Assembly: GCF_003018255.1 (NCBI RefSeq)
Contig: NZ_CP027440.1
Source of the DNA: Escherichia coli
Lineage (GTDB): Bacteria > Pseudomonadota > Gammaproteobacteria > Enterobacterales > Enterobacteriaceae
Reading direction: 5' to 3' (one strand)
Length of the DNA: 64,000 nucleotides
A model generated the notes under the pieces. That model was not told where the DNA came from. It saw nothing but the letters and a program-made list of their open reading frames with translations, and did not search any database. The position numbers were made by a program, and so were the translations under genes. Shown here one piece after another: positions 1-64,000 of this stretch (its first letter is position 1; the number at the start of each line of letters is the position of its first letter).

Positions 1-1362
1 TACTGGCAGGAAGACGGTGAATGCCTGGCTGACTTTGTCGTACAGGTCCGCTTTACGCAGTTCTTCAATGAAGATGGCGTCAGCACGGCGCAGCAGGTCA
101 CAATACTCTTTCTTCACTTCTCCCAGAACACGAACGCCAAGGCCTGGTCCCGGGAACGGGTGACGGTACAACATGTCATACGGTAGGCCCAGCTCCAGAC
201 CAATCTTACGCACTTCGTCTTTGAACAGCTCTTTCAGCGGTTCAACCAAGCCCATCTTCATCTCTTTCGGCAGGCCACCCACGTTGTGGTGAGATTTGAT
301 GACGTGTGCTTTACCGGTTGCAGAAGCAGCAGATTCGATAACGTCAGGGTAGATAGTGCCCTGCGCCAGCCACTTCACGTCTTCCAGTTTCAGCGCTTCT
401 TCATCGAATACTTCAACGAAAACGCGCCCGATGATTTTACGTTTTGCTTCCGGATCATTTTCGCCAGCCAGCGCTGACAAGAAGCGATCTTCTGCCGGTA
501 CGTGAACAATATTCAGACCAAAGTGATCGCCAAACATATCCAGAACCTGCTCTGCTTCGTTGAGACGCAGCAGGCCGTTGTCGACGAATACGCAAGTCAG
601 GTTTTTACCGATAGCGCGGTGCAGCAGCATTGCAGTCACGGAGGAATCCACGCCACCAGAGAGGCCGAGGATCACTTTATCGTCGCCTACCTGCTCGCGG
701 ATACGGGCTACAGCATCGTCGATAATTTTCGCTGGCGTCCACAGGGCTTCACACTGGCAGATATCACGCACAAAACGCTCCAGCATGCGCATACCCTGGC
801 GGGTGTGAGTCACTTCCGGGTGGAACTGTACGCCATAGAAGCGTTTTTCTTCGTTAGCCATAATGGCAAACGGGCAGCTTTCGGTGCTGGCTACGGTGAC
901 GAAGTCGGACGGGATAGCGGTAACTTTATCGCCGTGGCTCATCCAGACATCGAGCAGAGGTTTACCGTCTGCGGTCAGCGCATCTTCGATACCGCGAACC
1001 AGTGCGCTGTCGTTTACGACTTCAACCTGCGCGTAGCCAAATTCACGTTCGTTAGAGGCTTCAACGTGACCGCCCAACTGCATCGCCATGGTCTGCATGC
1101 CATAGCAAACGCCGAATACCGGTACGCCTGCTTCAAAAACATACTGCGGCGCACGCGGGCTGTTTTCTTCAGTGGTACTTTCCGGGCCGCCGGAAAGAAT
1201 AATGCCGCTTGGGTTGAAGTCACGAATTTGTGCTTCTGTCACATCCCACGCCCACAGTTCGCAGTAAACACCCAGTTCACGCACGCGGCGCGCAACCAGT
1301 TGAGTGTACTGAGAACCGAAGTCCAGAATGAGGATGCGATGCTTATGAATGTTTTCCGTCAT
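1..1362 (-). CDS. guaA: GMP synthase (glutamine-hydrolysing), N-terminal 454 codons; 3' end lies left of the window
   Basis: The reverse frame stays open from position 1 to the ATG at 1360-1362. The reverse complement reads [14 protein letters not shown]..., the GuaA N-terminus. It is absent from the ORF track only because no stop lies in the window. The + ORF 502-1365 is its antisense shadow. Confidence 0.95.
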
Positions 1363-1401
1363 TGACGCTTATTCCGAGGCAAGTGAAACAGATAATATAA
1401 A

Positions 1402-1424
1402 TCGCCCGACATGAAGTCGGGCGA
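1402..1424 (-). other. 9-bp stem / 5-nt loop hairpin in the 68-bp guaB-guaA spacer
   Basis: tcgcccgac-atgaa-gtcgggcga is a perfect inverted repeat between the guaB stop (1431) and the guaA start (1362). On the coding strand only TTTATATT follows. It is therefore at most a weak attenuator or an mRNA structural element inside the guaBA operon. Confidence 0.4.
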
Positions 1425-1430
1425 AGAGAA

Positions 1431-2897
1431 TCAGGAGCCCAGACGGTAGTTCGGGGACTCTTTAGTAATGGTCACGTCGTGAACGTGGCTTTCCTGAATG
1501 CCCGCACCGCTGATACGTACAAACTCCGCTTTAGTACGCAGTTCGTCGATAGTACCACAGCCGGTCAGGCCCATACAGGAGCGCAGGCCGCCCATCTGCT
1601 GGTGAATGATCTCTTTCAGGCGACCTTTATAGGCCACGCGACCTTCGATACCTTCCGGCACCAGTTTGTCGGCAGCGTTGTCACTCTGGAAGTAACGGTC
1701 AGAAGAACCTTTGGACATCGCGCCCAGGGAACCCATACCACGGTAAGATTTGTAAGAACGGCCCTGGTAGAGTTCAATTTCACCCGGAGATTCTTCAGTA
1801 CCTGCCAGCATGGAACCCACCATTACCGCGCTTGCGCCAGCGGCGATAGCTTTGGCGATGTCGCCAGAGAAACGGATACCGCCGTCAGCAATAACAGGAA
1901 TACCGGTGCCTTCCAGGGCTTCTACTGCATCAGCAACGGCAGTGATCTGCGGAACACCGACGCCAGTCACGATACGAGTCGTACAGATAGAGCCTGGGCC
2001 GATACCCACTTTAACCGCGCTGCAACCTGCTTCTGCCAGAGCGCGGGCGCCCGCAGCTGTTGCCACATTACCGCCGATGATTTGCAGATCCGGATATTTA
2101 GCACGAGTTTCACGGATACGCTGCAGAACGCCTTCAGAGTGACCGTGAGAGGAGTCGATCAGCAGAACGTCAACGCCTGCGGCAACCAGCGCGTCGACAC
2201 GCTCTTCGTTACCAGCGCCAGCGCCAACCGCTGCACCAACACGCAGACGGCCTTGCTCGTCTTTACAGGCGTTCGGTTTACGTTCCGCTTTCTGGAAGTC
2301 TTTCACAGTGATCATGCCGATCAGGTGGAATTCGTCATCAACCACCAGCGCCTTTTCAACGCGTTTTTCGTGCATTTTTGCCAGCACCACTTCACGGGCT
2401 TCGCCTTCACGCACGGTTACCAGACGCTCTTTCGGCGTCATGTAAACGCTAACCGGTTGATTCAGATCGGTCACAAAACGCACGTCACGACCGGTGATGA
2501 TGCCGACCAGTTCGTTTTCTTCGGTAACCACCGGGTAACCCGCAAAGCCGTTACGTTCGGTCAGTTCTTTCACTTCACGCAGGGTGGTTGTCGGCAGCAC
2601 GGTCTGCGGATCAGTTACCACGCCAGATTCGTGTTTTTTCACACGGCGAACTTCTTCTGCCTGGCGTTCAATGGACATGTTTTTGTGGATAAAGCCGATA
2701 CCGCCTTCCTGAGCCAGAGCAATAGCCAGGCGCGCTTCCGTTACGGTATCCATTGCTGCGGAAAGCATAGGGATATTCAGACGAATAGTTTTCGTCAGCT
2801 GGGTGCTGAGGTCAGCAGTATTCGGCAGAACGGTAGAATGAGCAGGAACGAGGAGAACGTCGTCAAACGTCAGAGCTTCTTTAGCGATACGTAGCAT
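1431..2897 (-). CDS. guaB: IMP dehydrogenase (488 aa)
   Basis: ORF-track frame 1431-2966. The conserved N-terminus [18 protein letters not shown] starts at the internal ATG 2895-2897. A CBS-pair region and the catalytic loop [11 protein letters not shown] are present. Confidence 0.97.
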
Positions 2898-2932
2898 GGG
2901 CAATATCTCGACCAGAGTGGTTAATAAATATT

Positions 2933-2969
2933 GCCGCGGCATTATACAGAGCGTAACCGATTGCATCTA
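2933..2969 (-). promoter_or_regulatory. candidate guaBA promoter (-10 TATAAT with GC-rich discriminator)
   Basis: On the - strand, TATAAT (2941-2946) is followed immediately by GCCGCGGC (2933-2940), a stringent/growth-rate-type discriminator. This lies ~40 nt upstream of the guaB ATG. A weak -35 TAGATG sits at 17-bp spacing (2964-2969). Confidence 0.5.
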
Positions 2970-3028
2970 CCCCTTTTTGCAAAAAATGCTTGCTATCCCC
3001 GGAGGGCGGGTTACTATCGACTGAATAA

Positions 3029-4433
<1,405 letters not shown>

Positions 4434-4435
<2 letters not shown>

Positions 4436-4470
4436 ACCGGATAAGAGGCGCCAGCATCGCATCCGGCAAT
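4434..4470. repeat. REP (repetitive extragenic palindrome) element at the xseA 3' end / left island junction
   Basis: gtagaccggataagaggcgccagcatcgcatccggca has the CCGGATAAG...GCATCCGGC imperfect-palindrome signature. The same signature recurs at 35457, 42656 and 53939. Confidence 0.8.
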
Positions 4471-4503
4471 AGCTCCCAGGCTACACCAGATCCGCCATGC
4501 TGG

Positions 4504-7500
4504 TTACTGGAAGCAGGTCACCAGACCCGGTTTATTTTTTATTAGCGTGATACTACAATCCTGCGCTCCAGTACCTTCGTCCATCCCACACTGTTGAGAG
4601 GACAAATAAGGAAAACTGGGTGAAGACGGCCATCCCAGTGAATTAAAAACAGTATGCAACAACTCTAATTCATTGTATGTCGGTGCATTTTCTATGCTGC
4701 CACACTGCCTTGCGATATCCCATTTACTGGCATCAATGATATGTGCAGAAGCCCAGTTTTCGTAGTTAATAATCGGTGAGGATACGGGATTAGCCCCGGA
4801 CGGCAATTCCGTCGTTAACAACGGTCGATGTAGCGATTTACTAGTCACCACTACCGTGTCTGCCATATGTCCCCAAAAGTGCGCCGATGAAACATTTGGG
4901 CTGGTTGGCACCGTAAAAATAGCATCCAGCGTGTCTGTCGCGGAAGCGTAATTAGCCAGAGTAACCGTCAGTGGCATTTTATAACCAGGGGTATTATCCT
5001 GGCGGAGCGTAAAACTTGCCGTCCCATCCGCGCCTGTCATGCCACTAATGGTATTACCGCTTTCACTCAGCGTAACAGCCGAACCTGATAACGGCTGAAC
5101 GACGAGATCGTCCATCGCCACTACATTGCCATACAACGTTGCCCCAGCGTTACGCGGCGATGCCTCACCACGTTTCAAAGTAAATTCAACATTCGGCACC
5201 GTATTCCCGGCGCTGTCTTTCACCGTCACGGTTACGGACATGGCTTCGCCTTTTTTCACTTTCGCCGCCTGAGTGGCTGCATCAAACGCTGTTGAGGTAA
5301 GTGTGACGCTGGAAACGGTTGAACGCGCGTTAGCCAGGCAAGGCTGAAATGATTTTGTTGAACCCGTATACAGCGTGCCATTTCTCAAATCAACCGACTG
5401 GTCTTTACCATCGGCGGATTTATCCTCTGCCCACCAGGTGTAATACGCAGGCCAGCCAGTTTCAGTGACAAACGTGTTATTCGGATAACGCGCAGACAAC
5501 GAACTTAAATCATTGAATAGTGGCTGCCTTGCTACTTCACAAGGGCTCACACTCGCATCTGATTTCTGTGTTGGGGTAAAGTACGGCCAGTCTTCATTAT
5601 TGTTATTGATCTTGCCGACGCCAGAAGTCGATGTCAGTTCACTCCACAATTTCGGGCGTTCAAATACCGCACCATTCACTGCCGTCAAGGTTGCTGGCAT
5701 ATGCCCCCAGTAGTTAGCCTTCGCAGAATCCGGGCTGGTCACTACCGTGAATATCAGGTCCTGATTAGCCGTAACCTGCGGATTTCGCGCCAATGAAGCT
5801 GTAAACGGCGTTACCAGACCGACGGTGTTATTTTGGGTAACGTTGAACGTTATCGTGCCATCACTGCCGGTGAAGCCGCTCCATGCCGACGTATTCTGGT
5901 TGAAGGAGATACGCGCCGATGTTGGGGTGACTTCATCTAAAATGAGATCATCTACGGTATTGGAGGATACAGAGATCCCTGAACGGCTTTTCGCCTGCAC
6001 GCGCTTGAGCGTAACACCTTCGCCGCCAACAGGATTACCATTGGCATCTTTGATCGTCACCACGATGGGAAGCATCTCACCTTTTTTCACAGATGACGTG
6101 GGGGTACCACCATTGCTGGCAGTTCGGCCCTCATCATAGGCAGTCGATGACAGCGTAAGGCTTGCTGGTGCCGAATGTGGCTGCGTCAGACAGAGCATTA
6201 AAGCGTATCCATTAATAGTCGTCGTCGATTGTCCCGTTTTCAAATTAATGACGCCGTAATACCACGTCAACGCGTCAGTGGTGCTCATTTCATAAGTCCA
6301 CCAATTTCCACTTCCGGCAGTTATAGGCAACCCCAAATCTGTCAGTATTGTCCCGCCTGGATGATCATTATATAGCCCCTGTAACTCATTGAGACGCGGC
6401 TGATACTCAACCGGGCAATCCGGCGTAACTTTATTGGTATAAAAAAGGTATGACCACGACTCATTATTATTACTTACCGAGGACCCCAAGGTCGCTTCTG
6501 CTGCCAGTAGCGGTCGTTTAAAGGTCACCCCCGCCCTACTGGTAAACGTGTCGGGCATATGACCCCAGTATTTTGCTTTCGGTGAGTTCGGACTGGTTAT
6601 CACAGTGAAAATAACATCCATCGTGGCACTTTTTGTGGTGTCGCGCATCAATGTTGCAGTGAGCGGAGTTGCCAGCCCATAAGTCTCGTTTTGCGTCACA
6701 TCAAAAGTCGCTTTACCATCACTTCCTGTCGTCAGAAGTGCCTGTGCCCCATTATTATAGAGTGACATGTTTACTCCGGCAGGGGTGACCGGCACGATAG
6801 TAAGATCATCATACGTAGAATCTAGCCTGTTTTTTGCACGATCCAACGCAGTCCCGCGTATGAGATTAAAGTTTGCGCCTGGCAACAGATTTCCTCCGCT
6901 ATCCCGCACAATCACCGTCATCCGGATCGCCGTACCTTTCGCCGCCGTTGCACTAGGGCGACCATCGTTGCTGGCCGTTTTCTCCGCATCCAGTGCCGTG
7001 GAGGTCATCTCTATAGAAGCTGCCACTGCATGAGGGTTTACCAGACAGGACACAAATGCCACGGTGTTTGATAATGCCCTGGAGCTTGATCCATTCGATA
7101 AATTAATAGACTGATCGTACCAGACGTTCGCGTAGGCAATTTTATCGTAAGCCCACCAGGTGTTAGTCAGCGGAAGGCCTAAATCGGTCCCTATCGCACC
7201 ATTAGGATGTTCACTGTATAACTCTTGAAATTCGCTTAATAACGGTTGATAAGGTTCGCCGCAGTCTGATTTGCTGACATCATTTTTTGCTGCCGTATTC
7301 AAAGAAAGCCATGATTCATTATTAGCCATGGTTGACTGCCCCGCTGGATGCTCGGCAGTAAGCAATGGCCGCTTAAAGGCAATTCCCGACCGGGTAGTAA
7401 ACGTTTCAGGCATATGCCCCCAGTAACTTGCCAGTGGCGTATCCGGGCTGGTTATGACGGTAAACATGACCGGTAATTTGTTGGATTCTATCGTCAGCTG

Positions 7501-10500
7501 ATACAACTGGGCGTACATATTGGTTACCAGGCCCATAGAATCATCTTGTTTTACCGTAAAGGAGGTAGTCCCGTCCGCGCCAGTCACCCCATAAAGCAGG
7601 CTTGAAGAACTATTCATCCTCGCAGAAGCGCCTGCCGCGTTAATTACCGTAATCGACTTATTTATCATCTCGGCATTTTGACGGTTCTTCGAGCCTTCAC
7701 GTCTGAGAATAAAGGGGACATTGGGCACGCTATTTCCCTGCGTATTTTTAGTCACCACGCGAATCACCGCGTCTTCGCCTTTTTTCACTTTCAACGCACT
7801 CAAGGTGTCGTCAACTTTGACAAATTGCGCCGTATCATTCGCCTCAACAATGATCTGACTGGCAACGGCGACAGGCGTGGTCCGGCAGCTCAGTAATGCA
7901 CCACCAGATGAGGGCATCTGCGTTTCATCTCCTGTCTTCAGCGAAACGACATCATACGTAAAGGTTTGAGTGAACGTATCTGCAACGGTATTCGAGATAT
8001 AGAACCTCGACACTGGCCAGCCAATAGCATCATGTAATGCGCTACTCCCCTGGTGCGCATAAATGGCCCTAAGTTCATTGTCAGTTGGAACATACTCCGC
8101 GCCACAACCATTTATCGAGGTATCGTTAGCCTGGCCCGACGGGAACGTAGACCAGGCCTCCCCCTCTTCCACCAGGGTACCGATACTGGTGGTAGCACTA
8201 TTCTCGTCCCTCAGCAAAGGCCTTCGATAAATAAGACCGTCATCGCCTGTCGCCGTTTCAGCCATATGCCCCCAGAATTTGGCTTTTGGCGAATCCGGGC
8301 TGGTAAGCACCGTAAAGACAACGGGAAGCGTCGATTTAGTGCTGCTGGAGGAATCCAACGCTGCCGTGAGTTCTGTTTTTAGCCCGGTAGTCTGGTCTTG
8401 CTTCAATGTGAAAGTGGTGATGCCATCAGCCCCCGTCACGCCATAAATAACCAGGGTCGTTGAAAGAAAATCATCTTGAGTATTTCCCCAGGCATCCGTT
8501 ACCGCCAGCGAAGCAATCGACGTCGTAGTTGACACATTGGCCCTGTTCACGCTGGTGTTTCGTTTGAGGGTAAATGCGGTATTTCCCACAGGGTTACCCT
8601 GCGCATCTTTAGTGGTCACTCGTAATACGGCTTCTTCGCCTTTTTTCGCTTTGACAACATTATTCGTACTGTCAAATTTTGTGGGGTCTGCAGCTTCAAG
8701 AACAATTTGGCTTGCCTTAACAATCGGCGTCGTCTGGCAGGTAAGCAGTTCTTTTGTGGCAGATGGAATTATCGAACTGGTGCCTGAACTGAGATTGACG
8801 GCCTTGAAGTCACGCTGTTCCAGGCTACTACTACCTGTTGTGCTGGAAAGGTAACTTGAGGCGACGGGCCAGCCCTGAACCGTTTTCATCGCATTGCCGC
8901 GGTTGGCTTCATACAATGACTCCAGCCCGGCCTGGGAGGGAACATATTCACTACCACAACCATTAGAGGCTGTGCTTATAGCCTGGGTTTGGGTAAATTG
9001 CGCCCAGTCTTCATTCTCTTCTGCAATCGCTGTTCGACCCGACGTACTGGATAACTCTTTCAACAATAATGGGCGTTTAAAGACCGTTCCATCTGCAGCC
9101 GTCACTGTTTCAGGCATATGCCCCCACATTTTCGCCTTATCGCTGTCCGGGCTGGTGACAACGGTAAAAATGGTATCGAGGGTCGCTTTTTTCGTTGTGT
9201 CTGAATAGAGCGCGACGGTCAGCGACGTTTTTGTGCCATGGGTATCCGGGCGGGTAATAGTGAGAATTTTAGTGCCATCGCTGCCGGTCATCGCGCTGTA
9301 TGCTGCGGCGGTATCATTGAGCGAAGTTTCATCCGCCAGGCCACTATTGATCACAACCGGCGCAACCAGCGCATCACCGCCACCGGCAATGTGTTTTTCG
9401 TTTGATCGGGTATAACCATCGCCACGCTTCAGCGTAAAAGGCATATCACCCAATGGATTGCCCTGAGCATCTTTTACCGTCACCTTCACCTGTAGCGTTT
9501 CGCCTTTTTTCAGCTTCGCCGCATTTGCTGCCGCGTTCCACTGCGCCGGGTCCACCACTTCCAGCGTAATGCTGCTGGCAGGATTGTTAGCCGTCGTCAG
9601 GCAACTGACATAAACCGCCGTGCTACCGCCAACGGTCCGCGCGCCATCGTTGAGGGCTATGGTGTAGTAATGCGGCACCTGATCCGCGGGCGAACTGCTC
9701 CAGTAGGGCTGACGCTGCGTTGGCCAACCGTGTACCGTTTGAACGGCGTTACCGCTGTTAGCATCATAGAGCGCGTTAAGCTGGGAACGGCGTGGGAGCA
9801 TATTGGCACCACAGCCACCTTTACTGGTGCTGGAAGTGTTGGCCTGGCTAACGCGCGACCACACTTCGTTATTTTCCGTTAATGTGCCGTCCGGGCTGGA
9901 CACTTCCGCAGCCAGCCGGGGTCGGGCAAAGGTTAATGCATCGACGGTAATCGTCTCATCCATATGACCCCACATCTGCGCGCCAACCGCATCCGGACTG
10001 GTGAGCGTAGTGAAAATCACATTGTAATTAACAGTATTGGGAATATAGGAGTTTACAGGCGCAATATTCAGCGGCGTCGCTAAGCCCACACCTTGCGGTT
10101 GCTTAATTTCCACAGTAGCAAAACCCTGCGCATCCGTAGTACCGGCATAGACTAAAGACGGTTGCGATGTTCCGTAGAGTGTGCCATTCATCTCGATTGC
10201 GCCGCGGGTTGGATCATCAAAACCTGTAGTCTGCCCCTGACGATTTTTCCCCATATCTTTAGTGATGGTGAACGCGGTATACGGCACGGGCGCATTATTC
10301 AAGGCATTAAAGGTGCGTACCGTCATGGTAATCGTTTCACCCTCTTTAGCCTGCGCTCTGCTGCTTGTGGAAACATCATGATCGGTGGTCGCAGCAATCT
10401 GGGCGACCATCTCATTGCCCGAACAAGAAAGGTAGTTTTGCTTAAAGCCGGAATAGGTGTCGATGTTGCCCGTGGCCAGGTTCACCGACGCGTGCGACGT

Positions 10501-12558
10501 CTCTTCCACCGCACTAAGATACGCTTTTTGCAACGTTGGCCAGCCATATTCGGTGCCGATGACATTGGCTGGATGTGCGGCAAACAAACTGTGCAATGAG
10601 CTTTGGCTCGGAATATGACCTAAACCACACTCAGCCTGCATACTGCTATTCTGATCAAACAGCGCCCAGTCTTCGTTATTTTCCCGCACTGCTCCCAGTT
10701 CGTTGTCGGTTTCATCCGCCAGCCGTGGGCGTTTAAAGATATTATTCGCTTCAATAATGCCTAACATATGTCCCCACATCCGCGCTTTGTCGGAATCAGG
10801 GCTGGTGATCACCGTAAAAATAACGTCTTTCTCATCCGAGGCGGTAAAATCACTGCGCATTTTCGCGGTGATGTGTGTTTTCACCCCCACGCCGCCTGGC
10901 TGGGTCAGCGTCAGAGAGGCCTCTCCGTTAGCATCAGTGATCCCTTCATAGGTATGCGCGTCAACTTTGCGAACGTTACTGCCACCATCAATTTGTACCG
11001 GATGCGTCTCCCACGCAGCGTCAGTTTGATTCTTACGGTTAACACCGTCATCCAGATGCAGCGAAAAGTAGTAGTAAGCCAGCGGCTGATCGTTGTTCTT
11101 GCTATCGGTAATCGTCAGGCGTAAAGAAGCCTCTTCCCCCACCTTTACTTTCATCGCTTTTATCGTCGAATCATAACTGCCCGGCGTCAGTACCAGCTTC
11201 GGTTCAACATCGGGCGCTTCTTTATCGACACAGCTCACAATAAACGTCGTATCGTCCGGTTTTTGCGCTTCGCTGCGGTTCGAAACATCCGCCGCATGGT
11301 GCTGCCCGCTCATCCCCGCCAGTGATGACCAGTAGTAGTTACCCTGCATCGGCCAACCAGCCACATCCTGCACTGACGTTGGCACCACCGTCGCCAGCGC
11401 ACCGAACTGACGCATTCCGGGCAAAATGTCGCAATGTTTATCCGCACCACTCCAGGTAAAGGTGGACCAGGTTTCATTGTGATCGTTAACCGTACCGTCT
11501 TCATTATCGACTTCCGCCGCCAGTTTTGGTCGACTAAAAGTGTAATCACGGGCCTTCAGCGTATCGGGCATATGACCCCACATTGTGGCCTGCGGGACAT
11601 CCGGGCTGGTGAGGACGGTAAAGATCACTGCCGTTTCACTGGTCTGAGCAATACCCGCGAGGCTCGCGACCAACGGCGTTTTTACACCAGGGGCGTTGGC
11701 CTGGGTGACCGTAACCGTGGCAACACCATTCGCATCGGTAGTACCACGATATTCCGTCGCGGTGGTGGTTAATTCGGTCGTGCCCAGTTTTACCGGCGCA
11801 GTATTGTTCACTACACCCTGGCGGTTTTCAGCATCTTTGCGTTTGATAACAAAAGGAATATTCCCCACAACATTACCGACGCAATCTTTGGTGGTGACCG
11901 TTAACGTGATACTGCCGCCAACCGTCGTTTTCGCCGCACCGGAGGATTCGTCATAGCCCGCGGCGCTGACGGAAATAAGGTCACCCTGCGCGGGCGCAAT
12001 CTTCAGCGTCACTTTCTGATCGGCGAGGGTCAGAACACTTTCATAGGGATAGCCCGTCGAGGTAAGTAGATATAACAGCGGCATGGTCTGCTGGGGGTCT
12101 GGCTGCGCCCAGGCGATCAGCGAACGCCCGGCAAGGCCCTGTGCGCAAAATGAGCGATCTGCGACTGGCTGTGGGTCCAGTAAGGTGTCCGGCGTCGCGG
12201 CATCCGCCCAAACTAAAGATACTGTCGGTGGCGTTTGGTTTTCCCAACGTGGTGTGGCAATGATATCGCCTTCTCTGTCTTGCGGGTTGGTGACGAGCAA
12301 TTTAGAGACGCTAACATCCGCGCTGAATTCACTCGGTTTAGCGGTAAACGCTACCTCATGCGTCTTTGCAGGATCCAGAAAGACACTGCCCTGGTAGACG
12401 GGTATGCTGGCACTGTCGGCGGTGGGCACGGTACCGTTAAATTCGCCGACCGTATCTGAAGAGTCTTGCCATGCAGATTCTGCCCATGCCCCCCCAGGCA
12501 GCATTGCGCTTATCAGCAATGCGCAAAACACAAGGATTTTATTCAGGGTCAGGGACAT
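4504..12558 (-). CDS. ratA: giant secreted repetitive Ig-like protein, RatA family (2684 aa)
   Basis: Uninterrupted 8055-nt ORF with GGAG 8 nt upstream of the ATG. The N-terminal Sec signal is [26 protein letters not shown]|ES. It contains nine reiterated modules, each holding a Big_1/invasin-like segment (KKGE..L.V.V.KDA.GNP...FTLKR...G.TG.DG...). It lies downstream of sinH-sinI between xseA and yfgJ, as in the Salmonella CS54 island. Confidence 0.85.
4507..12006 (-). repeat. nine tandem divergent coding modules (~804-858 bp each) inside ratA
   Basis: The protein motif (I/V/M)FT(V/T)xTSP(D/N)...(M/F/Y)WGHM recurs nine times. Its WGHM codons appear on the + strand as CATATGNCCCCA at 11569, 10765, 9961, 9115, 8263, 7411, 6556, 5698 and 4864. 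The spacings are 804, 804, 846, 852, 852, 855, 858 and 834 bp. Apart from this motif the copies differ substantially at nucleotide level. Confidence 0.9.
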
Positions 12559-12602
12559 GACAGAAACTCCACCGGTTGTTAAACGGACGCTTGTCGCATC
12601 AA

Positions 12603-12637
12603 CATATTTTGCTTAATCCGGGATTAAGCAAAATATG
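12603..12637 (-). promoter_or_regulatory. 35-bp perfect palindrome (17-nt arms, 1-nt centre) in the sinI-ratA spacer
   Basis: catattttgcttaatcc-g-ggattaagcaaaatatg. It lies 45 nt upstream of the ratA ATG and downstream of the hairpin at 12644-12667. It could be an RNA stem-loop (processing or stability) or a dimeric-protein operator. Confidence 0.5.
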
Positions 12638-12643
12638 CGGAAA

Positions 12644-12667
12644 CAGCATTCCCTTGCGGGAATGCTG
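12644..12667 (-). terminator. terminator-like hairpin just after sinI (possible attenuator before ratA)
   Basis: cagcattccc-ttgc-gggaatgctg is a perfect 10-bp stem with a 4-nt loop, 12 nt after the sinI stop. On the coding strand only TTTCC follows, so termination is likely partial at most. Confidence 0.4.
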
Positions 12668-12678
12668 CTGAGTACGCG

Positions 12679-13656
12679 TTATTTGTGTTTGTAAATAATG
12701 TGAAGTTTGTACCCCTGTACCCCGTCGCCGTTGGTCGGGATGGTAAGAGCTTCTTTACCATCGCGCGCAGGGCCGTTAAGGTTGGTTCTGGCGTCTTCGT
12801 TGGTCGCAGGGATGACCAGATTGTTATTATCGAAGCTTGAGTTGACGATACCACCCGAGGTGCCGAGCTGTTGGCTGCTGCCAGAAAGTACCCAACGGAA
12901 GTCATAATTGGCGGTAACGTCAGCATCGGTATCCGCATCAAACTTGCCATTTTTGTTCTCATCCGAGTACAGTTTGGCCACGTAGGTTTTGCCAAGTTCG
13001 ATTGGCGTACTGCCGTTGATAAGGTTGATACTGGTACCATCAACAAAGATGGCGACTTTCAGGTTCTGGTTAACTACCGGCCCTGGCGCAACGTTGTCGC
13101 TGTCGCTTCCGCCGCCGCTGGCAGTGGAAATGTCATAAAGATGCAGCGCAGTCCCGACGTTTGGCGTACCGGTCTGCGTGGTCGGCGTAATTTCAATACC
13201 GATATAACGACCACGGTCGTCATCGGTAAGAGTGTAACTGGTCACCTTCGTTGCCAGCTCTTTCGGATCGCCCCCCTGAGCGTCCTTGTAGCTCATCCAG
13301 CGGATAGTATCGATAGTCTTTGCGTTATCGCCCAATCCCCCAAGATCCACGTCGCCTTCGGTATCACCAATTTCCCAACTTACGGTTAATTTATCACCCG
13401 AGTAAAGACGCTTGTCCGTTTCACTGCCTGTCGGGCGAGCGCCTTTTAGATCAGAAGTCAACGTTACATGGTCGGCATCTGTCGTAGCGCTTCCCCCTTC
13501 CGAATAGAGCCACGGAATGGTTCCCTGGAAAATATTGGTTTCGCCGCTGTCGACCCAGGCGCTTTCTTCCGCCAGCGCCACAGGTGCCACACAATAACCT
13601 GCCAGTGCCAGCGCCAATGCGATCCGGGTCAGACCGCGTCTTTTATCCTGCTTCAT
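12679..13656 (-). CDS. sinI: secreted SinI-family protein (325 aa)
   Basis: ORF with the SD AAGGAGAG upstream and the Sec signal MKQDKRRGLTRIALALALAGYCVAPVALA|EE. It sits between sinH and ratA. Its C-terminal ~130 aa are paralogous to the SinH C-terminus, and its mature N-terminus resembles that of RatA. Confidence 0.85.
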   Translation of the reverse strand: MKQDKRRGLTRIALALALAGYCVAPVALAEESAWVDSGETNIFQGTIPWLYSEGGSATTDADHVTLTSDLKGARPTGSETDKRLYSGDKLTVSWEIGDTEGDVDLGGLGDNAKTIDTIRWMSYKDAQGGDPKELATKVTSYTLTDDDRGRYIGIEITPTTQTGTPNVGTALHLYDISTASGGGSDSDNVAPGPVVNQNLKVAIFVDGTSINLINGSTPIELGKTYVAKLYSDENKNGKFDADTDADVTANYDFRWVLSGSSQQLGTSGGIVNSSFDNNNLVIPATNEDARTNLNGPARDGKEALTIPTNGDGVQGYKLHIIYKHK

Positions 13657-13710
13657 TGATGCTCTCCTTAATGAACCTTCAGCGACTGGCCGACTGGCCT
13701 TACGCCAATC

Positions 13711-15888
13711 TTATTTTTTGGTATACAGCACGCGTAAACCGTATCCCTGCAAGCCATCTCCCGCTTGTGCGCCATAGGTTTGCGCTGCTTCGCGGTTAGT
13801 GGCCGGAATCACAATGTCCTCATTGGAAGAGTTCGCCTGTGCACCCACTTCACCATTGATGCTCTTGCCGGTAAATTCCCACTTGTAGTCGTACTGCGCC
13901 ATCTCTTCGTCAGTCAGTTTTTCGACCTGCTGGAAGACACCGTCTTTATTGCTGTCACGCCACAAAACAAATCGATAAGTGTTGTTGAGCGGCAGCGGTT
14001 CTTTATCTTTACCTATCAGGTTGCTGGGTTTAGCTGCCCCCACACGATAGATAAATGCATTTAGCCCACCAATTTCTGCCCCGAGGAAAGTGACATCCAC
14101 ATAGTTACTGTCGTCGTAGGGCGCAGCTTTTGCTTTCCAGCGATAGGTGCCGGGTAAGGTACTGGAGAGGGTGACAGTGCCCTTTTCTTTATCTTGTTTA
14201 GCGATAAAAACGCAGGGGTTGTCGGTCGAGCAAGGCTTGTTGGTTAACGTCACTCGTTTGTCCTGCGCGTCGTAAAGCCGCGGCGTGAGGTTATCTTCCG
14301 GCAGCGCATCGCCATTGCGGTCGGTGTTATCGCCAAAGCTGTCGGTTACATCGAGATCCATCACCACACCATCAACGCCATCTGCCTGGGCGCTGGCTTC
14401 GTGGCTGTGGTTGTTCTCTTCCGGCACGTTCGCGATGTTATTAACAATCAACTCAATTTTACGGTCCTGCTGAACGGTGATTTCCACCACACCAGAGTTC
14501 TGTCGGTTGCCCTTTTCATCTTCCAGTGCCAGACGTACTCGCCAGGTATTGAGTTTTTCTTGTTCGGCTTTGTCAGAGCTGTACTGCCAGGCGGGCAGCA
14601 CCAGGTTCCAGTGGTTATTGTTACCCTCTGTCAGGGTATTCTCTTTGATAACCGGCATAACCAGCGTGCGGGCAGCATTGTTTTTCGCCTGCCATGACGC
14701 AGCGACAATTTTGTAGTGGTGGTTGATAAGCGCGTTAATGGTCCACTTACATTTTTCCAGCCCGACCGCCGCTTCAGGCGTATCTTTAATGACACACTCG
14801 GGGTGTTCGTTGGTGGCATCCGCTTTTAACCACAGGGTGACATCAAGCGGATCTTTTTCTTTGTATTCCAGAACAATAAAGTTATTACGCTCAACAAAAT
14901 CATGACGACTGCCCATCAACGAGTGAGCCGCTTTCACTTTATCGCTATCCAATTGATCTTTTAGCGGAACGCCGAACTGATAATTAAGAGTGGCATTAAT
15001 GCTGACATCGCTGTTATCTCCGGTCCCCGCTTTATAGTCCGCCCCAACGGTTAGTAATGGCACCGGTTGATAATTCAGTCCAAGTGTTACCGCGTAGGGA
15101 TCTTTCTCCAAATTATCCGTACCAAAAAGGGCAACTTCATCGCCGTAATATTGCTCGAAGACAACTTTGCCCCCCAGTTGCGGATAAGAAGGTAACCAGG
15201 CTTCGGCGCGAATATCCCAGCCGCGCGCAGGACGCTCCTCATAAAAATCGAAATCTTCGGAGTCTTTCCAGTCAGAAAGCGGATGATAATAGTTGCCAGA
15301 GAATTTTAAATAATCAGTCCACGCTTCGCCGCCTAAACCTAAACGGCGATGTCCTCGGGTAAAATCATAATCATAAAATATATTCCCGCCCAATAACCAT
15401 TCATTAAAATTATGTCTTACCCCAAGACCAATATTCCCGATTGTACGATCTTCTTTTCGCTGCGCAGAAAATTGACTGAAATAAACAGTGGTTTGATTAT
15501 CGTACCAGGGAACAAAATAATCGATGGAACTGCCATCCAGATCGCCGCCCTGGCCAATGGAGAGGTTCGAACGGACCTTACCGTAGGGAGAGAGAGTGTC
15601 TTCAATATAAGATTGTGCGGTTGAGGTGATTTGACTTTGCAGATAGCTTCTGGCCTGAGATTCCAGCGCCTCAGGGGTCAAGTTTTCAAACCCTTGCGTG
15701 GCGGAGTTGATGATGTAATCGGCTCCGCGCTCTTTCAGCGATTTACCCTTGTTGGTTTGTTCATCCTGCTGTGCTGCCTGGCTACCTAAATCAGGTAACG
15801 ATTCGTTTTGCTTAACATTTATCTCTGGTGCCGCGAAAGCAGCACCAGAGATAAATGTTAGAATAATACAGCGTTTCCATCGCAGCAT
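13711..15888 (-). CDS. sinH: intimin/invasin-like inverse autotransporter outer-membrane adhesin SinH (725 aa from ATG 15888)
   Basis: The ORF-track entry begins at 15918, but that codon is TTG. The ATG at 15886-15888 has AGGGAAAG upstream and yields the signal peptide MLRWKRCIILTFISGAAFA|AP. Diagnostic inverse-autotransporter beta-domain motifs are present: GWDIRAEAWLPSYPQLGGKVVFEQYYGDEVALFG and MGSRHDFVERNNFIVLEYKEKD. Compare intimin GYDIRAEAYLP...EQYYGD and LGSRYDLVQRNNNIILEY. Confidence 0.88.
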   Translation of the reverse strand: MLRWKRCIILTFISGAAFAAPEINVKQNESLPDLGSQAAQQDEQTNKGKSLKERGADYIINSATQGFENLTPEALESQARSYLQSQITSTAQSYIEDTLSPYGKVRSNLSIGQGGDLDGSSIDYFVPWYDNQTTVYFSQFSAQRKEDRTIGNIGLGVRHNFNEWLLGGNIFYDYDFTRGHRRLGLGGEAWTDYLKFSGNYYHPLSDWKDSEDFDFYEERPARGWDIRAEAWLPSYPQLGGKVVFEQYYGDEVALFGTDNLEKDPYAVTLGLNYQPVPLLTVGADYKAGTGDNSDVSINATLNYQFGVPLKDQLDSDKVKAAHSLMGSRHDFVERNNFIVLEYKEKDPLDVTLWLKADATNEHPECVIKDTPEAAVGLEKCKWTINALINHHYKIVAASWQAKNNAARTLVMPVIKENTLTEGNNNHWNLVLPAWQYSSDKAEQEKLNTWRVRLALEDEKGNRQNSGVVEITVQQDRKIELIVNNIANVPEENNHSHEASAQADGVDGVVMDLDVTDSFGDNTDRNGDALPEDNLTPRLYDAQDKRVTLTNKPCSTDNPCVFIAKQDKEKGTVTLSSTLPGTYRWKAKAAPYDDSNYVDVTFLGAEIGGLNAFIYRVGAAKPSNLIGKDKEPLPLNNTYRFVLWRDSNKDGVFQQVEKLTDEEMAQYDYKWEFTGKSINGEVGAQANSSNEDIVIPATNREAAQTYGAQAGDGLQGYGLRVLYTKK
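14854..15636 (-). other. SinH inverse-autotransporter beta-barrel plus linker region (approx. ORF residues 95-355)
   Basis: The region spans SQITSTAQSYIED... to ...FIVLEYKEKD and carries the intimin/invasin beta-domain motifs listed for sinH. Boundaries were estimated by eye. Confidence 0.6.
15813..15860. repeat. 19-bp perfect inverted repeat with 10-nt spacer inside the sinH signal-peptide codons
   Basis: taacatttatctctggtgc (15813-15831), spacer cgcgaaagca, then gcaccagagataaatgtta (15842-15860). It begins 28 nt downstream of the ATG at 15888 and encodes LTFISGAAFAAPEINV. Confidence 0.9.
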
Positions 15889-15918
15889 GCACTTTCCCTG
15901 TGACAATGATACAGTCAA

Positions 15919-16097
15919 AAATAAGCTTTAATATTGTATCCCTGATTATTCAGAAAGGCATGTCATAAAGAATAAATATACTCTTAATTATTTAAATTAG
16001 TGATTTCACTCAATTACATTAGTTATTCCACTAATAACAGATTGTTTTACCATTCACATATTAAATATAAATGATAAAACAATATATTCACATGATA
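15919..16097 (-). promoter_or_regulatory. AT-rich ~180-bp region upstream of sinH (presumed operon promoter / right island junction)
   Basis: This non-coding stretch between the yfgJ stop and sinH is visibly much more AT-rich than its flanks, with runs such as aataaatata, ttaaatataaatgataaaac and tatttaaattag. One sigma70-like pair on the - strand is TTCTGA-N16-TATTAA. No GATC sites and no simple-sequence tract were seen. Confidence 0.35.
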
Positions 16098-16313
16098 TTA
16101 AGCAATAACAAATTCAACGCGTTTTTTAGATATTAAACCGTGCCCATGTTGGCAGAAATAATCCACAACACCACAAGCTTTTAACACTTGTAACGGCTGA
16201 TGACACTCAGGGCAAAGTGCCTGGACGGTAAAGTCTTTGTCGCAAGTTGCACAGTGGGCAGTCTCGCCATTGCGTTCGAGAGGGATTTTGCAGGTTGGAC
16301 AGTTGAGTGCCAT
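16098..16313 (-). CDS. yfgJ: small double zinc-ribbon protein YfgJ (71 aa)
   Basis: The ORF has cysteine pairs CPTC, CATC and CPEC plus C..H.H. Its C-terminal half QPLQVLKACG.VDYFCQHGHGLISKKRVEF matches my recollection of YfgJ. SD GAGGAG lies upstream. Confidence 0.85.
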   Translation of the reverse strand: MALNCPTCKIPLERNGETAHCATCDKDFTVQALCPECHQPLQVLKACGVVDYFCQHGHGLISKKRVEFVIA

Positions 16314-16375
16314 AAATACTCCTCACGTGTTATTCGGTTTCCCTCTCCGTGTGGAAAGGGAAACCAGATAAGTGA

Positions 16376-17848
16376 TTACTTACTTTTCTTGATATGCTTC
16401 ATCAGGCGCTTACGTTTACGCATCTGGGTTGGCGTCAGGGTGTTACGCTTGTTCGCATACGGGTTTTCCCCTTCTTTGAACTGAATACGAATCGGCGATC
16501 CCATTACGTCCAGCGATTTGCGGAAGTAGTTCATCAAGTAACGCTTGTAGGAATCAGGCAGGTCTTTCACCTGGTTACCGTGAATCACCACAATCGGCGG
16601 GTTATAACCACCAGCGTGGGCATATTTCAGCTTCACACGACGACCGCGTACCAACGGCGGTTGGTGATCTTCAACAGCCATCGTCATGATGCGCGTCAGC
16701 ATAGAGGTCCCCACACGACGGGTGGAGCTGTCATACGCTTCACGTACTGATTCAAACAGATTACCAACACCACTGCCGTGCAAGGCTGAGATAAAATGCA
16801 CACGAGCAAAATCGATAAAGCCCAGACGGAAGTCCAGCGTTTCTTTCACCTGCTCTTTCACTTCCTGGCTCAGGCCATCCCACTTATTCACTACAATGAC
16901 AAGTGAGCGCCCACTATTGAGAATAAAGCCCAGCAACGAGAGATCCTGATCGGAAATACCTTCGCGGGCGTCAATCACCAACATCACCACGTTGGCATCT
17001 TCAATGGCCTGCAACGTTTTGATTACCGAGAATTTCTCTACAGCATCGGTGATTTTGCCGCGTTTACGTACGCCAGCGGTGTCAATGAGCACATACTCAC
17101 GTCCGTCGCGTTCCATTGGAATGTAGATGCTGTCACGCGTCGTGCCAGGCATGTCGTAAACAACAACGCGCTCTTCACCAAGAATACGGTTCGTGAGTGT
17201 AGACTTACCTACGTTCGGACGACCCACAATCGCCAGTTTGATCGGCAGACTTTGCGGGTCGAAGTCATCTTCCTCTTCTTCTTCGCCGTTTTCTTCTGCT
17301 TCAAATTGCGCCCAGTATTCAGCGTCTTCATCCACTTCTTCTTGTGGTGCGAGATCTTCCATCCACGGCAGCAGCACGTGCTCCAGCAGACTTAATACGC
17401 CACGACCGTGAGACGCGGCGATCGGGTAGATTTCCCCTAAACCAAGCGAGTAAAAATCAACTACCGCCTGATCAGGATCCAGCCCGTCAGTTTTGTTTGC
17501 CACCAGGAAGGTTGGCTTTTCGCGGGAGCGCAGATGTTTAGCAATAGCTTCATCCGCAGGCATCAGACCCGCGCGCGCATCGACCATAAACAGCACAACG
17601 TCCGCTTCTTCAATCGCCAGCAGCGACTGTTCCGCCATACGTGTCTCTACACCGTCTTCGGTGCCATCAATCCCGCCAGTATCAATACAAATAAACTCGC
17701 GGCCTTCAATTTCTGCACGACCGTATTTACGGTCACGAGTCAGACCTGGGAAATCCGCAACCAGCGCATCTCGTGTGCGAGTTAGACGGTTAAATAACGT
17801 GGATTTTCCTACGTTAGGGCGCCCGACAAGCGCGACCACAGGTACCAT
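16376..17848 (-). CDS. der: ribosome-associated GTPase Der/EngA (490 aa)
   Basis: ORF-track frame trimmed to the ATG 17846-17848 ([22 protein letters not shown]). There are two tandem GTPase domains, each with GRPNVGKST and a DT(A/G)G motif, and a KH-like C-terminus. Confidence 0.96.
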
Positions 17849-17907
17849 GTTTAAAGCCTCATTTTTATAAATCATCAGACAACGCACGCTATATTCGTGT
17901 CGTTGTT

Positions 17908-17944
17908 AAAAACAGGAAAACGGCCCCTGTCCAGGAGCCGTTTT
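17908..17944 (-). terminator. rho-independent terminator after bamB
   Basis: On the - strand: aaaacggctcctggacaggggccgtttt, followed by cctgttttt. It lies 22 nt after the bamB stop. Confidence 0.7.
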
Positions 17945-17965
17945 CAAAGTGAACGACAGAGACGA

Positions 17966-19144
17966 TTAACGTGTAATAGAGTACACGGTTCCGTCTTTTG
18001 CCTGGATCAGCAGTTTGCCGTCAGCAGCAACCGGTTCAGTCTGGAAACCGGAACTATCAACTTTTTGCTGGGCAACGAAACGACCATCTTCGACGTTAAT
18101 CCAGTGCAGATAACCTTCGCTGTCACCTACCACCAGGTTGTCATTATACAGCACCGGAGAAGTCAGCAGGCGATGCAGCAGATCGCTTTGTGTCCACAGC
18201 GTAACGCCGCCATCAATGGTCAACGCCATCACCCGGTCATTTTGATCGACCAGATAGATGCGGTTGCCGTCGACGATGAAATCATTCACCGAACCCAGTT
18301 CGCGTTTCCACATAATCTGACCGCTGCGCAGATCAAGCGCCGTCAGGTTACCATTATAGGCCAGCGCGAAAACAACGCCGTTAACAACGACGGGAGTCGT
18401 GTCAACATCGCTCAGACGGTCAATTTCGGTAGAACCGGTCGCCTGGGAAATACGCTGCTGCCAAATCATCTGGCCCTGTTCCATCAGCACTGCGCTGACG
18501 CGACCATTATCGCCACCCACGACGGCCGCACCAAAAGCCGTTGCCGGCGCAGACTCGCCACGCAAAGAGAGCGAAGGCATATCGAGGTTAACTGTCCATT
18601 TGACAGCGCCGTCAGCTTCGTTCAGCGCTTGTAACTGACCGTTACTGGTGTGGATTAACACCAGACCGTCGCTGACCACCGGGCGCGAAAGTGCTTCACC
18701 CGCGACTTTAGTTTGCCATGCCACAGTACCATCGCTGGTATTCAGCGCGTAAACCTGCGCCTTTTCGGTGCCAATGTAGACATGCCCACCAGACACGGTC
18801 ACGCCGCCAGAAAGTAATGCAGGATCTTTAGAGAACCAGCCATCTTTCTCGGCCAGGTTGACAGACCAGATTTCTTTGCCGTCATCCGCATTCAGCGCTT
18901 TTACTAAACCAGCGCGGTCCGCTGCATAGACAACGTTGTCCGCCAGTGCCGGATGAAGATTGGAATAGAAGTTGCCAATGCCGCTACCAACGGAAGTGCT
19001 CCACACAGTAGTCGGCGTAAACTGGTTTTCAACGGTTGGCAATGGGGACATCTTTACCACATCTTCTTCGCTGTTAAACAGCGAACAGCCGCTTAAAAGG
19101 GTAACGGAAAGCAGTCCTGGCAGCAGTAATTTACGCAATTGCAT
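17966..19144 (-). CDS. bamB: outer-membrane protein assembly lipoprotein BamB (392 aa)
   Basis: Lipobox LLSGC within MQLRKLLLPGLLSVTLLSGC. The protein has PQQ-like beta-propeller repeats and matches E. coli BamB in sequence and length. Confidence 0.96.
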   Translation of the reverse strand: MQLRKLLLPGLLSVTLLSGCSLFNSEEDVVKMSPLPTVENQFTPTTVWSTSVGSGIGNFYSNLHPALADNVVYAADRAGLVKALNADDGKEIWSVNLAEKDGWFSKDPALLSGGVTVSGGHVYIGTEKAQVYALNTSDGTVAWQTKVAGEALSRPVVSDGLVLIHTSNGQLQALNEADGAVKWTVNLDMPSLSLRGESAPATAFGAAVVGGDNGRVSAVLMEQGQMIWQQRISQATGSTEIDRLSDVDTTPVVVNGVVFALAYNGNLTALDLRSGQIMWKRELGSVNDFIVDGNRIYLVDQNDRVMALTIDGGVTLWTQSDLLHRLLTSPVLYNDNLVVGDSEGYLHWINVEDGRFVAQQKVDSSGFQTEPVAADGKLLIQAKDGTVYSITR

Positions 19145-19154
19145 CGGGTCCCTC

Positions 19155-19775
19155 TCAGATGGACAAATTATTAATTTTCATCTGCATCATTTCGCTCAGT
19201 GCCGGGGTAACATCGCTTTTCACGCCTGCTTCCCATGCACTACGCGCACCTTGCTTATCACCTTTGCTCAGCAATGCTTCACCACGCAGGTCGGCAACAA
19301 TGGCAGCCCACCCTTCACCTTTGATGGTATCAAGGGTTTTCAGCGCGGCATCAGCCTGCTTGAGCTGAACCTGAACGCGAGCAAGACGCAGATTTATCAC
19401 GGCTTTGAGATTTTCATCGCTCGTGTCTGCCAGCCCCTGTTGTAACTGGGCGGCAGCTTTCTCTAGTTCATTTTTGTCAACAAATTGCTGCGCAAGTTCC
19501 AAAGAAGCCAGCGCACCATAAGTATTTTTATTTTCAGCAGCAAATTTTTCCGCCGCCGGAATGCTATCCGGTTTGCCTTCGCTCACTGCGGTAACCGCAT
19601 TTTGATAGGCAAGAGAAGCGGAGCGTGCAGAATCAACCTGATGGCTGTTCCAGTAGCGCCAGCCAATTAGTGCGCCAACGCCCAAAATCACCCCAACAGC
19701 CAGTGCTTTGCCATTTTCAGCAAAAAAGCGTTTAACCGCTTCTACCTGGTCGTTTTCGTTCTCGTAAATTTCCAC
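19155..19775 (-). CDS. yfgM: ancillary SecYEG-associated TPR-like membrane protein YfgM (206 aa)
   Basis: Full ORF starting MEIYENENDQVEAVKRFFAENGKALAVGVILGVGALIGW, with a single TM segment. It lies between hisS and bamB. Confidence 0.92.
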   Translation of the reverse strand: MEIYENENDQVEAVKRFFAENGKALAVGVILGVGALIGWRYWNSHQVDSARSASLAYQNAVTAVSEGKPDSIPAAEKFAAENKNTYGALASLELAQQFVDKNELEKAAAQLQQGLADTSDENLKAVINLRLARVQVQLKQADAALKTLDTIKGEGWAAIVADLRGEALLSKGDKQGARSAWEAGVKSDVTPALSEMMQMKINNLSI

Positions 19776-19792
19776 GCTGTCCTTCTCCTTCC

Positions 19793-21067
19793 TTAACCCA
19801 GTAACGTGCGCAAATGCGCGGCTACGCTATCCTGCGCAACTGCCGTTTGCTCACCAGAGCGCAAATCCTTCACTACTGCTGTGCCGTTAGCCACTTCAGA
19901 CTCACCCAGCACCACAGCAACGCGGGCACCCCATTTATCAGCACGGGCAAACTGTTTCTTAAAGTTGCCGCCGCCGTGGTTGGTCATCAGTTTCACGCCC
20001 GGTAATTCATCACGCAGACGCTCTGCTAATGCCATAGCCGCAGATTGTGTATCAGCACCTGAAGCCACCAGGTATATATCGACAACAGGATCGGCCTTAA
20101 ATTCCGGATTAACGGCCTGAACTAACAATACAAGACGTTCGAGGCCCATCGCAAAACCGACAGCCGGTGTTGCACGACCACCCAGTTGTTCCACCAGACC
20201 GTCATAACGACCGCCTGCACACACGGTGCCCTGGGAGCCGAGACTGTTAGTCACCCACTCGAAAACGGTACGGTTATAGTAATCCAGACCACGCACCAGA
20301 CGCTGGTTGACGGTGTAAGCGATCCCCGCGCTCTCAAGCAGTTTGCACAGACCGGCAAAATGCTCACGAGATTCCTCGTCCAGATAATCGCCTAATGCCG
20401 GAGCGTCGTTGAGAAGCACCTGCACTTCCGGATTTTTTGAATCGAGTACGCGCAACGGGTTAGTGTACATGCGGCGTTTGCAGTCTTCGTCCAGCTTTTC
20501 TTTATGCTGCTCAAGGAATGCCACCAGCGCATCGCGGTAATTCGCACGAGCTTCCAGCGAACCGATAGAGTTCAGCTCAAGAGTTACGTGCTCGGAAATA
20601 CCCAGCGCGCGCCACCAGCGGGCAGTGAGCATAATCAGTTCGGCGTCGATATCCGGACCTTGCAGACCGAAAACTTCGCAGCCCAACTGATGGAACTGAC
20701 GATAACGCCCTTTCTGCGGACGCTCGTGACGGAACATCGGCCCGATATACCACAGACGCTGTTCCTGATTGTACAGAAGACCATGCTCGATGCCGGCGCG
20801 TACACAGCCCGCCGTCCCTTCAGGGCGCAGAGTCAGGCTGTCGCCATTGCGATCCTCAAAGGTGTACATCTCTTTTTCAACCACGTCGGTGACTTCACCA
20901 ATCGCACGTTTGAATAGCGGGGTCTGCTCTACAATCGGCAAGCGGATTTCACTGTAACCGTAGCTGCCGAGCACGTTTTTCAGTGTGCCTTCAATGCGCT
21001 GCCAGATGGCCGTTTCGCCAGGCAGGTAATCGTTCATGCCGCGAATGGCTTGAATGTTTTTTGCCAC
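19793..21067 (-). CDS. hisS: histidine--tRNA ligase (424 aa)
   Basis: Starts [27 protein letters not shown]. Class II aaRS motifs are present, including the [16 protein letters not shown] motif 2 region. Confidence 0.97.
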
Positions 21068-21177
21068 GTTTATTCTCTTTCTGAATATAAAAATGAACCC
21101 TCAACGCTTCCCTCAATGTTTCGGGAGCCATGCGGGTTCAATCATACACGGGAAGCGAGGCGCTTCCCATCACGTTA

Positions 21178-22296
21178 TTATTTTTCAACCTGCTGAACGT
21201 CAATTCGACGCGCTTCGTCCAGCTGACTGGCTTTCGCACGAATGCGCGCTTCCAGCTGATCGATCATATCGTTGTTGTCCAGACGGTCTTTGCGCACGCC
21301 ATCTTCATAGAGGCCGCTTTTCTTGTTGCCGCCGGTGACGCCGAGTGTAGAAACCAGCGCCTCACCAGGGCCATTCACCACGCAGCCGATAATCGAAACG
21401 TCCATCGGAGTGATGATATCTTCCAGGCGTTGCTCCAGCGCGTTAACCGTACCGATAACATCAAATTCCTGACGCGAACAGGTCGGGCAGGCGATGAAGT
21501 TGATCCCGCGCGAACGGATACGCAGCGATTTCAAAATATCGAAACCGACTTTGATCTCTTCGACCGGATCGGCCGCCAGCGATACGCGCAGCGTGTCGCC
21601 GATGCCTTCAGACAGCAGCAGACCTAAACCAATAGCGGATTTTACTGCCCCGCTACGCGCACCACCGGCTTCGGTGATCCCCAGATGCAGCGGCTGATCG
21701 ATTTGTTTTGCCAGCAAACGATAAGACTCAACAGCGAGGAAGACGTCAGACGCTTTCACGCTGACTTTGAACTGATCGAAGTTCAGGCGATCGAGATGAT
21801 CAACATGACGCATGGCAGATTCCAGCAACGCCTGCGGCGTCGGTTCGCCATACTTTTCTTGCAGATCTTTTTCCAACGATCCGGCATTAACGCCAATACG
21901 GATCGGAATGTTTTTATCGCGCGCACAGTCAACCACCATGCGAATACGCTCTTCATTACCGATATTGCCAGGGTTAATACGCAGACAATCGACGCCGTAT
22001 TCCGCTACTTTCAGCGCAATGCGATAGTCGAAGTGGATGTCAGCCACCAGCGGCACGTTAACCTGCTGTTTGATGAGTTTGAACGCTTCTGCCGCGTCCA
22101 TCGTCGGTACGGAGACACGGACGATATCAGCGCCAACACGTTCCAGCGCCTTGATTTGATTGACCGTTGCTTCGACGTCTGTCGTACGCGTATTGGTCAT
22201 GGACTGTACGGCGATGGGAGCACCATCGCCAATCGGCACATTCCCAACGTAAATACGTGTTGATTTTCTACGTTGAATTGGAGCCTGGTTATGCAT
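21178..22296 (-). CDS. ispG: 4-hydroxy-3-methylbut-2-enyl diphosphate synthase IspG (372 aa)
   Basis: Starts [36 protein letters not shown]. The [4Fe-4S] cysteines CPTC...C are in the C-terminal domain. Confidence 0.97.
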
Positions 22297-22322
22297 GAAA
22301 AATCTCCCGCGTTACCCGTCTG

Positions 22323-23330
22323 TTACTGCGCCGGTGGTTGTTCGGCATTGAGGGTCAGACGCGCAACCTGGTTAGTTCTGATAAAACGACTCAGATCGAC
22401 AGGTTTCCCTTGATACTGGATCTGTACTGCGGCTGGCGCACCAATTTTCAGTTTGTACGGTGCCTGGCCGGTTAAGTTCAAATTACCGTCTTTACGCTGC
22501 ATACCGCTAAACAGTTTTTTACCGGTAGCATCGGTGACTTCCAGCCAGCAATCGGCAGTAAAGTTCATCACCAGCGCATTCGGGTCAACCGCCGGCGTGG
22601 TCACGCCAGCCTGATCGGTTGGCAACGGCGCAGCGCCATCTGGTGTTGTTGTTGCCGCTGGTGCCGGAGTCGCAGCGGTATCAACATTTGCCTGCGAAGG
22701 TGGAACAACCGCATTCTGTTGCGGATCAACAGCTGGTGCTGGCGCAGTTACGGCAGGTGTTTGCGTGTTGGTTGCGGTGGTATCCACAGGTGATGTCGGC
22801 GTGGTCGCCATAGCCTGATCTGTGGTTGTCGACGTATCTAACGGTACACTCTGGCTTTGATTATTATTCAGTTCCGCAGAAGATTGATCGGCCATAGTGG
22901 TGATCTCTTCCTGCTGAGCTTTGTGGTCTTGCCACCACCAGGCACCGCTCAGGCCAATAACCACAAACAATACCAGCCAGGTGAAGGTCATCAGCCAGCC
23001 GTCACGTTTTTTGCGGCGTTTACCGAGGGAAAAACTCTGCATCGGCGCAACTTTTGCAGCCCGTAGTGGAGCCTGCTTTTCCAGCCCTGGCAGCAGTTCT
23101 TCTTCTGGAATATGTACCAGACGCGCATAAGAGCGGATATATCCGCGCAGGAATGTTGAAGCAAGATCGGCGGGTGCCTTATCTTCTTCAATGTCGCGTA
23201 CCGTGGAAACCTTCAGGCAAAGTCGCTCGGCAACGGCCTGTTGACTAAGTCCTAGTTGTTCGCGAGCATTACGCAGGCGAGCGCCGGTAGTAAGTGCTTC
23301 ATTTTGGTCGTGCGTGGCTTCAGTATTCAT
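22323..23330 (-). CDS. rodZ: cytoskeleton protein RodZ (335 aa)
   Basis: It has an N-terminal HTH ([23 protein letters not shown]), a single TM segment and a Thr/Pro/Ala-rich periplasmic linker. It lies upstream of ispG. Confidence 0.95.
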
Positions 23331-23566
23331 TCGCTGCAGGTACGTTTAAATGAGAATTGAGATGCCGGTGAACCATCATGCCCACCCACACCGCGAAACA
23401 TCCGTTAAGTTAACCGTTATCATACAGTATAAGACCGTCTGTGTGCTCGTGACAAAGCCCACATTCACTAAGGCTAACTTACTGTTGCATCGTTACATAC
23501 TGCCTTAAAGTCAGCAAAAACGCACCGTTAATATTGACCAGACAATTGCAACTTAATACTTCATTC

Positions 23567-23608
23567 ATAAAAGATTACGCCACGGTACATAAAGTAACCG
23601 TGGCGTAA
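23567..23608 (-). terminator. rho-independent terminator after rlmN
   Basis: Perfect 12-bp stem ttacgccacggt/accgtggcgtaa (23575-23586 / 23597-23608), followed on the - strand by TCTTTTAT. Confidence 0.75.
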
Positions 23609-23614
23609 TGGCTA

Positions 23615-24769
23615 TCAGACCGCTTTAATGTCGATGGCTTCACCCTGCATCCGTTTACGCAGGGTACGTTTCGTACGGTCGATAACATCGCCCGCCAACT
23701 GACCACAGGCAGCATCAATGTCATCACCACGCGTTTTACGCACAATAGTGGTGAAACCGTAGCTCATCAGCACTTTTGAGAAACGGTCGATACGGCTGTT
23801 CGAACTGCGTCCATACGGCGCGCCCGGGAACGGGTTCCACGGGATCAGGTTGATCTTACACGGTGTATCTTTCAGTAGTTCCGCCAGTTGGTGCGCGTGT
23901 TCAGTGCCGTCGTTAACGTGATCAAGCATCACGTATTCAATAGTAACTCGGCCCTGATTGGCGTTGGATTTCTCCAGATAACGGCGCACCGCCGCAAGGA
24001 ACGTTTCGATATTGTACTTTTTGTTGATCGGCACAATCTCGTCACGAATTTCGTCGTTCGGCGCGTGCAGGGAAATTGCCAGCGCTACGTCGATCATATC
24101 GCCCAGTTTATCCAGCGCCGGAACCACACCGGAAGTGGAAAGCGTGACGCGACGTTTTGACAGGCCAAAACCGAAATCATCAAGCATGATTTCCATCGCC
24201 GGAACGACGTTGTTCAGGTTGAGCAGCGGCTCGCCCATACCCATCATCACTACGTTAGTGATTGGGCGCTGACCGGTGACTTTTGCTGCGCCGACAATTT
24301 TCGCCGCACGCCACACCTGGCCGATAATTTCCGATACCCGCAGGTTGCGGTTAAAGCCCTGCTGGGCGGTGGAACAGAATTTACACTCCAGCGCACACCC
24401 CACCTGCGAAGAGACGCAGAGCGTGGCACGGTCGTCTTCCGGGATATATACCGTTTCAACGCGCTGATCGCCAACGGCGATCGCCCATTTAATGGTGCCG
24501 TCAGATGAACGCTGTTCTTCAACCACTTCCGGTGCACGGATTTCCGCCACCTCTTTCAGTTTGCCGCGCAACACTTTATTGATGTCGGTCATCTCATCAA
24601 AGTTGTCGCAGCAATAGTGATACATCCACTTCATCACCTGATCGGCGCGGAAGGGTTTTTCACCTAAATCTTTAAAAAACTCCCGCATCTGCTGACGGTT
24701 GAGATCCAGCAGGTTGATTTTTCCATCTTTCGTGGTGACGTTTTCAGGTGTGACTAATTGTTCAGACAT
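23615..24769 (-). CDS. rlmN: radical SAM rRNA/tRNA adenine-C2 methyltransferase RlmN (384 aa)
   Basis: Starts [32 protein letters not shown]. It carries the radical-SAM CALECKFC (CxxxCxxC) motif. Confidence 0.96.
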
Positions 24770-24816
24770 ATGCTATTCCGGCCTCGTTATTACACGTTAT
24801 GGCCCCTGGAGGGTTG

Positions 24817-24858
24817 AAAAAAGAAACGCCCCGGTGAGCGGCTGCTCGTCCGGGGGCG
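24817..24858 (-). terminator. rho-independent terminator after ndk
   Basis: On the - strand: gcgcccccgg...ccggggcg stem (one bulge), followed by TTTCTTTTTT. Confidence 0.75.
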
Positions 24859-24918
24859 CTGCATTGTACAAATTCTGGCGCACGGATGCCACGTTTGCAC
24901 GCGGCATTTACGAAATTA

Positions 24919-25350
24919 TTAACGGGTGCGCGGGCACACTTCGCCTTCGCCGAAGAAATAAGCGATTTCGCGAGCGGCAGATTCGACGGAATCAGAACCG
25001 TGGGTACCATTTTCGGTCAGGCTGTCAGCGTAATCAGCACGCAGAGTACCGGCCAGTGCGTTTGCCGGATTGGTCGCGCCCAGCAGATCGCGGTGACGCT
25101 GAACAGCATTTTCACCTTCCAGCACGGAAACAACGATCGGGCCAGAAGTCATGAATTCAACCAGACCATCAAAGAACGGTTTTCCATCGTGTTCAGCATA
25201 AAAGCCACGAGCCTGTTCAACGGTCAGGTGCAGCATTTTGGTGCCGACAATTTTGAACCCTGCAGCTTCAAAGCGCGCAAAGATACTACCAATCACGTTT
25301 TTTGCTACCGCGTTCGGTTTGATGATGGAAAAAGTACGTTCAATAGCCAT
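24919..25350 (-). CDS. ndk: nucleoside diphosphate kinase (143 aa)
   Basis: Starts [36 protein letters not shown]. The active-site NGTHGSD motif is present. Confidence 0.97.
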
Positions 25351-25498
25351 TTTTACCTCTGTAAATTGTTCTGTTGTTGTCTGTACCAGCGTACGAGATG
25401 GCGCGGATTATAATGAGCAACAGGGCCGTTGACTATTGATGAAGGTAACATTTTTTTAAAATAAACCCAGTTTAAGCAACAATCAGGGACAAAACAGA

Positions 25499-27811
25499 CT
25501 ATTGCATGACAAATTTCACTGTCGCTATTTGCCCCACGTCATCCATCACCAGCAATTGATAATCGCCTTTATCCGTCAAATGCAGGGTCACGTTGCGCCC
25601 ACGTTCAGTTAACGGTTCGCCATTCAGAAACCACCAGCGTTCACCTGCCCCTCCACTTGATTGCAACGGCAAAGTCGCTTCCGCTGCGCCCGGTAAACGT
25701 TTAATAATCGCGCCATCGCGCACACCTGTTAGCTGCAGCGGGAGTTGTGCATCGTGACCGTATGGCGGGCAAATTGTCGAGGCCGGTGGCAAGCGCACAG
25801 CGCGACGTTCTGATGCGGGCAGCCAGGGTTCCAGCGGTAGCGGCCAGACATTTATCATTTCTTGTCGCGCCTGAGGGCAATCAGCGGCAACACGTTTGCC
25901 GTTTTCATCCAGCCAGATGGGGAAACGAATGCCATTAATGCCTTCCTGCTCCGGCAGTAATAGAGTTGGCGGCTGGCTCCCGTCCAGCAGCCAGGTTGCC
26001 AGGCGGCGGCGACAGTTACCGTCACCTTCCGGCAAAGACTGTCCGCCCGGCCAGCAGATAACGCCACGACTTACAGAGTCAGGACGTGGGTCTTCCGGCA
26101 AATTCACACTGCGCGACAGTAAGATATTATTAACCTGATTCAACAGCGGTACGGCACTGGCAAAGCCAAACTGACCAACAACGGGCGTGCCGTCCGGTCT
26201 GCCAGTCCAGATCCCAATGACATAGCGAGCGTTAACCCCAATCGCCCAGGCATCACGATAGCCATAGCTGGTGCCCGTTTTCCATGCCAGTGGGGCGACG
26301 CGCGGCAAGGCACCATCCGGCAAGGGTTGCGCTTCATCAGCCATAATCCGGCGAATGATCCACGCAGCCCCCGACGACATTAAAGGCCGTTCAAGCAGCG
26401 GATCGTCAGGCTGTAAGCGCAATTTGCCTGCCTTGCCGTGGCGAGCAAACGCGGTATACGCTGCCGCCATATCTTCCAGTTTTGCGCCAGCGCCGCCGAG
26501 AATGAGCGAAAGATTCGGTGCAGCACCGTTGGGCAAATACAACGGCAATCCAACATTGCGTAACTTTGCCGCAAACCGTTTCGGTCCATAGGATTCCAGC
26601 ACCTGCACAGCAGGTAAGTTCAGCGATCGCACCAGCGCCTCACTCATGCTGATCGGGCCATGAAAACCGCTGTCAAAGTTGCCAGGTCGGTAATCACCGG
26701 TGCGTCGGGGGACGTCTTGCAACAGCGATGCCGGGTGGATCAAGCCTTCATCCAGCGCCAGACCATAAACAAACGGTTTGAGCACCGATCCTGGCGATCG
26801 GATCGCATTGACCATATCAACATGACCAAAGCGTGAATCATCGTTGAGATCAACTGATCCCACCCAGCCGCGAACACGCATATCGGTATGATCAACCACG
26901 ATCATCGCCAGTGAGCTGCGCGGTGGCAATCGTCCTTTCCAGTTTTGCGCCAGTTCTTCCAGACGTCGTTGAAGACCGGCATCCAGCGTAGTAACGATTT
27001 TGTCGCTTTTGCTTTTACCGAGCATCATGCGCGAAAACAGCGGTGCCAGTTGCGGCATTTGTCGGGGTGCCAGCCAGATGGGTTCTTCCCTTGACTCTTT
27101 TACCCGCTCACGGGACCACACACCTTGCACGGCCATCCGTTCGAGCACTTTATTACGCGCGGCTTCGGCACGCTCCGGCCAACGATCCGGGCGAAGACGG
27201 CTGGGCGCTTGCGGCAACACCGCCAGCATTGCCGCCTCGGAATAGCTTAAATTCGCGGGCGATTTCCCGAGGTAAGCCCAACTTGCCGCACCAATCCCCT
27301 GCAACGTACCGCCAAACGGGGCACGGTTAAGATACAAGGTCAGAATTTCACGCTTAGACAGATGCCATTCCAGTTGCAACGCGCGCCAGAGCTGGCGAAT
27401 TTTGCCGCCAAACGTTTTGGGATGAGGATCAAGCAGGCGCGCCACCTGCATGGTGAGCGTGCTGCCGCCGGAAATGACCCGACCCGACGTGAGATCTTGC
27501 CAGGCTGCACGCGCCACCGAGAACGGATTCACCCCCGGATGCATCCAGAACCAGCGATCTTCATAATTGATCAGCGCTTCAAGGTAACGTGGAGAAACAT
27601 CTTCGATTGTTACCGGATAACGCCAGATACCGTCAGCATCGGCGAAACGCCAGAGTGGCGTACCATCCTGCGCCACCACCACGCGTGCAGGATTCACTTC
27701 TTGCAATGGCAGAGGCCAGAGTTTATCTGCTGCCCATGCTGCCAGAATGATGATAAAAGGCGCGGCTGCCAGCATTATCCAGCAGCCGCGTTTGGTTAAC
27801 AGGCGAGGCAT
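25499..27811 (-). CDS. pbpC: penicillin-binding protein 1C, glycosyltransferase/transpeptidase (770 aa)
   Basis: It has GT51 motifs (EDRWFWMHPGVNP, GGSTLTMQ) and a transpeptidase SxxK region. Its ATG directly abuts the yfhM stop (TAAATG). Confidence 0.95.
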   Translation of the reverse strand: MPRLLTKRGCWIMLAAAPFIIILAAWAADKLWPLPLQEVNPARVVVAQDGTPLWRFADADGIWRYPVTIEDVSPRYLEALINYEDRWFWMHPGVNPFSVARAAWQDLTSGRVISGGSTLTMQVARLLDPHPKTFGGKIRQLWRALQLEWHLSKREILTLYLNRAPFGGTLQGIGAASWAYLGKSPANLSYSEAAMLAVLPQAPSRLRPDRWPERAEAARNKVLERMAVQGVWSRERVKESREEPIWLAPRQMPQLAPLFSRMMLGKSKSDKIVTTLDAGLQRRLEELAQNWKGRLPPRSSLAMIVVDHTDMRVRGWVGSVDLNDDSRFGHVDMVNAIRSPGSVLKPFVYGLALDEGLIHPASLLQDVPRRTGDYRPGNFDSGFHGPISMSEALVRSLNLPAVQVLESYGPKRFAAKLRNVGLPLYLPNGAAPNLSLILGGAGAKLEDMAAAYTAFARHGKAGKLRLQPDDPLLERPLMSSGAAWIIRRIMADEAQPLPDGALPRVAPLAWKTGTSYGYRDAWAIGVNARYVIGIWTGRPDGTPVVGQFGFASAVPLLNQVNNILLSRSVNLPEDPRPDSVSRGVICWPGGQSLPEGDGNCRRRLATWLLDGSQPPTLLLPEQEGINGIRFPIWLDENGKRVAADCPQARQEMINVWPLPLEPWLPASERRAVRLPPASTICPPYGHDAQLPLQLTGVRDGAIIKRLPGAAEATLPLQSSGGAGERWWFLNGEPLTERGRNVTLHLTDKGDYQLLVMDDVGQIATVKFVMQ

Positions 27812-30800
27812 TTACGGTCTGACTATCAACAGATCGTCAGCCGCACCAGTCGCCCGCCATTGAGGAACATACATTGATTCCACCATAGGCTGCGGCACCT
27901 GATACGTTCCCGGCGTCACCGCCCGCGCCAGATACACCAGCGTTACCGGTTGATATTCATCAACGGCAACCGCCGCCACAAAGCGATCGTCACGGAACTC
28001 TATGTGCTTAATGCTCGCCTGCTGCATCTGGTTCAGCAAGTTCTGCACTTCACCACCACTTTGCTCCAGGCTGGCGCTGCCGTTCGCCAGATTCTGGTTT
28101 TCCAGTTCCAGCCCCGCAGGCAACAGATCCACGACTAACGCATCCGGTACACTGTTACTGGCTTTAACCTGCAACCACACCAGCACCAGATCGCCGCTAC
28201 GTAACGAGTCCAGCGATTTGCTCTTACCGTCAGTACCCAGAATATGACGCTCAATTTGCAGCACATTGCTCGCCGGTAAAGGTGCGGATTGCGGATAACC
28301 GCTGGCATCCACACGCAGCCATAACGGCTGATCGCCACTGTTGGTCACCTGCAAGGTGGCAAGTTGATCGCTATTCAGATTGCTGGTTTGCGCTTTCTCG
28401 CCTGTCAACGGCTCAGCAGAGAAAGTGGTTTGCGCCTGCCATTTGCCCGGTAAATCCTGAAGAGTACGGGCAGCCAGGAACAACGCGTTACTTTCCTGCG
28501 TCGATAGCCAGCGTTCACCGAACGCCTGCTGCGAAAGTGTGTTTAACAGGGAGTACTGCTCATCGGGTAGCAGTTTGTTCTCTTCCAGCAATGAGAGCAT
28601 CAACGCGCTGTCTCGCAGTGGACTACCGTAATCACCCAGCCATATCCGCTCATCACTATTACGCGGCGTTTTCAGCGCCAGCGCAATCGCTTCTTCACCA
28701 CGCGTCGCATCACCCATGATTTTCAGCGCAACGCCAAGTTGCAGCAGCGGTAAACCAGAAGCGGCATCTGCACGATGCTCCCAGATTTCACGCAGCGCAC
28801 CCAGTGGTGCTTTTTGCTGACGGGCCAACACCAGCGCAGCGTAAGACTGTACGGCGAATTTACTGGCTTTGAGATTATCAGCGTACGGGATCGACATCAT
28901 GCCCGGATCTTGTAAATAGCGCAGCAGACGCTCATTACCCCGGTTAATGGCGTCTGTCGGTACGCTGTAACCCTGTTCGCCTGCGCGGACCAGGAAATCC
29001 ATCACGTAAGCCGTCAGCCAGTACTCTTCGTCACCGTTTTTATCCCACAGCGTAAAGCCGCCGTTATCACGTTGCATTTGCAGCAAACGGGAAATGCCGA
29101 TATCGACCGATGCACGGCGTTTCTCATCACTGTCGCCTTTGATGCCCAACGCCTGCAGTTGGGCTGCATTGGTATAAAGTGACGGGAACAGGCCGCTGGT
29201 GGTTTGCTCGAGACAGCCGTACGGATACGCTTTTAACTCTTTGATATAACGTGCGATGTTCAGCGGTGGTTTGCCGCTCAACAACAATTGCCCTTCCAGC
29301 GTAACAGGCGAGAAGTTTTGCAATCCATCAGCCGGGAGCGCCCAGGTTTCACCAGGCTGTAACGCCGTACCGTAATTGACCGTTTGTGCCGGGAATGCCG
29401 GACGGACGCCGATTTTCCACTGCTTATGCTGATCGGCAACGGTTTCCCCGGGTAACGCTAACCCGCTAATGGTGGCCTGAATGTCTCCATCGCCATAACC
29501 CGGCAATGCACGCACCGGGATAAACAGCGTAGTACGCACCCCTGGCGCTAATTCAACAGGTGCGGGGGAATTACTCACCAGTTCAAGCAAGCCACTGGCG
29601 GTCAGAGCAACATTAAGTTTTTGCGGTTTATCGGTAAGATTAGTGATATCCAGCGTCAGGCGCGAGGTATCGCCACTCGCCATAAAGCGTGGCATGTTCA
29701 GTTCAGCAATCACCGGTGCAGCAACAATCACTTTGCTTTCGTTGCTTCCGAAGTCATCTGCCGTCCAGGCTTGCGCCATGACGCGCAATTCACCGTTAAA
29801 ATCGCCAATTGGCAGTGTAACCGAGCCTTCGCCCTGTTCGTTGAGCGTTACCGGCAGCGCCTGCTGCGCGACAATATTGACGTGATTGACCGGCGGTTTA
29901 CCACCACGTTTCAGCTCATCACCATCACCACCAAAACGCAGAGCTGCCAGACGCCCCTGACCTTCAATGACCTGACCGTAAATATCGTAAATGTCTGCGC
30001 CATAGCGTTTCTGACCAAAGAACGCCTGCCACGGATCTGGCGTGACGTAATCAGTAATATTCAGCACACCGCTATCAACGGCAGACACCAGCACATTCAC
30101 CTGTTTTGGCATCTCACCATTTTTATTGCTGGCTTTAATTTTCACGGTTAATGGCTGATTGGGGCGCATTTTGGTAGGGGTTTCCAGCGCCAGATCGAGG
30201 CGACGGTTTTCATCACCAAGCGGCAGATGCAACACCCCAACCGCGCGTTTTGGCGTCGCGGAGCGAGATTTATCGCCAGGACGTACCACCAGCGTACTTA
30301 AATACAGATCATGACGATTCCAGGTTTTATCGACCGGAATCGTCAGATCCAGCCCTTGAGCCGGAACATCAATCTCTTGCCACCACAGCGGCCCTTCACT
30401 GGACTCGACCATCGCATAACCTTTACCCGCCGTTGGCGCGGCAATATGCAACTTAATGGTATCGCCAGGGCGATAGCTGGCTTTATCCAGTTTCAGCGTG
30501 ACACGGTCGGGTCGCACTGCACCACCCCCGTCGCTGTTATCCTGCCAGCTATAACCAGCCCAGAAACGCACACTACTGACCGCTTCATTCGGCGCTTTAA
30601 CTTCCAGACGATAAGCGCCCCACTCTACCGGGAAACTGACCTTACCGGTTTCGTCCGCTTTCAGATCCAGAGTTTGTTCATTTTCGATCAGATCTTTTTG
30701 ATCAAACTGTGACTGCCAGCCTTCATATTCCGACCAGTTCCAGTAGTAATCGCGGCGTTCGCGAATCAGGCGCACCTGCAAGCCCGACACGGCTTTTTTC

Positions 30801-32773
30801 ACGCCTTGCGCATCGCTATAAACGATGTCAAAAGCGGCGTTACTGCCTTCATCAACAATGGGCTGTTTCACCGTGCTGTCGGTGCGATAATCGTAAACCG
30901 ATTTCGAGGCGAACTGCGGACGGATCCCCGGCAATGCATCGGCAGGCCAGATAGCCTGCTCAGCACGGCGCGTCACCGGGCGACCGCCCGATTCCAGCAA
31001 ACTACCCTGGAAAATAACCTGTAATGGGGAATGCGTTTCCTTCCACTGGCTTTCTGTAGAAACTTCGCCGCGCCCTTTATCATCCAGCGTCAACTGAACT
31101 TCATCCAGCGTGCGGGAAAGATTTTCGGCAGCTATATCGCCGAATTCAAAACCAGGTAAGGCTGATACAGCTTCACGCAGTGGGCGCAGGAAAAGTTGCC
31201 CTTGCAAAGTATTACCATTAGCAGGTGCGCCATACAGGTAGTACCCCACCACGGAGAATTTCACTTCATCTTTCGGCGTTAGCGGGGTTTTCTCACCGGT
31301 CAGATTCAGCGCCATACGCTCTGGCATAAAATCTTCGACGTGGAAATCCCACATCCGATACTGGTTATCGCCCGTGTTAGCGCGAATATGCCACATACCG
31401 GTTGCCGCATTGCTATCGAGTGGCCAGGTAAAGTGGTAGAGGCCATTCTCCGGCTGACTAACGACGCTCCTGAGTACCTGCCCGTCGGGTTTAATCACGT
31501 CCAGCTTGACAGGTTGATCGGGCAACGCTTTACCGTCTGCATCACGCAGCAAACCATTGAGGATGACCGTTTCACCCGGGCGATAAAGATCGCGCGGGCC
31601 AAACATGAAAAACTGTTTGCTATAGCCCGGCGCGCCAGCAATGTTAAATTCCGCTAAGTCCAGCGCCGGGAGTTTTAAATCGAGCAGCGTTGTCTGACCG
31701 TTTTTACGCGCCAGCAGTAATGCCGCGTTTTTATCATTTTCCAGCTGCACATGCCCTTGAGCGTCACTGCTTGCCTGAGTCAGAGTCTGCCCTTTCTCAT
31801 TTAATAAAGAGACTTCAATTCCTTGCTGGGCCGCGCCGTTTTCCAGACTTTGGGTAAAGATATCCAGACGATTGTGATAACGGTGAGCTGAAACGCCAAT
31901 ATCACTTAACGTAAACAGCGTCGCGGGATTACTGTAATCGTAACGTCCAGCCTGATTCATCACAGCCAGATACACGCCCGCCTGCTGAAGCGGTTTGATA
32001 TCGCCCAGCGGCAGCAATAATTTTTCACGGGTGTTACGCGCAGGATTGAGATCAAACCGTCCGGTGTAGACCAGATCCGCCATCTGCAGCAGTTTATCTG
32101 ACTGCCAGTTCGCCAGCGAATTGCGGTATTCCCACTGGCTAATGAAAGCGGGCAGTGATTCTGGTTTCACACGGAAGAAGTTAACATCGACATTGTTAAC
32201 GTTAAGCGCCATTACCGGCAGCCCTTCAACGACCTTACCAGGAAGCAACGAACCACGACTGGCAAAACCGACGCTGGGTTGGATATCGCGGGTAGTTATA
32301 GTTTTTTCGTCATCTTTACTAAAGGTTGCGTTATTGAGCGCTTTGACCTCCTTGCCAATAGTGACGATCAAATCACGTTTCGGTTCGAGGTGGCGTAAAC
32401 GCAGCTCTTTAAGATTATCTGACAGCTCCCAGGCACCATCCACTTTGCCGCTTTTTTTATCGACGACATGAATAACGCGTGAGAAATCCTGATCCGGGTC
32501 GAGAGGGATGGAGAACGTCAGCACCAGCGTGGCTGCGCCATCGAGTTGAACTTCAGAGAGATCCAGCAATGTCAGCGCCTTACCGGCACTCTGTTGGGCC
32601 AGTTTTTGTCGCTCCGGCGCGGAAAGTTTTGCTGAACTCACGTTTTCTGAAGAGGCCGCTTTAGTAACTTCAGAAGGCGCATCTTTTTTCACCGCTGTTG
32701 GCGCGTTATCGTTGTTGTCGCACCCTGCCAGCGCCAGCATTAGCATGCAGGCGGCTACGCGTAACTTTTTCAT
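27812..32773 (-). CDS. yfhM: bacterial alpha-2-macroglobulin family lipoprotein (1653 aa)
   Basis: Lipobox LALAGC within MKKLRVAACMLMLALAGC. The thioester motif CLEQ is present (YPYGCLEQTTSG). Length and sequence match E. coli YfhM. Confidence 0.95.
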   Translation of the reverse strand: MKKLRVAACMLMLALAGCDNNDNAPTAVKKDAPSEVTKAASSENVSSAKLSAPERQKLAQQSAGKALTLLDLSEVQLDGAATLVLTFSIPLDPDQDFSRVIHVVDKKSGKVDGAWELSDNLKELRLRHLEPKRDLIVTIGKEVKALNNATFSKDDEKTITTRDIQPSVGFASRGSLLPGKVVEGLPVMALNVNNVDVNFFRVKPESLPAFISQWEYRNSLANWQSDKLLQMADLVYTGRFDLNPARNTREKLLLPLGDIKPLQQAGVYLAVMNQAGRYDYSNPATLFTLSDIGVSAHRYHNRLDIFTQSLENGAAQQGIEVSLLNEKGQTLTQASSDAQGHVQLENDKNAALLLARKNGQTTLLDLKLPALDLAEFNIAGAPGYSKQFFMFGPRDLYRPGETVILNGLLRDADGKALPDQPVKLDVIKPDGQVLRSVVSQPENGLYHFTWPLDSNAATGMWHIRANTGDNQYRMWDFHVEDFMPERMALNLTGEKTPLTPKDEVKFSVVGYYLYGAPANGNTLQGQLFLRPLREAVSALPGFEFGDIAAENLSRTLDEVQLTLDDKGRGEVSTESQWKETHSPLQVIFQGSLLESGGRPVTRRAEQAIWPADALPGIRPQFASKSVYDYRTDSTVKQPIVDEGSNAAFDIVYSDAQGVKKAVSGLQVRLIRERRDYYWNWSEYEGWQSQFDQKDLIENEQTLDLKADETGKVSFPVEWGAYRLEVKAPNEAVSSVRFWAGYSWQDNSDGGGAVRPDRVTLKLDKASYRPGDTIKLHIAAPTAGKGYAMVESSEGPLWWQEIDVPAQGLDLTIPVDKTWNRHDLYLSTLVVRPGDKSRSATPKRAVGVLHLPLGDENRRLDLALETPTKMRPNQPLTVKIKASNKNGEMPKQVNVLVSAVDSGVLNITDYVTPDPWQAFFGQKRYGADIYDIYGQVIEGQGRLAALRFGGDGDELKRGGKPPVNHVNIVAQQALPVTLNEQGEGSVTLPIGDFNGELRVMAQAWTADDFGSNESKVIVAAPVIAELNMPRFMASGDTSRLTLDITNLTDKPQKLNVALTASGLLELVSNSPAPVELAPGVRTTLFIPVRALPGYGDGDIQATISGLALPGETVADQHKQWKIGVRPAFPAQTVNYGTALQPGETWALPADGLQNFSPVTLEGQLLLSGKPPLNIARYIKELKAYPYGCLEQTTSGLFPSLYTNAAQLQALGIKGDSDEKRRASVDIGISRLLQMQRDNGGFTLWDKNGDEEYWLTAYVMDFLVRAGEQGYSVPTDAINRGNERLLRYLQDPGMMSIPYADNLKASKFAVQSYAALVLARQQKAPLGALREIWEHRADAASGLPLLQLGVALKIMGDATRGEEAIALALKTPRNSDERIWLGDYGSPLRDSALMLSLLEENKLLPDEQYSLLNTLSQQAFGERWLSTQESNALFLAARTLQDLPGKWQAQTTFSAEPLTGEKAQTSNLNSDQLATLQVTNSGDQPLWLRVDASGYPQSAPLPASNVLQIERHILGTDGKSKSLDSLRSGDLVLVWLQVKASNSVPDALVVDLLPAGLELENQNLANGSASLEQSGGEVQNLLNQMQQASIKHIEFRDDRFVAAVAVDEYQPVTLVYLARAVTPGTYQVPQPMVESMYVPQWRATGAADDLLIVRP

Positions 32774-32979
32774 TTTTCATCCCTGCCACAATGGCCCGTT
32801 AGCAACGTCGAATAATTATTATGCGTGAGAATTTACGTTATGTAATTCAGTATCACGCCCATACAATCCGAATTTTAGTGAGAATTGTGGCTCAGACAGC
32901 CAAATCAGCCTCTTTTGCTTGTCGCTTTTCACTAAACATCCGACAATTTAGCCTAACCCCGGCAAAAATGGAGATGCCT

Positions 32980-33825
32980 ATGTCCACGACATGGTTTGTA
33001 GGAGCCGACTGGCTCGCCGAACATATTGATGACCCGGAAATTCAGATTATCGATGCCCGCATGGCGTCGCCTGGACAGGAAGATCGTAACGTTGCTCAGG
33101 AGTATCTGAATGGACATATTCCCGGCGCAGTGTTTTTTGATATCGAAGCGCTTTCTGATCACACTTCTCCGCTTCCGCACATGCTGCCGCGCCCGGAAAC
33201 GTTCGCCGTGGCGATGTGTGAATTAGGCGTTAACCAGGATAAGCACCTGATTGTCTATGACGAAGGTAATCTTTTCTCAGCCCCACGAGCATGGTGGATG
33301 CTGCGCACCTTTGGTGTAGAGAAAGTGTCGATTCTGGGTGGTGGACTTGCAGGCTGGCAGCGTGATGATCTGCTATTAGAAGAAGGCGCAGTAGAGCTGC
33401 CGGAAGGAGAGTTTAACGCCGCGTTTAATCCTGAAGCCGTGGTGAAAGTAACCGATGTGTTATTGGCAAGCCATGAAAATACGGCGCAAATTATCGATGC
33501 CCGCCCGGCTGCACGTTTTAACGCAGAAGTTGATGAACCTCGCCCAGGTTTACGTCGCGGACATATTCCCGGTGCACTAAATGTTCCGTGGACGGAACTG
33601 GTGCGCGAAGGTGAACTAAAAACGACCGATGAACTGGATGCGATATTTTTTGGTCGCGGCGTAAGTTATGACAAACCTATTATCGTCAGCTGCGGCTCTG
33701 GTGTAACGGCAGCCGTGGTTTTGTTGGCACTCGCGACACTTGATGTGCCAAACGTGAAACTGTACGACGGCGCATGGAGTGAATGGGGCGCACGAGCAGA
33801 TTTACCAGTTGAGCCAGAGAAATAA
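32980..33825 (+). CDS. sseA: 3-mercaptopyruvate sulfurtransferase (281 aa)
   Basis: ORF-track frame trimmed to the ATG at 32980 (MSTTWFVGADWLAEHIDDPEIQIIDARM), which is preceded by TGGAGA. It has tandem rhodanese domains and the active-site CGSGVTA. Confidence 0.95.
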   Translation: MSTTWFVGADWLAEHIDDPEIQIIDARMASPGQEDRNVAQEYLNGHIPGAVFFDIEALSDHTSPLPHMLPRPETFAVAMCELGVNQDKHLIVYDEGNLFSAPRAWWMLRTFGVEKVSILGGGLAGWQRDDLLLEEGAVELPEGEFNAAFNPEAVVKVTDVLLASHENTAQIIDARPAARFNAEVDEPRPGLRRGHIPGALNVPWTELVREGELKTTDELDAIFFGRGVSYDKPIIVSCGSGVTAAVVLLALATLDVPNVKLYDGAWSEWGARADLPVEPEK

Positions 33826-33841
33826 GCTTTTAACAGGCAAT

Positions 33842-33869
33842 AAAAAACCGCCGAATCTGGCGGTTTTTT
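33842..33869. terminator. bidirectional rho-independent terminator (sseA on +, sRNA copy 1 on -)
   Basis: aaaaaa-ccgcc-gaatct-ggcgg-tttttt: a GC stem flanked by an A-run and a T-run. Confidence 0.8.
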
Positions 33870-33941
33870 ATTGCTGGTCTGGTTCGCGGCCTTTCCAGCA
33901 GATTGGCTTGTGTTGCATGAGCAACGCAGGTGCTTCACAGC
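33842..33941 (-). ncRNA. candidate ~100-nt sRNA, copy 1 (RyfB/RyfC/TimR-like paralog with diverged 5' seed)
   Basis: - strand promoter TTGACA (33971-33976), 17 bp, GAGTAT (33948-33953), identical to copy 2. The transcript would end at the 33848-33863 hairpin plus U-run. The 5' end is predicted only from the promoter position. Confidence 0.5.
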
Positions 33942-34163
33942 AAAGCAATACTCGCCAGTAACTCTCTTTTTGTCAAGCGAAAGAGAGTAATCATTGTTTA
34001 TTTAGCGTATTATCGACACCGGCCCTTTCCGCCGTGTTCGGTAATAAAATAACCTAGCTTATTAGTCCGAATTCAGACAAATATAAACAAATCCTGCTCA
34101 AAATTAAAAATACTAACCGGTAAAAGATATTACTTAAACATGTAAATTCACTTTCCTTTAAAA

Positions 34164-34263
34164 AACAAAAAACCGCCAAAATCAGGCGGTTATTTGTTGC
34201 TGGTTTGGTTCGCGGCCTTTCCAGCAGATTGTATTACCGTAGTAATGCAAGCGCGTCTCAGCG
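34164..34263 (-). ncRNA. candidate ~100-nt antitoxin sRNA, copy 2 (RyfB/TimR-like), divergent from ryfA
   Basis: - strand promoter TTGACA (34293-34298), 17 bp, GAGTAT (34270-34275). The terminator is ccgcc-tgatttt-ggcgg followed by TTTTTTGTTTTTT. The predicted 5' end cgctgagacgcgcttgc is perfectly complementary to 34407-34423 in the ryfA 5' UTR. Confidence 0.6.
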
Positions 34264-34486
34264 GACACAATACTCGCCAGTAACTCTCTTTTTGTCAAGT
34301 AAAAGAGAGTTATTATTGTTCTGTTAGTGTATTATCCACTGCGGACCTTTCCGCCGTCTCGCAAGCGGGCGCTGGCTTAAGGAAAGGATGTTCCGCGACC
34401 GTTAGAGCAAGCGCGTCTCAGCGCTTGCTATCGCGGCAATATCGCCAGTGGTGCTGTCGTGATGCGGTCTTCGCATGGACCGCACA

Positions 34487-34612
34487 ATGAAGATACGGTG
34501 CTTTTGTATCGTACTTATTGTTTCTGGTGCGCTGTTAAGCGAGGTAAATAATAACCGGAGTCTCTCCGGCAACAATTTACTGGCGGTTAACAACCTTCAG
34601 AGCAGCAAGTAA
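34487..34612 (+). CDS. 41-aa hydrophobic small protein, TimP-like type I toxin candidate
   Basis: ATG...TAA translates to MKIRCFCIVLIVSGALLSEVNNNRSLSGNNLLAVNNLQSSK. The N-terminal segment is hydrophobic and TM/signal-like. It lies inside ryfA, is below the ORF-track length cut-off, and has no obvious SD, which is common for tightly repressed type I toxins. Confidence 0.55.
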   Translation: MKIRCFCIVLIVSGALLSEVNNNRSLSGNNLLAVNNLQSSK

Positions 34613-34618
34613 GCCCGA

Positions 34619-34645
34619 ATGCCGCCCTTTGGGGCGGCATATTTT
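34619..34645. terminator. rho-independent terminator of ryfA (also abuts the convergent sseB stop)
   Basis: atgccgccc-tttg-gggcggcat followed by ATTTT. Confidence 0.8.
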
Positions 34646-35420
34646 AGATTATCCGGTTCTGTTTAAAGTCACGCAAAAAACCACCCCAGCGACGTTCATA
34701 GAATGGCGCAATATGTTCGGTAATAAAGTGGCTAATTCCTTTTTCCCCTTTTTTCACCTGACAAATATCGATGGGTTCATCGCCAGGTAATGTATCGGTC
34801 GCTACACTTCCCGCCGCCTGAATAATTTCTTCGATATCACCATCGGCTTCAATGCCAATAAGTAAATTAGGCTGTGCCTCTTCGTTCTCTTTAATTGAAC
34901 AAATAAAAGCACGCTTCACCGGCTTAATAGTTTTAAATAAGGTGGTGAGTGAATCAATCATTTGTGCTGGTGGCTCTGCGACTTCCGATAATATCAGCGA
35001 TTCACCGCCTTCCAGTACTTCCTGGCTGCTCAGCGGATTTCCTTCTTCACCAATCAGCAAACTGATTTCACGCGGCATAAATTCTTTACCGGTTGGCAGT
35101 TTGGCATTAAGGAAGAGCGTTTCGCCAAGGGTCATCTCAAACAATGTGCGAACGGGCATTACGACAAATGCCTGTTCGTCTTCAACCGCCTGTTGAAGTG
35201 CTTCTAACGAGGTAAAAAAAGGAATGACGCTGGTGCCGTCTTCTTTTTCCCAGTGCTGTAAATCAAGCGCGCTATCTTCAACCACAGCCTCGCCCTGCGC
35301 CGCCGTACCCGGCACCCAGACGGTGGATTCCAGTAGAGTACGGAAAAAGGCCGGGCGGTGCGCCGGTTCGGTTGCTGCTTTTTCCAGCAGGTCTTCAAGT
35401 TCGTTTTTTGTTTCGGACAT
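34644..35420 (-). CDS. sseB: enhanced serine sensitivity protein SseB (258 aa)
   Basis: ORF-track frame trimmed to the ATG 35418-35420 (MSETKNELEDLLEKAATEPAHRPAFFRTLLES). Confidence 0.93.
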   Translation of the reverse strand: MSETKNELEDLLEKAATEPAHRPAFFRTLLESTVWVPGTAAQGEAVVEDSALDLQHWEKEDGTSVIPFFTSLEALQQAVEDEQAFVVMPVRTLFEMTLGETLFLNAKLPTGKEFMPREISLLIGEEGNPLSSQEVLEGGESLILSEVAEPPAQMIDSLTTLFKTIKPVKRAFICSIKENEEAQPNLLIGIEADGDIEEIIQAAGSVATDTLPGDEPIDICQVKKGEKGISHFITEHIAPFYERRWGGFLRDFKQNRII

Positions 35421-35456
35421 AAGAACCACAATTCATTCAACGTTCGGGGCACAAGT

Positions 35457-35545
35457 GCCTGATGCGCTACGCTTATCAGGCCTACAAGGGAATCTCAATC
35501 TATTGGATTTTCGCAATTTTGTAGGCCAAATAAGACGTTTACGCC
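35457..35545. repeat. REP/BIME cluster between sseB and pepB
   Basis: gcctgatgcgctacgcttatcaggcctac (35457-35485) plus a degenerate second REP, gtaggccaaataagacgtttacgcc (35521-35545). The second overlaps the pepB stop. Confidence 0.75.
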
Positions 35546-36822
35546 GTTAACAGATTAGCAATCGTGCGCACACCTAGCCCGGTCGCGCCCGCAGACCACT
35601 GTTCAACCGGCGCTTTACGGTAAGTCGCCGAGCAGTCGATATGCAGCCAGCCTTGCTGATAGTTCTCAACAAAGTGCGACAGGAAGCCCGCCGCCGTGCT
35701 TGCACCTGCCGGATACGCCGCGCTTCCGGTATTGTTCAGTTCGGCAAAGTTAGACGGCAGCTGGCTGCGGTGGAACTCCGCCAGCGGCAGACGCCAGAAT
35801 GGTTCATTCTCCTGCGCGGCACTCGCCAGCAAGCGAGCGGCAAGCGCATCGTCAAAACTGAACAGCGCGTGATAATCATTACCCAGCGCGGTTTTCGCCG
35901 CCCCGGTGAGGGTCGCCGCATCAATGATCAGTTCCGGTTTCTGCGCACTGGCATCAATCAGGCCATCGGCCAGCACCAGACGCCCTTCCGCATCGGTGTT
36001 CATCACTTCAACTTTTTTACCGTTGCGATAGGTAATGATATCGCCCAGCTTGAACGCATTGCCGCTGATCAGGTTATCCGCACAGCAGAGGAACAGCTTC
36101 ACGCGCTTGTTCAGTCCGCGCGTAATGGCAAACGCCAGCGCTCCGGTAACCGTTGCCGCGCCGCCCATGTCCGACTTCATCGAGTCCATAAATGCGGTCT
36201 GTTTGATACTGTAGCCGCCGGAATCAAAGGTGATGCCTTTACCAACCAGGCACGCGTACACTGGCGCTTCTTTATCGCCTGTTGGGTTGTAATCCAGCGC
36301 CAGCAATACCGGGGAACGTTCTGAACCGCGCCCGACCGTGTGCAGCCCCATATAACCTTGATCACGCAGATCTTCGCCTTTGGTGATCCGGTAAGTCACA
36401 CGATCGCCCGCGACGTTGCTGATCAGATCAACAGCACGCTGTGCCAGTTGCGATGGCCCCAGTTCTTCCGCCGGTGCGTTGATGGTGTCACGCACCCAGT
36501 CGATGATCATCAGGCGGTTATCCAGTTCCTGCCGTTGGGCATCGTCCAGATCCGGCCACTCCACTTTACGTGTGCCTTTCGGGGCTTTGTAACCTTGCCA
36601 GAATGCCCAGCAGCGATCCGCATCCCAGTCTTCACCGCTTAACTGAACATGCTTGATGCCCAGACCGTCAATCTTGCGCGCCGCACGCTGGATCAGCCCC
36701 AGATCGTCTGTCCCGTTCAAATGCAGGGTAATGCCATCATTATTAATGCTGTAAGTCGCTTTTTCTCCCCAGCGCGCGTCGGCAGGTTGGGTAGAAAGGG
36801 TAATTTTCATCGCTTCTGTCAT
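35539..36822 (-). CDS. pepB: aminopeptidase B, M17 leucyl aminopeptidase family (427 aa)
   Basis: Starts [37 protein letters not shown]. The M17 signature [12 protein letters not shown] is present. Confidence 0.95.
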
Positions 36823-36843
36823 TTTAGTTATCCTTATTCGTTT

Positions 36844-36877
36844 AACAGCAAAACGGGCTACCCCCAGGCAGCCCGTT
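36844..36877 (-). terminator. rho-independent terminator at the end of the isc operon (after iscX)
   Basis: On the - strand: aacgggctgcctgggggtagcccgtt followed by TTGCTGTT. Confidence 0.7.
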
Positions 36878-36880
36878 CAT

Positions 36881-37081
36881 TCACTCGGCTTCGTCCAGCC
36901 AGACCAACAAAATCGCTTCGAGGATTTTCTCGTTCGATGCCTGCGGGTCGTCGTCGAAATCTTCCAGATCGCAAATCCACTGATGCATATCGGTGAATCG
37001 AACCGTTTTCGGATCAAGATCGGGATACGCATCGTACAGTGCTTCGCCAATTTCGCGGCTATCGGTCCACTTAAGTCCCAT
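36881..37081 (-). CDS. iscX: Fe-S assembly accessory protein IscX (66 aa)
   Basis: Starts [46 protein letters not shown]. It is the last gene of the isc cluster. Confidence 0.95.
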
Positions 37082-37092
37082 ACTAACCTCTG

Positions 37093-37428
37093 TTAATGCT
37101 CACGCGCATGGTTGATAGTGTAACGCGGGATTTCGACCACTAAATCTTCGTCGGTAACGCGCGCCTGGCAGCTTAAACGGCTTTCCGGCTCCAGTCCCCA
37201 GGCTTTGTCCAGCATGTCGTCTTCCTGCTCTGAGCTTTCCGGCAGCGAGTCAAAACCTTCGCGAACGATGCAGTGGCAGGTGGTGCAAGCACAGGATTTT
37301 TCACAGGCGTGTTCAATCTCGATACCGTTACGCAGCGCAACGTCGAGAATGGTTTCACCACTATTCGCTTCCAGAACAGCGCCATCAGGGCAGAGATCCT
37401 GATGAGGCAAAATAACAATCTTTGGCAT
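37093..37428 (-). CDS. fdx: [2Fe-2S] ferredoxin (111 aa)
   Basis: Starts [21 protein letters not shown]. The adrenodoxin-type cysteines [12 protein letters not shown]...C are present. Confidence 0.96.
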
Positions 37429-37429
37429 A

Positions 37430-39280
37430 TTAAACCTCGTCCACGGAATGGCCTTTCAGCGCACGACGAACCGACTGGTCCATGCGGCGAGCGGCGAAAT
37501 CCTGGGTTTGTTTGTCTACGTTTTTAATCGCTTGTTCGATGGCGTCAACATCATCGCCCTGCGCCACTTCACTCAGGTGAGCGGCAGCATCGTCAATGAC
37601 CTGACGCTCTGCGGTGCTTAACAGCGCGGCATCAGCAGCCAGCGCGCCGTGCAAACTTTCCAGCACACGCGCCGCTTCTACTTTTTGTTCTGCCAGCATA
37701 CGGGCTTTTACGTCCTGCTCGGCATAGCTCATTGAGTCTTTGATCATCGAGGCGATTTCGCTGTCGGTCAGACCGTAGGACGGTTTGACCTGAATAGATG
37801 CCTCAACGCCGGTGGATTTCTCCATCGCCGTCACGCTCAAAAGACCGTCGGCATCGACCTGGAACGTCACGCGAATATGCGCGCCGCCAGCCGGTAACGC
37901 CGGAATACCACGCAGCGCAAAACGCGCCAGCGAGCGGCAGTCCTGCACCAGTTCGCGCTCACCCTGCATTACATGGATAGACATCGCCGTCTGACCATCT
38001 TTAAAGGTGGTGAAATCCTGAGCGCGCGCCACCGGAATAGTGGTATTACGCGGAATCACTTTCTCCACCAGGCCGCCCATCGTTTCGAGGCCCAGCGACA
38101 GCGGGATCACATCCAGCAACAGCATTTCGCTGTCCGGCTTGTTACCCACCAGAATATCCGCCTGAATCGCCGCGCCAATAGCGACGACTTTATCCGGGTC
38201 GATAGAAGTCAGCGGTGGACGACCGAAAAATTCGCCTACTCGTTCACGCACTAGCGGCACGCGAGTAGAACCGCCAACCATCACCACTTCCAGCACTTCA
38301 TCAGCTTCTACGCCAGCGTCTTTCAGCGCGCGACGACAAGCCAGCAAGGTTCGTTTTACCAGTGGCGCGATCAGTTCGTTGAATTGTTCACGGCTGATTT
38401 CGCCCTGCCAGCCCGCAACATTCACAGTCACGGAGTCCGCATCGCTCAGCGCGATTTTGGCTGCAATGGCGGCATCCAGCAGTTCACGCTGAACGCGGTT
38501 ATCGCTACGATCAGGAATGCCCGCCTGCTCGCGAATGTAATCCGCCAGCAGATGGTCGAAATCATCGCCGCCGAGCGCGGAATCACCGCCGGTCGCCAGC
38601 ACTTCAAACACGCCGCGACTTAAGCGCAGAATGGAAATATCAAACGTCCCGCCGCCGAGGTCATAAACGGCGATCACGCCTTCCTGACCGGAATCCAGCC
38701 CGTAGGCGATAGCCGCAGCGGTCGGTTCGTTAAGTAAGCGCAGAACATGCAACCCCGCCAGACGCGCCGCGTCTTTGGTGCCCTGACGCTGGGCATCGTC
38801 AAAGTACGCCGGAACGGTGATAACTACACCATCCAGCTCGCCTGCCAGGGCTTCAGTTGCCCGCGCCGCCAGTGCTTTGAGGATGTCCGCAGAAACGCGC
38901 ACCGGGTTCAGCAGCCCCGCCGCCGTTTCAATCATCGGCAGGCCGTTTTCGCTGGCCTGGAATTGATAAGGCAGATGTGGATAGCGTTGCTGGATATCAG
39001 CCAGCGAGCGCCCCATCAGGCGTTTAACAGAACTAATGGTGTTGGCGGTATCGAGCGCTGCGTTAGTACGCGCATCATAACCCACCGAATGCCCTTGCTG
39101 TTGATAGTGAACAACAGACGGCAGCAGGTGACGGCCTTCATGGTCGGCTAACGTTTCGGCCTGACCGCTGCGCACTGTCGCCACCAGCGAGTTGGTTGTG
39201 CCAAGGTCGATACCGGCCGCCAGACGACGCTGATGCGGCGCAGCACTCAAACCAGGTTCACTAATTTGTAATAAGGCCAT
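37430..39280 (-). CDS. hscA: Hsp70-type Fe-S chaperone HscA (616 aa)
   Basis: ORF-track frame trimmed to the ATG 39278-39280 ([34 protein letters not shown]). Confidence 0.96.
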
Positions 39281-39296
39281 GTTTAGCTTCCAGAAA

Positions 39297-39812
39297 TTAA
39301 AAATCGAGCAGTTTTTCTTCGAGTTGTTCGGCACTGCTTCGCAGTTTATCGAGAAAACGCAGCTTACGCACGGTATCCGCCGCCGCGTCCCACGTCTCGT
39401 TGTCTAACTGTTCAACCATCAACTGATGGCGGGTATCAAACATCTTTTTCACACGTTTGATAAAGCTTTCCAGCCGCGCTTCATCTTTCGCCTGTTCGAT
39501 CTCGTCCAGCTCTTCGCGCAGTTCCAGCTGTTCCATCAGGAACGCGGTGTCGCGCACAGTATGCTGCTCGCTGGCAAGATCAAAACCGTGCAAAGAAAGC
39601 AAATATTCCGCGCGCATTAACGGATGACGCAGCGTTTGCCAGGCCTGGTTAATGGTTGCAGATTGCTGTACGGCGGCGAGTTGTTCCGCCTGGCTTCCGC
39701 TGGCGAATTTATCAGGATGATACTGACGTTGTAGATCCTGAAAACGCAGGCTCAGCGCCTGGGTATCGAGTTGATAACAGGCAGGCAAGCCAAAGAGGGT
39801 GAAGTAATCCAT
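39297..39812 (-). CDS. hscB: J-domain co-chaperone HscB (171 aa)
   Basis: Starts [36 protein letters not shown], with the HPD motif. Confidence 0.96.
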
Positions 39813-39907
39813 AACATTCTCAGGGCTGCGATCCGCCGCGATAACGGCGAATCAGGTAAAACAAACCCCACGCGCAGGCGACCACGGTGGGGTTATCGGT
39901 ATGCGCA

Positions 39908-40231
39908 TCAAACGTGGAAGCTTTCGCCGCAACCACACTCATCTTTGACGTTCGGGTTGGTGAATTTAAACCCTTCGTTCAGGCCTTCTTTTACGAAGTC
40001 CAGCTGCGTACCGTCCAGAAATTGCAGGCTTTTGCCATCGACCACGACTTTCACGCCTTTGTCTTCAAACACGATGTCTTCCGGCGTCGGTTCGTCAACA
40101 AATTCCAGTACATAAGCCATACCTGAACATCCGGAGGTTCTCACGCCCAGACGCAGGCCAAACCCTTTGCCGCGGTTAGCCAGAAAGGTATTTACTCGCG
40201 CTGCTGCACTGTCGCTCAGTGTAATCGACAT
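39908..40231 (-). CDS. iscA: A-type Fe-S carrier IscA (107 aa)
   Basis: Trimmed to the ATG 40229-40231 ([23 protein letters not shown]). The C-terminal motif is CGCGESF. Confidence 0.96.
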
Positions 40232-40247
40232 AACCAAACCTCAACTC

Positions 40248-40634
40248 TTATTTTGCTTCACGTTTGCTTTTATAGTCCGCAATGGCGGCTTTGATCGCGT
40301 CTTCTGCCAGAATAGAACAGTGAATTTTCACCGGCGGCAGTTCAAGTTCTTCAGCAATATCGGTGTTTTTGATCGCCTGCGCTTCGTCGAGAGACTTCCC
40401 TTTCACCCATTCGGTGACCAGGGAGCTGGAAGCGATAGCAGAACCGCAGCCGTAAGTTTTAAAACGCGCGTCTTCAATGATACCTTCATCGTTGACTTTA
40501 ATCTGCAACTTCATCACGTCGCCACAGGCCGGTGCACCCACCATGCCGCTGCCGACGTTCTCGTCGTTGTTGTCAAAGGAACCCACGTTACGCGGATTCT
40601 CGTAATGGTCGATAACTTTTTCGCTGTAAGCCAT
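40248..40634 (-). CDS. iscU: Fe-S scaffold IscU (128 aa)
   Basis: Starts MAYSEKVIDHYENPRNVGSF. It carries GAPACGDVM, the LPPVK motif and conserved cysteines. Confidence 0.97.
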   Translation of the reverse strand: MAYSEKVIDHYENPRNVGSFDNNDENVGSGMVGAPACGDVMKLQIKVNDEGIIEDARFKTYGCGSAIASSSLVTEWVKGKSLDEAQAIKNTDIAEELELPPVKIHCSILAEDAIKAAIADYKSKREAK

Positions 40635-40661
40635 TATAAATTCTCCTGATTCCGATACCGA

Positions 40662-41876
40662 TTAATGATGAGCCCATTCGATGCTGTTCAGATCCACGCC
40701 CTGCTTGTACATTTCCCACAGCGGAGAAAGGTCACGCAGACGACCGATGGATTTACGAACTAACTCGATGGTGTAGTCGATCTCTTCTTCAGTAGTAAAA
40801 CGACCTAAAGAGAAACGGATAGAGCTATGTGCCAGCTCGTCGTTCAGCCCCAGCGCGCGCAGCACGTAGGACGGTTCGAGGCTTGCTGACGTACAGGCGG
40901 AACCTGAAGAAACCGCGAGGTCTTTCAGCGCCATAATCAGCGACTCACCTTCAACGTAGTTGAAGCTGACGTTGAGAATGTTCGGCGCACCGTGTTCCAG
41001 GTCACCGTTCAGGTAAACTTCTTCGATATCTTTGATGCCGTTCCACAGACGGTTACGCAGGCCGCGCAGACGTTCCATCTCGGTCGCCATCTCTTCTTTT
41101 GCGATGCGATAGGCTTCGCCCATACCGACGATCTGGTGAACAGGCAGAGTGCCGGAACGCATACCGCGCTCGTGACCGCCGCCATGCATTTGTGCTTCGA
41201 TACGTACGCGCGGTTTACGACGCACATACAGCGCACCAATACCTTTCGGGCCATAGATTTTGTGACCGGAGAAAGACATCAGGTCAACTTTCAACTGGCT
41301 CAGATCGATAGGCAGTTTGCCCACGCTCTGGGTTGCATCAACGTGATAGATAATGCCACGAGCACGGCACATTTCGCCGATAGCCGCGATATCCTGCACC
41401 ACGCCGATTTCGTTATTTACGTGCATGATGGAAACAAGGATGGTGTCGTCACGCATCGCTGCTTCGAGTTCTTTCAGGTCGATAATGCCATTACGCTGCG
41501 GTGCCAGGTAAGTGACTTCAAAACCTTCGCGCTCCAGCTGACGGCAGGTATCCAGTACCGCTTTATGTTCGGTTTTACTGGTGATGATGTGCTTGCCTTT
41601 TTTCTGATAAAAGTTGGCTGCACCTTTGATCGCCAGGTTGTCAGATTCGGTTGCACCAGAGGTAAAGACGATTTCACGCGGGTCAGCGCCGACCAGATCG
41701 GCAATCTGATTACGGGCGATATCAACCGCTTCTTCAGCCTGCCAGCCGAAACGGTGAGAACGGGAGGCCGGGTTACCAAAGGTTCCGTCCATCGTCATAA
41801 ACTGCATCATTTTCTCGGCAACACGCGGGTCCACCGGCGTGGTTGCGGAGTAGTCGAGATAAATCGGTAATTTCAT
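40662..41876 (-). CDS. iscS: cysteine desulfurase IscS (404 aa)
   Basis: Trimmed to the ATG 41874-41876 ([23 protein letters not shown]). The PLP lysine context [12 protein letters not shown] and the active-site loop SSGSACTS are present. Confidence 0.97.
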
Positions 41877-41900
41877 TGCTCTATAAACTCCGTACATCAC

Positions 41901-41987
41901 TCAATGCAAGGAACCAGGCTACCGGCTGGATGTACGACCGTGTTTACGGAGTGTTTAGCACTCCGGCCTGATTCTGAATTCTTTTTA
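41901..41987 (-). promoter_or_regulatory. structured iscR-iscS intercistronic region
   Basis: This 87-nt spacer contains, for example, the stem-loop cggagtg-tttag-cactccg (41947-41965). In E. coli this spacer and the iscS start are the established target of RyhB-dependent differential decay of the isc mRNA. I did not map the pairing site. Confidence 0.4.
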
Positions 41988-42476
41988 TTAAGCGCGTAAC
42001 TTAACGTCGATCGCGTCTTGTGTGCGGGTGCGTGGCGCGTCGTGAGTATGCTGACGACCAGACACATCCAGCACTTCCTGGTTATTAACCAGTTCGCCTA
42101 AAGTAATGTTATTGAGAAAACCGGTAAGACGGTCGCTCAAATCACGCCACAGCGCGTGGGTCAGGCATTTATCGCCGCCCTGGCAGCCGCCTTTACCCTG
42201 ACAACGGGTGGCATCTACAGATTCGTCAACGGCGCTAATCACTTCGCCAACGGCGATGCTGCTGGCATCTTTGCCTAACAGATAACCACCGCCTGGTCCA
42301 CGTACGCTGGAAACCAGACCATTTTTACGCAGACGGGAAAACAGTTGTTCCAGATAAGAAAGGGAAATTCCCTGACGTTCGGAAATATCAGCCAACGGTA
42401 CCGGGCCCGCTTCAGAGTTGAGCGCAACGTCAAGCATTGCGGTCACGGCATAGCGCCCTTTAGATGTCAGTCTCAT
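41988..42476 (-). CDS. iscR: Rrf2-family [2Fe-2S] transcriptional regulator IscR (162 aa)
   Basis: Starts [46 protein letters not shown]. The cluster ligand region is [16 protein letters not shown]. Confidence 0.97.
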
Positions 42477-42559
42477 GTCTTACTTCACCTCAAACTCGCC
42501 CCTGCCCGGGGTTTTTTATTGTAAAAGTGGGGGTATTGCATAGCAGGGTCAAGTCTGAC

Positions 42560-42609
42560 ATTCCCGAGTAAATTGGTCAACTATTTACTTGACTGATTTA
42601 GTCGGGTAT
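42560..42609 (-). promoter_or_regulatory. two adjacent type-1 IscR operator sites in the iscR promoter
   Basis: Read on the - strand, ATACCCGACTAAATCAGTCAAGTAA (42585-42609) matches the type-1 consensus ATASYYGACTRWWWYAGTCRRSTAT at 24 of 25 positions. ATAGTTGACCAATTTACTCGGGAAT (42560-42584) matches at 22 of 25. The second contains a TTGACC -35-like hexamer. Confidence 0.8.
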
Positions 42610-42655
42610 TTAACCTTCAGTGCCATTTTTTTATCGTGGCGTTTGTACCTGTTGT

Positions 42656-42737
42656 CGGATGCGACGTGAACGCCTTATCCGCCCAGGGGCTCTGTGCACT
42701 GCAGGCCTGATAAGACGCGTTAAGCGTCGCATCAGGC
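42656..42737. repeat. REP/BIME pair between the iscR promoter and trmJ
   Basis: cggatgcgacgtgaacgccttatccg (42656-42681) and gcctgataagacgcgttaagcgtcgcatcaggc (42705-42737). Confidence 0.8.
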
Positions 42738-42745
42738 AACCACTA

Positions 42746-43486
42746 TTATTCGGCCTTGTTACCTTTATTCTGCTGCTCTATAGAAGCCAGAATCCCGCGC
42801 AGGATATTCAATTCCTGGCTTTCCGGGCGCGCACGGGTAAACAGACGGCGCAATTTATTCATCACCTGCCCCGGATGGTTTTCACGAATAAAACCGGTTG
42901 CCAGCAGCGTTTGTTCCAGATGACCATAAAAACGCTCCAGATCATCGACCAGCGGATACGGCGTCTCTTCATGCTCGACCTGCTCGCCATTTTCCTGAGT
43001 TGCCAGCCAGGCCATGCGCACTTCATAGGCAATAACCTGAACCGCCATCGCCAGGTTCAGCGAACTGTATTCCGGGTTAGCCGCAATCGCGACATGATAA
43101 TGGCATTTCTGCAGCTCTTCATTGGTCAAGCCGACGCGCTCGCGACCAAACACCAGTGCCACCGGGGTATTTGCCGCTTCAGCGACGCTTTTCAGACCGC
43201 ATTCGCGCGGGTCGAGCATCGGCCACGGCAGCGTGCGGGAGCGTGCGCTGGTGCCCACCACCAGGCTACAACCGGCTAACGCTTCGTCGAGCGTATCGAC
43301 GATGTGAGCATTACCAATCACATCGCTGGCCCCTGCTGCCAGGGCAATCGCCTGGGAGTCAGGTTTCACCAGTGGATTAACCAGCCACAGATTGGTTAAT
43401 CCCATTGTTTTCATGGCACGGGCAACAGACCCCATATTGCCGGTGTGTGACGTCTCCACCAGCACAATTCGAATATTTTGCAGCAT
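42746..43486 (-). CDS. trmJ: tRNA (cytidine/uridine-2'-O-)-methyltransferase TrmJ (246 aa)
   Basis: Starts [38 protein letters not shown], a SpoU/TrmH-family fold. Confidence 0.94.
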
Positions 43487-43532
43487 TGTCTTTCTTCATC
43501 TAAAGATTATTCACGCATCTTATCATAAAACG

Positions 43533-43561
43533 AAGACAGATGCCGATCTCGCTGCTATACT
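43533..43561 (+). promoter_or_regulatory. candidate suhB promoter
   Basis: AAGACA (43533-43538), 17 bp, TATACT (43556-43561), ~44 nt upstream of the suhB ATG. This is a sequence-only prediction. Confidence 0.35.
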
Positions 43562-43604
43562 CTGCGCCGTTTTCCCGTTCTTTAACATCCAGTGAGAGAG
43601 ACCG

Positions 43605-44408
43605 ATGCATCCGATGCTGAACATCGCCGTGCGCGCAGCGCGCAAGGCGGGTAATTTAATTGCCAAAAACTATGAAACCCCGGACGCTGTAGAAGCGAGC
43701 CAGAAAGGCAGTAACGACTTCGTGACCAACGTAGATAAAGCTGCCGAAGCGGTGATTATCGACACGATTCGTAAATCTTACCCACAGCACACCATCATCA
43801 CCGAAGAAAGCGGTGAACTTGAAGGTACTGATCAGGATGTTCAATGGGTTATCGATCCACTGGATGGCACTACCAACTTTATCAAACGTCTGCCGCACTT
43901 CGCGGTATCTATCGCCGTTCGTATCAAAGGCCGCACTGAAGTTGCTGTGGTTTACGATCCTATGCGTAACGAACTGTTCACCGCCACTCGCGGTCAGGGC
44001 GCACAGCTGAACGGCTACCGTCTGCGCGGCAGCACCGCTCGCGATCTCGACGGTACTATTCTGGCGACCGGCTTCCCGTTCAAAGCAAAACAGTACGCCA
44101 CTACCTACATCAACATCGTCGGCAAACTGTTCAACGAATGTGCAGACTTCCGTCGTACCGGTTCTGCGGCGCTGGATCTGGCTTACGTTGCTGCGGGTCG
44201 CGTTGACGGTTTCTTTGAAATCGGTCTGCGTCCGTGGGATTTCGCGGCAGGCGAGCTGCTGGTTCGTGAAGCGGGCGGCATCGTCAGCGACTTCACCGGT
44301 GGTCATAACTACATGCTGACCGGTAACATCGTTGCTGGTAACCCGCGCGTTGTTAAAGCCATGCTGGCGAACATGCGTGACGAGTTAAGCGACGCCCTGA
44401 AGCGTTAA
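43605..44408 (+). CDS. suhB: inositol monophosphatase family protein / Nus-complex factor SuhB (267 aa)
   Basis: Starts MHPMLNIAVRAARKAGNLIAKNYETPDAVEASQKGSNDFVTNVDK. The IMPase motifs WVIDPLDGTTNF and WDFAAG are present. Confidence 0.96.
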   Translation: MHPMLNIAVRAARKAGNLIAKNYETPDAVEASQKGSNDFVTNVDKAAEAVIIDTIRKSYPQHTIITEESGELEGTDQDVQWVIDPLDGTTNFIKRLPHFAVSIAVRIKGRTEVAVVYDPMRNELFTATRGQGAQLNGYRLRGSTARDLDGTILATGFPFKAKQYATTYINIVGKLFNECADFRRTGSAALDLAYVAAGRVDGFFEIGLRPWDFAAGELLVREAGGIVSDFTGGHNYMLTGNIVAGNPRVVKAMLANMRDELSDALKR

Positions 44409-44552
44409 TGACTCTGGCGGGTGATGTCACTCACCCGCCCTCGCCTTTCAGGCGCTATTCCGAAATACTTCCTCACCGCTTTACTTTCTTTCGCCACTCT
44501 CCCACCATCTTTCCCCGATTAATGGATGATAAAGAAGTCGCAAGGAAAGGTT

Positions 44553-45407
44553 ATGGCGCTGCCAGTGAACAAACGCGTTCTCAAAATTCTGTTTATTCTC
44601 TTTGTTGTTGCCTTCTGCATTTATTTAATACCGCGCATCGCCATCAATTTTTTCTATTACCCTGACGACAAAATCTACGGCCCCGATCCCTGGTCAGCCG
44701 AATCAGTAGAATTCACCGCTAAAGATGGCACTCGCCTACATGGTTGGTTTATCCCTTCTGCAACTGGCCCCGCTGAAAAGGCCATTGCCACCATTATTCA
44801 TGCTCACGGCAATGCCGGAAATATGTCCGCCCACTGGCCGCTGGTCAGTTGGTTACCCGAGCGTAATTTCAACGTTTTTATGTTTGATTATCGCGGGTTT
44901 GGTAAATCAAAAGGCACGCCGTCCCAGGCCGGATTGCTGGACGATACGCAAAGTGCCATCAATGTGGTGCGCCATCGCAGTGATGTAAACCCACAACGGC
45001 TGGTGCTGTTCGGGCAGAGTATTGGCGGGGCGAATATTTTGGATGTTATTGGTCAGGGTGATCGTGAAGGCATACGTGCGGTGATCCTCGACTCCACATT
45101 TGCCTCTTATGCGACCATCGCCAACCAGATGATCCCCGGCAGTGGCTACTTACTTGATGAGAGTTACAGCGGCGAAAATTACATCGCCAGCGTCAGCCCG
45201 ATCCCGCTTTTACTGATTCACGGTAAAGCTGATCACGTTATCCCATGGCAGCACAGCGAAAAGTTGTATAGCCTGGCAAAAGAGCCAAAACGGTTGATCC
45301 TAATCCCGGATGGCGAACACATTGATGCTTTTTCCGATCGTCACGGCGATGTTTATCGCGAACAGATGGTGGATTTTATCCTTAGCGCGTTGAATCCGCA
45401 GAACTAA
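44553..45407 (+). CDS. yfhR: alpha/beta-hydrolase family membrane-anchored protein YfhR (284 aa from ATG 44553)
   Basis: The ORF track starts at 44526, but the ATG at 44553 has a strong SD (AAGGAAAGG) 3 nt upstream. The protein has an N-terminal TM segment, the nucleophile elbow GQSIGG, and later D and H residues. Confidence 0.88.
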   Translation: MALPVNKRVLKILFILFVVAFCIYLIPRIAINFFYYPDDKIYGPDPWSAESVEFTAKDGTRLHGWFIPSATGPAEKAIATIIHAHGNAGNMSAHWPLVSWLPERNFNVFMFDYRGFGKSKGTPSQAGLLDDTQSAINVVRHRSDVNPQRLVLFGQSIGGANILDVIGQGDREGIRAVILDSTFASYATIANQMIPGSGYLLDESYSGENYIASVSPIPLLLIHGKADHVIPWQHSEKLYSLAKEPKRLILIPDGEHIDAFSDRHGDVYREQMVDFILSALNPQN

Positions 45408-45597
45408 CCCATGATCGCTAGCACGATAATCATTCACAAAACCACCTTAAGACATGCTAATCCACTGGTCAGAACAGTTTAAGATGAGAAAAATTCTGTG
45501 ACGCTTGCCAACATTTCTGATGATTAGCATTCCCTTCGCCATTTCCCTGAGCAAACTTTAGCTATTCTTATCAATTATGCTTATGGGAGATCTACAG

Positions 45598-46878
45598 ATG
45601 ATGCCTACGCTTGCTCCACCATCTGTCCTTTCGGCTCCCCAGCGCCGCTGCCAGATCTTGCTGACGCTCTTTCAGCCGGGGTTGACCGCCACCACGGCAA
45701 CTTTCAGCGAGCTTAATGGTGTGGATGATGATATTGCCAGTCTTGATATCAGCGAAACAGGACGGGAGATCCTGCGCTATCATCAACTCACACTGACTAC
45801 TGGTTATGACGGTAGCTACCGGGTTGAAGGTACAGTGCTTAACCAACGTTTGTGTTTATTTCACTGGCTACGACGTGGTTTCCGTCTGTGTCCGTCATTT
45901 ATTACCAGCCATTTCACCCCCGCCCTGAAGAGTGAACTGAAGCGGCGCGGAATTGCGCGTAACTTTTACGACGATACCAATCTACAAGCGTTAGTGAATC
46001 TCTGCTCCCGACGGCTGCAAAAACGCTTTGAAACGCGCGATATTCATTTCCTGTGTCTGTATCTGCAATATTGTTTGCTGCAACACCACGCTGGAATTAC
46101 GCCTCAGTTTAATCCGCTCCAACGTCGCTGGGCGGAATCCTGCCTTGAATTTCAGGTAGCGCAGGAAATTGGACGCCACTGGCAGCGTCGGGCGCTCCAG
46201 CCTGTACCGCCTGATGAGCCACTGTTTATGGCATTACTTTTTTCCATGTTGCGGGTTCCCGATCCACTGCGGGATGCGCATCAGCGGGACAGACAACTGC
46301 GTAAGTCTATCAAACGTCTGGTAAACCATTTTCGTGAGCTGGGAAATGTTCGTTTTTATGATGAACAGGGGTTATGCGATCAGCTTTATACCCACCTCGC
46401 CCAGGCGTTAAATCGCAGTTTGTTTGCCATCGGTATTGATAACACCCTGCCGGAAGAGTTCGCCCGCCTGTATCCACGCCTGGTGCGCACCACCCGCGCG
46501 GCGCTGGCCGGATTTGAAAGTGAATACGGCGTCCATCTTTCTGATGAGGAAAGCGGTCTGGTCGCGGTGATTTTTGGTGCCTGGCTAATGCAGGAAAACG
46601 ACCTGCATGAGAAACAGATTATTCTACTGACCGGGAATGATAGCGAGCGAGAAGCGCAGATTGAGCAGCAGCTACGCGAACTAACGTTACTGCCGCTCAA
46701 TATTAAACATATGTCGGTAAAGGCATTTTTGCAGACAGGCGCTCCGCGCAGCGCGGCACTGATTATTGCTCCTTATACCATGCCGTTACCGCTCTTTTCA
46801 CCACCGCTGATCTATACGGACCTGACGTTGACAACACATCAACAGGAGCAGATCCGCAAAATGCTCGAATCAGCATGA
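45598..46878 (+). CDS. csiE: stationary-phase inducible protein CsiE (426 aa)
   Basis: Trimmed to the ATG 45598 (MMPTLAPPSVLSAPQRRCQILLTLFQPGL), preceded by GGGAGA. Its 3' end overlaps convergent hcaT by 9 bp. Confidence 0.92.
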   Translation: MMPTLAPPSVLSAPQRRCQILLTLFQPGLTATTATFSELNGVDDDIASLDISETGREILRYHQLTLTTGYDGSYRVEGTVLNQRLCLFHWLRRGFRLCPSFITSHFTPALKSELKRRGIARNFYDDTNLQALVNLCSRRLQKRFETRDIHFLCLYLQYCLLQHHAGITPQFNPLQRRWAESCLEFQVAQEIGRHWQRRALQPVPPDEPLFMALLFSMLRVPDPLRDAHQRDRQLRKSIKRLVNHFRELGNVRFYDEQGLCDQLYTHLAQALNRSLFAIGIDNTLPEEFARLYPRLVRTTRAALAGFESEYGVHLSDEESGLVAVIFGAWLMQENDLHEKQIILLTGNDSEREAQIEQQLRELTLLPLNIKHMSVKAFLQTGAPRSAALIIAPYTMPLPLFSPPLIYTDLTLTTHQQEQIRKMLESA

Positions 46879-48009
46879 GGGAACAACTTTCGGGCGCAAA
46901 AACATTGCCGGAAGCGCCACCAGCGCCATCACCCAGAACACGCCGTGGCCCAGATATTGATACAGGAAACCGGCGAAAACGGTCATGATCGCAATACTGC
47001 CGCCCATCGCGACGGCAGAGTAAACCGCCTGTAAACGGATGACTTCGCTACCCTGGCGAGCGGCAATATAGCGCATGGCGGCCAGGTGGCAGACCGTGAA
47101 GGTGCCACAATGCAGAATTTGCACCACTATCAACCACGGCAACGCCGTAGTTGCTCCCATAATGCCCCAGCGCACTACGCCGCAAATCGCTGAGATCAAC
47201 AGCATATCGCGTGCACTACAACGGCGGAAAAGTTTATTACTCAGCGCAAAGATAATGACTTCCGCCACCACGCCCAGCGACCACAAATAGCCCACCGCCG
47301 AGGCCGAGTAGCCAGCAGCCTGCCAGTAAATGGCGCTAAAACCGTAATAGGCCGCATGCGCCCCCTGCAATAAACAAACGCAGGCCAGAAAGCGCCAGTT
47401 CTGGCGAACCAACGCCAACCACGCAGACCAACCGGTGCTCTCCTGCTGGCGGCTTGCCCCTTGTGGCTGAATCGTCGGACGGATGAGAAAGCCGAGCAGC
47501 ATGGATGCCACGCCCAACGTCAACAGCGCGAGGATCACCCGATAATCAAACATAGTGACCAGTTTGCCCGTCAGCGACGAGCCAATGACAAACGCCACCG
47601 AGCCCCACAATCGCACTTTGCCGTAATCAAGCGGGAACTGCTTTTGCCACGTATTCGCCAGTGCATCGGTCAACGGTACCAGCGGTGAGAAAAAGAGGTT
47701 AAAGCCAATCATCACCAGCATCAGCCACGCTACGTGCGCCCCCGCCCAGAAGGCGACAGCAAAGAGAAGTGTCAGCAGTGCCAGCACGCGCAAGGCGGAA
47801 ATCAGGCGAGAAGGATCGCTGACGCGGGGCGCGATGAGCAAGCTCCCGAGAAAACGGGCAACCAGACCTGCCCCCAATAACAGGCCGATGGTTTCTGGCG
47901 TTAAACCAATCCCCTTAAGCCAAACGCTCCAGAAAGGTAGAAAAATGCCGTAACTAAAAAAGTATGTGAAATAGCCGAGCGCCAACCAGCGCGTGGATTG
48001 CAAAACCAT
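46870..48009 (-). CDS. hcaT: MFS transporter, probable 3-phenylpropionate importer (379 aa)
   Basis: Polytopic hydrophobic ORF starting MVLQSTRWLALGYFTYFFSYGIFLPFWSVWLKG. It is adjacent to hcaR. Confidence 0.93.
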   Translation of the reverse strand: MVLQSTRWLALGYFTYFFSYGIFLPFWSVWLKGIGLTPETIGLLLGAGLVARFLGSLLIAPRVSDPSRLISALRVLALLTLLFAVAFWAGAHVAWLMLVMIGFNLFFSPLVPLTDALANTWQKQFPLDYGKVRLWGSVAFVIGSSLTGKLVTMFDYRVILALLTLGVASMLLGFLIRPTIQPQGASRQQESTGWSAWLALVRQNWRFLACVCLLQGAHAAYYGFSAIYWQAAGYSASAVGYLWSLGVVAEVIIFALSNKLFRRCSARDMLLISAICGVVRWGIMGATTALPWLIVVQILHCGTFTVCHLAAMRYIAARQGSEVIRLQAVYSAVAMGGSIAIMTVFAGFLYQYLGHGVFWVMALVALPAMFLRPKVVPSC

Positions 48010-48168
48010 GAGTCCCTCCCGTCAGGAGGCGTTAGTCTGGGGTTAATCGAATGTTGGTGCAAGTTGAAAAATAAGAATATTCGAGCCTGCTTCCCGATGT
48101 CTGTAACGCCAGTTCACAAGCACTAAAAAACTGCGATCCGCGACGCGTTTTGCAAAAATAATGCGTAA

Positions 48169-49059
48169 TTATGCCGTTACGCTTGCCAAACGTTCCTGCA
48201 CAATGGCGATGAAATCGCGTAATGCCGGCTTCATCTCCCCTTTCTTCCACGCCATCAGTAAAGCAATGGCAGGCACATTTCCGGCAATGGGTCGAAATAC
48301 CACCTGGCCGGTATTAAAATTATTCATATAACCGGGTATCAAAGTGACGCCCAGCCCCATCCCCACCAGATTCATGGTCACCAGAATATTCGTTGCCACC
48401 TGGACGATATTTGGCTGGCTGTTTTCTTGCGCAAACCACGCTTTAACGATCGGCGCAAGCGAACCGGAATACGCTGGATCAGTACTGACGAAATTCACGC
48501 CATCCAGTTGCGCGGCAGTGATCTCTTTTTCATGTGCTAAAGGGTGATCAACCGGTAACACCACCACTAATGGTTCGTCAAAAAGCTCCAGATAATCAAT
48601 CTCCGGGCTATAAACAGGATGGCGCATTAAGCCGACGTCGAGTTCACCACGGCGAATTTTTTCTTCCTGTTCCGTGGTGATTAAACTCACCAGCTCAATT
48701 AAGGTGTCTGGCTGTCTGAGACGAAACATCGGTAATACTTTTGGCAGTAAATTCACTTCCGCCGATGGCACAAAGCCAATGGTTAATTGTCTGTCTTCCT
48801 GAACAATTTTCCGCGCCCGTAATTTGGCATTTTCCGCTTGTTCGAGGATTGCCAGCGCGTCCTGGAGAAAACATTCTCCCGCCGCCGTCAACGCGACTTT
48901 GCGCTTATCCCTCACCAGCAACGGAACACCGACACAGTTTTCAAGATCGCGGATCTGGCTGCTTAACGAAGGCTGTGAGGTATGCAGTTTTTCCGCCGCA
49001 CGGGTAAAGTTCAGTGCCTGCGCCACTGCGACGAAATAGCGTAAATGCCGTAGTTCCAT
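48169..49059 (-). CDS. hcaR: LysR-type activator of the hca operon (296 aa)
   Basis: Trimmed to the ATG 49057-49059 (MELRHLRYFVAVAQALNFTRAAEKLHTSQPSLSSQIRDLE). It is divergent from hcaE. Confidence 0.95.
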   Translation of the reverse strand: MELRHLRYFVAVAQALNFTRAAEKLHTSQPSLSSQIRDLENCVGVPLLVRDKRKVALTAAGECFLQDALAILEQAENAKLRARKIVQEDRQLTIGFVPSAEVNLLPKVLPMFRLRQPDTLIELVSLITTEQEEKIRRGELDVGLMRHPVYSPEIDYLELFDEPLVVVLPVDHPLAHEKEITAAQLDGVNFVSTDPAYSGSLAPIVKAWFAQENSQPNIVQVATNILVTMNLVGMGLGVTLIPGYMNNFNTGQVVFRPIAGNVPAIALLMAWKKGEMKPALRDFIAIVQERLASVTA

Positions 49060-49158
49060 CACCTTCCCCTTGTTATCGAAAAAACGTCTCAGCTGGTAGA
49101 AATTAACTATTTCACATATCAGCAACCAACCAGCAACATCCTTATGGCACAAAAATAG

Positions 49159-51070
<1,912 letters not shown>

Positions 51071-51071
<1 letters not shown>

Positions 51072-51391
51072 TGAATCGAATTTATGCGTGTCCCGTTGCG
51101 GATGTGCCGGAGGGTGAGGCTCTCCGGATCGATACCTCGCCCGTCATCGCCCTGTTCAACGTAGGCGGCGAGTTTTATGCCATTAACGATCGTTGCAGCC
51201 ATGGTAATGCGTCGATGTCAGAAGGGTATCTGGAAGATGACGCCACGGTGGAGTGCCCGCTGCACGCCGCCAGTTTTTGCCTGAAAACGGGGAAAGCGTT
51301 ATGCCTGCCCGCCACCGATCCGCTAACCACTTATCCAGTACACGTTGAAGGTGGTGACATCTTCATCGACTTACCGGAGGCGCAGCCATGA
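51071..51391 (+). CDS. hcaC: Rieske ferredoxin component (106 aa)
   Basis: The Rieske ligands are CSHG...CPLH. Its start overlaps the hcaF stop (TGATG). Confidence 0.95.
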
Positions 51392-52200
51392 GCGATCTGC
51401 ATAACGAGTCCATCTTTATTACCGGCGGCGGATCGGGATTAGGCCTGGCGCTGGCCGAGCGATTTATCGAAGAAGGCGCGCAGGTTGCCACGCTGGAACT
51501 GTCGGCGGCAAAAGTCGCCAGTCTGCGTCAGCGATTTGGCGAACATATTCTGGCGGTGGAAGGTAACGTGACCTGCTATGCCGATTATCAACGCGCGGTT
51601 AATCAGATCCTGACTCGTTCTGGCAAGCTGGATTGTTTTATCGGCAATGCGGGCATCTGGGATCACAATGCCTCACTGGTTAACACTCCCGCAGAGACGC
51701 TCGAAACCGGCTTCCACGAGCTGTTTAATGTCAACGTACTCGGTTACCTGCTGGGCGCAAAAGCCTGCGCTCCGGCGTTAATCGCCAGTGAAGGCAGCAT
51801 GATTTTCACACTGTCAAACGCCGCCTGGTATCCCGGCGGCGGTGGCCCGCTGTACACCGCCAGTAAACATGCCGCAACCGGACTTATTCGCCAACTGGCT
51901 TATGAACTGGCACCGAAAGTGCGGGTGAATGGCGTCGGCCCGTGTGGTATGGCCAGCGACCTGCGCGGCCCACAGGCGCTCGGGCAAAGTGAAACCTCGA
52001 TAATGCAGTCTCTGACGCCGGAGAAAATTGCCGCCATTTTACCGCTGCAATTTTTCCCGCAACCGGCGGATTTTACGGGTCCGTATGTGATGTTGGCATC
52101 GCGGCGCAATAATCGCGCATTAAGCGGTGTGATGATCAACGCTGATGCGGGTTTAGCGATTCGCGGCATTCGCCACGTAGCGGCTGGGCTGGATCTTTAA
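51388..52200 (+). CDS. hcaB: cis-dihydrodiol dehydrogenase, SDR family (270 aa)
   Basis: It has TGGGSGLG cofactor motif and the YTASKHA catalytic motif. It overlaps hcaC by 4 bp. Confidence 0.95.
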
Positions 52201-53412
<1,212 letters not shown>

Positions 53413-53508
53413 CCAGGATAATTAGCGAATATCTCAATGCCAGGGGCGTGGCGAGGTGCAAGAGTGTGTATTACGTTTAAATCACATTATCTTGCAAAGG
53501 GATTGGTT

Positions 53509-53931
53509 ATGAACTCACTACGTTATTTTGATTTTGGTGCTGCACGCCCCGTTTTGTTATTAATTGCCCGTATCGCCGTGGTCTTAATTTTCATTATTTT
53601 TGGTTTTCCCAAAATGATGGGCTTTGACGGTACGGTCCAATATATGGCCTCGCTGGGCGCGCCGATGCCGATGCTGGCAGCGATTATTGCGGTAGTTATG
53701 GAAGTGCCCGCCGCGATATTAATCGTGCTTGGCTTTTTCACCCGTCCGCTGGCGGTGCTGTTTATTTTCTACACGCTGGGTACGGCGGTGATTGGTCACC
53801 ATTACTGGGATATGACCGGCGATGCGGTTGGGCCAAATATGATTAATTTCTGGAAGAATGTCAGTATCGCTGGCGCATTCCTGCTGTTGGCAATTACCGG
53901 GCCGGGGGCGATTTCTCTCGATCGGCGTTAG
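53509..53931 (+). CDS. yphA: DoxX-family inner membrane protein YphA (140 aa)
   Basis: Trimmed to the ATG 53509 ([35 protein letters not shown]), preceded by AAGGGA. It has four hydrophobic segments. Confidence 0.9.
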
Positions 53932-53938
53932 GAAAGAT

Positions 53939-54070
53939 GCCGGATGCGGCGTGAACGCCTTATCCTGCCTACCGTTCCAACACCAATTGTAGGCCTGATA
54001 AGACGCGGCAAGCGTCGCATCAGGCATCGTGCGCCGAGTGCCGGATGCGGTGTGAACGCCTTATCCGGCA
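53939..54070. repeat. BIME with three REP units between yphA and yphB
   Basis: gccggatgcggcgtgaacgccttatcc (53939-), gtaggcctgataagacgcggcaagcgtcgcatcaggc (53989-) and gccggatgcggtgtgaacgccttatccggc (54040-). Confidence 0.85.
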
Positions 54071-54079
54071 TTTTATAAA

Positions 54080-54952
54080 TTACAGTAACGCAACCCGCAA
54101 CGACATCTCTGAAGTTGTTGATTCCCCTGGTGCAAGCGCAATGAGGTCACCACCTTCCGGGCGATGATGGTCATCTGGCGCATGGCTCATCGGTTCCAGA
54201 CAGAAGAAATCAAACGCATATCCTTTATCAAACGCCGGGTCGGAAACAAAGATGAAATAACACGGTGCAGGTGGCGTCGTTTCTATGATGATGGCATAAC
54301 CCTCCTGCGGCTGCTCGATGCGGGCCTGACCATTCCATCCGGCAAAACCATTGTTCACCCACTGGCGCGGCAACGGCGCGAGCTGGTTAAAATCCAATTC
54401 TTGCGGTAGCTGCTCGCAAAACTCACCCGCCAGCCACTGCTCCCGCTCCAGCCAGTAACCGCTCGCCTGTGCCTGAATCCGCGTTTGCGGCGACAACGGA
54501 AAATAAGGATGCCAGCCGGTACCAAATGGCAGCGTCTCTGCCCCTTGATTGGTGACAGAGAGTGTCACCGTCAGCGTATCCGCCGTTAAATGAAACGTCT
54601 GGCTTACCCGATAGTGATAAACACCGCTGCGATGTTCATACACCAGACACAAGATATCATCATTGCGCGAGACACATTGCCACTGCCCCAGCCAGCCGTC
54701 GCCGTGCAGATAGTGCGCATCCCACTCAACATTCGGTTGCAGTTGATACTCACGCCCCTGCCAGACAAAACGGTTGCCGCTCACCCGGTTTGCAAATGGC
54801 ACCAGCGGAAAACAAGAGGCATCGGTTGCCACACCGTTTTTTTTACCAGGACGTAAGAGCGGCGTCGTATCGCGCCAGAAGCCTTCGATTACGCCGCCCT
54901 GGTCAGAAACGCCCAGCTTTAGCGACCCGTGGGATAAGGTATAGATGGTCAT
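54080..54952 (-). CDS. yphB: aldose 1-epimerase family protein (290 aa)
   Basis: Full ORF starting MTIYTLSHGSLKLGVSDQGGVIEGFWRD, with a mutarotase-like fold. It is the last gene of the yphGFEDCB string. Confidence 0.9.
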   Translation of the reverse strand: MTIYTLSHGSLKLGVSDQGGVIEGFWRDTTPLLRPGKKNGVATDASCFPLVPFANRVSGNRFVWQGREYQLQPNVEWDAHYLHGDGWLGQWQCVSRNDDILCLVYEHRSGVYHYRVSQTFHLTADTLTVTLSVTNQGAETLPFGTGWHPYFPLSPQTRIQAQASGYWLEREQWLAGEFCEQLPQELDFNQLAPLPRQWVNNGFAGWNGQARIEQPQEGYAIIIETTPPAPCYFIFVSDPAFDKGYAFDFFCLEPMSHAPDDHHRPEGGDLIALAPGESTTSEMSLRVALL

Positions 54953-54963
54953 CCGCTAACTCC

Positions 54964-56025
54964 TTAATCCGGGAAGTTAATCACAACTTTCCCGCATTTG
55001 CCGCTTGCCATCAGTGCATAAGCATCTCCCGCCTGTTCCAGCGAGAAGCGGTGGGTAATGGCGTTACGCGGCCACAGTTTCCAGTCCGTTAAATCGTGGG
55101 CGCATTTTTCCATATGGAACAGACTGGTCACCCAGGAGCCGATAATCCGCCGTTGATGGTGCATCAGGTCGGCGCTAACCTCGAACTCGACTTTTCCGGT
55201 TTCACCAATGTAAACCACGCGTCCCCAGTCAGCGGTGGATTGCAGTGCCAGTAAGCGACCTGCGGCATTACCGGAACAATCAAGCGCAACATCCGCGCCG
55301 CCGTGAGTGAGTTCGGCGATTATCTGCGGCAGACCTTCGGTGGTCGCTAAATAGCCGTGATCCATCACTCCTAACTGTTTCGCCATCGCCAGACGTTCCG
55401 GCAGCATATCAACGCCGATGATCCTTTTTGCACCGCGACCTTTCGCCAGCATCATCGCCATCATGCCGACCGGCCCCAGACCGACCACCAGTACGTTATC
55501 ACTGCCGGAAACTTCGCCGCGCAAAATCCCTTCATACGCTGTACCAACGCCGCAACTGATAAACGCACCATCTTCGTAACTCAGTGCATCCGGCAGGAGG
55601 ATCAGATCTTTTTCTTCCGCCAGCAGATATTCGGCATGACCGCCGTCACGCTGCCAGCCGTAAGCCGCTTTTCCTTCGCCAGTACAAGAGATAGGAAAGC
55701 CGCGACGGCAGTTCGGGCAAAAACCACAGCCAGAAATGTGATACACCAGCACACGGTCGCCCTCTTTAAAATGGCGGCAGCCTTGCCCCATCGCCACAAT
55801 CTGCCCGCACGGTTCATGACCGTTGATAAATCCCTGGTATAACGGTTTATCGGGTGCCGCTGCCGTGGCACGGTGTTGATGATAGATATAGTGGACATCG
55901 CTTCCGCAAATCCCGGAGGATTTCATTTTGATCAGTACCTGGTTAATCCCCGGCGTCGGCACCGCAACTTCCCGCAGATCGACGGTCGAATTTCCTGGTA
56001 AATAAGCTGCCAGCATCGTTTTCAT
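54964..56025 (-). CDS. yphC: zinc-dependent alcohol/polyol dehydrogenase family protein (353 aa)
   Basis: Trimmed to the ATG at 56025 (MKTMLAAYLPGNSTVDLREV). Motifs present are GICGSDVH, GHEPCG and GLGPVG. Confidence 0.9.
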   Translation of the reverse strand: MKTMLAAYLPGNSTVDLREVAVPTPGINQVLIKMKSSGICGSDVHYIYHQHRATAAAPDKPLYQGFINGHEPCGQIVAMGQGCRHFKEGDRVLVYHISGCGFCPNCRRGFPISCTGEGKAAYGWQRDGGHAEYLLAEEKDLILLPDALSYEDGAFISCGVGTAYEGILRGEVSGSDNVLVVGLGPVGMMAMMLAKGRGAKRIIGVDMLPERLAMAKQLGVMDHGYLATTEGLPQIIAELTHGGADVALDCSGNAAGRLLALQSTADWGRVVYIGETGKVEFEVSADLMHHQRRIIGSWVTSLFHMEKCAHDLTDWKLWPRNAITHRFSLEQAGDAYALMASGKCGKVVINFPD

Positions 56026-56090
56026 AAATCCCTCATTAACAATACGATTAATTTTCATCCCTGCCGCACCCGCGCCAGGGGCGTTAAGGT

Positions 56091-57089
56091 TTAGCGTTTC
56101 GCTTTACTGCTACGCTGAGTCAGCAAGATATTCGCCAGCACCGCCACCACGATGATGACGCCGCGCACCACCTGCTGGAAAAAGGAGTTAATCCCGAGCA
56201 GCACCAGACCGTTACCGATTAGCGTAATCACCAGTACGCCAAGCAGCGTACCGAACAACGAGCCGCGACCACCGGAAAGCGCCGTACCGCCAACCACGAC
56301 CGCGGCGATGACGTCAAACTCCAGACCGTTTGCGGCACCTGCGTTACCGGAACCGAGGCGCGCCGCCAACAAAATGCCGGTCACCGCCGCTAATAATCCC
56401 GAAAGGGTAAAGATAAGAATGCGTACCCGACGAACGTTAATACCGCACAACTGTGCTGCAGTGGCATTACCGCCAACGGCAAAAACCGAGCGCCCGAAGG
56501 CGGTTTTGCGGCTGATGAACACAAACAGCGCAAACAATACCATCATGATCAGCGCGGATACCGGCACACCGAGAAATTGTCCCCCCAGCCAGTCCAGCAC
56601 TTCGTTTTCATCAATCGGCACTGGCAAGGCGTTGGTCATAAACAGCCCCATTCCGCGCAGGGCGCTCCATAAACCCAGCGTGGCAACAAAACTTGGCACG
56701 TTAAACACGCCGCGCAGCACCCCGGCGAGCGTTCCCATCAGCGCGCCTAACAGCAACACCAGCAGACACGCCACCGCCAGCGGAACTTCAAATTGCAGCA
56801 AAAATGCCAGGCACACCGAGACAAAAGCCACCATCGGACCAACGCTGACATCAATTTCACCGGAGATAATAATCAGCGTCATCGCCCATGCGGCGATCCC
56901 GATGGTGGCGGCATCGCGCAGCACGTTCATCTGGTTATTCAATGAGATAAAGCCAGGCGCGTTCAGAGAGAAGACCAGATAAAGAATGGCGATCACCACC
57001 AGCAAACCGATCTCATTAATATGGCGACTGACAAATTGTTTGAGCGAGACGCTCTTGCCCTGCGGCAATAGTAATGACGAAGCAGACAT
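56091..57089 (-). CDS. yphD: ABC sugar transporter permease (332 aa)
   Basis: Polytopic membrane ORF of the ribose/xylose-type permease family, adjacent to yphE. Confidence 0.92.
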   Translation of the reverse strand: MSASSLLLPQGKSVSLKQFVSRHINEIGLLVVIAILYLVFSLNAPGFISLNNQMNVLRDAATIGIAAWAMTLIIISGEIDVSVGPMVAFVSVCLAFLLQFEVPLAVACLLVLLLGALMGTLAGVLRGVFNVPSFVATLGLWSALRGMGLFMTNALPVPIDENEVLDWLGGQFLGVPVSALIMMVLFALFVFISRKTAFGRSVFAVGGNATAAQLCGINVRRVRILIFTLSGLLAAVTGILLAARLGSGNAGAANGLEFDVIAAVVVGGTALSGGRGSLFGTLLGVLVITLIGNGLVLLGINSFFQQVVRGVIIVVAVLANILLTQRSSKAKR

Positions 57090-57113
57090 CTTCAGGTTCC
57101 TCGGTAAAATTCA

Positions 57114-58625
57114 TCAGTGCACAGACAGAATGGCGGACATCAGCTCATCCACATTGACCGGAGCGTGAAACTCCTGCGAGAACGTACCGTGCTGTAACAA
57201 CAGAATGCGGTCGCACACCAGCGGCAACTCCTCCACTTCACTGGAGATAAACACCACGCTTTTTCCTTCGGCAGCCAGCTCGCGGACAATACGGTAAATC
57301 TGCTGTTTGGCTTCGATATCGACGCCACGCGTTGGCTCGTCGAGCAACAAAATCTGGCTGGCGGCATAGACCCAACGACCGATCACCACTTTTTGCTGAT
57401 TGCCGCCAGAAAGCGTGCCGATGGGCGTTTCGCTACTGGCGGCCTTGACCGTCATCCGCTGCATCACCTCTTCGGTCAGGCGGCGGATGGTGGACCATTG
57501 CAGCACACCGTTGGCGCTGATTTTTTGCCGATTGGTCAGCACTGTATTTTCGTCAACGCCCAGCCAGGGAATGATCCCCGCATCTTTGCGGTTTTCTGGC
57601 GTATAGCCAATGCCGCGTTTCAGCATGTCGCCGTAATCGGGGCGAGTGATTTTCTCGCCGTTGATAACAATTTCGCCCTGTTCATACGTCTCCAGCCCAA
57701 CTATGGCTTTCAACAATTCACTGCGCCCTGCCCCCAGCAGGCCAGCAATGCCGAGTACTTCGCCACGACGGAGCGTAAAGCTGATATCCTCCAGCTTGGG
57801 CTTATGGCGTAACGCACGGACTTCCAGCACGGCCTGATCGACAATTTCCTGAGGGGAAACCGGCGCAATATCAACGTGATCGCGCCCGAGCATTAGCGAC
57901 ACAATATGATGCGTGGAGGTGTTTTCGAGCATCACATCGCCCGCCACCTGACCATCGCGCATAACGGTGGCACAGGAGGCAATGCGGCGAATTTCTTCCA
58001 TCCGGTGGCTGACATAAATCACCGCCACGCCCAGTGCCGACATCTTTTTCACCGCGCTGATCACCAGTTCAACCTCCGCACTGGCAAGCGAGCTGGTGGG
58101 TTCATCAAGAATGACCACGCGCGGCTCGCCCTTCATCACCCGCGCAATTTCCACCAGCTGCTTTTGCGCCGGGCTTAGTGTTGAAACAAGTTGTTCAGGA
58201 CTAACGTCAACGCCCAACGCCTGCAAGCAACGTTGGGCGTCCTGCGCCATTTGCAGGTAATCAATCATGCCGTTGCGGCGGGGCCACTGACCGAGGCAGA
58301 GGTTTTCCGCCACTGTCAGCCCTTCCACCAGACTTAACTCCTGATAAACCGCGCGTACCCCCAGTTCAGCGGCACGGCGAGTCAGCGTAGCTTCGTCACC
58401 TTCCAGTCGCGTCTCGCCAATCCAGATATCACCGCTATCCGGACGTTCGCTACCGGTAAGCATTCGAATGAGGGTCGATTTTCCCGCACCGTTTTTGCCT
58501 AACAGCGCACGAACTTCGCCTTTATTGAGCGTGAAGTTAACGTTATCCAGCGCAACGACGCCGGGATAACGCTTATTTCCTGCCACCACTTTTGCTACCG
58601 GGACTGCCTCTGTTGCTGTGAACAT
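57114..58625 (-). CDS. yphE: ABC sugar transporter ATPase with duplicated cassette (503 aa)
   Basis: Walker A GKNGAGKST, signature LSGGNQQK and a second degenerate cassette. Confidence 0.93.
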   Translation of the reverse strand: MFTATEAVPVAKVVAGNKRYPGVVALDNVNFTLNKGEVRALLGKNGAGKSTLIRMLTGSERPDSGDIWIGETRLEGDEATLTRRAAELGVRAVYQELSLVEGLTVAENLCLGQWPRRNGMIDYLQMAQDAQRCLQALGVDVSPEQLVSTLSPAQKQLVEIARVMKGEPRVVILDEPTSSLASAEVELVISAVKKMSALGVAVIYVSHRMEEIRRIASCATVMRDGQVAGDVMLENTSTHHIVSLMLGRDHVDIAPVSPQEIVDQAVLEVRALRHKPKLEDISFTLRRGEVLGIAGLLGAGRSELLKAIVGLETYEQGEIVINGEKITRPDYGDMLKRGIGYTPENRKDAGIIPWLGVDENTVLTNRQKISANGVLQWSTIRRLTEEVMQRMTVKAASSETPIGTLSGGNQQKVVIGRWVYAASQILLLDEPTRGVDIEAKQQIYRIVRELAAEGKSVVFISSEVEELPLVCDRILLLQHGTFSQEFHAPVNVDELMSAILSVH

Positions 58626-58647
58626 AGGGACCTCTGCGAATCAGCGA

Positions 58648-59631
58648 TTAGGGCAGACCATCAACGTGCGTTGCCAGCCACTGTTTACCGTCTTCCGTTT
58701 TGGTATAGAGATCGATTGGCACCTGAATCACTTTTTCACCGTCGGCTTGTTTATTGATAACCTTCAAAGTTTGCGCGAAAACAGCATTGCCCATTTTCTT
58801 ACCGGAAATATCCACCACCGCTTTCAGCACCTGATTGTTTTCCAGCTCCTGAGCAATTTCAGTGGTCATATCCGAACCGAAAACAGCAATTTTTCCGGCC
58901 TGATTTTGATTACGTACCGCTTTTACCGCGCCGAGTGTCGCACCGCCCGATTCCCCCATAATGGCGTTGAGATCCGGCGTGGAGATAATTAGTTTTTCAC
59001 CAACGGAAATCGCTTTATCTAAAACAGTCCCTTCCTGATTAGCGACTATTTGCGCGCCGGGAACGCGGGATTTTAATACCTCTTCAAATCCTTTACGTCG
59101 CTGCACACAAACTTCAAAGGCTTCGCAATTGATGACGGCAATTTTCGGCTGGTCAATTTTATTGGCAATAAAATAATCGGCGGCAGCGTTACCCAGTTTT
59201 TTACCAAATTCCAGCGGATCGCCGACCAGATACGCCGAGACATATTTATCGACACCTTTTTGATTAATACAGGTGTTGTAGCAAATCACCGGAATACCCG
59301 CTTCACTGGCGCGACGAACGGTACGACTACTGCCATTTTCAGACACTGCCGATAAAATAATGGCATCGACATTACGCGCCACGAGGGTATCAACAAAGGT
59401 ACTTTCTTTCGAAATATCGCCCTGAGCGTTAGTTTCAATTAACTGTACCTGTACTGAAGAATCTTTTGCCGCATCCTGAACGCCCTGACGCACTCCGGCG
59501 TAATATCCCTGGGTATCAAGGTATATTGCGCCAATAGTCATTTCTTTATCCGCAGCCCTGGCAAATAGTGCGCTACCCAATAGCGTAGCCATTAATAATA
59601 AATTACGGGTTCTTGTCATTTTTTTAGGCAT
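58648..59631 (-). CDS. yphF: periplasmic sugar-binding protein (327 aa)
   Basis: The signal peptide is MPKKMTRTRNLLLMATLLGSALFARA. It has an RbsB-like type I periplasmic binding fold. Confidence 0.92.
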   Translation of the reverse strand: MPKKMTRTRNLLLMATLLGSALFARAADKEMTIGAIYLDTQGYYAGVRQGVQDAAKDSSVQVQLIETNAQGDISKESTFVDTLVARNVDAIILSAVSENGSSRTVRRASEAGIPVICYNTCINQKGVDKYVSAYLVGDPLEFGKKLGNAAADYFIANKIDQPKIAVINCEAFEVCVQRRKGFEEVLKSRVPGAQIVANQEGTVLDKAISVGEKLIISTPDLNAIMGESGGATLGAVKAVRNQNQAGKIAVFGSDMTTEIAQELENNQVLKAVVDISGKKMGNAVFAQTLKVINKQADGEKVIQVPIDLYTKTEDGKQWLATHVDGLP

Positions 59632-59727
59632 AGTGCCTCCTGTAGGGTTTTTATTTACAACGGCTTATTTTAATTATTTGAGCGTGAGCGGCAGCGCGTG
59701 CCGCTCAAATATTACAGTTAATAAGGT

Positions 59728-62700
59728 TTAGTGAACGTAGCTAAAAATAAAAGGCATCACGGTGGTGAATAATGCCGCTTTCGGCCAGGCTGGATTAATC
59801 GCCATCAATTCAGCGCGAGCAGATTCATAGTGCGCAACCTCCCCGAGTCCCGCGGACGCCAGCATCGCCACCATCAGGCATTTTTCTTTATGCTGCTGTT
59901 GTAAATCGCCATACAGCGACAACAGGTCAGGTTGTGAAACAGCAAAGAAATCCGCCTCGATACTGGTTTTCGCCATCTCTTGCGCCCACTGTTTCATTTC
60001 ACTAAACAGTTGCTGTGCGGTGTGTTGTTCGCCCAGCAGTCGCAGCGCCATTCCTTGCCAGAAGAGATAATCAACCGGCTGATCGTTGTAATAACTGTGA
60101 ATGTTAATGGTGCGATCGCCAGTCGCCGCCAGACGTAAACAACGCGTCGCTTCAGTTTCATCGCCCTGCGCGTTGGCGCATATCGCCTGCCAGAACCAGA
60201 TGTCGTTGTCAGTTTGCCCCGGTAAACGGCCTTCGCTTAAATTCTCCGGATAATGCAACGCGGCATGAAGCAGTTCGCTGGCCTGCTGCGGCTCTCTGGC
60301 ATCAAGATGCTGCCAGGCGCGTAATAACTGGTTGAGGATAAACTGACTGGTGATCTTCCCTTCCCCGCCTTCCCACGGGTGGAATTTGCGCGTGGCGAGA
60401 ATGTCCGCCGCTTTGTCTGCCTGACCCGTGAGATGCCACAAATTGAGCAGTTCTGCGGTCATGTCGTCGCGTTTCAGCGCAATTTCCAGATTATTTTCCA
60501 GACGCGCCAGTCGTTTCTCCGGTGTGACACCGCTTAACTTATCCAGCAAATCCCGTTCGAAAAGCAGACGTGCATCCTGCGGCGCAAGCTGATAAGCATT
60601 ATCAAGATAACGCGCGGCCAGCTCATAATCGTGTTGCTTATTCCACGCATGGATCGCTAACCCGCGCCAGCCGTCGGCAAACTCCGGCGACATCTCTACG
60701 CAACGTTGCCATAAAGTAATGGCTTTGTTGTAGCTGCACTTGTTGTAGTAGAAGCAGGCCAGTAAATGACGGGCAAACCAGCACTCTTCAATACTCTCCA
60801 GCGCCGCCACTTCTTCCAGCGTATTCGGGAAACGGACAAACTGTGGGAAGACATCAATGGCTTTTGTGACCAGTTCGCCGCGTTCAGCTTTCGGCAGCAA
60901 GCTGGCTTGCAAGTAAAGCGGCAGCGTGCGCTGGCAGTCCAGTGCGTTCAGCATCTCTGCCGCCAGGGTGGGCATTCCCCAGTTAATCAGTTGCCCGGCG
61001 GTCATCAGGGCGTTAACGTCGCGTCCCTGACACAGACCGCGCCACTGCGCGAGGGCTGATTCGCTACGACCATCGAACCAGTTCAGCCACCACAGAGTGG
61101 CGTTCAGCGGATAATCACGCAGCAGTTTCTCGCGCTGCAAACGCGCGTTGTCCTGACGACCACTTAACACCAGCAGCAGATTATGCAGGCAAAGCACTTC
61201 CTGATTGGTTGGGCAGGCGCGAAGACTTTGTTGGCAAAAATCCAGACCAGCGTCGAAGTGACCATTACGCGCCGCCAGCCGTGCCAGACCATAATAGCCA
61301 CCTGCTTTACTGTTGCCGCTCCAGACCGCCCGCCAGAAATCCTCTTCGGCTTGTTGATATTGCCCCTGACGTTCGTAAGCACTGGCGCGAATCAAACTCG
61401 CCTGTCCGCACTGCGGATTTTTGTTTAGCGCATGTGCGCGTTTCAGCGCCTGAGTGGCATACGCCACCGCTTGCGGGAAATCTGCTCGGTTATATTCCAG
61501 CATCGCCAGCGCCAGGTTACAGCGATAATCCAGCGGATCCAGCGCCACGCCGCGCAGGTAGTAATCGAACGGTGAACGGCTGGCGTGATGATATTGCTCC
61601 AGATGCTGACCGATAAACCAGGCTTCATCTGTACTGGTAATGTCTTGTGCTGCCAGTGGCGCTTTGGCGACGTCCGGCAACGGCAACTCTTGCGGCTGAT
61701 GTTCCTGATAACTCAGTGTGATATTGCCGTCGGCATCGGAGAGTTCAATGGTCAGCCTTTCAGGATTGATACCGTGCAACACGCCCTGGATGGCGGTCGC
61801 TGGTGTCAGGGCCACGGCATCATCGAGCAACGCGTTGCATTTGCCGATTTCGCGGATCGCCAGACGGTATCCTTTCAACGGAGAGATGGCATACAGCCCC
61901 CACTCAATCCCCCGCTCGCTACGCTGGAGTTTAATCACCGCATCGCGGGAGGCGTTTTGCACCATGCCCAAAGAATGGTAAGGCAGGAAATACTGCTCAA
62001 AACGCTTCTCTTCGTAAGCATCAAGCCAGGTAAAATCGGGCTGGTTATCGGCAAAAATACCAGTCATCAGTTCGATATACGGGCCGTTATTGTCGGTCAG
62101 ACTCTTATCCCACGCCTGGCCAAATTCACTGTGTCCCCAGCTCCACTGTTTTTTACCTGGCGCAATATGGTGGTTGGCAACGTGCAGCAAACCGCCATCT
62201 TCATCGTGACACCACGCGCCAACAAAATCGTACTGTGATTTTTCAGCCATATATGAGGTTGGAACGGGCACATTTTTATAGCGAGAAATGTCCACTCCGG
62301 CGGAGTAGTCCACTTTGTAGTAAGTGCCGGTGGCGATGGGGAAAGCGGAGACGGCCCGTTTGCCGTGATCAAACACCGCCGTTACATCCGGCGGGAAGAC
62401 GCTCTGATGCCCTTCACCCCCTTTCACTGCCGGGTTGGCCCACCACAAGAAATGACGCGGCGTGGCGTTGCCGTTATAGACGCGGCTGGCAATTTCCAGT
62501 GCCGCCCGGTCAGGGCGCAGGGTGAAACCTGTCATCACCTGTAAACCGTGCATCGGCTCCGTTTCGCCGACCCACACGGTTTGTGCGCCGTCTTCATGGG
62601 CTTCGAGGGTGAAATCGACGGGCATAAAGGTGGTCGGGCGATGGTGTTGCGGCCAGTTAAACTCAATCCCGCCGGAGATCCACGGCCCCAGCAACCCCAC

Positions 62701-63009
62701 CAGCGCCGGTTTAATGACTTCATTATGATAGACAAAATCGCGCTGTTTCACTTTATCCCACGCGCGATGCACCCGACCGCCCAGCTCCGGCAGGATCATC
62801 ACTTTGATGTAGTCGTTTTCCAGCCACACCGCCTGCCAGGATTTCAGGGTTTTCTGCTCGCTCAGCGTATCGGTCACGCCGTAGGGATAAACCGCGCCGG
62901 ACGATCCCTGATAAACGCGATTTTCCAGGAACATGGGATGTATATCCTGCGGCCCGGTTTCATAGGTCGGGATCTCAACGCGCTCTTGCCACACTTTTAC
63001 TGGAGTCAT
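59728..63009 (-). CDS. yphG: large uncharacterised protein: N-terminal ~400-aa beta-rich domain plus C-terminal TPR array (1093 aa)
   Basis: Trimmed to the ATG 63007-63009 (MTPVKVWQERVEIPTYETGPQD), preceded by GAGGG. No signal peptide is evident. The C-terminal two-thirds are rich in TPR-like helical repeats. Confidence 0.9.
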   Translation of the reverse strand: MTPVKVWQERVEIPTYETGPQDIHPMFLENRVYQGSSGAVYPYGVTDTLSEQKTLKSWQAVWLENDYIKVMILPELGGRVHRAWDKVKQRDFVYHNEVIKPALVGLLGPWISGGIEFNWPQHHRPTTFMPVDFTLEAHEDGAQTVWVGETEPMHGLQVMTGFTLRPDRAALEIASRVYNGNATPRHFLWWANPAVKGGEGHQSVFPPDVTAVFDHGKRAVSAFPIATGTYYKVDYSAGVDISRYKNVPVPTSYMAEKSQYDFVGAWCHDEDGGLLHVANHHIAPGKKQWSWGHSEFGQAWDKSLTDNNGPYIELMTGIFADNQPDFTWLDAYEEKRFEQYFLPYHSLGMVQNASRDAVIKLQRSERGIEWGLYAISPLKGYRLAIREIGKCNALLDDAVALTPATAIQGVLHGINPERLTIELSDADGNITLSYQEHQPQELPLPDVAKAPLAAQDITSTDEAWFIGQHLEQYHHASRSPFDYYLRGVALDPLDYRCNLALAMLEYNRADFPQAVAYATQALKRAHALNKNPQCGQASLIRASAYERQGQYQQAEEDFWRAVWSGNSKAGGYYGLARLAARNGHFDAGLDFCQQSLRACPTNQEVLCLHNLLLVLSGRQDNARLQREKLLRDYPLNATLWWLNWFDGRSESALAQWRGLCQGRDVNALMTAGQLINWGMPTLAAEMLNALDCQRTLPLYLQASLLPKAERGELVTKAIDVFPQFVRFPNTLEEVAALESIEECWFARHLLACFYYNKCSYNKAITLWQRCVEMSPEFADGWRGLAIHAWNKQHDYELAARYLDNAYQLAPQDARLLFERDLLDKLSGVTPEKRLARLENNLEIALKRDDMTAELLNLWHLTGQADKAADILATRKFHPWEGGEGKITSQFILNQLLRAWQHLDAREPQQASELLHAALHYPENLSEGRLPGQTDNDIWFWQAICANAQGDETEATRCLRLAATGDRTINIHSYYNDQPVDYLFWQGMALRLLGEQHTAQQLFSEMKQWAQEMAKTSIEADFFAVSQPDLLSLYGDLQQQHKEKCLMVAMLASAGLGEVAHYESARAELMAINPAWPKAALFTTVMPFIFSYVH

Positions 63010-63126
63010 GGTGCCCTCAATATTAACAAGACATACTGAATTAAAAGATTTGTGGCAGTGTATTGAACAATCTGGCAATGTTTTCGCGGAATAATCACGC
63101 AATTAACTAAACAAGGTTTAGTGAAG

Positions 63127-64000
63127 ATGAGAGCCTGCATTAATAATCAACAGATTCGCCACCATAACAAATGCGTGATTCTGGAACTGCTGTACCGGCA
63201 AAAGCGCGCCAATAAATCAACGCTGGCCCGGCTGGCGCAAATTTCGATTCCGGCGGTCAGTAATATTTTGCAGGAACTGGAAAGCGAAAAACGGGTGGTG
63301 AATATCGACGATGAAAGCCAGACGCGCGGGCATAGTAGCGGTACATGGCTGATTGCGCCGGAAGGTGACTGGACGTTGTGCCTGAACGTGACGCCCACCA
63401 GTATTGAGTGTCAGGTTGCTAATGCTTGTTTAAGTCCGAAAGGTGAATTTGAGTATTTACAGATTGATGCACCGACGCCGCAGGCGCTGCTGTCCGAAAT
63501 CGAAAAATGCTGGCATCGCCACCGTAAATTGTGGCCGGACCGTACCATCAACCTGGCGCTGGCAATCCACGGTCAGGTTGATCCGGTGACCGGCGTGTCG
63601 CAAACCATGCCGCAAGCGCCGTGGACAACGCCGGTTGAGGTAAAGTATCTGCTGGAAGAGAAGCTCGGCATTCGGGTGATGGTCGATAATGACTGCGTGA
63701 TGCTGGCGCTGGCGGAGAAATGGCAAAATAATTCGCAGGAACGGGATTTCTGCGTGATCAACGTTGATTACGGCATTGGCTCGTCGTTCGTGATTAACGA
63801 GCAAATTTATCGCGGCTGTTTGTATGGTAGCGGACAGATTGGTCACACCATCGTTAATCCGGATGGCGTCGTCTGCGACTGTGGACGTTACGGCTGCCTG
63901 GAAACCGTCGCCTCGTTAAGTGCATTAAAAAAACAGGCGCGGGTATGGCTAAAATCACAACCGGTTAATACTCAGCTTGATCCTGAAAAACTGACAACAG
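63127..64000 (+). CDS. yphH: ROK/NagC-family transcriptional regulator, N-terminal ~291 codons (3' end beyond window)
   Basis: The frame is open from ATG 63127 to the window end: MRACINNQQIRHHNKCVILELLYRQKRANKSTLARLAQISIPAVSNILQELE (wHTH), then the ROK zinc motif CDCGRYGCLE. It is missing from the ORF track because no stop lies in the window. An upstream in-frame GTG at 63121 is an alternative start. Confidence 0.9.
   Translation, partial: MRACINNQQIRHHNKCVILELLYRQKRANKSTLARLAQISIPAVSNILQELESEKRVVNIDDESQTRGHSSGTWLIAPEGDWTLCLNVTPTSIECQVANACLSPKGEFEYLQIDAPTPQALLSEIEKCWHRHRKLWPDRTINLALAIHGQVDPVTGVSQTMPQAPWTTPVEVKYLLEEKLGIRVMVDNDCVMLALAEKWQNNSQERDFCVINVDYGIGSSFVINEQIYRGCLYGSGQIGHTIVNPDGVVCDCGRYGCLETVASLSALKKQARVWLKSQPVNTQLDPEKLTT

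Follow-up and report, generated by a model that had tools for sequence, protein, structure and literature searches.

The sinH-sinI-ratA (ila) locus of Escherichia coli: an apparently old occupant of the xseA-yfgJ slot with a candidate partner module and two candidate RNA structures

The region between xseA and yfgJ in a 64,000-nucleotide stretch of an Escherichia coli genome (contig NZ_CP027440.1; hereafter, the window) is, in our assessment with good confidence, the ila cluster of E. coli (sinH-sinI-ratA), a homologue of the sinH-proximal part of the Salmonella CS54 island, and we propose for it a scheme of translocation, expression control and evolution as an old locus. The locus itself is already known, under the names ExPEC ila cluster and iatB in E. 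coli and, in Salmonella, as the distal portion of CS54, and one more E. coli genome carrying it adds nothing new. However, an N-terminal module shared by SinI, RatA and Salmonella RatB may have gone unreported so far, and the same may be true of a tandem hairpin in the sinI-ratA spacer and a hairpin over the signal-peptide codons of sinH. The genes and junctions are as follows:

3059-4435, plus strand: xseA, the left flanking core gene (Pfam Exonuc_VII_L, E 1.9e-113)
4432-4467, minus strand: REP element at the left junction (exact REP-type pattern match, 0 expected by chance)
4504-12558, minus strand: ratA-like gene, 2684 aa (ORF listing)
12679-13656, minus strand: sinI, 325 aa (ORF listing)
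13711-15888, minus strand: sinH (iatB), 725 aa, with the ATG start at 15888
15889-16097, minus strand: AT-rich region upstream of sinH at the right junction, 209 bp, 24.9% GC
16098-16313, minus strand: yfgJ, the right flanking gene, encoding a zinc-ribbon protein

The ORF listing of the window places three minus-strand genes, ratA-like, sinI and sinH, in the xseA-yfgJ gap, separated by spacers of 120 bp (ratA/sinI, 12559-12678) and 54 bp (sinI/sinH, 13657-13710) and each preceded by a purine-rich ribosome site (AGGGAA, AAGGAG and GGTGGAG), as stated in a preliminary description made from the sequence alone. Its comparison with K-12 is borne out as well: outside the island, positions 461-61889 are collinear with K-12 at 95-98% identity, and the K-12 xseA and yfgJ genes, given there as nearly adjoining, overlap by 4 bp with nothing between them. 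Coding sequence of the three genes fills 96% of the 11,662-bp island, leaving no space for mobility genes. Consistent with the description, neither an integrase nor an IS was found in the island, which holds only these three genes between xseA and yfgJ; no tRNA was detected in positions 1-22000 of the window, and the search for a flanking direct repeat at the island borders was empty. The REP element assigned to the left junction overlaps the xseA stop codon and sits between the convergent xseA and ratA; it was missed by our first REP pattern and recovered as an exact match with a second pattern variant. An Rfam E-value scan of 4300-16500 yielded two sub-threshold matches only, a weak match of the REP-derived naRNA4 model to this element (E 0.32) and a hit, judged spurious, of a miRNA model to the sinH hairpin discussed below. 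The AT-rich right spacer, put at about 180 bp in the description, measures 179 bp if the TTG start of sinH is used and 209 bp from the ATG. The ATG, rather than the TTG of the longer ORF (13711-15918), is the actual start: the match to the NCBIfam SinH profile begins only at residue 11 of that longer ORF, and a 2178-nt sinH is annotated by RefSeq in a 99.5%-identical genome.

In the CS54 island of Salmonella enterica, reportedly described by Kingsley and colleagues in 2003 as shdA-ratB-ratA-sinI-sinH, the homologous genes occupy the same slot, by yfgJ-der, and follow the same order, sinH-sinI-rat (in Salmonella, directly viewed on the yfgJ side). Homology and common position thus uphold the proposed match to the sinH-sinI-ratA end of CS54, which also shares the sinI-ratA spacer hairpins and the N-terminal module in SinI, RatA and RatB. 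By contrast, CS54 carries shdA and ratB, both lacking from the E. coli island, where only three genes are present, as the description had noted; a single rat gene (2684 aa, nine repeats) stands against RatA (1865 aa) plus RatB (2435 aa) in Salmonella, and the hairpin in the 5' coding part of sinH, present in the E. coli island, is missing in Salmonella. The E. coli ila cluster/iatB locus has the same genes, order, orientation, slot and size (11,408-11,685 bp in BEN2908), and only the allele differs in this window. According to the passages of PMC12928451 and PMC12525524 that cite Shea et al. 2022, the sinH-sinI-ratA trio between xseA and yfgJ has been published as the ExPEC ila cluster, to which the sinH island of uropathogenic E. 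coli mentioned in the description corresponds.

The locus is accessory in E. coli, as initially suggested: sinH occurs in about a third of complete genomes (1740/5426) and is missing from K-12, where the site is empty. The whole island is found at ≥99% identity in 11/5426 genomes, and ST131-type islands are ~80% identical. Between yfgJ and xseA, the trio is also encountered across Escherichia (five species), Salmonella, Citrobacter, Pseudocitrobacter, Kluyvera, Superficieibacter and further Enterobacteriaceae, amounting to at least seven genera and including all Escherichia species sampled. The first 200 bp of the flanks are only 67% (xseA end) and 66.5% identical to K-12, but 97-100% identical to another island-bearing E. 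coli, and the yfgJ allele is island-linked, its product sharing 65% aa identity with K-12 YfgJ, which is the outlier. The occupation of one slot in at least seven genera, together with the divergence of the K-12 flanks and yfgJ, indicates that the polymorphism is old. The claim that the genes were inserted here is therefore not supported: alignment of the junctions with K-12 confirmed the empty site but argued against a fresh insertion (flanks ~67% identical). Judging from these comparisons, the K-12 state is better read as a loss or allelic replacement, and the pattern suggests that haplotypes with and without the trio have long existed and are exchanged via flanking homology. Instead of vertical descent, repeated transfer by way of conserved flanks could also account for the common slot.

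We regard as highly improbable that a classical genomic island was recently acquired and inserted between xseA and yfgJ in the lineage of the window. Such a history would fit the absence of the island from K-12 and ~68% of E. coli genomes, its GC content slightly below that of the remainder of the window (50.7% versus 53.0%) and the term 'pathogenicity island' in the title of Shea et al. 2022, as that title is cited in PMC9937491. However, tRNA, integrase, IS and direct repeat are all missing; in the windowed composition check proposed in the preliminary description, the GC content fell at the low end of 11.7-kb windows (50.5-54.0%) and GC3 was similar to that of the flanking genes; the same genes occur in the same slot of the at least seven genera, and the diverged flanks belong to the empty allele. 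Among the hallmarks of classical genomic and pathogenicity islands, variable presence among strains is observed, whereas a tRNA, an integrase or IS, direct repeats and deviant composition are not. Rather, the trio would be an old Enterobacteriaceae locus that is lost or swapped whole by homologous recombination in the flanking core genes, a mode of exchange for which mobility genes are not needed. The ST131 island is closer to that of Pseudocitrobacter vendiensis (84.8% over 12.9 kb) than to that of the window (~80%); a recent transfer between ST131 and Pseudocitrobacter was rejected, given that the 84.8% is comparable to the identity of the flanking der region (81.6%).

All three products score above the curated NCBI family cut-offs, in support of the initial SinH/SinI/RatA-like identifications; the two outcomes that the preliminary description had set against its own reading, the trio in K-12-like genomes and a lack of similarity to the Salmonella proteins, were not observed. 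The domains and modules considered below are:

12409-12480, minus strand: N-terminal module of RatA (residues 27-50), adjoining the predicted signal peptide on its C-terminal side
13510-13569, minus strand: SinI N-terminal module, residues 30-49, EESAWVDSGETNIFQGTIPW (BLASTP, profile-profile and genome comparison)
~13723-14034, minus strand: SinH C-terminal SinI-like domain
~14881-15702, minus strand: SinH beta-barrel (Pfam IAT_beta)

SinH matches NCBIfam NF033423 over its full length (1486 bits, cut-off 999) and is 72.6% identical to Salmonella SinH and 89-96% identical to the ST131 and UPEC alleles. A signal peptide, MLRWKRCIILTFISGAAFA/APE as read from the sequence, precedes the IAT beta-barrel domain (Pfam IAT_beta PF11924, E 1.8e-108). 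As far as domain content goes, SinH is thereby shown to be an intimin-like inverse autotransporter (type Ve), in which the signal peptide is joined by an IAT beta-barrel of the 12-strand type and a passenger that is Ig-like. It is the IatB of PMC6714894, in which the C-terminal passenger of the SMS-3-5 protein was located on the cell surface by immunofluorescence and IatB formed biofilm without its downstream gene. Since published work on SinH documents its display at the surface, a role in biofilms, phenotypes in mouse UTI and its use as a vaccine antigen (PMC9937491), the statement that the molecular function of the trio is essentially unknown was overstated for this protein.

Directly downstream of sinH, sinI encodes a protein with a Sec signal peptide and no barrel, which belongs to the SinI family of autotransporter-associated proteins (NF040711; 333 bits, cut-off 165) and is 44.7% identical to Salmonella SinI. 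Residues 208-325 match the SinH profile, making the second domain of SinI homologous to the SinH C-terminal domain, whereas residues 69-210 match the ZirU family NF040485 (E 1e-7), albeit below the family cut-off (32 bits versus 100). The AlphaFold2 model of SinI (pLDDT 70; residues 1-61 below 50) contains two beta-sandwich domains, for which Foldseek against the PDB returned generic Ig/FnIII folds only (E > 0.01); sequence profile searches found no solved relative of SinI.

The third protein aligns from residue 1 to 2684 with positions 1-2683 of the RatA-like family NF011844 (5883 bits, cut-off 3870) but does not reach the cut-offs of the Salmonella equivalogs RatA (NF011843, 2011 versus 3700) and RatB (NF011842, 2204 versus 4079). 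The name ratA given in the preliminary description therefore holds at the level of the RatA-like family and not at that of the Salmonella RatA equivalog; the N-terminal half of the protein is, in fact, nearer to RatB (48.8%) than to RatA (42.4%). A Sec signal peptide, the N-terminal module and a poorly modelled N-region (AlphaFold2 with a shallow alignment gave pLDDT 55 for residues 1-330, which is not usable) are followed by nine tandem units of 268-286 aa, each consisting of a BIg21 and an InvE adhesion domain (Pfam BIg21 x9, InvE_AD x9; WGHM spacing), and there is no barrel. At the DNA level, the repeat has a period of 804-858 nt in 9 copies. With one repeat as a query, PDB 5N40, a 'putative invasin', was matched with E 3.6e-24, and each repeat aligns to the distal Ig and adhesion domains of this structure, a tip of the Invasin E / intimin-invasin family, including the TSPD...WGxM motif and a Cys pair. 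Unlike such tips, RatA strings together nine of these units, and no barrel is attached to them.

The arrangement resembles Salmonella ZirTSU, in which an IAT barrel gene is likewise followed by genes for barrel-less, Sec-signal-bearing Ig-like proteins that have a domain in common with the passenger of the transporter, but zirTSU lacks a RatA-like giant partner. Dependence of ZirS secretion on ZirT has been shown experimentally (PMC2270342), and SinH as a translocator for its partners is a hypothesis of PMC4943183. In the match between SinI and the ZirU profile, residues 69-210 of SinI align from position 18 of the profile onwards, leaving the N-terminal module without a ZirU counterpart. This module, of ~25 residues with the consensus (LKxG)xWQ-x4-[ST]T-x2-[IF]-[QN]GTxP, immediately follows the signal peptide of SinI, of RatA and of Salmonella RatB. 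The RatA and SinI N-termini are linked by profile-profile comparison (probability 94.6%, E 6.7e-8, 25 columns) and by BLASTP (11/19 identities). Furthermore, module variants switch together in SinI and RatA in 26/26 genomes examined, and a single evolutionary event may lie behind the two variants. A search of RatA residues 1-210 against 1.84 billion cluster representatives gave 44 matches with no sign of the module in other protein types; all matches lie near their own N-termini, the longer ones being Rat-like in length (judged by length only) and many being short fragments. Separate transporter and Sec-dependent passengers with a conserved N-proximal element are also features of two-partner secretion (TpsA/TpsB), by analogy with which the module may serve in recognition. 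However, the barrel here is of the IAT rather than the Omp85/POTRA type, the module spans ~25 residues compared to ~250 in the TPS domain, and it is devoid of the NPNL/NPNGI motifs of the latter.

We propose that SinH, SinI and RatA would all cross the inner membrane via Sec, that SinH would be inserted by BAM and its passenger displayed, and that SinI and RatA would then depend on SinH for translocation across the outer membrane and/or anchoring at the surface, in the way that ZirS and ZirU depend on ZirT, with the N-terminal module marking the partners for SinH. The cell would thereby come to bear a long, multivalent adhesin on its surface. It is tentatively conceivable that the module is a dedicated SinH-type targeting or docking element, a minimal counterpart of the TPS domain, and that two uncatalogued cis-acting RNA structures, described below, set the amounts of barrel and passengers. 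No SinH column separating the two module variants was found under strict or relaxed criteria, nor by eye in the C-terminal domain, and there is thus no co-evolution signal linking the module to SinH. This result would also suit a self-sufficient SinH adhesin, with SinI and RatA remaining periplasmic or being exported by another route and the linkage of the genes reflecting co-regulation only. IatB alone is, after all, displayed on the surface and mediates biofilm formation (PMC6714894), and the pore of inverse-autotransporter barrels has been argued to be occupied by its own linker (PMC4943183). We nevertheless consider this unlikely: the three genes stay together from genus to genus, the C-terminal domain of SinH recurs in SinI, the module is common to SinI, RatA and RatB, the N-termini of which are otherwise unrelated, and ZirT-dependent secretion of ZirS has been demonstrated (PMC2270342).

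A chain could also be envisaged in which the module acts as a donor strand or hairpin docking into the C-domains of SinH and SinI, yielding a SinH (anchor)-SinI (adaptor)-RatA (fibre) assembly. An acceptor-type domain is present in two of the proteins (SinH-C and SinI-C) and a donor-type module in two or three (SinI-N, RatA-N and RatB-N), and Prehna and colleagues are said to have found in 2012 that ZirS and ZirU bind the ZirT passenger, which would favour such docking. The module also lies outside any confidently folded domain in the monomer models; AlphaFold2 left it unmodelled in both SinI and RatA, a result that is uninformative rather than supportive. Given that the chain is purely inferential, that SinH-C residues do not partition by module type and that an outer-membrane route would still be required, we find it quite doubtful and retain translocation or anchoring by SinH as the preferred reading.

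The candidate RNA structures are located as follows:

12603-12667, minus strand: tandem hairpins in the sinI-ratA spacer, fold z = -5.17
12644-12667, minus strand: spacer hairpin 1, GC-rich and followed by UUU(U)CC
12603-12637, minus strand: spacer hairpin 2, a perfect 17-bp stem with the invariant core UUUGCUUA...UAAGCAAA
15813-15860, minus strand: hairpin within the sinH coding sequence, 22 bp with a 4-nt loop, codons 10-25, fold z = -7.55

For the spacer element, RNAalifold predicted 28 pairs across 18 loci from at least eight genera, 13 of them with compensatory changes, and 97% of cells are paired compared to 38-48% in slid controls (0/500 shuffles). The element, for which no Rfam family was found, is 98.8% identical in BEN2908 and NU14, and the core of hairpin 2 occurs in one copy per locus. 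Hairpin 1 has a conserved GC-rich stem of 10-12 bp but only 3-4 U behind it and was not called by a terminator consensus scan; as an intrinsic terminator it would be a weak one, given the 3-4 U. The sinH hairpin spans the h/c region of the signal peptide (ISGAAFAAPEI); Escherichia, Pseudocitrobacter and some Citrobacter have it at the same place, but it was not found in Salmonella and several other genera. Here, 85.9% of cells are paired versus 34-50% in slid controls, and 9 pairs show double changes compared to 3.6±1.3 in shuffles (0/500).

In our scheme, an AT-rich, LeuO-responsive promoter would drive transcription from upstream of sinH, a region that is the presumed promoter and silencing target and for which a link to H-NS is an inference. 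Control after transcription would fall to the stable hairpin within the initial 75 nt of the sinH frame, and the ratio of RatA to SinHI would be determined by the conserved terminator-like hairpin and its neighbour in the sinI-ratA spacer. LeuO raises the iatB transcript while the protein is not detectable (PMC6714894), which fits a post-transcriptional block. The hairpins might instead be palindromes maintained by mutation, through quasi-palindrome template switching, or protein-binding DNA sites, with no function as RNA. In the CP52E allele, the two arms of the sinH hairpin have symmetric deletions of 3 nt, a change of the sort that arises by template switching, and the core sequence of spacer hairpin 2 does not vary, as would be expected of a binding site. 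We give this possibility little credence, however, in view of the 13 compensatory pairs and 97% pairing of the spacer element across at least eight genera and of the palindromic amino-acid sequence that the sinH hairpin imposes, as well as of the retention of this hairpin, with different sequences, in Pseudocitrobacter.

The locus has medical relevance, as SinH is a surface protein associated with ExPEC and is being studied as a vaccine antigen, and if the locus is, as it appears, an old haplotype polymorphism at a fixed core slot, this affects the use of the 'island' as a lineage marker. For the question, raised in PMC4943183, of how an inverse autotransporter's barrel-less partners are recognized, the module offers a short, mutable element to test. 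Finally, the two conserved RNA structures are concrete candidates for the cause of the published discrepancy between the levels of iatB transcript and protein.

The 11,662-bp island at window positions 4436-16097, located between xseA and yfgJ, is an already described accessory cluster. It corresponds to the intimin-like adhesin ('ila') cluster known from ExPEC and listed as the genomic region xseA..yfgJ in BEN2908 (PMC12928451). Its SinH is IatB, a cell-surface protein which promotes biofilm, responds to LeuO and was detected in 35% of 126 genomes and 37 of the 39 phylogroup B2 strains; LeuO raises the iatB transcript without detectable protein (PMC6714894). Phylogroups B2, D, F and G are enriched for SinH, which has been tried as a vaccine antigen (PMC9937491), and sinI is co-transcribed with sinH (PMC12525524). 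A role of SinH in translocating SinI and Rat-like proteins has been proposed by analogy with ZirT and its partners ZirS and ZirU (PMC4943183; PMC2270342). The locus is thus already known from the ila and IatB descriptions.

The ORF listing comprises the following features, to which the REP element of the left junction is added:
3059-4435, plus strand, xseA
4432-4467, REP element overlapping the xseA stop codon
4504-12558, minus strand, ratA-like ORF
12679-13656, minus strand, sinI ORF
13711-15918, minus strand, sinH ORF (TTG version)
16098-16313, minus strand, yfgJ

sinH begins with the ATG at 15888; alignment to the SinH profile sets in at residue 11 of the TTG ORF, and sinH is 2178 nt long by RefSeq in a 99.5%-identical genome. 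The three genes account for 96% of the island, are separated by spacers of 120 and 54 bp and are each preceded by a purine-rich ribosome site. The K-12 xseA and yfgJ genes share a 4-bp overlap, and the remaining window is collinear with K-12. The arrangement outlined in the preliminary description is therefore borne out by the ORF listing and the K-12 comparison, as are its REP element at the left junction and its AT-rich right junction (24.9% GC in the 209 bp upstream of the sinH ATG). Also in agreement with it, a tRNA scan over 22 kb of the window found none, and a repeat search found no direct repeats flanking the island. The island differs little from its flanks in GC content (50.7%) and GC3.

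The identification of the locus as sinH-sinI-ratA with Salmonella relatives likewise proved correct. The 725-aa protein is a SinH equivalog (1486 bits, cut-off 999) with an IAT beta-barrel domain (E 1.8e-108), the 325-aa protein belongs to the SinI family (333 bits, cut-off 165) and the 2684-aa protein matches the NCBIfam 'RatA-like protein' end to end (5883 bits, cut-off 3870), while falling below the equivalog cut-offs of both Salmonella RatA and RatB. All three carry Sec-type signal peptides, as judged from sequence, and only SinH has a barrel. Profile and sequence comparison identified the C-domain of SinI as a copy of that of SinH. The RatA-like protein contains BIg21 and InvE adhesion domains, nine of each, and one repeat matches the distal Ig and adhesion domains of the 'putative invasin' 5N40 in the PDB (E 3.6e-24). 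A Salmonella contig has the order der-yfgJ-sinH-sinI-ratA-ratB, with identities to the window proteins of 72.6% for SinH, 44.7% for SinI and 42.4% for RatA; the N-terminal 1372 residues of RatB are 48.8% identical to the RatA-like protein. Rat-like genes range from ~1600 to ~3000 codons between species (comparison loci L005-L025), indicating a variable repeat number, and Salmonella has two rat genes.

Of 5426 complete E. coli genomes, 1740 carry sinH at a query coverage of at least 80% and 934 the whole island at the same coverage (megablast), with further genomes carrying ~80%-identical alleles. A SinI-profile scan of species-representative genomes yielded 22 loci. The slot yfgJ - sinH-sinI-ratA - xseA, with der and guaB beyond, is common to E. 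coli, E. ruysiae, E. whittamii and two further Escherichia species, E. albertii (on a contig covering the yfgJ side only), three Pseudocitrobacter species, four Citrobacter loci, Kluyvera, two Superficieibacter species and two further Enterobacteriaceae. Citrobacter, Kluyvera, one Superficieibacter and one further enterobacterium (L010, L011, L013, L014, L016, L021, L025) have an additional 2-5 kb in the der-yfgJ gap. Decayed copies were also seen, with a ratA frameshift near the 5' end in E. coli SCPM-O-B-8794 (L004 11478-12475) and Citrobacter murliniae (L014 11462-12452) and an internal stop in sinH of E. coli CP52E (L030 12001-14175).

Identity to K-12 was followed in 200-bp bins outward from both junctions. 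On the left, it is 67%, 88% and 91.5% in the first three bins and then 94-100% with scattered lower bins; on the right, 66.5%, 78.5% and 98%, and then mostly 96-100% with a few lower bins. Compared with another island-bearing E. coli, identity in the first bin is 100% on the left and 97% on the right. YfgJ of K-12 is 65% identical to that of the window, and those of the other sampled island-bearing Escherichia are 69-97% identical. With 84.8% identity, the island of Pseudocitrobacter vendiensis resembles the ST131 island more than the window island does (~80%), so allele lineages cut across species boundaries. The most economical interpretation is that the locus is old and has long existed as occupied and empty haplotypes, which would be lost or exchanged through recombination in the flanking core genes; this would also explain the absence of mobility genes. 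Given the same slot across genera and the diverged K-12 flanks, 'inserted', as the preliminary description put it, should give way to an ancestral locus that K-12-type haplotypes lack.

Several other differences were observed in the surroundings. The yfgJ gene (window 16098-16313; K-12, L003 45721-45936) is highly polymorphic; the N-terminal half of K-12 YfgJ is unlike every island-linked Escherichia allele, and the best match of K-12 YfgJ in the compared set is that of P. vendiensis (75%). Identity to K-12 dips to 85-94% at ~22500-22900, probably the rodZ-rlmN intergenic region by K-12 annotation, in a flank otherwise 97-100% identical. Small breaks or overlaps of the K-12 alignment at 36841-36885, 42653-42740 and 53939-54069 coincide with REP elements (copies at 42654, 53939 and 54040). 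Beyond ndk, E. coli CP52E carries a DMSO/selenate-reductase-family cluster (L030 23784-26175) at the position taken by pbpC-yfhM in the window, K-12 and ST131.

The mature N-termini of SinI (13510-13569, minus strand) and RatA (12409-12480, minus strand) share a module of ~25 residues directly after the signal peptide, with the consensus (LKxG)xWQ-x4-[ST]T-x2-[IF]-[QN]GTxP. The two copies show 11/19 identities by BLASTP and align over 25 columns in profile-profile comparison (probability 94.6%, E 6.7e-8); Salmonella RatB also has the module (L026, from ~16920). The ZirU-family match on SinI starts past it, so ZirU lacks it. One variant has EF before [QN]GT and no LKxG, the other LKxG and I before [QN]GT. 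In every case examined, SinI and RatA of one genome carry the matching variant, and the variants switch together, which may represent a single evolutionary event. No residue tracking the variant was found in the SinH alignment, and the AlphaFold2 models of both SinI and RatA have low confidence over the module. As far as the literature shows, the module is apparently new. The role inferred for it, taken as less likely than not, is to mark partners for SinH, for either translocation or docking.

Two RNA structures were predicted within the trio:
12603-12667, minus strand, two tandem hairpins in the sinI-ratA spacer (fold z = -5.17)
15813-15860, minus strand, 22-bp hairpin with a 4-nt loop, 95% complementary, in sinH signal-peptide codons 10-25 (fold z = -7.55)

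Across 18 spacer loci from at least eight genera, Salmonella included, RNAalifold predicted 28 pairs, 13 with compensatory changes. Cells were paired in 97% of cases versus 38-48% with slid partners, and 53 double-change cells compare with 2-6 in slid controls; none of 500 shuffles reached the observed values. In 21 loci, the hairpin 2 core, TTTGCTTA-N-TAAGCAAA, is present as a single copy, always within the sinI-ratA spacer; a few island-bearing loci have variant cores, and empty-site K-12 loci have none. The invariant core of the tandem element reads UUUGCUUA...UAAGCAAA. The element was seen in island-bearing genomes only, in 1684 of 5426 E. coli genomes, about the number with sinH, and has no Rfam match. 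Hairpin 1 is terminator-like, but with just 3-4 U after the stem. In Escherichia sp. E1V33 (L022 11334-11623), the spacer is 290 nt long, with a REP/BIME-like insertion within or beside hairpin 1, a second hairpin-arm copy and an intact hairpin 2.

Salmonella lacks the sinH hairpin, which is conserved, with differing sequences and compensatory changes, in Escherichia, Pseudocitrobacter and some Citrobacter. In one E. coli allele (L030), both arms have symmetric 3-nt codon deletions. Cells were paired in 85.9% of cases versus 34-50% with slid partners, and nine pairs have double changes versus 3.6 +/- 1.3 in shuffles. A rival explanation for the hairpin is a palindrome maintained by mutation alone. 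As a functional RNA structure, the hairpin could throttle translation or serve as an RNase III site, either of which would fit the LeuO-raised iatB transcript without detectable protein. The N-terminal module and both RNA structures merit modest experimental follow-up but leave the classification of the cluster unchanged.

What the first reader, a model, noticed from the sequence alone, without database searches (positions are those of the whole stretch)
4504..12558. RatA: nine alternating Ig-like and Cys-bracketed modules, with no barrel, anchor or obvious export device
After a Sec signal and a ~160-aa unique region, the protein is nine repeats of a two-part unit. Part (a) is a Big_1/invasin-like Ig segment ending in IFTVxTSPD..A.(M/F/Y)WGHM. 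Part (b) is a ~120-130-aa segment with the pattern F.RP.L..E...NE.W......CG..(Y)(V/Q)P....L..LY.......GWP (or TDLGLP)...Y/W....L..G......C. It is bracketed by two conserved cysteines, and the protein ends right after the last one (VTCFQ). A disulfide-bracketed domain after Ig domains resembles the C-type-lectin-like tip of intimin/invasin. Here it is reiterated internally nine times, which would make a multivalent binding rod. Unlike intimin/invasin, RatA has no beta-barrel, LysM domain, lipobox or C-terminal sorting motif that I can recognise.
Basis: partly seen in the sequence, partly recalled or inferred. Interest (0 to 1): 0.7.

Follow-up and report, generated by a model that had tools for sequence, protein, structure and literature searches.

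The report
RatA giant repeat adhesin, SinH partner
This is the known E. coli RatA-like protein, a 283-kDa chain of nine Ig-plus-lectin-fold units copied from the tip of Yersinia invasin E; it has no barrel of its own but always sits right after the sinH barrel gene and sinI, so the architecture is ordinary and only its route to the cell surface is still open.

Summary
ORF 4504-12558 (minus strand) encodes 2684 aa: a signal peptide, a ~165-aa N-terminal domain and nine two-part modules. Pfam names both parts: 9x BIg21 (PF05688, ex-DUF823) and 9x InvE_AD "adhesion domain" (PF05689, ex-DUF824). NCBIfam has a full-length model, "RatA-like protein".

"No export device" holds only for the polypeptide. 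The next two genes upstream on the same strand are sinI and sinH, an inverse-autotransporter barrel. sinH-sinI-ratA is collinear in 21 of 21 species-representative genomes. Heinz et al. (2016) already proposed Rat-like proteins as substrates of this barrel, by analogy with ZirT/ZirS.

One increment seems new. RatA and SinI share a motif just after the signal peptide, (LK)SGxWQ-x5-TGxIxGTxP. The RatA N-domain also recurs on a different cargo in a remote barrel-partner-partner cluster. It may be the targeting or docking module.

Verdict: already known; low-to-moderate interest.

The parts
4504..12558 (-). ratA-like CDS, 2684 aa (mature protein about 283 kDa, pI 5.0)
   Evidence: ORF list and translation. 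NCBIfam NF011844 'RatA-like protein' scores 5883 bits against a cutoff of 3870, over residues 1-2684. Mass and pI.
12481..12558 (-). Sec-type signal peptide, aa 1-26 (cleavage after AWA inferred)
   Evidence: Read from the sequence: n-region K7, a hydrophobic core, and A-W-A at -3/-1. No lipobox. No signal-peptide predictor was available.
12415..12480 (-). N-terminal motif shared with SinI, aa 27-48 ([22 protein letters not shown]; family consensus LK-SG-x-WQ-x5-TG-x-I-N-GT-x-P)
   Evidence: A 25-aa HMM built from RatA homologues only finds 14 SinI N-termini at E 1e-6 to 3e-3, ahead of any unrelated ORF. 46 of 48 regex hits in 497,000 aa are SinI or RatA N-termini and none is in an unrelated ORF. 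hhalign on mature sequences gives E=3e-4.
11989..12480 (-). Family-specific N-terminal domain, aa 27-190, with conserved Cys138
   Evidence: 42 representatives among 1.84 billion proteins; in every full-length hit (>700 aa) except three weak repeat proteins it lies at the N-terminus of a Rat-like protein. No Pfam or PDB sequence match. Weak similarity to Ig-like repeats of the GH2_C5 type. Cys138 and Cys226 are conserved in 14/14 homologues.
4507..11991 (-). Nine BIg21 + InvE_AD modules. aa 190-443, 444-712, 713-986, 987-1274, 1275-1558, 1559-1838, 1839-2123, 2124-2407, 2408-2684. Window 11230-11991, 10423-11229, 9601-10422, 8737-9600, 7885-8736, 7045-7884, 6190-7044, 5338-6189, 4507-5337.
8737..9156 (-). 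Representative part (b): adhesion domain 4, aa 1135-1274, C-type-lectin-like fold bracketed by Cys1201 and Cys1274
4507..4905 (-). Terminal adhesion domain 9 (aa 2552-2684), a distinct four-Cys subtype (2619, 2657, 2668, 2682), ending VTCFQ
   Evidence: The same four-Cys pattern and a C-x-x end are seen in four of the five full-length homologues examined (P0033, P0034, P0042, P0045). P0043 has only two Cys in its terminal domain (QCGS...ATCVQ).
12559..12678 (-). sinI-ratA spacer with two perfect hairpins. The first, CAGCATTCCC-gcaa-GGGAATGCTG, comes right after the sinI stop codon.
   Evidence: RNA fold -49.7 kcal/mol, z = -6.0. The first hairpin is conserved in many other genera. No Rfam family. 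The terminator scan did not flag it because the T-run is short.
12679..13656 (-). sinI, 325 aa, 'SinI family autotransporter-associated protein'
   Evidence: NCBIfam NF040711 E=1.4e-99. Weaker hits: ZirU_fam 1e-7 and the SinH C-terminal region 2e-11. RefSeq annotation of near-identical loci.
13711..15918 (-). sinH, inverse autotransporter (12-stranded IAT_beta barrel, aa 73-346) with a short passenger. RefSeq records annotate a shorter 2178-nt CDS, so the true start is probably internal.
   Evidence: Pfam PF11924 E=1.8e-108; NCBIfam inverse_SinH scores 1486 bits. RefSeq CDS length.

Best explanation
RatA is the large, barrel-less third product of the sinH-sinI-ratA cluster (called 'ila' in E. 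coli; related to the Salmonella CS54 island), inserted between xseA and yfgJ/der in E. coli.

**Shown here**
- It is made with a Sec-type signal.
- It has a conserved ~165-aa N-terminal domain.
- It then has nine Ig (BIg21) + C-type-lectin-like (InvE_AD) units. Each unit is homologous in sequence and fold to the Ig+adhesion tip of the Yersinia inverse autotransporter InvE.
- Each lectin-like domain is closed by a conserved Cys pair.

**Inferred**
- After Sec export and disulfide formation in the periplasm, RatA is brought to, and held at, the cell surface through the neighbouring inverse autotransporter SinH. SinI probably takes part. This is the type Ve two-partner arrangement shown experimentally for ZirT/ZirS.
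- The element recognised is the N-terminal domain with its post-signal-peptide motif, which RatA shares with SinI.
- Once outside, the nine Ig-lectin-fold units form a long multivalent adhesin with a distinct four-Cys tip domain.
- Its ligands are more likely host proteins or matrix than sugars bound through calcium.
For: **Architecture**
- Pfam finds 9+9 domains and NCBIfam has a full-length equivalog.
- The nine modules align end to end.
- AF2 models have pLDDT 89 and 94.

**Link to SinH**
- sinH and sinI lie directly upstream on the same strand, with gaps of 54 and 120 nt.
- The order sinH-sinI-ratA is the same in 21/21 species representatives from at least seven genera. Module number ranges from 4 (in a contig-truncated locus) to 10 per gene.
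- The three genes lie together, in the same order, in all 15 E. coli records listed or inspected. DNA matching the 11.5-kb locus is present in 1749 of 5426 complete E. coli genomes, and 934 of them cover at least 80% of it.
- A remote cluster, L028, has an IAT 41% identical to SinH, then a SinI-like protein, then a protein carrying the RatA N-domain fused to a different Ig + Cys-bracketed cargo.

**Shared N-terminal element**
-.

**Precedent**
- ZirS secretion requires ZirT (PMC2270342).
- Rat-like proteins were proposed as IAT substrates (PMC4943183).
- Deleting the ila genes attenuates UPEC in mouse UTI (Shea 2022, as summarised in PMC12928451).
Against: - No experiment on RatA localisation or SinH dependence could be found or read. 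Shea 2022 is not held.
- A review states only that sinH and sinI are co-transcribed (PMC12525524). A conserved strong hairpin separates sinI from ratA.
- An intimin-type 12-stranded barrel is plugged by its own linker. SinH extracellular domains are protective antigens, so the SinH passenger is outside (PMC9937491). It is therefore unclear how a 283-kDa protein with about 10 disulfide-closed domains could cross through it. Heinz et al. call this an unsolved knot.
- The RatA-SinI similarity outside the ~22-aa motif is weak: hhalign probability 40%, E 3e-4. A profile against the single E. coli SinI sequence found nothing.
- ratA is a pseudogene in some E. coli strains that keep sinH and sinI intact.
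Confidence: 0.6

Rival explanations
1. RatA crosses the outer membrane by a system other than SinH, such as the type II secretion system, as the barrel-less invasin-like adhesin InvL of Acinetobacter does. The linkage with sinH/sinI would then reflect only joint function on the surface, such as docking on their Ig-like domains or co-regulation.
For: - InvL lacks a barrel and needs GspD for surface exposure (PMC9245377).
- A disulfide-rich multi-domain rod that folds in the periplasm suits a secretin better than a plugged 12-strand barrel.
- The SinH passenger is itself surface-exposed.
- Tsai et al. proposed that partner proteins non-covalently extend the passenger (PMC3008723).
Against: - InvL is a lipoprotein; RatA has no lipobox.
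- No T2SS gene is linked to ratA in any of the 21 loci, whereas sinH and sinI always are.
- ZirS, the only tested partner protein of this kind, depends on its IAT.
Confidence: 0.2
2. RatA is a true calcium-dependent, glycan-binding lectin array, as the first reader suggested with the glycan-array test.
Against: - No EPN/QPD or WND motif occurs in any of the nine domains.
- The columns conserved across modules (WGHM, RP.L..E, NE.W, GWP) are shared by all modules and look structural rather than ligand-specific. This last point is inference.
Confidence: 0.12
3. RatA is a decaying or dispensable remnant of the Salmonella-type island with no current function in E. coli.
For: A frameshift or an internal stop is annotated in two of the inspected strains. 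Allele length varies, with a 2139-aa form. Identity classes are very divergent, and 796 genomes match at only 60-80%.
Against: - An intact 2139-2693-aa ORF is kept in five of the seven inspected E. coli records and in 21 species.
- All nine Cys pairs and the structural motifs are retained at 30-39% module identity, which indicates purifying selection on the fold.
- A UTI phenotype is reported for the locus.
Confidence: 0.05

Closest known systems
InvE (invasin E) of Yersinia pseudotuberculosis, PDB 5N40; Pfam PF05688 BIg21 + PF05689 InvE_AD
   Different: From the literature and the Pfam name, InvE is a classical inverse autotransporter with its own barrel and a single adhesion domain at the tip. 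RatA has no barrel and repeats the unit nine times after a family-specific N-domain.
Salmonella RatA / RatB (CS54 island: sinH, sinI, ratA, ratB, shdA); NCBIfam NF011843 and NF011842
   Same: Same N-domain, same DUF823/DUF824 repeat architecture, and same position after sinH-sinI between xseA and yfgJ.
   Different: The scores against the Salmonella models (2012 and 2204 bits) are below their cutoffs (3700 and 4079). The window protein instead belongs to the separate E. coli equivalog NF011844. Module number differs.
ZirT / ZirS / ZirU of Salmonella (two-partner use of an inverse-autotransporter barrel)
   Same: An IAT gene is followed by Sec-exported, barrel-less, Ig-rich partner genes. SinI weakly matches the ZirU family (E=1e-7). 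ZirS secretion depends on ZirT.
   Different: ZirS and ZirU are small. RatA is about ten times larger and full of disulfide-closed lectin-fold domains. Dependence of RatA on SinH is untested. I could not retrieve ZirS or ZirU to look for the N-terminal motif.
Intimin and invasin (type Ve adhesins)
   Different: In those proteins the barrel and LysM are in the same polypeptide, and there is one lectin-like domain, only at the tip. There is no detectable sequence-profile similarity to RatA part (b).
InvL of Acinetobacter baumannii
   Same: An invasin-like Ig + lectin-like adhesin without a barrel, implicated in urinary-tract infection.
   Different: InvL is a T2SS-dependent lipoprotein with one lectin-like domain and no linked IAT gene. 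RatA has no lipobox and is always linked to sinH.
Classical two-partner secretion (TpsA/TpsB, e.g. FHA/FhaC)
   Same: A very large Sec-exported adhesin with a conserved N-terminal domain, encoded next to an outer-membrane barrel gene.
   Different: The barrel is IAT_beta, not Omp85/POTRA. There is no TPS domain and no beta-helix (Pfam). Gene order is barrel first.

Membership tests
NCBIfam NF011844 'RatA-like protein' (equivalog) | Full-length HMM score above the curated cutoff | tested here: met
   5883 bits against a cutoff of 3870, residues 1-2684 on profile 1-2683.
DUF823/DUF824 (BIg21 / InvE_AD) repeat adhesins | Alternating PF05688 and PF05689 domains | tested here: met
   Nine stretches of each, E=4e-203 and 5e-279.
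C-type-lectin-like fold superfamily | Alpha/beta lectin-like fold of part (b) | tested here: met
C-type-lectin-like fold superfamily | Disulfide bracketing the domain | tested here: inconclusive
   One Cys ahead of helix 1 and one in the last strand are invariant or nearly invariant (≥90%) in 40 domains. Bond formation itself cannot be tested in silico here.
Calcium-dependent carbohydrate-recognition domains (true C-type lectins) | EPN or QPD motif plus WND motif | tested here: not met
   Absent from all nine domains.
Inverse autotransporter (type Ve: intimin/invasin/InvE/SinH) | N-terminal IAT_beta barrel in the same polypeptide | tested here: not met
   No PF11924 hit in RatA, although SinH next door scores E=1.8e-108 in the same search.
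Inverse autotransporter (type Ve) | [quoted passage not shown] | tested here: met
Two-partner type Ve system (ZirT/ZirS-like) | Barrel-less, Sec-exported partner encoded next to an IAT gene | tested here: met
   sinH-sinI-ratA are collinear in 21/21 species loci and in a remote cluster. The signal peptide was judged by inspection.
Two-partner type Ve system (ZirT/ZirS-like) | Secretion or surface display depends on the IAT | not testable with these tools
   Needs fractionation of a delta-sinH strain. No published data could be read.
Classical two-partner secretion (type Vb) | TPS domain in the exoprotein and an Omp85/POTRA transporter | tested here: not met
   No such Pfam family in RatA, SinI or SinH.
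T2SS-dependent surface lipoprotein adhesins (InvL-like) | Lipobox signal peptide | tested here: not met
   Cleavage region PGGAWA|ES. The only Cys in the signal peptide is in LVFC and is not conserved.

The most novel reading that the evidence does not exclude
The ~165-aa N-domain of RatA, headed by the motif (LK)SGxWQ-x5-TGxIxGTxP that lies 3-8 residues after the signal-peptide cleavage site and is shared with SinI, may be a previously undescribed targeting or docking module of two-partner type Ve systems. It would be the functional counterpart of the TPS domain. SinH-type inverse autotransporters would use it to recognise several barrel-less cargoes, which could be swapped behind it, as in the remote L028 cluster. 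This would give a concrete handle on the unresolved question of how IAT partner proteins reach the surface.
Probability: 0.35. Interest if true: 0.6.

Novelty: already known. Interest (0 to 1): 0.3.

Why it matters
The sinH-sinI-ratA locus matches DNA in about a third of complete E. coli genomes (1749 of 5426). It is associated with extraintestinal pathogenic strains, and SinH is being pursued as a vaccine antigen.

RatA is by far the largest product of the locus. It would project nine invasin-tip-like binding domains, yet neither its ligands nor its route across the outer membrane is known.

How a barrel-less, disulfide-rich 283-kDa protein uses, or bypasses, a 12-stranded inverse-autotransporter barrel is an acknowledged open problem in type V secretion. 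The shared N-terminal module described here makes that problem directly testable by deletion and swap experiments.

The architecture itself is not new. It is catalogued in Pfam and NCBIfam, and the repeating unit has a crystal structure.

Tried and rejected
1. Sequence-profile search of part (b) (40-sequence alignment) against PDB found only InvE.
3. The RatA N-domain profile against single SinI or SinH sequences gave nothing. Against PDB it gave no hit, and Pfam gave no family. Only family-versus-family and motif-level tests showed the link.
4. A profile search with the SinI alignment, meant to reach ZirS/ZirU and test whether the motif is general, returned only SinI orthologues in the 120 rows shown. 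That question is unresolved.
A narrower alignment worked but recovered no Salmonella locus.
6. Shea et al. 2022 (the E. coli ila locus) and Sadana et al. 2017 (the InvE structure) are not in the library. Their content is cited only second-hand or from my own knowledge.
7. Rfam on the sinI-ratA spacer gave no family. The terminator scan did not flag the hairpin.
8. Considered and rejected:
   - Lipoprotein anchoring: no lipobox.
   - A classical TPS system: no TPS domain and no Omp85 transporter.
   - Part (b) as a second Ig domain: the fold search says otherwise.
Full report
**What is there.** The window is E. coli-like chromosome (guaB, xseA | ratA, sinI, sinH | yfgJ, der, bamB, yfgM, hisS ...). 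The ORF at 4504-12558 on the minus strand encodes 2684 aa. It starts with a Sec-type signal peptide ([26 protein letters not shown]|ES; judged by inspection). Next comes a ~165-aa domain, then nine two-part modules of 254-288 aa. The FTVxTSPD...WGHM junction occurs nine times, and the cysteines fall into nine bracketing pairs. The last module carries two extra Cys and the protein ends VTCFQ. The nine modules align over their full length at 30-39% identity to module 4, with 27 invariant columns.

**What the parts are.** Pfam recognises both halves: nine BIg21 domains (PF05688, formerly DUF823; E=4e-203) and nine InvE_AD 'adhesion domains' (PF05689, formerly DUF824; E=5e-279). Big_1 is only sub-threshold. 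NCBIfam has a full-length equivalog model for exactly this protein, 'RatA-like protein' NF011844 (5883 bits). The Salmonella 'DUF823/DUF824 repeat adhesin RatA/RatB' models score below their cutoffs. RefSeq calls the gene 'adhesion domain-containing protein'.

The only solved relative by sequence is Yersinia pseudotuberculosis InvE, PDB 5N40 (E=1.7e-18 for one part (b); 4.7e-29 with a 40-sequence profile).

- then FGE/EgtB-type domains, LYVE-1 and TSG-6 Link modules, conglutinin, mannose-receptor CRD-4, SP-D, CD72, NKG2/CD94, tetranectin, selectins and others

That is the C-type-lectin-like superfamily. However, none of the nine domains has the EPN/QPD and WND motifs of calcium-dependent sugar binding. 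The nearest structural relatives are the compact protein-binding domains of invasin and intimin. 'Lectin-fold adhesion domain' is justified; 'lectin' is not.

**The missing export device is next door.** RatA itself has no IAT_beta barrel, LysM, lipobox or other anchor. Directly upstream on the same strand lie two genes:
- sinI (12679-13656; 'SinI family autotransporter-associated protein', E=1.4e-99)
- sinH (13711-15918; inverse-autotransporter barrel PF11924, E=1.8e-108)

The gaps are 54 and 120 nt.

Using the RatA N-domain as bait, I recovered 21 species-representative loci from Escherichia spp., Pseudocitrobacter, Citrobacter, Atlantibacter, Superficieibacter, Kluyvera and Leminorella. All 21 have sinH-sinI-ratA in the same order and spacing. 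The number of adhesion domains ranges from 4 (a locus cut off by its contig end) to 10 per gene, and Leminorella has a second Rat-like gene.

In E. coli, DNA matching the locus occurs in 1749 of 5426 complete genomes, always on the chromosome. The alleles are very divergent. Variants include a 7-module 2139-aa allele, and a frameshift or an internal stop in some strains.

**What the literature says.**
- Heinz et al. 2016 (PMC4943183) place SinH among 'two-partner inverse autotransporters'. They explicitly hypothesise that Rat-like proteins are substrates of the neighbouring barrel, by analogy with ZirT/ZirS. They also note that a plugged 12-strand barrel makes the mechanism a 'Gordian knot'.
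- Gal-Mor et al. 2008 showed ZirT-dependent secretion of ZirS (PMC2270342).
- Tsai et al. 2010 suggested instead that the partners extend the passenger non-covalently.
- Goh et al. 2019 note the same analogy for the E. coli SinH orthologue IatB.
- A 2026 genome paper summarises Shea et al. 2022: the E. coli 'ila' cluster (sinH, sinI, ratA) contributes to bladder-cell invasion and ascension in mouse UTI.
- A review says sinH and sinI are co-transcribed.
- SinH extracellular domains are protective vaccine antigens, so the SinH passenger is exposed.
- InvL of Acinetobacter shows that a barrel-less invasin-like adhesin can use the T2SS instead, but as a lipoprotein.

I found no accessible experiment on RatA localisation.

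**What I can add: a shared N-terminal module.** The N-domain (aa 27-190) is not 'unique'. It defines a small family (42 representatives among 1.84 billion proteins). In the full-length hits (>700 aa), apart from three weak matches to repeat proteins, it lies at the N-terminus of a Rat-like protein. It has no Pfam or PDB match.

Right after the signal peptide it carries (LK)SGxWQ-x5-(S/T)TGxIxGTxP. SinI orthologues carry the same motif at the same place. For example, in locus L015 RatA reads LKSGTWQELNRSTGAINGTIP and SinI reads LKTGQWQIVTASTGTIQGTVP.

The tests were:
- A 25-aa HMM built only from RatA homologues, without signal peptides, was searched against 4179 six-frame ORF segments. It ranks the RatA orthologues first, then 14 SinI N-termini at E 1e-6 to 3e-3, before any unrelated ORF.
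- A loose regex gives 48 hits in 497,000 residues. Of these, 46 are at SinI or RatA N-termini, 2 are internal to SinI and none is elsewhere.
- Family-versus-family hhalign gives E=7e-7 with signal peptides and 3e-4 without. It shows collinear weaker anchors (D-x-EGD, T-x-TG-x-P).
- The curated NCBIfam SinI model hits 2 of 16 RatA N-domains at E 9e-4.

The most remote N-domain homologue is P0060 (30% identity, E=7e-13). It lies in an unrelated genomic neighbourhood as the third gene of a cluster: an IAT 41% identical to SinH, a SinI-like protein (31%), and then P0060. There the N-domain is fused to a different cargo, a Big_2-like Ig plus a Cys-bracketed C-terminal domain. Both partners begin TESTGAINGTVP / TEATGILSGTPP just after their signal peptides.

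The N-domain thus travels with SinH-type barrels and can carry different cargo. That is what one expects of a targeting or docking module, but this reading is an inference.

In addition, Cys138 in the N-domain and Cys226, which is present only in the first BIg21, are conserved in 14/14 homologues at near-constant spacing (79-90 residues). This suggests an interdomain disulfide.

**Most likely mechanism.**
- Shown: the architecture, the fold, the synteny and the shared N-terminal element.
- Inferred: Sec export and disulfide formation in the periplasm; recognition of the N-terminal module by SinH and/or SinI; surface display as a long multivalent adhesin with a specialised four-Cys tip; and protein or matrix ligands rather than calcium-dependent sugars.

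I put about 0.6 on this package. About 0.5 of it is for SinH dependence specifically, and roughly 0.2 goes to another export route with docking only.

From my own knowledge, intimin's lectin-like D3 also carries a periplasmically formed disulfide loop of about 77 residues and is still exported. The 67-75-residue loops in RatA are therefore not in themselves incompatible with a type Ve route.

**Verdict.** The protein, its domain families, the structure of its repeating unit and the two-partner hypothesis are all already on record, so the finding is 'already known'. Residual interest lies in the open export question and in the shared N-terminal module, which appears not to have been described; Heinz et al. 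call the N-terminal region 'highly divergent'.

Noticed in passing
window 12559-12678 (minus strand), between sinI and ratA: Two perfect hairpins fill the 120-nt spacer (RNA fold -49.7 kcal/mol, z -6.0). The first, CAGCATTCCC-gcaa-GGGAATGCTG, comes right after the sinI stop and is conserved across several genera. It may attenuate read-through into ratA and so set the SinI:RatA ratio. No Rfam family matches, and the T-run is too short for the terminator scan.
   Followed up: partly
window 12145-12147 (Cys138) and 11881-11883 (Cys226), minus strand: Cys138 in the N-domain (SFCAQ) and Cys226 (TKDCxGN), found only in the first of the nine BIg21 domains, are conserved in 14/14 homologues about 88 residues apart. 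This points to an interdomain disulfide locking the N-domain onto the first Ig domain.
   Followed up: partly
L002 2251-10331 (EcPF7), L026 501-8543 (PK8275), L027 8999-15418 (23CRST027): In some E. coli strains ratA is annotated as a pseudogene (frameshifted; internal stop) while sinH and sinI stay intact. Another lineage has a shorter 2139-aa allele, the length expected for about seven modules (not counted). E. coli alleles fall into very divergent identity classes (>=95%, about 90%, about 77%).
   Followed up: partly
window 13711-14030 (SinH C-terminus) and 12679-13035 (SinI C-terminus), minus strand: The last ~100 residues of the SinH passenger and of SinI are homologous. The SinI model hits SinH 629-732 at E=5e-21, and the SinH model hits SinI 208-325 at E=2e-11. 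Both end in DG(V/L)QGY.L.(I/V).Y.
   Followed up: no
L028 4656-9242 (GCA_041359215.1): A remote three-gene cluster: an IAT 41% identical to SinH, a 294-aa SinI-like protein, and the 413-aa protein P0060, which carries the RatA N-domain. It sits among aromatic-dioxygenase and ABC-transporter genes and resembles the Yfr4 operon described by Tsai et al. 2010. The organism was not identified.
   Followed up: partly
window 4507-4905 (adhesion domain 9), minus strand: The terminal adhesion domain is a conserved subtype with two additional cysteines (QCGS...C...C...TC-x-x end) in four of five orthologues examined. It is distinct from the eight internal domains, so it may be the primary tip-binding domain.
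   Followed up: no
window 15889-15918, minus strand: The mechanical ORF for sinH starts at a TTG (735 aa), but RefSeq records annotate a 2178-nt CDS (725 aa). The true start is probably the internal ATG (MLRWKRC...).
   Followed up: no

Follow-up and report, generated by a model that had tools for sequence, protein, structure and literature searches.

The ZirT/ZirS/ZirU system of Salmonella combines the gene of an inverse-autotransporter barrel with downstream genes for barrel-less, Sec-dependent Ig-like proteins that share passenger sequence, and experiments in Salmonella have established that secretion of ZirS needs ZirT (PMC2270342). Whether separately encoded proteins can be handled by an inverse autotransporter poses a mechanistic problem, and Heinz et al. 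called the case of ZirT a 'Gordian knot' because the barrel pore is already occupied (PMC4943183). Taking ZirT/ZirS/ZirU as their model, Heinz et al. also hypothesised in 2016 that SinH takes SinI and Rat-like proteins as its substrates (PMC4943183), and Goh et al. put forward the same hypothesis in 2019 for the E. coli orthologue IatB, whose gene, the sinH of E. coli, they describe under the name iatB (PMC6714894). The sequence-only reading of the locus analysed here had presented a multi-component variant of type Ve secretion or adhesion as uncharacterised; this claim to novelty falls, the idea having been published in these two papers. A search of the accessible literature found no experiments on the localisation of SinI or RatA.

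The locus itself is the known island between xseA and yfgJ. In Salmonella it is called CS54 (shdA-ratB-ratA-sinI-sinH); extraintestinal E. coli have it as the 'ila' cluster, which has been described as CS54-derived (PMC12928451). The locus is present in about one third of complete E. coli genomes, and SinH ranks among the leading candidates for a vaccine antigen against extraintestinal E. coli (PMC9937491). If SinH handles both SinI and the 280-kDa RatA, the exposed antigen would be a three-protein assembly and not SinH alone, and type V secretion would gain a real multi-component branch. What is new here is a synteny survey, a common co-varying motif and a conserved tandem hairpin. What this yields in practice is not a new system; it is a pair of defined targets for mutation, one a short motif and the other an RNA element.

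Results

The locus and its inverse autotransporter

The window is a stretch of 64,000 nucleotides of an E. coli contig (NZ_CP027440.1), in which sinH, sinI and ratA are three co-directional minus-strand ORFs (Table 1). Genes, order and the site beside xseA are those of CS54 and of the E. coli ila-iatB locus; unlike CS54, the window has one Rat gene, of the PRK15316 type, and no ratB or shdA. E. coli genomes carry the same annotation for the sinH-sinI-ratA block, and sinH has that name in the 99.5%-identical E. coli JNE120442. SinH belongs to the NCBIfam equivalog inverse_SinH (NF033423; 1486 bits, cut-off 999), whose profile begins at residue 11 of the ORF read from TTG, that is, at the ATG that we take as the start. 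GC content is 0.445-0.46 across positions 15001-17000, which include the presumed promoter region, and iatB is reported to be activated by LeuO (PMC6714894).

Table 1. Features of the sinH-sinI-ratA locus, by position in the window
Feature	Position	Strand	Basis or remark
AT-rich stretch between yfgJ and sinH, presumed promoter region	15889..16098	-	sequence
sinH, ORF as listed mechanically, TTG start at 15918	13711-15918	-	ORF list
sinH (iatB orthologue), intimin-like inverse autotransporter	13711..15888	-	725 aa from ATG at 15888
SinH outer-membrane beta-barrel domain	14881..15702	-	Pfam PF11924 IAT_beta, aa 73-346 (numbered from TTG)
SinH passenger, ~390 aa after the barrel	13714..14880	-	last ~107 aa (13714-14034) are the domain in common with SinI
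sinH-sinI spacer, 54 nt	13657..13710	-	AAGGAG Shine-Dalgarno before sinI; no strong hairpin
sinI, 325-aa SinI-family 'autotransporter-associated' protein	12679..13656	-	NCBIfam partner_SinI
SinI mature N-terminal motif, aa 30-52, EESAWVDSGETNIFQGTIPWLYS	13501..13569	-	present in Rat-like proteins of all loci
Hairpin 1: 12-bp GC-rich stem, GCAA loop, then UUUCC	12642..12669	-	RNA fold; terminator-like, short U-tract
Hairpin 2: 17-bp perfect stem CAUAUUUUGCUUAAUCC / GGAUUAAGCAAAAUAUG; core UUUGCUUA...UAAGCAAA nearly invariant	12602..12638	-	RNA fold, conservation
ratA-like gene, 2684 aa	4504..12558	-	NCBIfam PRK15316, 5883 bits, cut-off 3870
RatA mature N-terminal motif, aa 27-47, corresponding to that of SinI	12418..12480	-	pairwise and profile comparison
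RatA repeat rod, nine units of Ig-like BIg21 plus Cys-bracketed adhesion (lectin-like) domain	4507..11937	-	Pfam, PDB match, motif period

The IAT_beta match of SinH (362.8 bits, E 1.8e-108, Pfam cut-off 22.3) identifies a type Ve barrel, which matches in sequence the barrels of invasin (4e1t, E 1.8e-73) and intimin (4e1s, E 7e-65). Pfam found neither a C-type lectin-like tip domain nor InvE_AD in SinH, whose last domain is SinI-like; a C-type lectin-like tip, as in intimin and invasin, is not universal among inverse autotransporters. Xing et al. (2023) describe the SinH passenger as three Ig-like domains (PMC9937491).

SinI shares one domain with SinH and a short end with RatA

The sinI gene lies directly downstream of an inverse autotransporter gene in the window and in 22/22 related loci, and a review citing Shea et al. 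2022 states that sinH and sinI are co-transcribed (PMC12525524). SinI is a member of the NCBIfam family partner_SinI (NF040711; 333 bits, cut-off 165), which NCBI already names 'autotransporter-associated'. Its signal peptide and N-terminal motif are followed by an IG_AIR9-type Ig domain, which a GGGSDSD linker joins to a SinH-like domain at the C-terminus; it is thus a Sec-exported protein of ~30 kDa, and its predicted structure has two beta-sandwich domains. By inspection, both SinI and RatA have Sec-type signal peptides with AxA sites before EESAW and ESAW, respectively. We considered whether SinI is a lipoprotein because Cys22 is invariant, and rejected this reading: inspection finds no lipobox of the form [LVI][ASTVI][GAS]C, LAGYC has a disallowed Tyr at -1, and in distant members Cys22 is replaced by A, S or T.

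The C-terminal domain of SinI (residues 218-325) is 37% identical to SinH 641-735 (BLASTP, E 2e-13), and SinH 629-732 in turn matches positions 197-299 of the partner_SinI profile (E 5e-21). The barrel protein and its partner both keep a C-terminal ending of the 'DGVQGYxLxIxY' type, and do so as far away as Gilliamella. In the predicted structure the C-domain is complete and confident (block-mean pLDDT about 80-95), with no obvious missing strand. The N-domain scores 32.3 bits against ZirU_fam (E 1e-7), below the cut-off of 100, which indicates distant homology and not membership. Among E. coli alleles, sinI has diverged to 60-80% nucleotide identity, as against 80-90% for sinH.

RatA is a separate, Sec-dependent repeat protein

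In RatA the signal peptide and the N-terminal motif precede an N-domain (~aa 48-200) and nine repeats in which Pfam finds nine BIg21 and nine InvE_AD stretches, as expected for a repeat adhesin of the PRK15316 type. Its xWGHM motifs recur every 268-286 aa, and each of the first eight repeats has a Cys pair with a spacing of 67-75 aa; the ninth has four Cys residues (2619, 2657, 2668 and 2682). Residues 208-422 align to residues 114-324 of PDB 5n40_A, 'putative invasin' (E 5.6e-29), which we take to be the barrel-fused InvasinE of Yersinia pseudotuberculosis and the source of the Pfam name InvE_AD. RatA thus has the same Ig plus lectin-like module as this fused inverse autotransporter, with the differences that the module is present ninefold and on a separate polypeptide with its own signal peptide and no barrel. 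An AF2 model of RatA 1-345, built on a 9-sequence alignment, has a mean pLDDT of 41. Once the motif is removed, hhalign of the Rat and SinI N-domains leaves just a 16-column echo (probability 7%). The protein homology search with Rat queries returned only fragments of at most 480 aa, and the two contexts that we inspected were the same locus.

These architectures confirm, at the coordinates given, what had been read from the letters alone, namely a barrel protein with only a short passenger (put then at ~370 aa), a third protein having one end in common with each of the other two, and a RatA that is passenger-like and is nevertheless a separate Sec-dependent polypeptide of Ig-like and Cys-bracketed repeats. 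They also invite comparison with two-partner secretion (type Vb, FhaC/FHA), where, as would be the case here, the genes of a transporter and of a large adhesin lie side by side and the adhesin has a recognition element at its N-terminus. The likeness is at most one of working principle: SinH is a 12-strand IAT barrel and not an Omp85/POTRA protein, gene order and domain families differ, and we rejected membership in type Vb, Pfam finding no Omp85, POTRA or TPS/haemagglutination-activity domain in SinH, SinI or RatA.

sinH, sinI and rat are conserved as a unit

Of 22 species-level sinI loci, 21 keep the order sinH-sinI-rat, with all three genes on one strand and only short spacers between them. 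Among 5,426 complete E. coli genomes, sinH was found in 1,740, sinI in 1,691 and the 5' part of ratA in 1,683, and sinI and the 5' part of ratA fall into almost identical allele classes; the 'ESAW...EF[QN]GT' class of the two genes, to which the window belongs, occurs in about 930/5,426. These counts support the reading of sinH, sinI and ratA as a conserved unit. The pair of barrel and SinI is also found in the distant Gilliamella and Fukatsuia at unrelated chromosomal sites. The third gene varies in this comparison and encodes a giant Rat, a 'mini-Rat' or a second SinI-like protein, and SinI is present in every sinH-type locus examined, even where there is no Rat gene.

A co-varying linear motif follows the signal peptides of SinI and Rat proteins

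Every barrel-less protein of these loci has, right after the signal peptide, a motif of ~20 residues with the core T-x-x-I/F-x-G-T-x-P. Across 22 SinI sequences, W34, T40, G45, P48 and W49 are invariant. The likeness between SinI and RatA is weak in a pairwise alignment (SinI 9-48 with RatA 5-45, E 0.011), reaches E 1.4e-5 profile to profile within about 31 columns, and recurs in all 22 related loci. The motif also co-varies: SinI-Rat similarity is 29.2 within a locus and 20.3 between loci (permutation p about 5e-5). A motif HMM matches barrel-less proteins of these loci only, among them a second Rat paralogue that was out of sample (E 5.5e-5), and it rules out that SinH itself bears the motif. 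Lineages that differ in their SinI and Rat motifs have SinH proteins about 87% identical to one another, so that SinH does not visibly co-vary with the motif. Recent gene conversion is an unlikely source of the likeness since the motif-coding nucleotides are 48% identical and the Ser codons differ (AGC and TCT).

SinI residues 1-32 and 37-62 have pLDDT values below 50, so the motif is modelled as unstructured, and invariant residues in such a segment are what one expects of a binding peptide. The common end of SinI and RatA is, judging from sequence comparison, a conserved, co-varying linear motif, and would fit a single recognition step shared by both proteins.

Tandem hairpins separate sinI from ratA

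The 120-nt spacer between sinI and ratA folds into two perfect stems of 12 and 17 bp (z = -4.9; 0/200 shuffles fold as well). The tandem arrangement is kept across genera, with compensatory changes at 11/30 pairs. Hairpin 1 is found in 20/21 other loci, being split by an insertion in the remaining one (L019), and its outer stem shows compensatory CG/UA/GC changes; in hairpin 2 the outer pairs co-vary while the core sequence is constant. The hairpins noticed before ratA are thus real and conserved. We defined an intrinsic terminator as a GC-rich stem followed by a U-run with at least 5 U in 8 nt. The 12-bp stem of hairpin 1 is of this kind, and the terminator scan called neither hairpin, in the case of hairpin 1 because the U-tract is too short (UUUCC here, UUUUCC in most relatives). 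No Rfam family of the 4227 searched reached its gathering score in 12559-12678.

Discussion

Altogether, our results lead us to favour, with a probability of about one half, a type Ve adhesin system made up of several proteins, on the pattern of ZirT/ZirS/ZirU, in which SinI and RatA depend on SinH. SinH is an inverse autotransporter whose 12-stranded barrel displays the three Ig-like domains of its own passenger. In our model, SinI and the giant RatA, Sec-exported and barrel-less, would need SinH to cross the outer membrane, to be retained at the surface, or both. Both would be recognised through the linear motif that follows their signal peptides. RatA would add a long rod of nine lectin-tipped modules of the kind that tips the fused Yersinia invasin. 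We infer the dependence on SinH, the role of the motif and that of the hairpins from several lines of comparison taken together: conserved synteny and near-equal gene counts, the pairing of barrel and SinI in distant genera, the co-varying motif, the homology between the C-terminal domains of SinI and SinH, the ZirU-like N-domain, the precedent of ZirS and ZirT, the match to 5n40, and the hairpins.

The Zir proteins resemble this locus in gene arrangement, in shared passenger sequence and, distantly, in the N-domain of SinI. The partner here stands outside the ZirU and ZirS families, the Zir system has no giant lectin-repeat partner, and barrel-dependent secretion has been demonstrated for Zir only. 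The subthreshold ZirU score counts against dependence on SinH, as do the lack of co-variation between SinH and the motif and the gene-specific deletion phenotypes discussed below. The SinH pore is presumably occupied by SinH's own linker, and the passage of a 280-kDa, disulfide-containing RatA through a 12-strand barrel, which our model leaves unexplained, counts against it.

It is possible, if somewhat unlikely, that the three proteins are independent adhesins that are merely co-inherited and co-regulated. SinH would then be a complete classical inverse autotransporter, SinI and RatA would leave by type II secretion or in vesicles or would stay in the periplasm, and the common ends would reflect module ancestry. 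In agreement with this, immunofluorescence places IatB on the cell surface, and IatB expressed alone in K-12 is surface-located and gives biofilm without the downstream genes (PMC6714894), so that SinH/IatB is a self-sufficient adhesin. Moreover, rat is often a pseudogene, being frameshifted or split in loci L001, L004 and L011 and in C. freundii, where sinH and sinI are intact; a terminator-like hairpin separates sinI from rat; and the review mentioned above reports co-transcription for sinH and sinI only. These points argue against obligate coupling of the three proteins. A further report describes deletion phenotypes that differ from gene to gene (PMC12928451), and islands are inherited as blocks, which makes synteny alone weak evidence. 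On the other hand, co-inheritance in a block sits poorly with a barrel-SinI pair found in distant genera at unrelated sites, and ZirS, a partner in a related system, is secreted in a barrel-dependent manner (PMC2270342). An unstructured motif that is kept and co-varies in two otherwise unrelated proteins, at 48% nucleotide identity, is also hard to explain without a shared binding partner.

This last point makes it tempting to speculate about what the motif does in a SinH-dependent system. We suggest, tentatively and as an unlikely rather than a probable outcome, that it might be the recognition element long missing from 'two-partner' type Ve systems, either as a secretion signal that the inverse-autotransporter platform reads or as a docking strand that builds a non-covalent SinH-SinI-RatA chain, in effect a modular, pilus-like adhesin with a type Ve protein as its anchor. 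As an alternative to our model in its own right, head-to-tail strand docking, in which the motif binds the SinH-type C-terminal domain so that SinH holds SinI and SinI holds RatA, seems to us decidedly doubtful; it would give the 'adaptor' role that SinI had been assigned from the sequence. The distribution of parts would suit such a chain. Only SinH and SinI have the acceptor-type domain, at their very C-terminal end, and its ending is conserved as far as Gilliamella; only SinI and Rat have the motif, at their very N-terminal end, where it is modelled as unstructured by itself and has by inspection a strand-like residue pattern; and RatA, as would befit the last member of a chain, has no acceptor domain. 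Docking is however difficult to reconcile with a SinI C-domain that is modelled complete or with a SinH that does not follow the motif, and it would leave the crossing of the outer membrane by SinI and RatA unexplained.

Finally, SinI might be a periplasmic Ig-like chaperone or assembly factor that keeps the SinH passenger or RatA export-competent (cf. PapD-type proteins and the Ig-fold helpers of Heinz et al.) instead of a surface adaptor, which its size, Sec export and two beta-sandwich domains, its presence in every sinH-type locus examined and its domain in common with SinH would allow, and which we nevertheless judge very improbable given that Pfam and fold searches find no PapD-type likeness, that SinI has the same N-terminal motif as its supposed client RatA, suggesting like handling of both, that the fast divergence of sinI alleles is more typical of an exposed antigen, and that its ZirU and ZirS relatives are reported to be secreted (PMC4943183, PMC2270342).

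Under the SinH-dependent model that we prefer, the hairpins after sinI would most likely act as a leaky terminator or an mRNA-stability element, with the effect that ratA is expressed less than sinH-sinI. Adhesin operons use strong stem-loops as internal partial terminators or stabilisers; in chaperone-usher operons, for instance, they follow the major pilin genes. The element described here is similar in that a conserved stem-loop lies between a presumably abundant upstream pair and a downstream gene, an arrangement that fits differential expression. It differs from those partial terminators in its tandem hairpins, its short U-tract and the invariant core of hairpin 2.

The three genes and their products

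The sequence-only reading's three genes, sinH, sinI and ratA, are confirmed as co-directional minus-strand ORFs (see table). SinH carries an inverse-autotransporter barrel (Pfam IAT_beta, aa 73-346, 362.8 bits) that matches the solved barrels of invasin and intimin and is followed by ~390 C-terminal residues; the protein passes the NCBIfam SinH equivalog (1486 bits against a cut-off of 999), and the mechanical ORF reaches a TTG at 15918. SinI, which has no barrel, reaches 333 bits (cut-off 165) with the NCBIfam model "SinI family autotransporter-associated protein" and resembles the ZirU family weakly, below threshold (E 1e-7). The large protein passes the "RatA-like protein" model PRK15316 (5883 against 3870) and contains nine BIg21 and nine InvE_AD domains, with xWGHM motifs at a spacing of 268-286 aa; all its adhesion domains are Cys-bracketed, and in the first eight the bracketing pair has a spacing of 67-75 aa. 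A single RatA repeat aligns with PDB 5n40, a "putative invasin" (E 5.6e-29) that we take to tip a fused inverse autotransporter of Yersinia, in which case RatA would be literally "passenger-like".

The N-domain of SinI is an Ig repeat of the IG_AIR9/SCAB-Ig type, which elsewhere occurs in 4-15 tandem copies in large proteins, one of them with a CWB2 domain of the Gram-positive cell-wall-binding kind. The signal peptide of SinI, with the stretch LALALAGYC and no lipobox, shows unusual conservation: L14, A19, G20, C22, P25 and A29 are invariant (n=22 sequences), and even Gilliamella and Fukatsuia retain "LAGY".

E. coli JNE120442 has the block at 99.5% identity, annotated there as sinH, sinI and ratA. 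It is an island, because xseA directly adjoins yfgJ-der in most E. coli genomes, whereas here the block separates guaB and xseA from yfgJ, der and bamB. The proximity of bamB, which encodes a BAM component, looks coincidental, yfgJ-der-bamB being core genes. The ~210 nt upstream of sinH are very AT-rich (GC ~0.45 at 15-17 kb against ~0.53 around). The Rfam matches elsewhere in the window are what an E. coli chromosome ordinarily carries in this region. The locus is that of the Salmonella CS54 island, named the "ila" cluster in E. coli (PMC12928451), and E. coli IatB is SinH (PMC6714894).

Coordinates of features in the window and of variant loci from related genomes
Feature	Coordinates	Strand	Remark
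guaB	1431-2966		flank
xseA	3059-4435		flank, same side as guaB
ratA-like gene	4504-12558	minus	2684 aa
Hairpin 2	12602-12638		compared with the same position in L001-L022
sinI	12679-13656	minus	
SinI signal peptide	13570-13656		
sinH	13711-15888	minus	from ATG, where NCBIfam SinH profile begins
AT-rich stretch	15889-16098		upstream of sinH
sroE	21087-21178		Rfam gathering score
IS128	34001-34209		Rfam gathering score
ryfA	34341-34645		Rfam gathering score
iscRS stability element	41878-41987		Rfam gathering score
naRNA4	53992-54070		Rfam gathering score
Split rat	L001:11472-17899		E. coli isolate
Split rat	L004:11468-17929		Enterobacteriaceae G50
Split rat	L011:11420-16980		Citrobacter murliniae
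Split rat	L023:2389-8798		C. freundii
Mini-Rat	L021:11407-12513		Lelliottia wanjuensis, 368 aa
Mini-Rat	L034:2155-3243		Hafnia
Enlarged sinI-rat spacer	L019:11337-11626		Escherichia sp. E1V33

Co-occurrence and variation

Co-occurrence of the three genes, a check suggested by the sequence-only reading, is borne out: the order sinH-sinI-rat with short spacers is found in 21 of 22 species-level sinI loci, and in a set of 5,426 complete genomes of E. coli, 1,740 have sinH, 1,691 sinI and 1,683 the 5' part of ratA. In these genomes sinI and ratA sort into the same allele classes, with nearly equal counts (927, 11 and 753 against 927, 11 and 809, respectively). Nucleotide identity between the two main classes is 60-80% for sinI and the 5' part of ratA and 80-90% for sinH, which suggests either exchange of sinI together with rat as one module or diversifying selection on both. 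Across loci, Rat is about 1,560 to 3,008 aa long; protein-homologue searches with queries from RatA (2684 aa) recovered fragments of at most 480 aa and no full-length Rat, so giant proteins are incompletely surveyed by that route. The exception to the order is Lelliottia, where the third protein is a "mini-Rat" comprising the N-terminal motif described below, a SinI-like N-domain, an intimin-like Ig domain and a lectin-like end (WCE..GY.LP); Hafnia has the same architecture, and both proteins (~365 aa) replace the giant Rat. Genes for more distant SinI-like proteins likewise follow an IAT_beta gene immediately: in Gilliamella the barrel-SinI pair has no third gene, its two proteins still having a C-terminal "..QG(F/Y).L.V" ending in common, and Fukatsuia has two SinI-like genes beside the IAT_beta gene. 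On these co-occurrence data the barrel-SinI pair is the old core and the third gene an exchangeable adhesive module. In four loci rat is split into 2-3 ORFs by a frameshift or stop while sinH and sinI are intact, and Rat looks dispensable or frequently inactivated.

A motif common to SinI and Rat

The suggestion that SinI shares one end with each neighbor holds: residues 218-325 match the last SinH domain (37% identity, E 2e-13), and what it has in common with RatA is a short segment that immediately follows the signal peptide in each protein. That match, marginal pairwise (E 0.011), was re-examined in the 22 loci, in all of which mature SinI and the mature downstream protein open with a common motif. 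Profile-to-profile, the likeness is limited to ~31 columns (E 1.4e-5), and no significant similarity between the SinI and Rat profiles is left once the motif is removed. Both proteins carry the class ..AW...(S/T)T.EF(Q/N)GT.P in this window and four relatives, LK.G.WQ....T..I(Q/N)GT.P in most other loci and SAG..I.GT.P in Lelliottia. At the sequence level the motif is co-varying between SinI and Rat inside each locus (similarity 29.2 within against 20.3 between loci; permutation p ~5e-5, uncorrected for phylogeny and with few independent events). A motif HMM run against the six frames of the window and all loci matched only SinI and Rat-type ORFs, including a second Leminorella Rat paralogue absent from the training set, and gave no match to SinH. 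When SinI is modeled with AF2, the stretch holding the motif comes out unstructured and with low confidence, although five of its residues are invariant; two confident beta-sandwich domains follow. The sinI and ratA coding segments share only 48% nucleotide identity and use non-interconvertible Ser codons, arguing against gene conversion and for selection on the peptide as what maintains the likeness. Heinz et al. called the Rat N-terminus "highly divergent" (PMC4943183), and we found no earlier description of the motif in the literature searched.

Possible dependence on SinH

We favor a SinH-dependent multi-protein system, at a probability of about one half. That split inverse-autotransporter arrangement, with SinH as barrel, SinI as adaptor and RatA as a giant passenger-like protein, was put forward as new by the sequence-only reading; it is plausible and partly supported by the comparative evidence, but already in print. 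Heinz et al. 2016 (PMC4943183) proposed SinI and Rat-like proteins as SinH substrates, modeled on ZirT/ZirS/ZirU, and also raised a topological problem, the barrel pore being occupied; Goh et al. 2019 (PMC6714894) made the same proposal for IatB. Secretion of ZirS depends on ZirT by experiment (PMC2270342), and the literature searched yielded no published test of SinI or RatA. Several observations speak against tight coupling: IatB is found at the surface and forms biofilm by itself (PMC6714894), phenotypes reportedly differ by gene (PMC12928451), rat is split in several lineages with sinH and sinI unbroken, and SinH shows no co-variation with the motif. That the three are merely co-inherited adhesins seems to us the less likely reading. 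Less probable still are a chaperone role for SinI and a specific head-to-tail docking chain.

Tandem hairpins before ratA

The hairpins noted before ratA are real. Between sinI and ratA the 120-nt spacer folds as a 12-bp hairpin, UUUCC and a 17-bp hairpin (z -4.9), both hairpins lying at the same position in 20 of 21 other loci; in L015 the folded stretch contains only the first. Compensatory changes affect 11 of 30 hairpin pairs in a 16-sequence alignment, and the hairpin 2 core is invariant. The element matches no Rfam family and is not called by a terminator scan because its U-tract is short. On the simplest reading it would act as a leaky terminator or as a stability element and reduce ratA expression compared with sinH-sinI, in agreement with the sinH-sinI co-transcription reported in a review (PMC12525524). 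With the N-terminal motif and the tandem hairpin, a long-standing question becomes accessible to simple mutagenesis.

Across genera there is almost no change in the inner 8 bp of hairpin 2 (UUUGCUUA ... UAAGCAAA), whereas its outer pairs co-vary; this palindrome could be a protein- or sRNA-binding site, beyond a mere RNA stem. In Escherichia sp. E1V33 the spacer is ~290 nt rather than the usual ~110, and a ~175-nt palindrome-rich insertion (REP/BIME-like by eye) splits hairpin 1, the halves of which still pair around it.

Follow-up and report, generated by a model that had tools for sequence, protein, structure and literature searches.

Introduction

The ZirT/ZirS/ZirU system of Salmonella is composed of an inverse-autotransporter-like outer-membrane protein and co-encoded secreted partners containing Ig domains (Gal-Mor 2008; Prehna 2012, as cited in Heinz 2016, PMC4943183). 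As reported in Heinz 2016 (PMC4943183), ZirT is required by both ZirS and ZirU, which have been modelled as binding the Ig domains of ZirT. The analogy between this system and the SinH locus has already been drawn (Heinz 2016, PMC4943183; Goh 2019, PMC6714894), and the idea that SinH has SinI and the Rat proteins as its partners or substrates was presented in the first of these papers and repeated in the second. The recognition, export or retention of barrel-less proteins encoded beside inverse autotransporters (ZirS/ZirU, SinI and Rat) has been referred to as a "Gordian knot" (Heinz 2016, PMC4943183).

We analyzed a sinH locus contained in a 64,000-nt stretch of the Escherichia coli chromosome (contig NZ_CP027440.1; hereafter the window). 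The original prediction described SinI as a two-ended chimera, similar to RatA at its mature N terminus and to SinH at its C terminus. The SinH-related half of this observation is already known (2003, 2016, 2019); Heinz 2016 (PMC4943183) credits it to Kingsley 2003. The N-terminal tag common to SinI and RatA appears to be new, since no description of it was found in the accessible literature on the locus.

Results

Organization of the locus

The window contains the gene run xseA, ratA-like (4504-12558), sinI (12679-13656) and sinH, also named iatB (13711-15888). The last three genes are located on the minus strand, as are all of the features described below. They encode (i) a barrel-less giant adhesin of 2684 aa, (ii) a barrel-less partner protein of 325 aa with predicted export by the Sec pathway and (iii) an intimin-like inverse autotransporter of 725 aa, respectively. 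The length of SinH is counted from the annotated ATG; the mechanically predicted ORF begins with a TTG at position 15918 and comprises 735 aa. The assignment of sinH agrees with the annotation in RefSeq of a locus that is 99.9% identical. sinI starts 54 nt downstream of sinH, and no terminator-like sites were found between sinH, sinI and ratA. The neighboring genes are xseA, a yfgJ-like gene, der and bamB, and no chaperone or usher gene is present at the locus. The locus is carried by 1700 of the 5426 complete E. coli genomes.

sinI lies directly downstream of a gene for a SinH-type inverse autotransporter in each of the 27 related loci examined, and the order sinH-sinI-ratA is conserved in 26 of them. 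The exception (locus L028) carries sinH and a sinI with a normal tag, with no adjacent ratA.

SinH matches the NCBIfam model NF033423 (1486 bits, cut-off 999) and, within residues 73-346 of the 735-aa ORF, Pfam IAT_beta (PF11924; E=1.8e-108). Its barrel resembles those of invasin (4E1T) and intimin (4E1S). The passenger consists of three Ig-like domains (PMC9937491), of which the distal one (Ig3; 13714-14067) corresponds to SinH-3 (SinH residues 602-724), an antigen of an ExPEC vaccine (Xing 2023, PMC9937491). Within SinH, variability is highest in Ig3, with 70-80% identity vs 92-95% for Ig1-2.

RatA matches the model of RatA-like proteins (NF011844) along residues 1-2684 with a score of 5883 bits (cut-off 3870), which places it in this family as a full-length equivalog. 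It contains nine stretches matching each of Pfam BIg21 and InvE_AD (the InvE adhesion domain). The folded part of its N terminus resembles the passenger of Yersinia InvE (5N40, E=4e-12) and the D00-D0 region of intimin; the N-terminal region of the Rat proteins was termed "highly divergent" by Heinz 2016 (PMC4943183).

Modular structure of SinI

SinI belongs to the NCBIfam family partner_SinI (NF040711; 333.4 bits, cut-off 165, residues 7-322), as do all 21 diverse homologs. Its name at NCBI is already "autotransporter-associated protein". The signal peptide (13570-13656, residues 1-29) includes a KRR n-region, a hydrophobic core and an A-L-A cleavage motif, as well as the residues A19-G20-Y21-C22..P25, which are invariant in the homolog alignment. 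The putative cleavage site was read directly from the sequence.

The mature protein comprises three modules: an unstructured N-terminal extension, an Ig domain related to ZirU and a duplicate of the distal Ig domain of SinH. The first Ig-like beta-sandwich (domain 1; 13027-13452, residues 69-210) matches the ZirU_fam model (NF040485) with E=1e-7; such matches were obtained for 11 of the 21 homologs (best E=3.5e-8). Membership of SinI in the ZirU family was rejected, as its score is 32.3 bits against a cut-off of 100, and the homology is confined to the domain level (residues 69-210). Domain 1 also shows a weak match to Pfam IG_AIR9, with an AlphaFold pLDDT of about 80-90.

The C-terminal domain (12682-13065, residues 198-325; pLDDT 80-94) is a paralog of SinH Ig3. 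Residues 218-325 of SinI and 641-735 of SinH share 37% identity (BLASTP E=2e-13), and a profile-profile comparison of SinI 198-325 with SinH 608-725 (hhalign, 18 orthologs each) gave a probability of 99.5% and E=4e-22. All 21 diverse SinI homologs match the NCBIfam SinH model with their own C terminus. The C-terminal alignment that had been proposed is thus borne out by profile alignment, the check requested for it, and the blocks listed in its support (P..L..TY, D.NK.G.F, YD.(R/K)W..G.S, VIPATN and GDG.QGY.L..Y..K) all lie within the BLAST alignment. The description of SinI as a two-ended chimera holds for both ends; the likeness to RatA is limited to about 20-22 residues, and the third, ZirU-like module in the middle of the protein had been missed.

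A conserved N-terminal tag of SinI and RatA

The tag of SinI (13510-13569, residues 30-49) reads EESAWVDSGETNIFQGTIPW; the segment compared with RatA, ESAWVDSGETNIFQGTIP, occupies positions 13513-13566. The tag of RatA (12424-12480, residues 27-45, 19 aa) directly follows the A-W-A end of the signal peptide. The coordinates originally given for both motifs proved exact, and the count of about 11 identities was confirmed: the alignment contains 11 identical residues and one gap, and the same codon is used for only 4 of the 11. The codons of both Ser residues differ in class (AGC vs TCT). The tag is therefore conserved at the protein level, not at the nucleotide level, and gene conversion was rejected as the source of the identity.

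In pairwise comparison, the N termini of SinI and RatA give a marginal BLASTP match (E=0.011, signal peptides included), which might suggest a chance resemblance of two short peptides of similar composition. Profile searches refuted this explanation, whose probability we regard as negligible. In a search of the six-frame translated window with an HMM built solely from SinI (22 columns, 67 N termini), RatA was the top non-self match (E=0.009; next match E=0.87). When the six-frame translations of 17 other loci (463,000 residues) were searched, the SinI ORFs were followed by 13 matches that were RatA-like N termini (E from 2e-6 to 0.85, with one further SinI ranked between them), all ranking before the first unrelated ORF (E=1.5). 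In each locus the RatA-like tag is in the same register, directly after the signal peptide. A joint profile of the tag gave 56 matches at E<=1e-3 among 1.84e9 representative proteins; all of the N-terminal matches are SinI or RatA/RatB, and the five internal ones are repetitive, unrelated proteins. No third family carrying the tag, including any Zir-like family, was detected in this search. The tag is confined to the SinI and RatA/RatB families, and is conserved in both across the Enterobacterales, in agreement with the conservation expected among their orthologs.

The consensus of the SinI family is (N)LK.G.WQ..S.STG.I.GT.PW, in which W34, T40, G45, T46, P48 and W49 show little or no variation among 21 diverse homologs. 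In 27 RatA/RatB-like N termini, W30, Q31, G42, T43 and P45 are invariant. Common to the two families are W, T and G-T-x-P, which vary hardly or not at all in either. Every barrel-less protein of the locus carries the tag, both Rat paralogs of Salmonella and of Leminorella among them, and SinH lacks it. After removal of the signal peptide and tag, domain 1 of SinI and the N-terminal region of RatA showed no significant similarity (hhalign probability 5.8%); only the tag is common to the two proteins. AlphaFold assigns a pLDDT <50 to residues 1-62 of SinI and 18-43 of RatA, with a folded domain starting from about residue 46 in the latter (pLDDT >90). According to these models, the tag is unstructured in both proteins and makes no predicted packing contacts with the neighboring folded domains.

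Co-variation of the tags

The variable residues of the tag change in step between SinI and RatA. Cognate tag pairs have a mean score of 51.6, compared with 43.4 when the pairs are non-cognate (permutation p=1e-4). At a hydrophobic position, 6 of 26 loci have F in both proteins ("EF" in each tag) and no locus is mixed (naive Fisher p = 1/230230), although these patterns represent few independent events, perhaps 2-4 lineages. An independent case is locus L021, where a SinI with a B-like body carries an EF tag and the RatA encoded with it is also of the EF type.

Within residues 1-420 of RatA, the tag columns alone track the tag state. None of the approximately 717 aligned SinH columns does so, and in SinI only a few were identified (residues 54, 83, 155 and 275-276). 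Escherichia loci with SinH proteins 88-95% identical, and RatA bodies equally similar, carry a different sinI allele with a matching RatA tag; identity between the SinI alleles is as low as 42-52%, next to SinH proteins that differ little. A comparison of SinH Ig3 and the C-terminal domains of SinI revealed no parallel lineage-specific changes.

Discussion

Role of the tag

Our preferred reading, to which we assign a probability of roughly 45%, is that SinI is a three-module partner of SinH in a ZirT/ZirS/ZirU-type system, and that the tag serves as a linear motif for docking or recognition by which SinI and RatA are coupled. The two proteins would bind, through their tags, either each other or one common site, which SinI is more likely than SinH to provide. 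The SinH-like domain would tie SinI to SinH, by an Ig-Ig contact or as an alternative tip, and SinI, as an adaptor or co-passenger, would help to couple the barrel-less, 2684-residue RatA to the SinH platform. The dependence of ZirS and ZirU on ZirT provides a precedent. Judged from the sequences, the suggestion that SinI is an adaptor or docking subunit is plausible, and it gains some support because the tag state of RatA follows the tag of SinI and not SinH or the body of RatA. Against docking, sinI and the 5' end of ratA adjoin, and a recombination block ending just past the tag could produce co-inheritance without any contact. Furthermore, the SinI of L028 keeps a normal tag without an adjacent ratA, hence the tag must have a role that is independent of RatA. 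Biofilm formation by IatB (SinH) occurs without the downstream protein (Goh 2019, PMC6714894), an observation that counts against a coupling model. The absence of parallel lineage-specific changes in SinH Ig3 and the C-terminal domains of SinI, and the small number of lineages behind the co-variation, likewise weigh against it.

The tag might instead be a secretion signal, the counterpart of a TPS domain, by which SinI, RatA and RatB are each recognized separately in the periplasm by a SinH translocase; SinI would then be a substrate and not an adaptor. Its location at the extreme mature N terminus of all the barrel-less proteins of the locus, both Rat paralogs of Salmonella and Leminorella included, its absence from SinH and its retention in the SinI of L028 are in line with this explanation, a conserved site of SinH could be the binding site for the invariant core (W, T, GT.P), and such substrates were proposed in a published two-partner model (Heinz 2016, PMC4943183). 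We nevertheless consider it rather unlikely, given that no SinH column tracks the tag type despite the co-variation of SinI and RatA, that the pore of inverse autotransporters is thought to be filled by SinH's own linker (Heinz 2016 discussion, PMC4943183), that no N-terminal secretion domain was found in ZirS (Gal-Mor 2008) and that the motif profile revealed no third family. Still less probable is an explanation by history only, in which duplicated pieces of its neighbors were fused to form SinI, the tag was kept for a generic reason (such as efficient Sec export, cleavage by signal peptidase or shielding of the N terminus), and the co-variation reflects diversifying selection on one recombination block shared by sinI and the 5' end of ratA. 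The contiguity of these sequences and the divergence of SinI alleles beside near-identical SinH fit this scenario; SinH Ig3, SinI and the tag make up a single hypervariable stretch, which is what exposed antigens would show, and the signal peptides vary between alleles too. Generic export constraints, however, leave unexplained why W, T and GT.P are invariant across genera in two families, and also the absence of the motif from all other exported proteins (1.84e9 sequences searched). Linkage accounts for co-inheritance, but not for the same derived residues encoded by different codons in both tags, nor does it fit L021, which joins a B-like SinI body to an EF tag.

A more specific form of the docking reading appears doubtful. 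In this form, the tag would be a strand-like docking peptide and a new type V assembly element, with RatA/RatB mounted non-covalently on SinI, and SinI joined to SinH via its copy of the tip domain, giving a SinH-SinI-RatA chain; the EF/EF or I/I match would be the specificity code of the SinI-RatA junction.

If docking is its function, the shared tag may explain how the anchor-less SinI and RatA are coupled or mounted on the cell. A short, conserved, family-restricted and co-varying tag makes the problem of partner recognition open to simple experiments. In addition, a secreted SinI that is a paralog of SinH-3 (37% identical, with very divergent alleles) could affect cross-reactivity, decoy effects and vaccine coverage.

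Comparison with known systems

Like ZirT/ZirS/ZirU, the locus encodes a protein with an outer-membrane inverse-autotransporter barrel (PF11924, E=1.8e-108) and an Ig-type passenger, followed by co-encoded barrel-less proteins with Sec signals. The Ig domains of these partners resemble the passenger of the inverse autotransporter itself (SinI C-terminal domain vs Ig3, E=4e-22), the fold of RatA resembles inverse-autotransporter passengers, and domain 1 of SinI matches the ZirU family model. The locus differs in that SinI falls below the ZirU family cut-off (32 bits vs 100), giant RatA-type adhesins are also encoded, and SinI and RatA carry a conserved N-terminal tag, whereas ZirS is reported to have no conserved N-terminal secretion domain (Gal-Mor 2008).

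With two-partner secretion (type Vb, TpsA/TpsB, e.g. FHA/FhaC) the locus shares a separate exoprotein, a putative recognition element at the mature N terminus and an operon-linked outer-membrane barrel. The TPS domain, however, folds into a beta-helix of some 250 residues that carries NPNL/NPNGI motifs, whereas the tag is unstructured and comprises about 20 residues, and the barrel of SinH is of the 12-stranded inverse-autotransporter type (PF11924), unlike TpsB, an Omp85 protein with POTRA domains. SinI and RatA were rejected as TpsA exoproteins, as neither shows a Haemagg_act-type Pfam match at E<=0.1 and the transporter is of the IAT_beta type.

Similarly to the subunits of chaperone-usher pili, which undergo donor-strand exchange, different Ig-fold proteins of the locus share a short, disordered extension of the mature N terminus beside confidently modelled beta domains (SinI 1-62 and RatA 18-43, pLDDT <50), and one subunit (here SinI) could act as an adaptor. 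Unlike those systems, the locus lacks a chaperone or usher gene, and in the AlphaFold model of SinI the tag shows no self-complementation.

Finally, the locus resembles Yersinia InvE and intimin/invasin in the repeats (BIg21/InvE_AD) and folded N terminus of RatA and in the barrel of SinH. Unlike the classical inverse autotransporters, RatA has no barrel; its signal peptide and 19-residue tag stand in the place of the barrel and linker.

The sinH-sinI-ratA locus

The three genes analyzed are located on the minus strand of the window, a piece of the E. coli chromosome: sinH (13711-15888, counted from its annotated start), sinI (12679-13656; 325 aa) and a ratA-like ORF (4504-12558; 2684 aa). The region 12400-16000 shares 99.9% identity with annotated RefSeq genomes, in which the genes of the matching locus are named sinH (intimin-like inverse autotransporter), 'SinI family autotransporter-associated protein' and 'adhesion domain-containing protein'. 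The locus, flanked by xseA on one side and by yfgJ-like/der/bamB on the other, is matched in 1700 of the 5426 complete E. coli genomes. At the protein level, (i) SinH scores 1486 bits with the NCBIfam SinH equivalog and contains the Pfam IAT_beta barrel, (ii) SinI reaches NF040711 'partner_SinI' (333 bits; cut-off 165) and (iii) RatA reaches the RatA-like equivalog and carries BIg21 and InvE adhesion-domain repeats (x9). No terminator-like sites were found between sinH, sinI and ratA, and sinH and sinI are co-transcribed according to a 2025 review (PMC12525524).

The three genes share one reading frame (12559-15888). The gap between sinH and sinI consists of a single stop codon and 17 codons, and thus read-through or loss of the stop would yield a SinH-SinI fusion. 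One protein (P0277, 854 aa, from a public assembly) was retrieved in the search for SinH homologs. In this protein, SinH up to approximately ...AQSNTS is joined in frame to SinI from around residue 100, with omission of the SinH C-terminus and of the leader and tag of SinI; it stems either from a natural deletion or from an error in the assembly. Within the related loci from other genomes used for comparison (numbered with the prefix L), the ratA-like gene is found as two ORFs in three cases (L002:11472-17896, L005:11447-17926 and L011:11414-16977), probably as the result of a frameshift or as a pseudogene. The giant adhesin is often decaying, with sinH and sinI remaining intact.

The C-terminal domain of SinI

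According to the original prediction, SinI is a two-ended chimera, with a RatA-like mature N-terminus and a SinH-like C-terminal domain. The C-terminal similarity was confirmed by BLASTP (SinI residues 218-325 versus SinH residues 641-735; 37% identity, E=2e-13), and every shared block that had been listed falls inside this alignment. Comparison of profiles built from 18 orthologs of each protein matched SinI 198-325 with SinH 608-725 (Prob 99.5%, E=4e-22), and no other part of SinH matched the SinI profile. Each of the 21 diverse SinI homologs matches the SinH model with its own C-terminus. This relationship is real, but already known: it appears in a passage of Heinz et al. (PMC4943183), where it is credited to Kingsley 2003.

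The domain duplicated in SinI, Ig3 (the distal Ig-like domain of SinH), corresponds to SinH-3, an ExPEC vaccine antigen (SinH residues 602-724; PMC9937491). Ig3 (13714-14067) is also the most variable part of SinH, showing 70-80% identity among close Escherichia relatives, compared with 92-95% for Ig1-2, and it has a secreted paralog, 37% identical, in the C-domain of SinI (12682-13065). The variability of SinH-3, together with the existence of this paralog, could have a bearing on cross-reacting antibodies or on a decoy effect.

A conserved N-terminal tag in SinI and RatA

The stretch of approximately 20 residues that follows the signal peptide, referred to here as the tag, comprises residues 30-49 of SinI (13510-13569) and 27-45 of RatA (12424-12480), and the coordinates originally predicted for the motif were exact in both proteins. 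The predicted similarity of about 11 identities with different codons was also reproduced: 11 residues are identical, with one gap, and the same codon is used at only 4 of the 11 positions (both matching serines are encoded by AGC in one gene and TCT in the other). Since the codons differ, recent gene conversion is ruled out as the source of the similarity. Pairwise comparison of the two N-termini, signal peptides included, gives a weak match (E=0.011).

The motif is conserved across orthologs in both the SinI and the RatA/RatB families. In an alignment of 120 SinI homologs, the stretch directly following the signal peptide ranks with the most conserved regions of the whole sequence, with the consensus (N)LK.G.WQ..S.STG.I.GT.PW and invariant or nearly invariant W34, T40, G45, T46, P48 and W49. 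RatA-like proteins carry (A)LK.G.WQ....ST.AINGT.P at the equivalent place in 17/17 loci fetched through SinI, and the tag is also present on Salmonella RatA and RatB and on both tandem Rat genes of Leminorella. An HMM built from SinI tags alone recovered the N-terminus of the window RatA as the top non-self ORF (E=0.009; next 0.87). In a six-frame translation of the 17 loci (463,000 residues) it detected 13 RatA-like N-termini, with E values from 2e-6 to 0.85, ahead of the first unrelated ORF (E=1.5). A joint SinI/RatA profile of 36 positions, run against 1.84 billion representative proteins (E<=1e-3), gave 56 matches. All of the N-terminal ones belong to the SinI or RatA/RatB families of Escherichia, Salmonella, Citrobacter and relatives, five internal ones are in repetitive, unrelated proteins, and no third tag-bearing family was found in this library. 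The tag is therefore a genuine, conserved motif that is specific for the SinI and RatA/RatB families.

Two tandem Rat-type genes, both encoding the tag, occur in Leminorella (L012:11037-20956) and Salmonella (L027:9080-16960), and the tag of Salmonella RatB reads AVRSSGAWQELTEQTAAINGTPP. The number of tag-bearing proteins can thus exceed that of SinH-Ig3-like domains. The N-terminal region of Rat proteins has been described as 'highly divergent' (Heinz 2016, PMC4943183). The literature covered, among it Heinz 2016, Goh 2019 and Gal-Mor 2008, describes neither the shared tag nor its lack of structure, its confinement to two families and its co-variation.

Structure of the tag and modular architecture of SinI and RatA

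In AlphaFold2 models built from family alignments, residues 1-62 of SinI have pLDDT values below 50, followed by two beta domains (approximately 63-178 and 190-325) at 80-94. Residues 18-43 of RatA are likewise below 50, and the fold begins at approximately residue 46 (pLDDT >90). As the tag is unpacked in both models, it is predicted to extend the mature N-terminus, and not to open a shared domain as its first strand. Homology between domain 1 of SinI and the N-terminal domain of RatA was also considered and rejected, because the hhalign probability of 82%, obtained with the leader and tag, fell to 5.8% without them.

Both ends of the proposed chimera are upheld, but the likeness to RatA stops at the tag, and SinI contains a ZirU-like middle module besides. 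In 11 of 21 homologs, this domain (residues 69-210) gives hits to the ZirU family of NCBIfam (best E=3.5e-8, under the family cut-off), and SinI is best described as a tag, a ZirU-like Ig domain and a SinH-Ig3-like domain. No solved relatives of SinI were found at E<=1 in a sequence search of the PDB, and Foldseek with the SinI model returned just generic FN3/Ig matches (E >0.001). The folded N-terminal part of RatA is similar to intimin D00-D0 and to the passenger of InvE, an inverse autotransporter of Yersinia (5N40, E=4e-12). RatA therefore has the appearance of a passenger of this class, with the tag in the place of the barrel.

The hydrophobic core of the SinI signal peptide (13582-13602, residues 19-25) contains the motif A19-G20-Y21-C22..P25. 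In 21 homologs with identities down to 44%, its A, G, C and P never vary, and its Y is nearly invariant. Such conservation is unusual in a signal peptide. With Y at position -1, the motif is not a canonical lipobox.

Concerted change of the SinI and RatA tags

Both tags lack the LK.G prefix and read ..EF.GT in the window and its closest relatives, while in most other lineages both contain LK.G and read ..(T/A)I.GT. Cognate SinI/RatA pairs have more similar tags than non-cognate ones (mean score 51.6 versus 43.4; permutation p=1e-4, n=18). Nine further loci were added to sample unusual SinI alleles, which provided eight new tag pairs (L023 duplicates L022). Four of them are independent cases of matching tags: L021 combines a B-like SinI body with an EF tag beside an EF RatA, L020 has 'TDAI' in both tags, L022 has L in both, and L025 has an unusual 'GPW' in both. 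At the hydrophobic position, F is paired with F in 6/26 loci and with another residue in none (0/26), for which our own arithmetic gives a naive Fisher p of 1/230230, the true evidence being weaker due to the kinship of the loci. Within residues 1-420 of RatA, F and non-F loci are told apart by tag columns only. SinI has four separating columns within its tag and another five outside it (residues 54, 83, 155, 275 and 276), and none was found in SinH.

Protein-level windows were used to compare the Escherichia loci. Four of these (L006, L014, L017 and L018) encode SinH proteins 88-95% identical to that of the window, and RatA bodies as similar as those of its closest relatives, together with a different sinI allele (42-52% identity), with which the RatA tag agrees. 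At least three very divergent sinI allele types occur in Escherichia (window 12679-13656 compared with the same four loci and L019): the window type, the LK.G type and the E2348/69 type, with the tag AAWTTVTESTGAINGTVPW. Such alleles adjoin nearly unchanged sinH barrel and Ig1-2 regions, which suggests allelic replacement or strong diversifying selection of sinI. Because sinI lies next to the 5′ end of ratA, their joint inheritance can be explained by a single recombination block; the equal derived residues in both tags of a block cannot.

Possible role of the tag

The evidence best fits a reading in which the barrel-less proteins of the locus share the tag as a putative linear motif for docking or recognition, and SinI is adaptor-like. 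SinI, which unites the tag with a copy of the SinH tip domain, would be the adaptor or a co-passenger of a multiprotein Ig system resembling ZirTSU. Since the state of the tag follows SinI and RatA, not SinH, its variable residues more probably touch the other tag or a site on SinI than a receptor on SinH. A co-evolving SinH receptor was rejected, because no SinH column separates the tag types; parallel switches in SinH Ig3 or in the SinI C-domains were not found either. The invariant core of the tag (W, T, GT.P) could still have a conserved binding site on SinH.

In the main rival explanation, SinH reads the tag as a secretion signal similar to that of TPS proteins. SinI and Rat-like proteins have been proposed as substrates of SinH, by analogy with ZirT/ZirS/ZirU (Heinz, PMC4943183), and the proposal was repeated for E. 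coli IatB, i.e. SinH, by Goh et al. 2019 (PMC6714894). A secretion signal is favoured by locus L028 (2501-4877), where sinH-sinI is followed by a Cys/Met-metabolism gene in place of ratA and SinI retains a normal tag. A purely historical origin, by duplication plus linkage, is possible, but would leave the strict, family-restricted conservation of the tag unexplained.

Comparison with known systems

The SinH-SinI-Rat system belongs with the inverse autotransporters whose partners are encoded alongside them (ZirTSU type), and for this group the relationship between SinI and SinH is textbook. The tag is not surprising in kind, but it makes one of the open questions of type V secretion accessible to concrete tests. 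One difference from ZirTSU lies in the partners: SinI and RatA carry a shared N-terminal tag, whereas ZirS has no TPS-like N-terminal domain (Gal-Mor 2008).

Follow-up and report, generated by a model that had tools for sequence, protein, structure and literature searches.

A candidate two-hairpin RNA module conserved between sinI and the ratA-like adhesin gene of Escherichia coli

The spacer between sinI and the ratA-like gene carries two adjacent hairpins, HP1 and HP2, which appear from sequence comparison to belong together as one RNA module, conserved, single-copy and located between cistrons of the sinH-sinI-ratA operon. It is very probable that the two hairpins form a conserved RNA structure of the sense strand. 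The explanation that we prefer combines a leaky terminator or 3′ cap at HP1 with a processing or stability element at HP2, and its probability is put at about 0.5. The most likely function of the module is ordinary operon fine-tuning. No description of the two-hairpin element was found in the available literature. The window referred to below is the whole 64-kb stretch of DNA that was analysed.

Locus and anatomy of the hairpins

The minus-strand genes of the window are der, a zinc-ribbon gene, sinH, sinI, the ratA-like gene and then xseA. The cluster corresponds to the E. coli sinH-sinI-ratA cluster ('ila'). The gene sinH (13711..15888, minus strand) is the first of the cluster and encodes an intimin-like inverse autotransporter. 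It was assigned from its ORF and from the annotation in the almost identical record NZ_CP027452 and in NZ_CP054353, and its start was read as ATG. The gene sinI (12679..13656, minus strand) is intact, encodes a SinI family autotransporter-associated protein of 325 aa and ends with TAA at 12681-12679. The ratA-like giant adhesin gene (4504..12558, minus strand; ATG at 12558-12556) is annotated as a 2684-aa adhesion-domain protein, and its ORF of approximately 8 kb is intact. The names sinI and ratA, given to the two genes from sequence alone, were thus right in kind. The ratA orthologues bear BIg21/InvE_AD repeats. The Shine-Dalgarno sequence GGAG (12567..12570, minus strand) lies 8 nt before the ratA ATG and is kept as CTGGAG/GGTGG in orthologues.

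The locus is carried by 1691 of 5426 complete E. coli genomes, and 661 bases around the hairpins are 100% identical in an E. coli chromosome. PMC12525524, citing Shea 2022, reports co-transcription of sinH and sinI, and UPEC is reported to be attenuated when genes of the cluster are deleted (PMC12928451). SinH is a vaccine candidate, and its cluster sinH-sinI-ratA is linked to virulence in ExPEC and Salmonella (PMC9937491, PMC12525524, PMC12928451).

The sinI-ratA spacer is 120 nt long. On the sense strand its order is TAA, 11 nt, HP1, UUU, CCG, HP2, UUGA, GGAG, 8 nt and AUG. HP1 (12644..12667, minus strand; CAGCAUUCCC-GCAA-GGGAAUGCUG) begins 11 nt past the sinI stop codon and comprises a perfect G+C-rich stem of 10 bp and a 4-nt loop. 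The three U residues that follow (12641..12643, minus strand) are a candidate terminator tail, which reads UUUU(U) in most orthologues. The next three bases, CCG (12638..12640, minus strand), belong to a CCGC linker that is near-invariant in the alignment, and HP2 begins at its final C (12637). HP2 (12603..12637, minus strand; CAUAUUUUGCUUAAUCC-C-GGAUUAAGCAAAAUAUG) is a perfect 35-nt palindrome with 17-nt arms. It runs into an invariant GUUGA (12599..12603, minus strand), of which the G is the last base of HP2.

The inverted-repeat search placed the HP1 arms at 12644-12653 and 12658-12667 (10 nt, 100% match) and the HP2 arms at 12603-12619 and 12621-12637 (100% match, 1 nt between them). This search and reading of the sequence showed that the sequence-only reading had been exact in the coordinates, the stems, the UUUCC after the first stem, the 120-bp spacer and the GGAG.

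A 135-nt stretch folded as HP1 plus HP2 at −52.1 kcal/mol (z = −6.3), a value equalled by none of 200 shuffled sequences. HP1 folded alone with two flanking pairs reached −20.6 kcal/mol (z −7.2). Its 24-nt stem-loop, with 6 G-C pairs among 10, reached −17.4 kcal/mol, and HP2 folded alone reached −19.1 kcal/mol (z −8.2). The means over 27 orthologues were −17.0 kcal/mol for HP1 and −17.6 kcal/mol for HP2. A count of perfect hairpins with arms ≥ 10 nt and loops of 3–8 nt gave four distinct cases in the window, against a Markov-1 random expectation of 0.37 per 64 kb. Two of the four are HP1 and HP2.

Three layers can be told apart in HP2. The outer stem shows covariation, the 8-bp core (UUUGCUUA/UAAGCAAA) is identical in all 27 versions, and the apical part, with loops of 3–7 nt, varies more, is often unpaired and shows a few double changes.

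The HP2 helix can be extended into the linker and the GUUGA. The extended helix (12599..12641, minus strand) adds G12638·U12602, C12640-G12600 and U12641-A12599, with one bulged C and one bulged U. RNAalifold includes it in the consensus, and the minimum free energy structures of 26 of 27 orthologues contain it; orthologue L017, which has no U-run, folds otherwise. With the extension, HP2 measures 19–22 bp in the same 26 of 27 and is near-perfect, with a 1-nt bulge on each strand. On a read-through RNA the predicted gap between HP1 and HP2 is therefore 0–3 unpaired nt, with the U-run serving as the foot of HP2. The extension pairs are invariant, so that no covariation signal is possible for them. 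In orthologue L007 the linker CCGC is replaced by CAGC. The bulged C is there an A opposite the bulged U, and the C/U mismatch becomes an A-U pair.

A third hairpin, HP0 (13692..13710, minus strand; GAUUGGC-GUAAG-GCCAGUC), directly follows the sinH stop codon. It has no U-run and is followed by a conserved CCGCUGAA. Compensatory A-U/G-C changes were noticed in HP0 by eye across six orthologues. From its sequence, HP0 seems to belong to the same operon-internal set of structures as HP1 and HP2.

Covariation, strand and spread of the module

Covariation was assessed in an alignment of 27 distinct sequences over 26 pairs (10 in HP1 and 16 in HP2). In this alignment 96.1% of the cells pair, compared with 38–48% when the 3′ partners are slid by 1–3 columns; for HP1 the paired fraction is 99.6%. 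Compensatory double changes were found in 13 of the 26 pairs, namely 7/10 in HP1 and 6/16 in HP2. In 500 column shuffles, the paired fraction, the counts of double changes and the covariation score all stayed below those observed. RNAalifold recovered the same two helices de novo.

The wobble pairs show a strong strand bias. Read on the sense strand, 58 cells at 13 pair positions are of the G·U type, whereas one cell at one position is of the A·C type. A sign test over positions (13 versus 1) gave p of approximately 0.002. The typical series at a single pair is U-A, U·G, C-G, without a C·A intermediate. A covariance model scored the sense strand at 84.5 bits and the antisense strand at 35.2 bits. 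Because the wobbles are almost all of the G·U type on the sense strand and the A·C type is nearly absent there, the pairing appears to be selected on that strand, most simply in the sinI-to-ratA transcript. Tolerance of G·T pairs would also be expected of a strand-specific hairpin in single-stranded DNA, and RNA is the simplest reading, not the sole one.

This strand bias bears on the suggestion of the sequence-only reading that the palindrome might be an operator. In that case HP2 would be a DNA site at which a dimeric regulator either stops or promotes the passage of transcription into ratA, and the RNA hairpin would be a by-product. HP2 does offer invariant 8-bp half-sites, TTTGCTTA/TAAGCAAA, at a near-fixed spacing of 8–9 bp in all 27 versions. 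Such invariance of primary sequence is commoner in protein-DNA recognition than in a plain stem. However, the arms outside the core covary, and a DNA-binding dimer would not impose the 58 to 1 excess of G·T-type over A·C-type cells. No promoter-like site lies nearby, and GTTGA stands without a −10 partner. With one occurrence in the 64 kb and none elsewhere in the loci, the motif offers no regulon; in metagenomes it was found only after sinI, apart from about nine AT-rich chance matches. Owing to the sense-only wobbles, the missing promoter and the single copy, the operator is disfavoured and is considered quite improbable. A sequence-specific partner of the invariant core still has room all the same.

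The promoter reading of the GTTGA itself was also checked. GTTGA(A) was rejected as a −35 element: no −10 element lies at 16–18 nt from it in any allele. The L002-type allele leaves only about 35 nt between GTTGA(A) and the ATG, and these include the Shine-Dalgarno sequence.

A SinI search with one genome per species yielded 16 loci, including Pseudocitrobacter, Citrobacter, Superficieibacter and several Escherichia species. The loci of Salmonella enterica, S. bongori and Kluyvera were added to this set separately. Downstream of sinI, the module was found in at least six enterobacterial genera, namely Escherichia, Salmonella, Citrobacter, Kluyvera, Pseudocitrobacter and Superficieibacter. Its order (stop codon, 8–14 nt, HP1, U3-5, CCGC, HP2 and GUUGA) holds for every sinI-linked spacer examined except that of Leminorella. 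The SinI proteins of the module-bearing genera are only about 42–48% identical, and the core and flanks of HP2 are invariant among them.

Within E. coli the locus occurs as three deeply diverged alleles, with flanking-gene identities of about 97–100%, about 68% and about 45–58%. Both hairpins are kept in all three alleles with their bases changed. The identity of the module to that of the window is 62–76%, compared with 25–52% at the third codon positions of sinI, which are near saturation. The module is conserved at least as well as the neighbouring coding DNA (57–72%).

The metagenome search used the pattern TTTGCTTA-N8/9-TAAGCAAA-N3-5-GTTGA. It returned 67 matches, and 58 of them had HP1 and UUUUCCGC immediately upstream. 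The remaining nine were AT-rich and without HP1 context, at about the level of chance.

Within the 64-kb window, no second copy of HP1 or HP2 was found even at three mismatches. The covariance model of the module gave one match per locus and none elsewhere in the window. In complete E. coli genomes the matches were confined to the sinI-ratA spacer. An apparent occurrence at two places per genome was rejected as a second locus, as the palindrome matches its own opposite strand. The module was absent from the ratA-ratB spacer of Salmonella, where an unrelated hairpin lies.

These counts speak to a further explanation, in which the hairpins are functionless relics of a REP/MITE-like palindromic mobile element, or chance palindromes. 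Intergenic palindromes of E. coli are often REP/BIME, and like these HP1 and HP2 lie between convergently regulated cistrons; a true BIME is inserted in the same spacer in one allele. However, HP1 and HP2 are unrelated in sequence to REP, and the module is single-copy, whereas the BIME insert occurs at no fewer than 40 places per genome. The covariation across genera and the conservation above synonymous sites also oppose a relic, and the chance expectation of a perfect 17-bp hairpin is approximately zero. The comparative data contradict this explanation, which we regard as barely credible.

The allele with the BIME is a rare third E. coli allele. An element of approximately 175 bp is inserted between the 3′ arm of HP1 and the U-run, with a 13-nt duplication. 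HP2 and its flanks are intact in this allele.

HP1 as a candidate weak terminator

HP1 was present in all 27 orthologues as a G+C-rich stem of 10 bp (occasionally 9 bp) at −15 to −19 kcal/mol, with a loop of 3–6 nt, and it starts 8–14 nt past the sinI stop codon. Its stem-loop has what an intrinsic terminator requires, being G+C-rich, within about 5–14 bp, short-looped and at a gene end. U3-U5 directly follows it in 25 of 27 orthologues. The two exceptions are L017 and the BIME allele, in which CUUCUCC follows. The tail is UUUU (UUUUCCGC) in most orthologues and UUU in the window allele and two or three others, and U5 was found only in L018 and in Leminorella (L015).

The U-tract of an intrinsic terminator is about 7–8 nt long and immediately 3′ of the stem. 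The terminator scan, which required at least 5 T in 8, did not call the HP1 of the window, whose tail UUUCCGCA has 3 U. The view of the sequence-only reading that neither hairpin has a convincing U-run is borne out for the window, where UUU fails the scan and HP2 has none. Most orthologues carry UUUU or UUUUU after HP1. Because the U-run is short (3–5) and in the window falls below the scan threshold, HP1 looks like a weak or partial intrinsic terminator at best, or like a 3′-end cap for the sinH-sinI RNA. Termination of a fraction of the transcripts at HP1 is probable. HP1 might also be a 3′-protective hairpin only, without termination. Both HP1 and HP2 have the features of protective hairpins, being stable, conserved, at a cistron boundary and without a full U-tract.

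The short tail is constant over this evolutionary range, which suggests, as far as sequence comparison can, selection for incomplete termination. Such selection fits the lack of a sigma-70-like promoter for ratA, the maintained 8-kb ORF and the reports on infection and co-transcription. A scan limited to sigma-70 consensus-like sites found no ratA promoter in the 3′ end of sinI or in the spacer. The only sense-strand match of the promoter scan (12563-12536) would start transcription inside ratA. Therefore, ratA probably depends on read-through, and the module could set the ratA:sinI ratio.

The footprint of a ribosome terminating at the sinI stop codon could interfere with the formation of HP1. 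Read-through could thereby be coupled to the translation of sinI.

HP1 resembles the intrinsic terminators that act as attenuators inside operons in its 10-bp G+C-rich stem, its 4-nt loop, its position 8–14 nt past a stop codon and its direct U-run. As in intrinsic terminators, there is often an upstream AA that is able to pair with the first Us. It differs from them in that the U-run is only 3–5 nt long and is always bounded by the invariant CCGC, and termination at HP1 is a prediction.

Proposed roles of HP2 and likeness to known systems

HP2 lacks a U-run in all versions and is always followed by GUUGA, so that it does not qualify as a terminator. The idea that the two hairpins are tandem partial terminators or 3′ stabilisers therefore survives for HP1, which has the anatomy of a weak terminator or 3′ cap, and fails for HP2 as a terminator.

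In the preferred explanation, a leaky HP1 would end a share of the sinH-sinI transcripts and cap their 3′ ends against exonucleases. ratA would be made only by those polymerases that read through HP1. On the read-through RNA, HP2 would form a helix of approximately 20 bp that absorbs the U-run of HP1. HP2 would then act as a processing or stability determinant, with a cut either in the U-rich linker (RNase E-type) or in the helix (RNase III-type). Either cut would yield a 3′-capped sinHI message and a ratA message that starts with a 5′ hairpin. The ratA:sinHI ratio would be fixed by processing together with the frequency of termination. Taken by itself, a specific 5′-stabiliser or processing role of HP2 is a tentative proposal.

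The linker between HP1 and HP2 reads GU|UUU (GU|UUC in the window) and fits the RNase E core motif RN|WUU (PMC5222698). In the predicted extended helix, however, GUUGAA takes up these same Us, which would hide them. Precedents exist both for operon-internal 3′-protective hairpins and for RNase E cuts just upstream of 5′-protective hairpins (PMC5927463). The TIER-seq supplements contain no entry under the gene names of the sinI/ratA cluster, and no 3′-end or cleavage data for sinI/ratA were found in the literature and supplements that were searched.

The long helix also raises the possibility that HP2 is an RNase III target for negative retroregulation. Cleavage would trigger the decay of sinI and/or ratA, and RNA terminated at HP1 would escape. 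RNase III substrates are about two turns (approximately 20 bp) of near-perfect double-stranded RNA. The nearly perfect 19–22 bp of HP2 with its extension are of this size class in 26 of 27 orthologues, and the helix would form only on RNA that has passed HP1. However, RNase III is undemanding as to sequence, and the invariant core would go unexplained. This alternative largely overlaps the preferred explanation; the chief difference is whether ratA gains or loses by the action of HP2. We consider it unlikely.

Neither generic stabilisation nor cleavage by RNase E or RNase III would require an invariant core of this kind, which therefore leaves room for a sequence-specific partner. The invariance of the 8-bp core together with CCGC and GUUGA would imply such a partner. 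Accordingly, HP2 with its flanks (UUUUCCGC ... GUUGA) may be a dedicated, sequence-specific cis-regulatory RNA motif: a docking site for a protein, an sRNA or another factor, a modifier of polymerase, or a block to Rho that makes the 8-kb ratA resistant to termination. The invariance of the core and flanks over genera as diverged in SinI as those above suits this alternative, as does the position at the head of an unusually long gene. No ops/RfaH element was found in the leader of the cluster, hence no known antitermination signal is present there. The element has no Rfam family: the Rfam 15 scan of the spacer at E ≤ 10 returned chance miRNA/snoRNA hits only (E 0.8–3.4), far below the gathering scores. 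However, this support is circumstantial, and a core that is double-stranded offers a poor target for recognition of a specific RNA sequence. A search of the cluster found no conserved alternative pairing partner of the HP2 core; the matches were scattered and non-syntenic. Such a dedicated motif is doubtful. If it were real, HP2 would switch the production of the giant adhesin, not merely tune mRNA stability.

By analogy with described systems, the module most likely resembles in its action an intra-operon attenuator to which protective or processing hairpins are joined. The protective hairpins of the malE-malF type (Dar & Sorek 2018, PMC5927463) are likewise stable, conserved, located at a cistron boundary and without a full U-tract, and in both cases the upstream message is expected to be more abundant than the downstream one. 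Most of the described cases are single hairpins inside the downstream ORF, whereas here two adjacent hairpins fill the intergenic spacer and one of them has an invariant core. Processing of the papBA type, in which RNase E cuts upstream of a 5′-protective hairpin, resembles the module in sequence layout: a short U-rich linker that would fit RN|WUU directly precedes the long hairpin with which the adhesin-subunit cistron of an adhesin operon opens. It differs in that the linker here may be nearly absorbed in the HP2 helix and that the downstream gene encodes an 8-kb adhesin, not a pilin. As in lambda sib/RNase III retroregulation, the long helix would be complete only on transcripts that pass an upstream terminator. 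Unlike HP2, which is separate and shares only the U-run, sib overlaps the terminator itself.

The module at the sinI/ratA junction is a testable handle on the proportions of SinH, SinI and the giant RatA, and it makes a clean candidate for curation as a new family of cis-regulatory RNAs in Enterobacteriaceae. If the HP2 core has a specific partner, that partner would be a new regulator of a large-adhesin operon. If it has none, the module would be a further well-documented case of operon-internal attenuation and differential decay.

Several other readings of the HP2 region were rejected. An upstream ORF in or after HP2 (AUG UUG AUG ... UAA) is present in the window and is not conserved in the other alleles. 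A CsrA-type GGA in the HP2 loop occurs in the window and two other versions only. A boxA-like GUUUAACAA (rrn/lambda) downstream of HP2 is present in the window and is not conserved. An attC-like reading of GTTGA as GTTRRRY was dismissed on inspection only, as there is no inverse core and the RRRY is mismatched.

Natural variants of the module were also noted. In Escherichia sp. MOD1-EC7003 (L013) the gap between HP1 and HP2 is 48 nt. Citrobacter murliniae (L014) has a ratA ORF broken into fragments together with an HP2 whose 3′ arm has degenerated, a single anecdote that is consistent with HP2 serving ratA. Leminorella keeps HP1 and U5, and its second hairpin is long, unrelated in sequence and placed directly ahead of the start codon. 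In Leminorella, the architecture appears to outlive the sequence.

Hairpin in the sinH-sinI spacer and resemblance of SinI to SinH

A third hairpin, HP0 (GAUUGGC-GUAAG-GCCAGUC), was located in the sinH-sinI spacer directly 3′ of the sinH stop codon (window 13692-13710, minus strand). HP0 has no U-run. Its position was kept in other alleles and in Salmonella, with compensatory changes (GAUCAGC/GCUGAUC, GAUCGGC/GCCGAUC, and GUCAGC/GCUGAC). The sequence 3′ of HP0 contains a conserved CCGCUGAA, which is similar to the CCGC...GUUGAA on the flanks of HP2 (12603-12637), one of the two hairpins in the sinI-ratA spacer.

The tblastn analysis showed that the C-terminal region of SinI (approximately 115 residues) shares 31–36% identity with the C-terminus of SinH, both in the window (12679-13029 versus 13711-14020, minus strand) and in the sinI loci L002 and L005-L008 from other genomes. 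This match is in line with the published description of SinI as similar to the passenger domains of SinH. Given this likeness, the spacers 3′ of sinH and 3′ of sinI are possibly paralogous as well.

Natural variants of the hairpins and the cluster genes

A rare allele of E. coli/Escherichia carries a BIME, a dispersed intergenic palindromic repeat, of approximately 175 bp between the 3′ arm of HP1 (12644-12667), the other hairpin of the sinI-ratA spacer, and the U-run of HP1 (L003 3027-3200; also L004, L020, and L037). The BIME consists of two inverted REP units, its insertion is accompanied by a 13-nt duplication (GCAAGGGAATGGT), and its sequence occurs at 40 or more places in each E. coli genome. 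In Citrobacter murliniae (L014), the ratA-like gene is split into short ORFs (4420-7330), and HP2 has a degenerate 3′ arm (TAATCAAAA, with CTC added). In strain 2014C-3338 (L001, NZ_CP027452, 6074-9282), the PGAP annotation describes sinH as frameshifted and sinI as having an internal stop. The spacer of this strain is 100% identical to that of the window, in which the sinH and sinI ORFs are both intact.

Region upstream of sinH

Directly upstream of sinH is a yfgJ-like gene (window 16098-16313, minus strand) encoding a 71-aa zinc-ribbon protein (Pfam Zn_ribbon_6). This gene adjoins sinH in 18 of the 19 loci checked, including Kluyvera, in which a different gene lies further upstream. The exception is Leminorella (L015), which is also the one locus lacking the HP2 sequence. 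The co-occurrence of the zinc-ribbon gene with sinH and HP2 may be plain synteny. The approximately 200 nt upstream of sinH (window 15890-16100, minus strand) are markedly AT-rich, with a GC content of about 0.41–0.44 compared with about 0.50 in the cluster, and this stretch likely serves the cluster as its promoter and silencing region.

Other palindromes in the window

A REP-like palindrome (GCCGGATGCGATGCTGGCGCCTCTTATCCGGTCTAC; 4432-4467, minus strand), identified by eye against the REP consensus, lies just 3′ of ratA, between its stop codon (4504-4506) and xseA. Besides HP1 and HP2, only two perfect hairpins with arms of at least 10 were present in the window. The one at 33837-33874, whose 16-bp stem has A6/T6 on its flanks (GCAATAAAAAACCGCC...GGCGGTTTTTTATTGC), resembles a bidirectional intrinsic terminator; the other, at 34281-34312, is an AT-rich 12-bp palindrome (TAACTCTCTTTT...AAAAGAGAGTTA).
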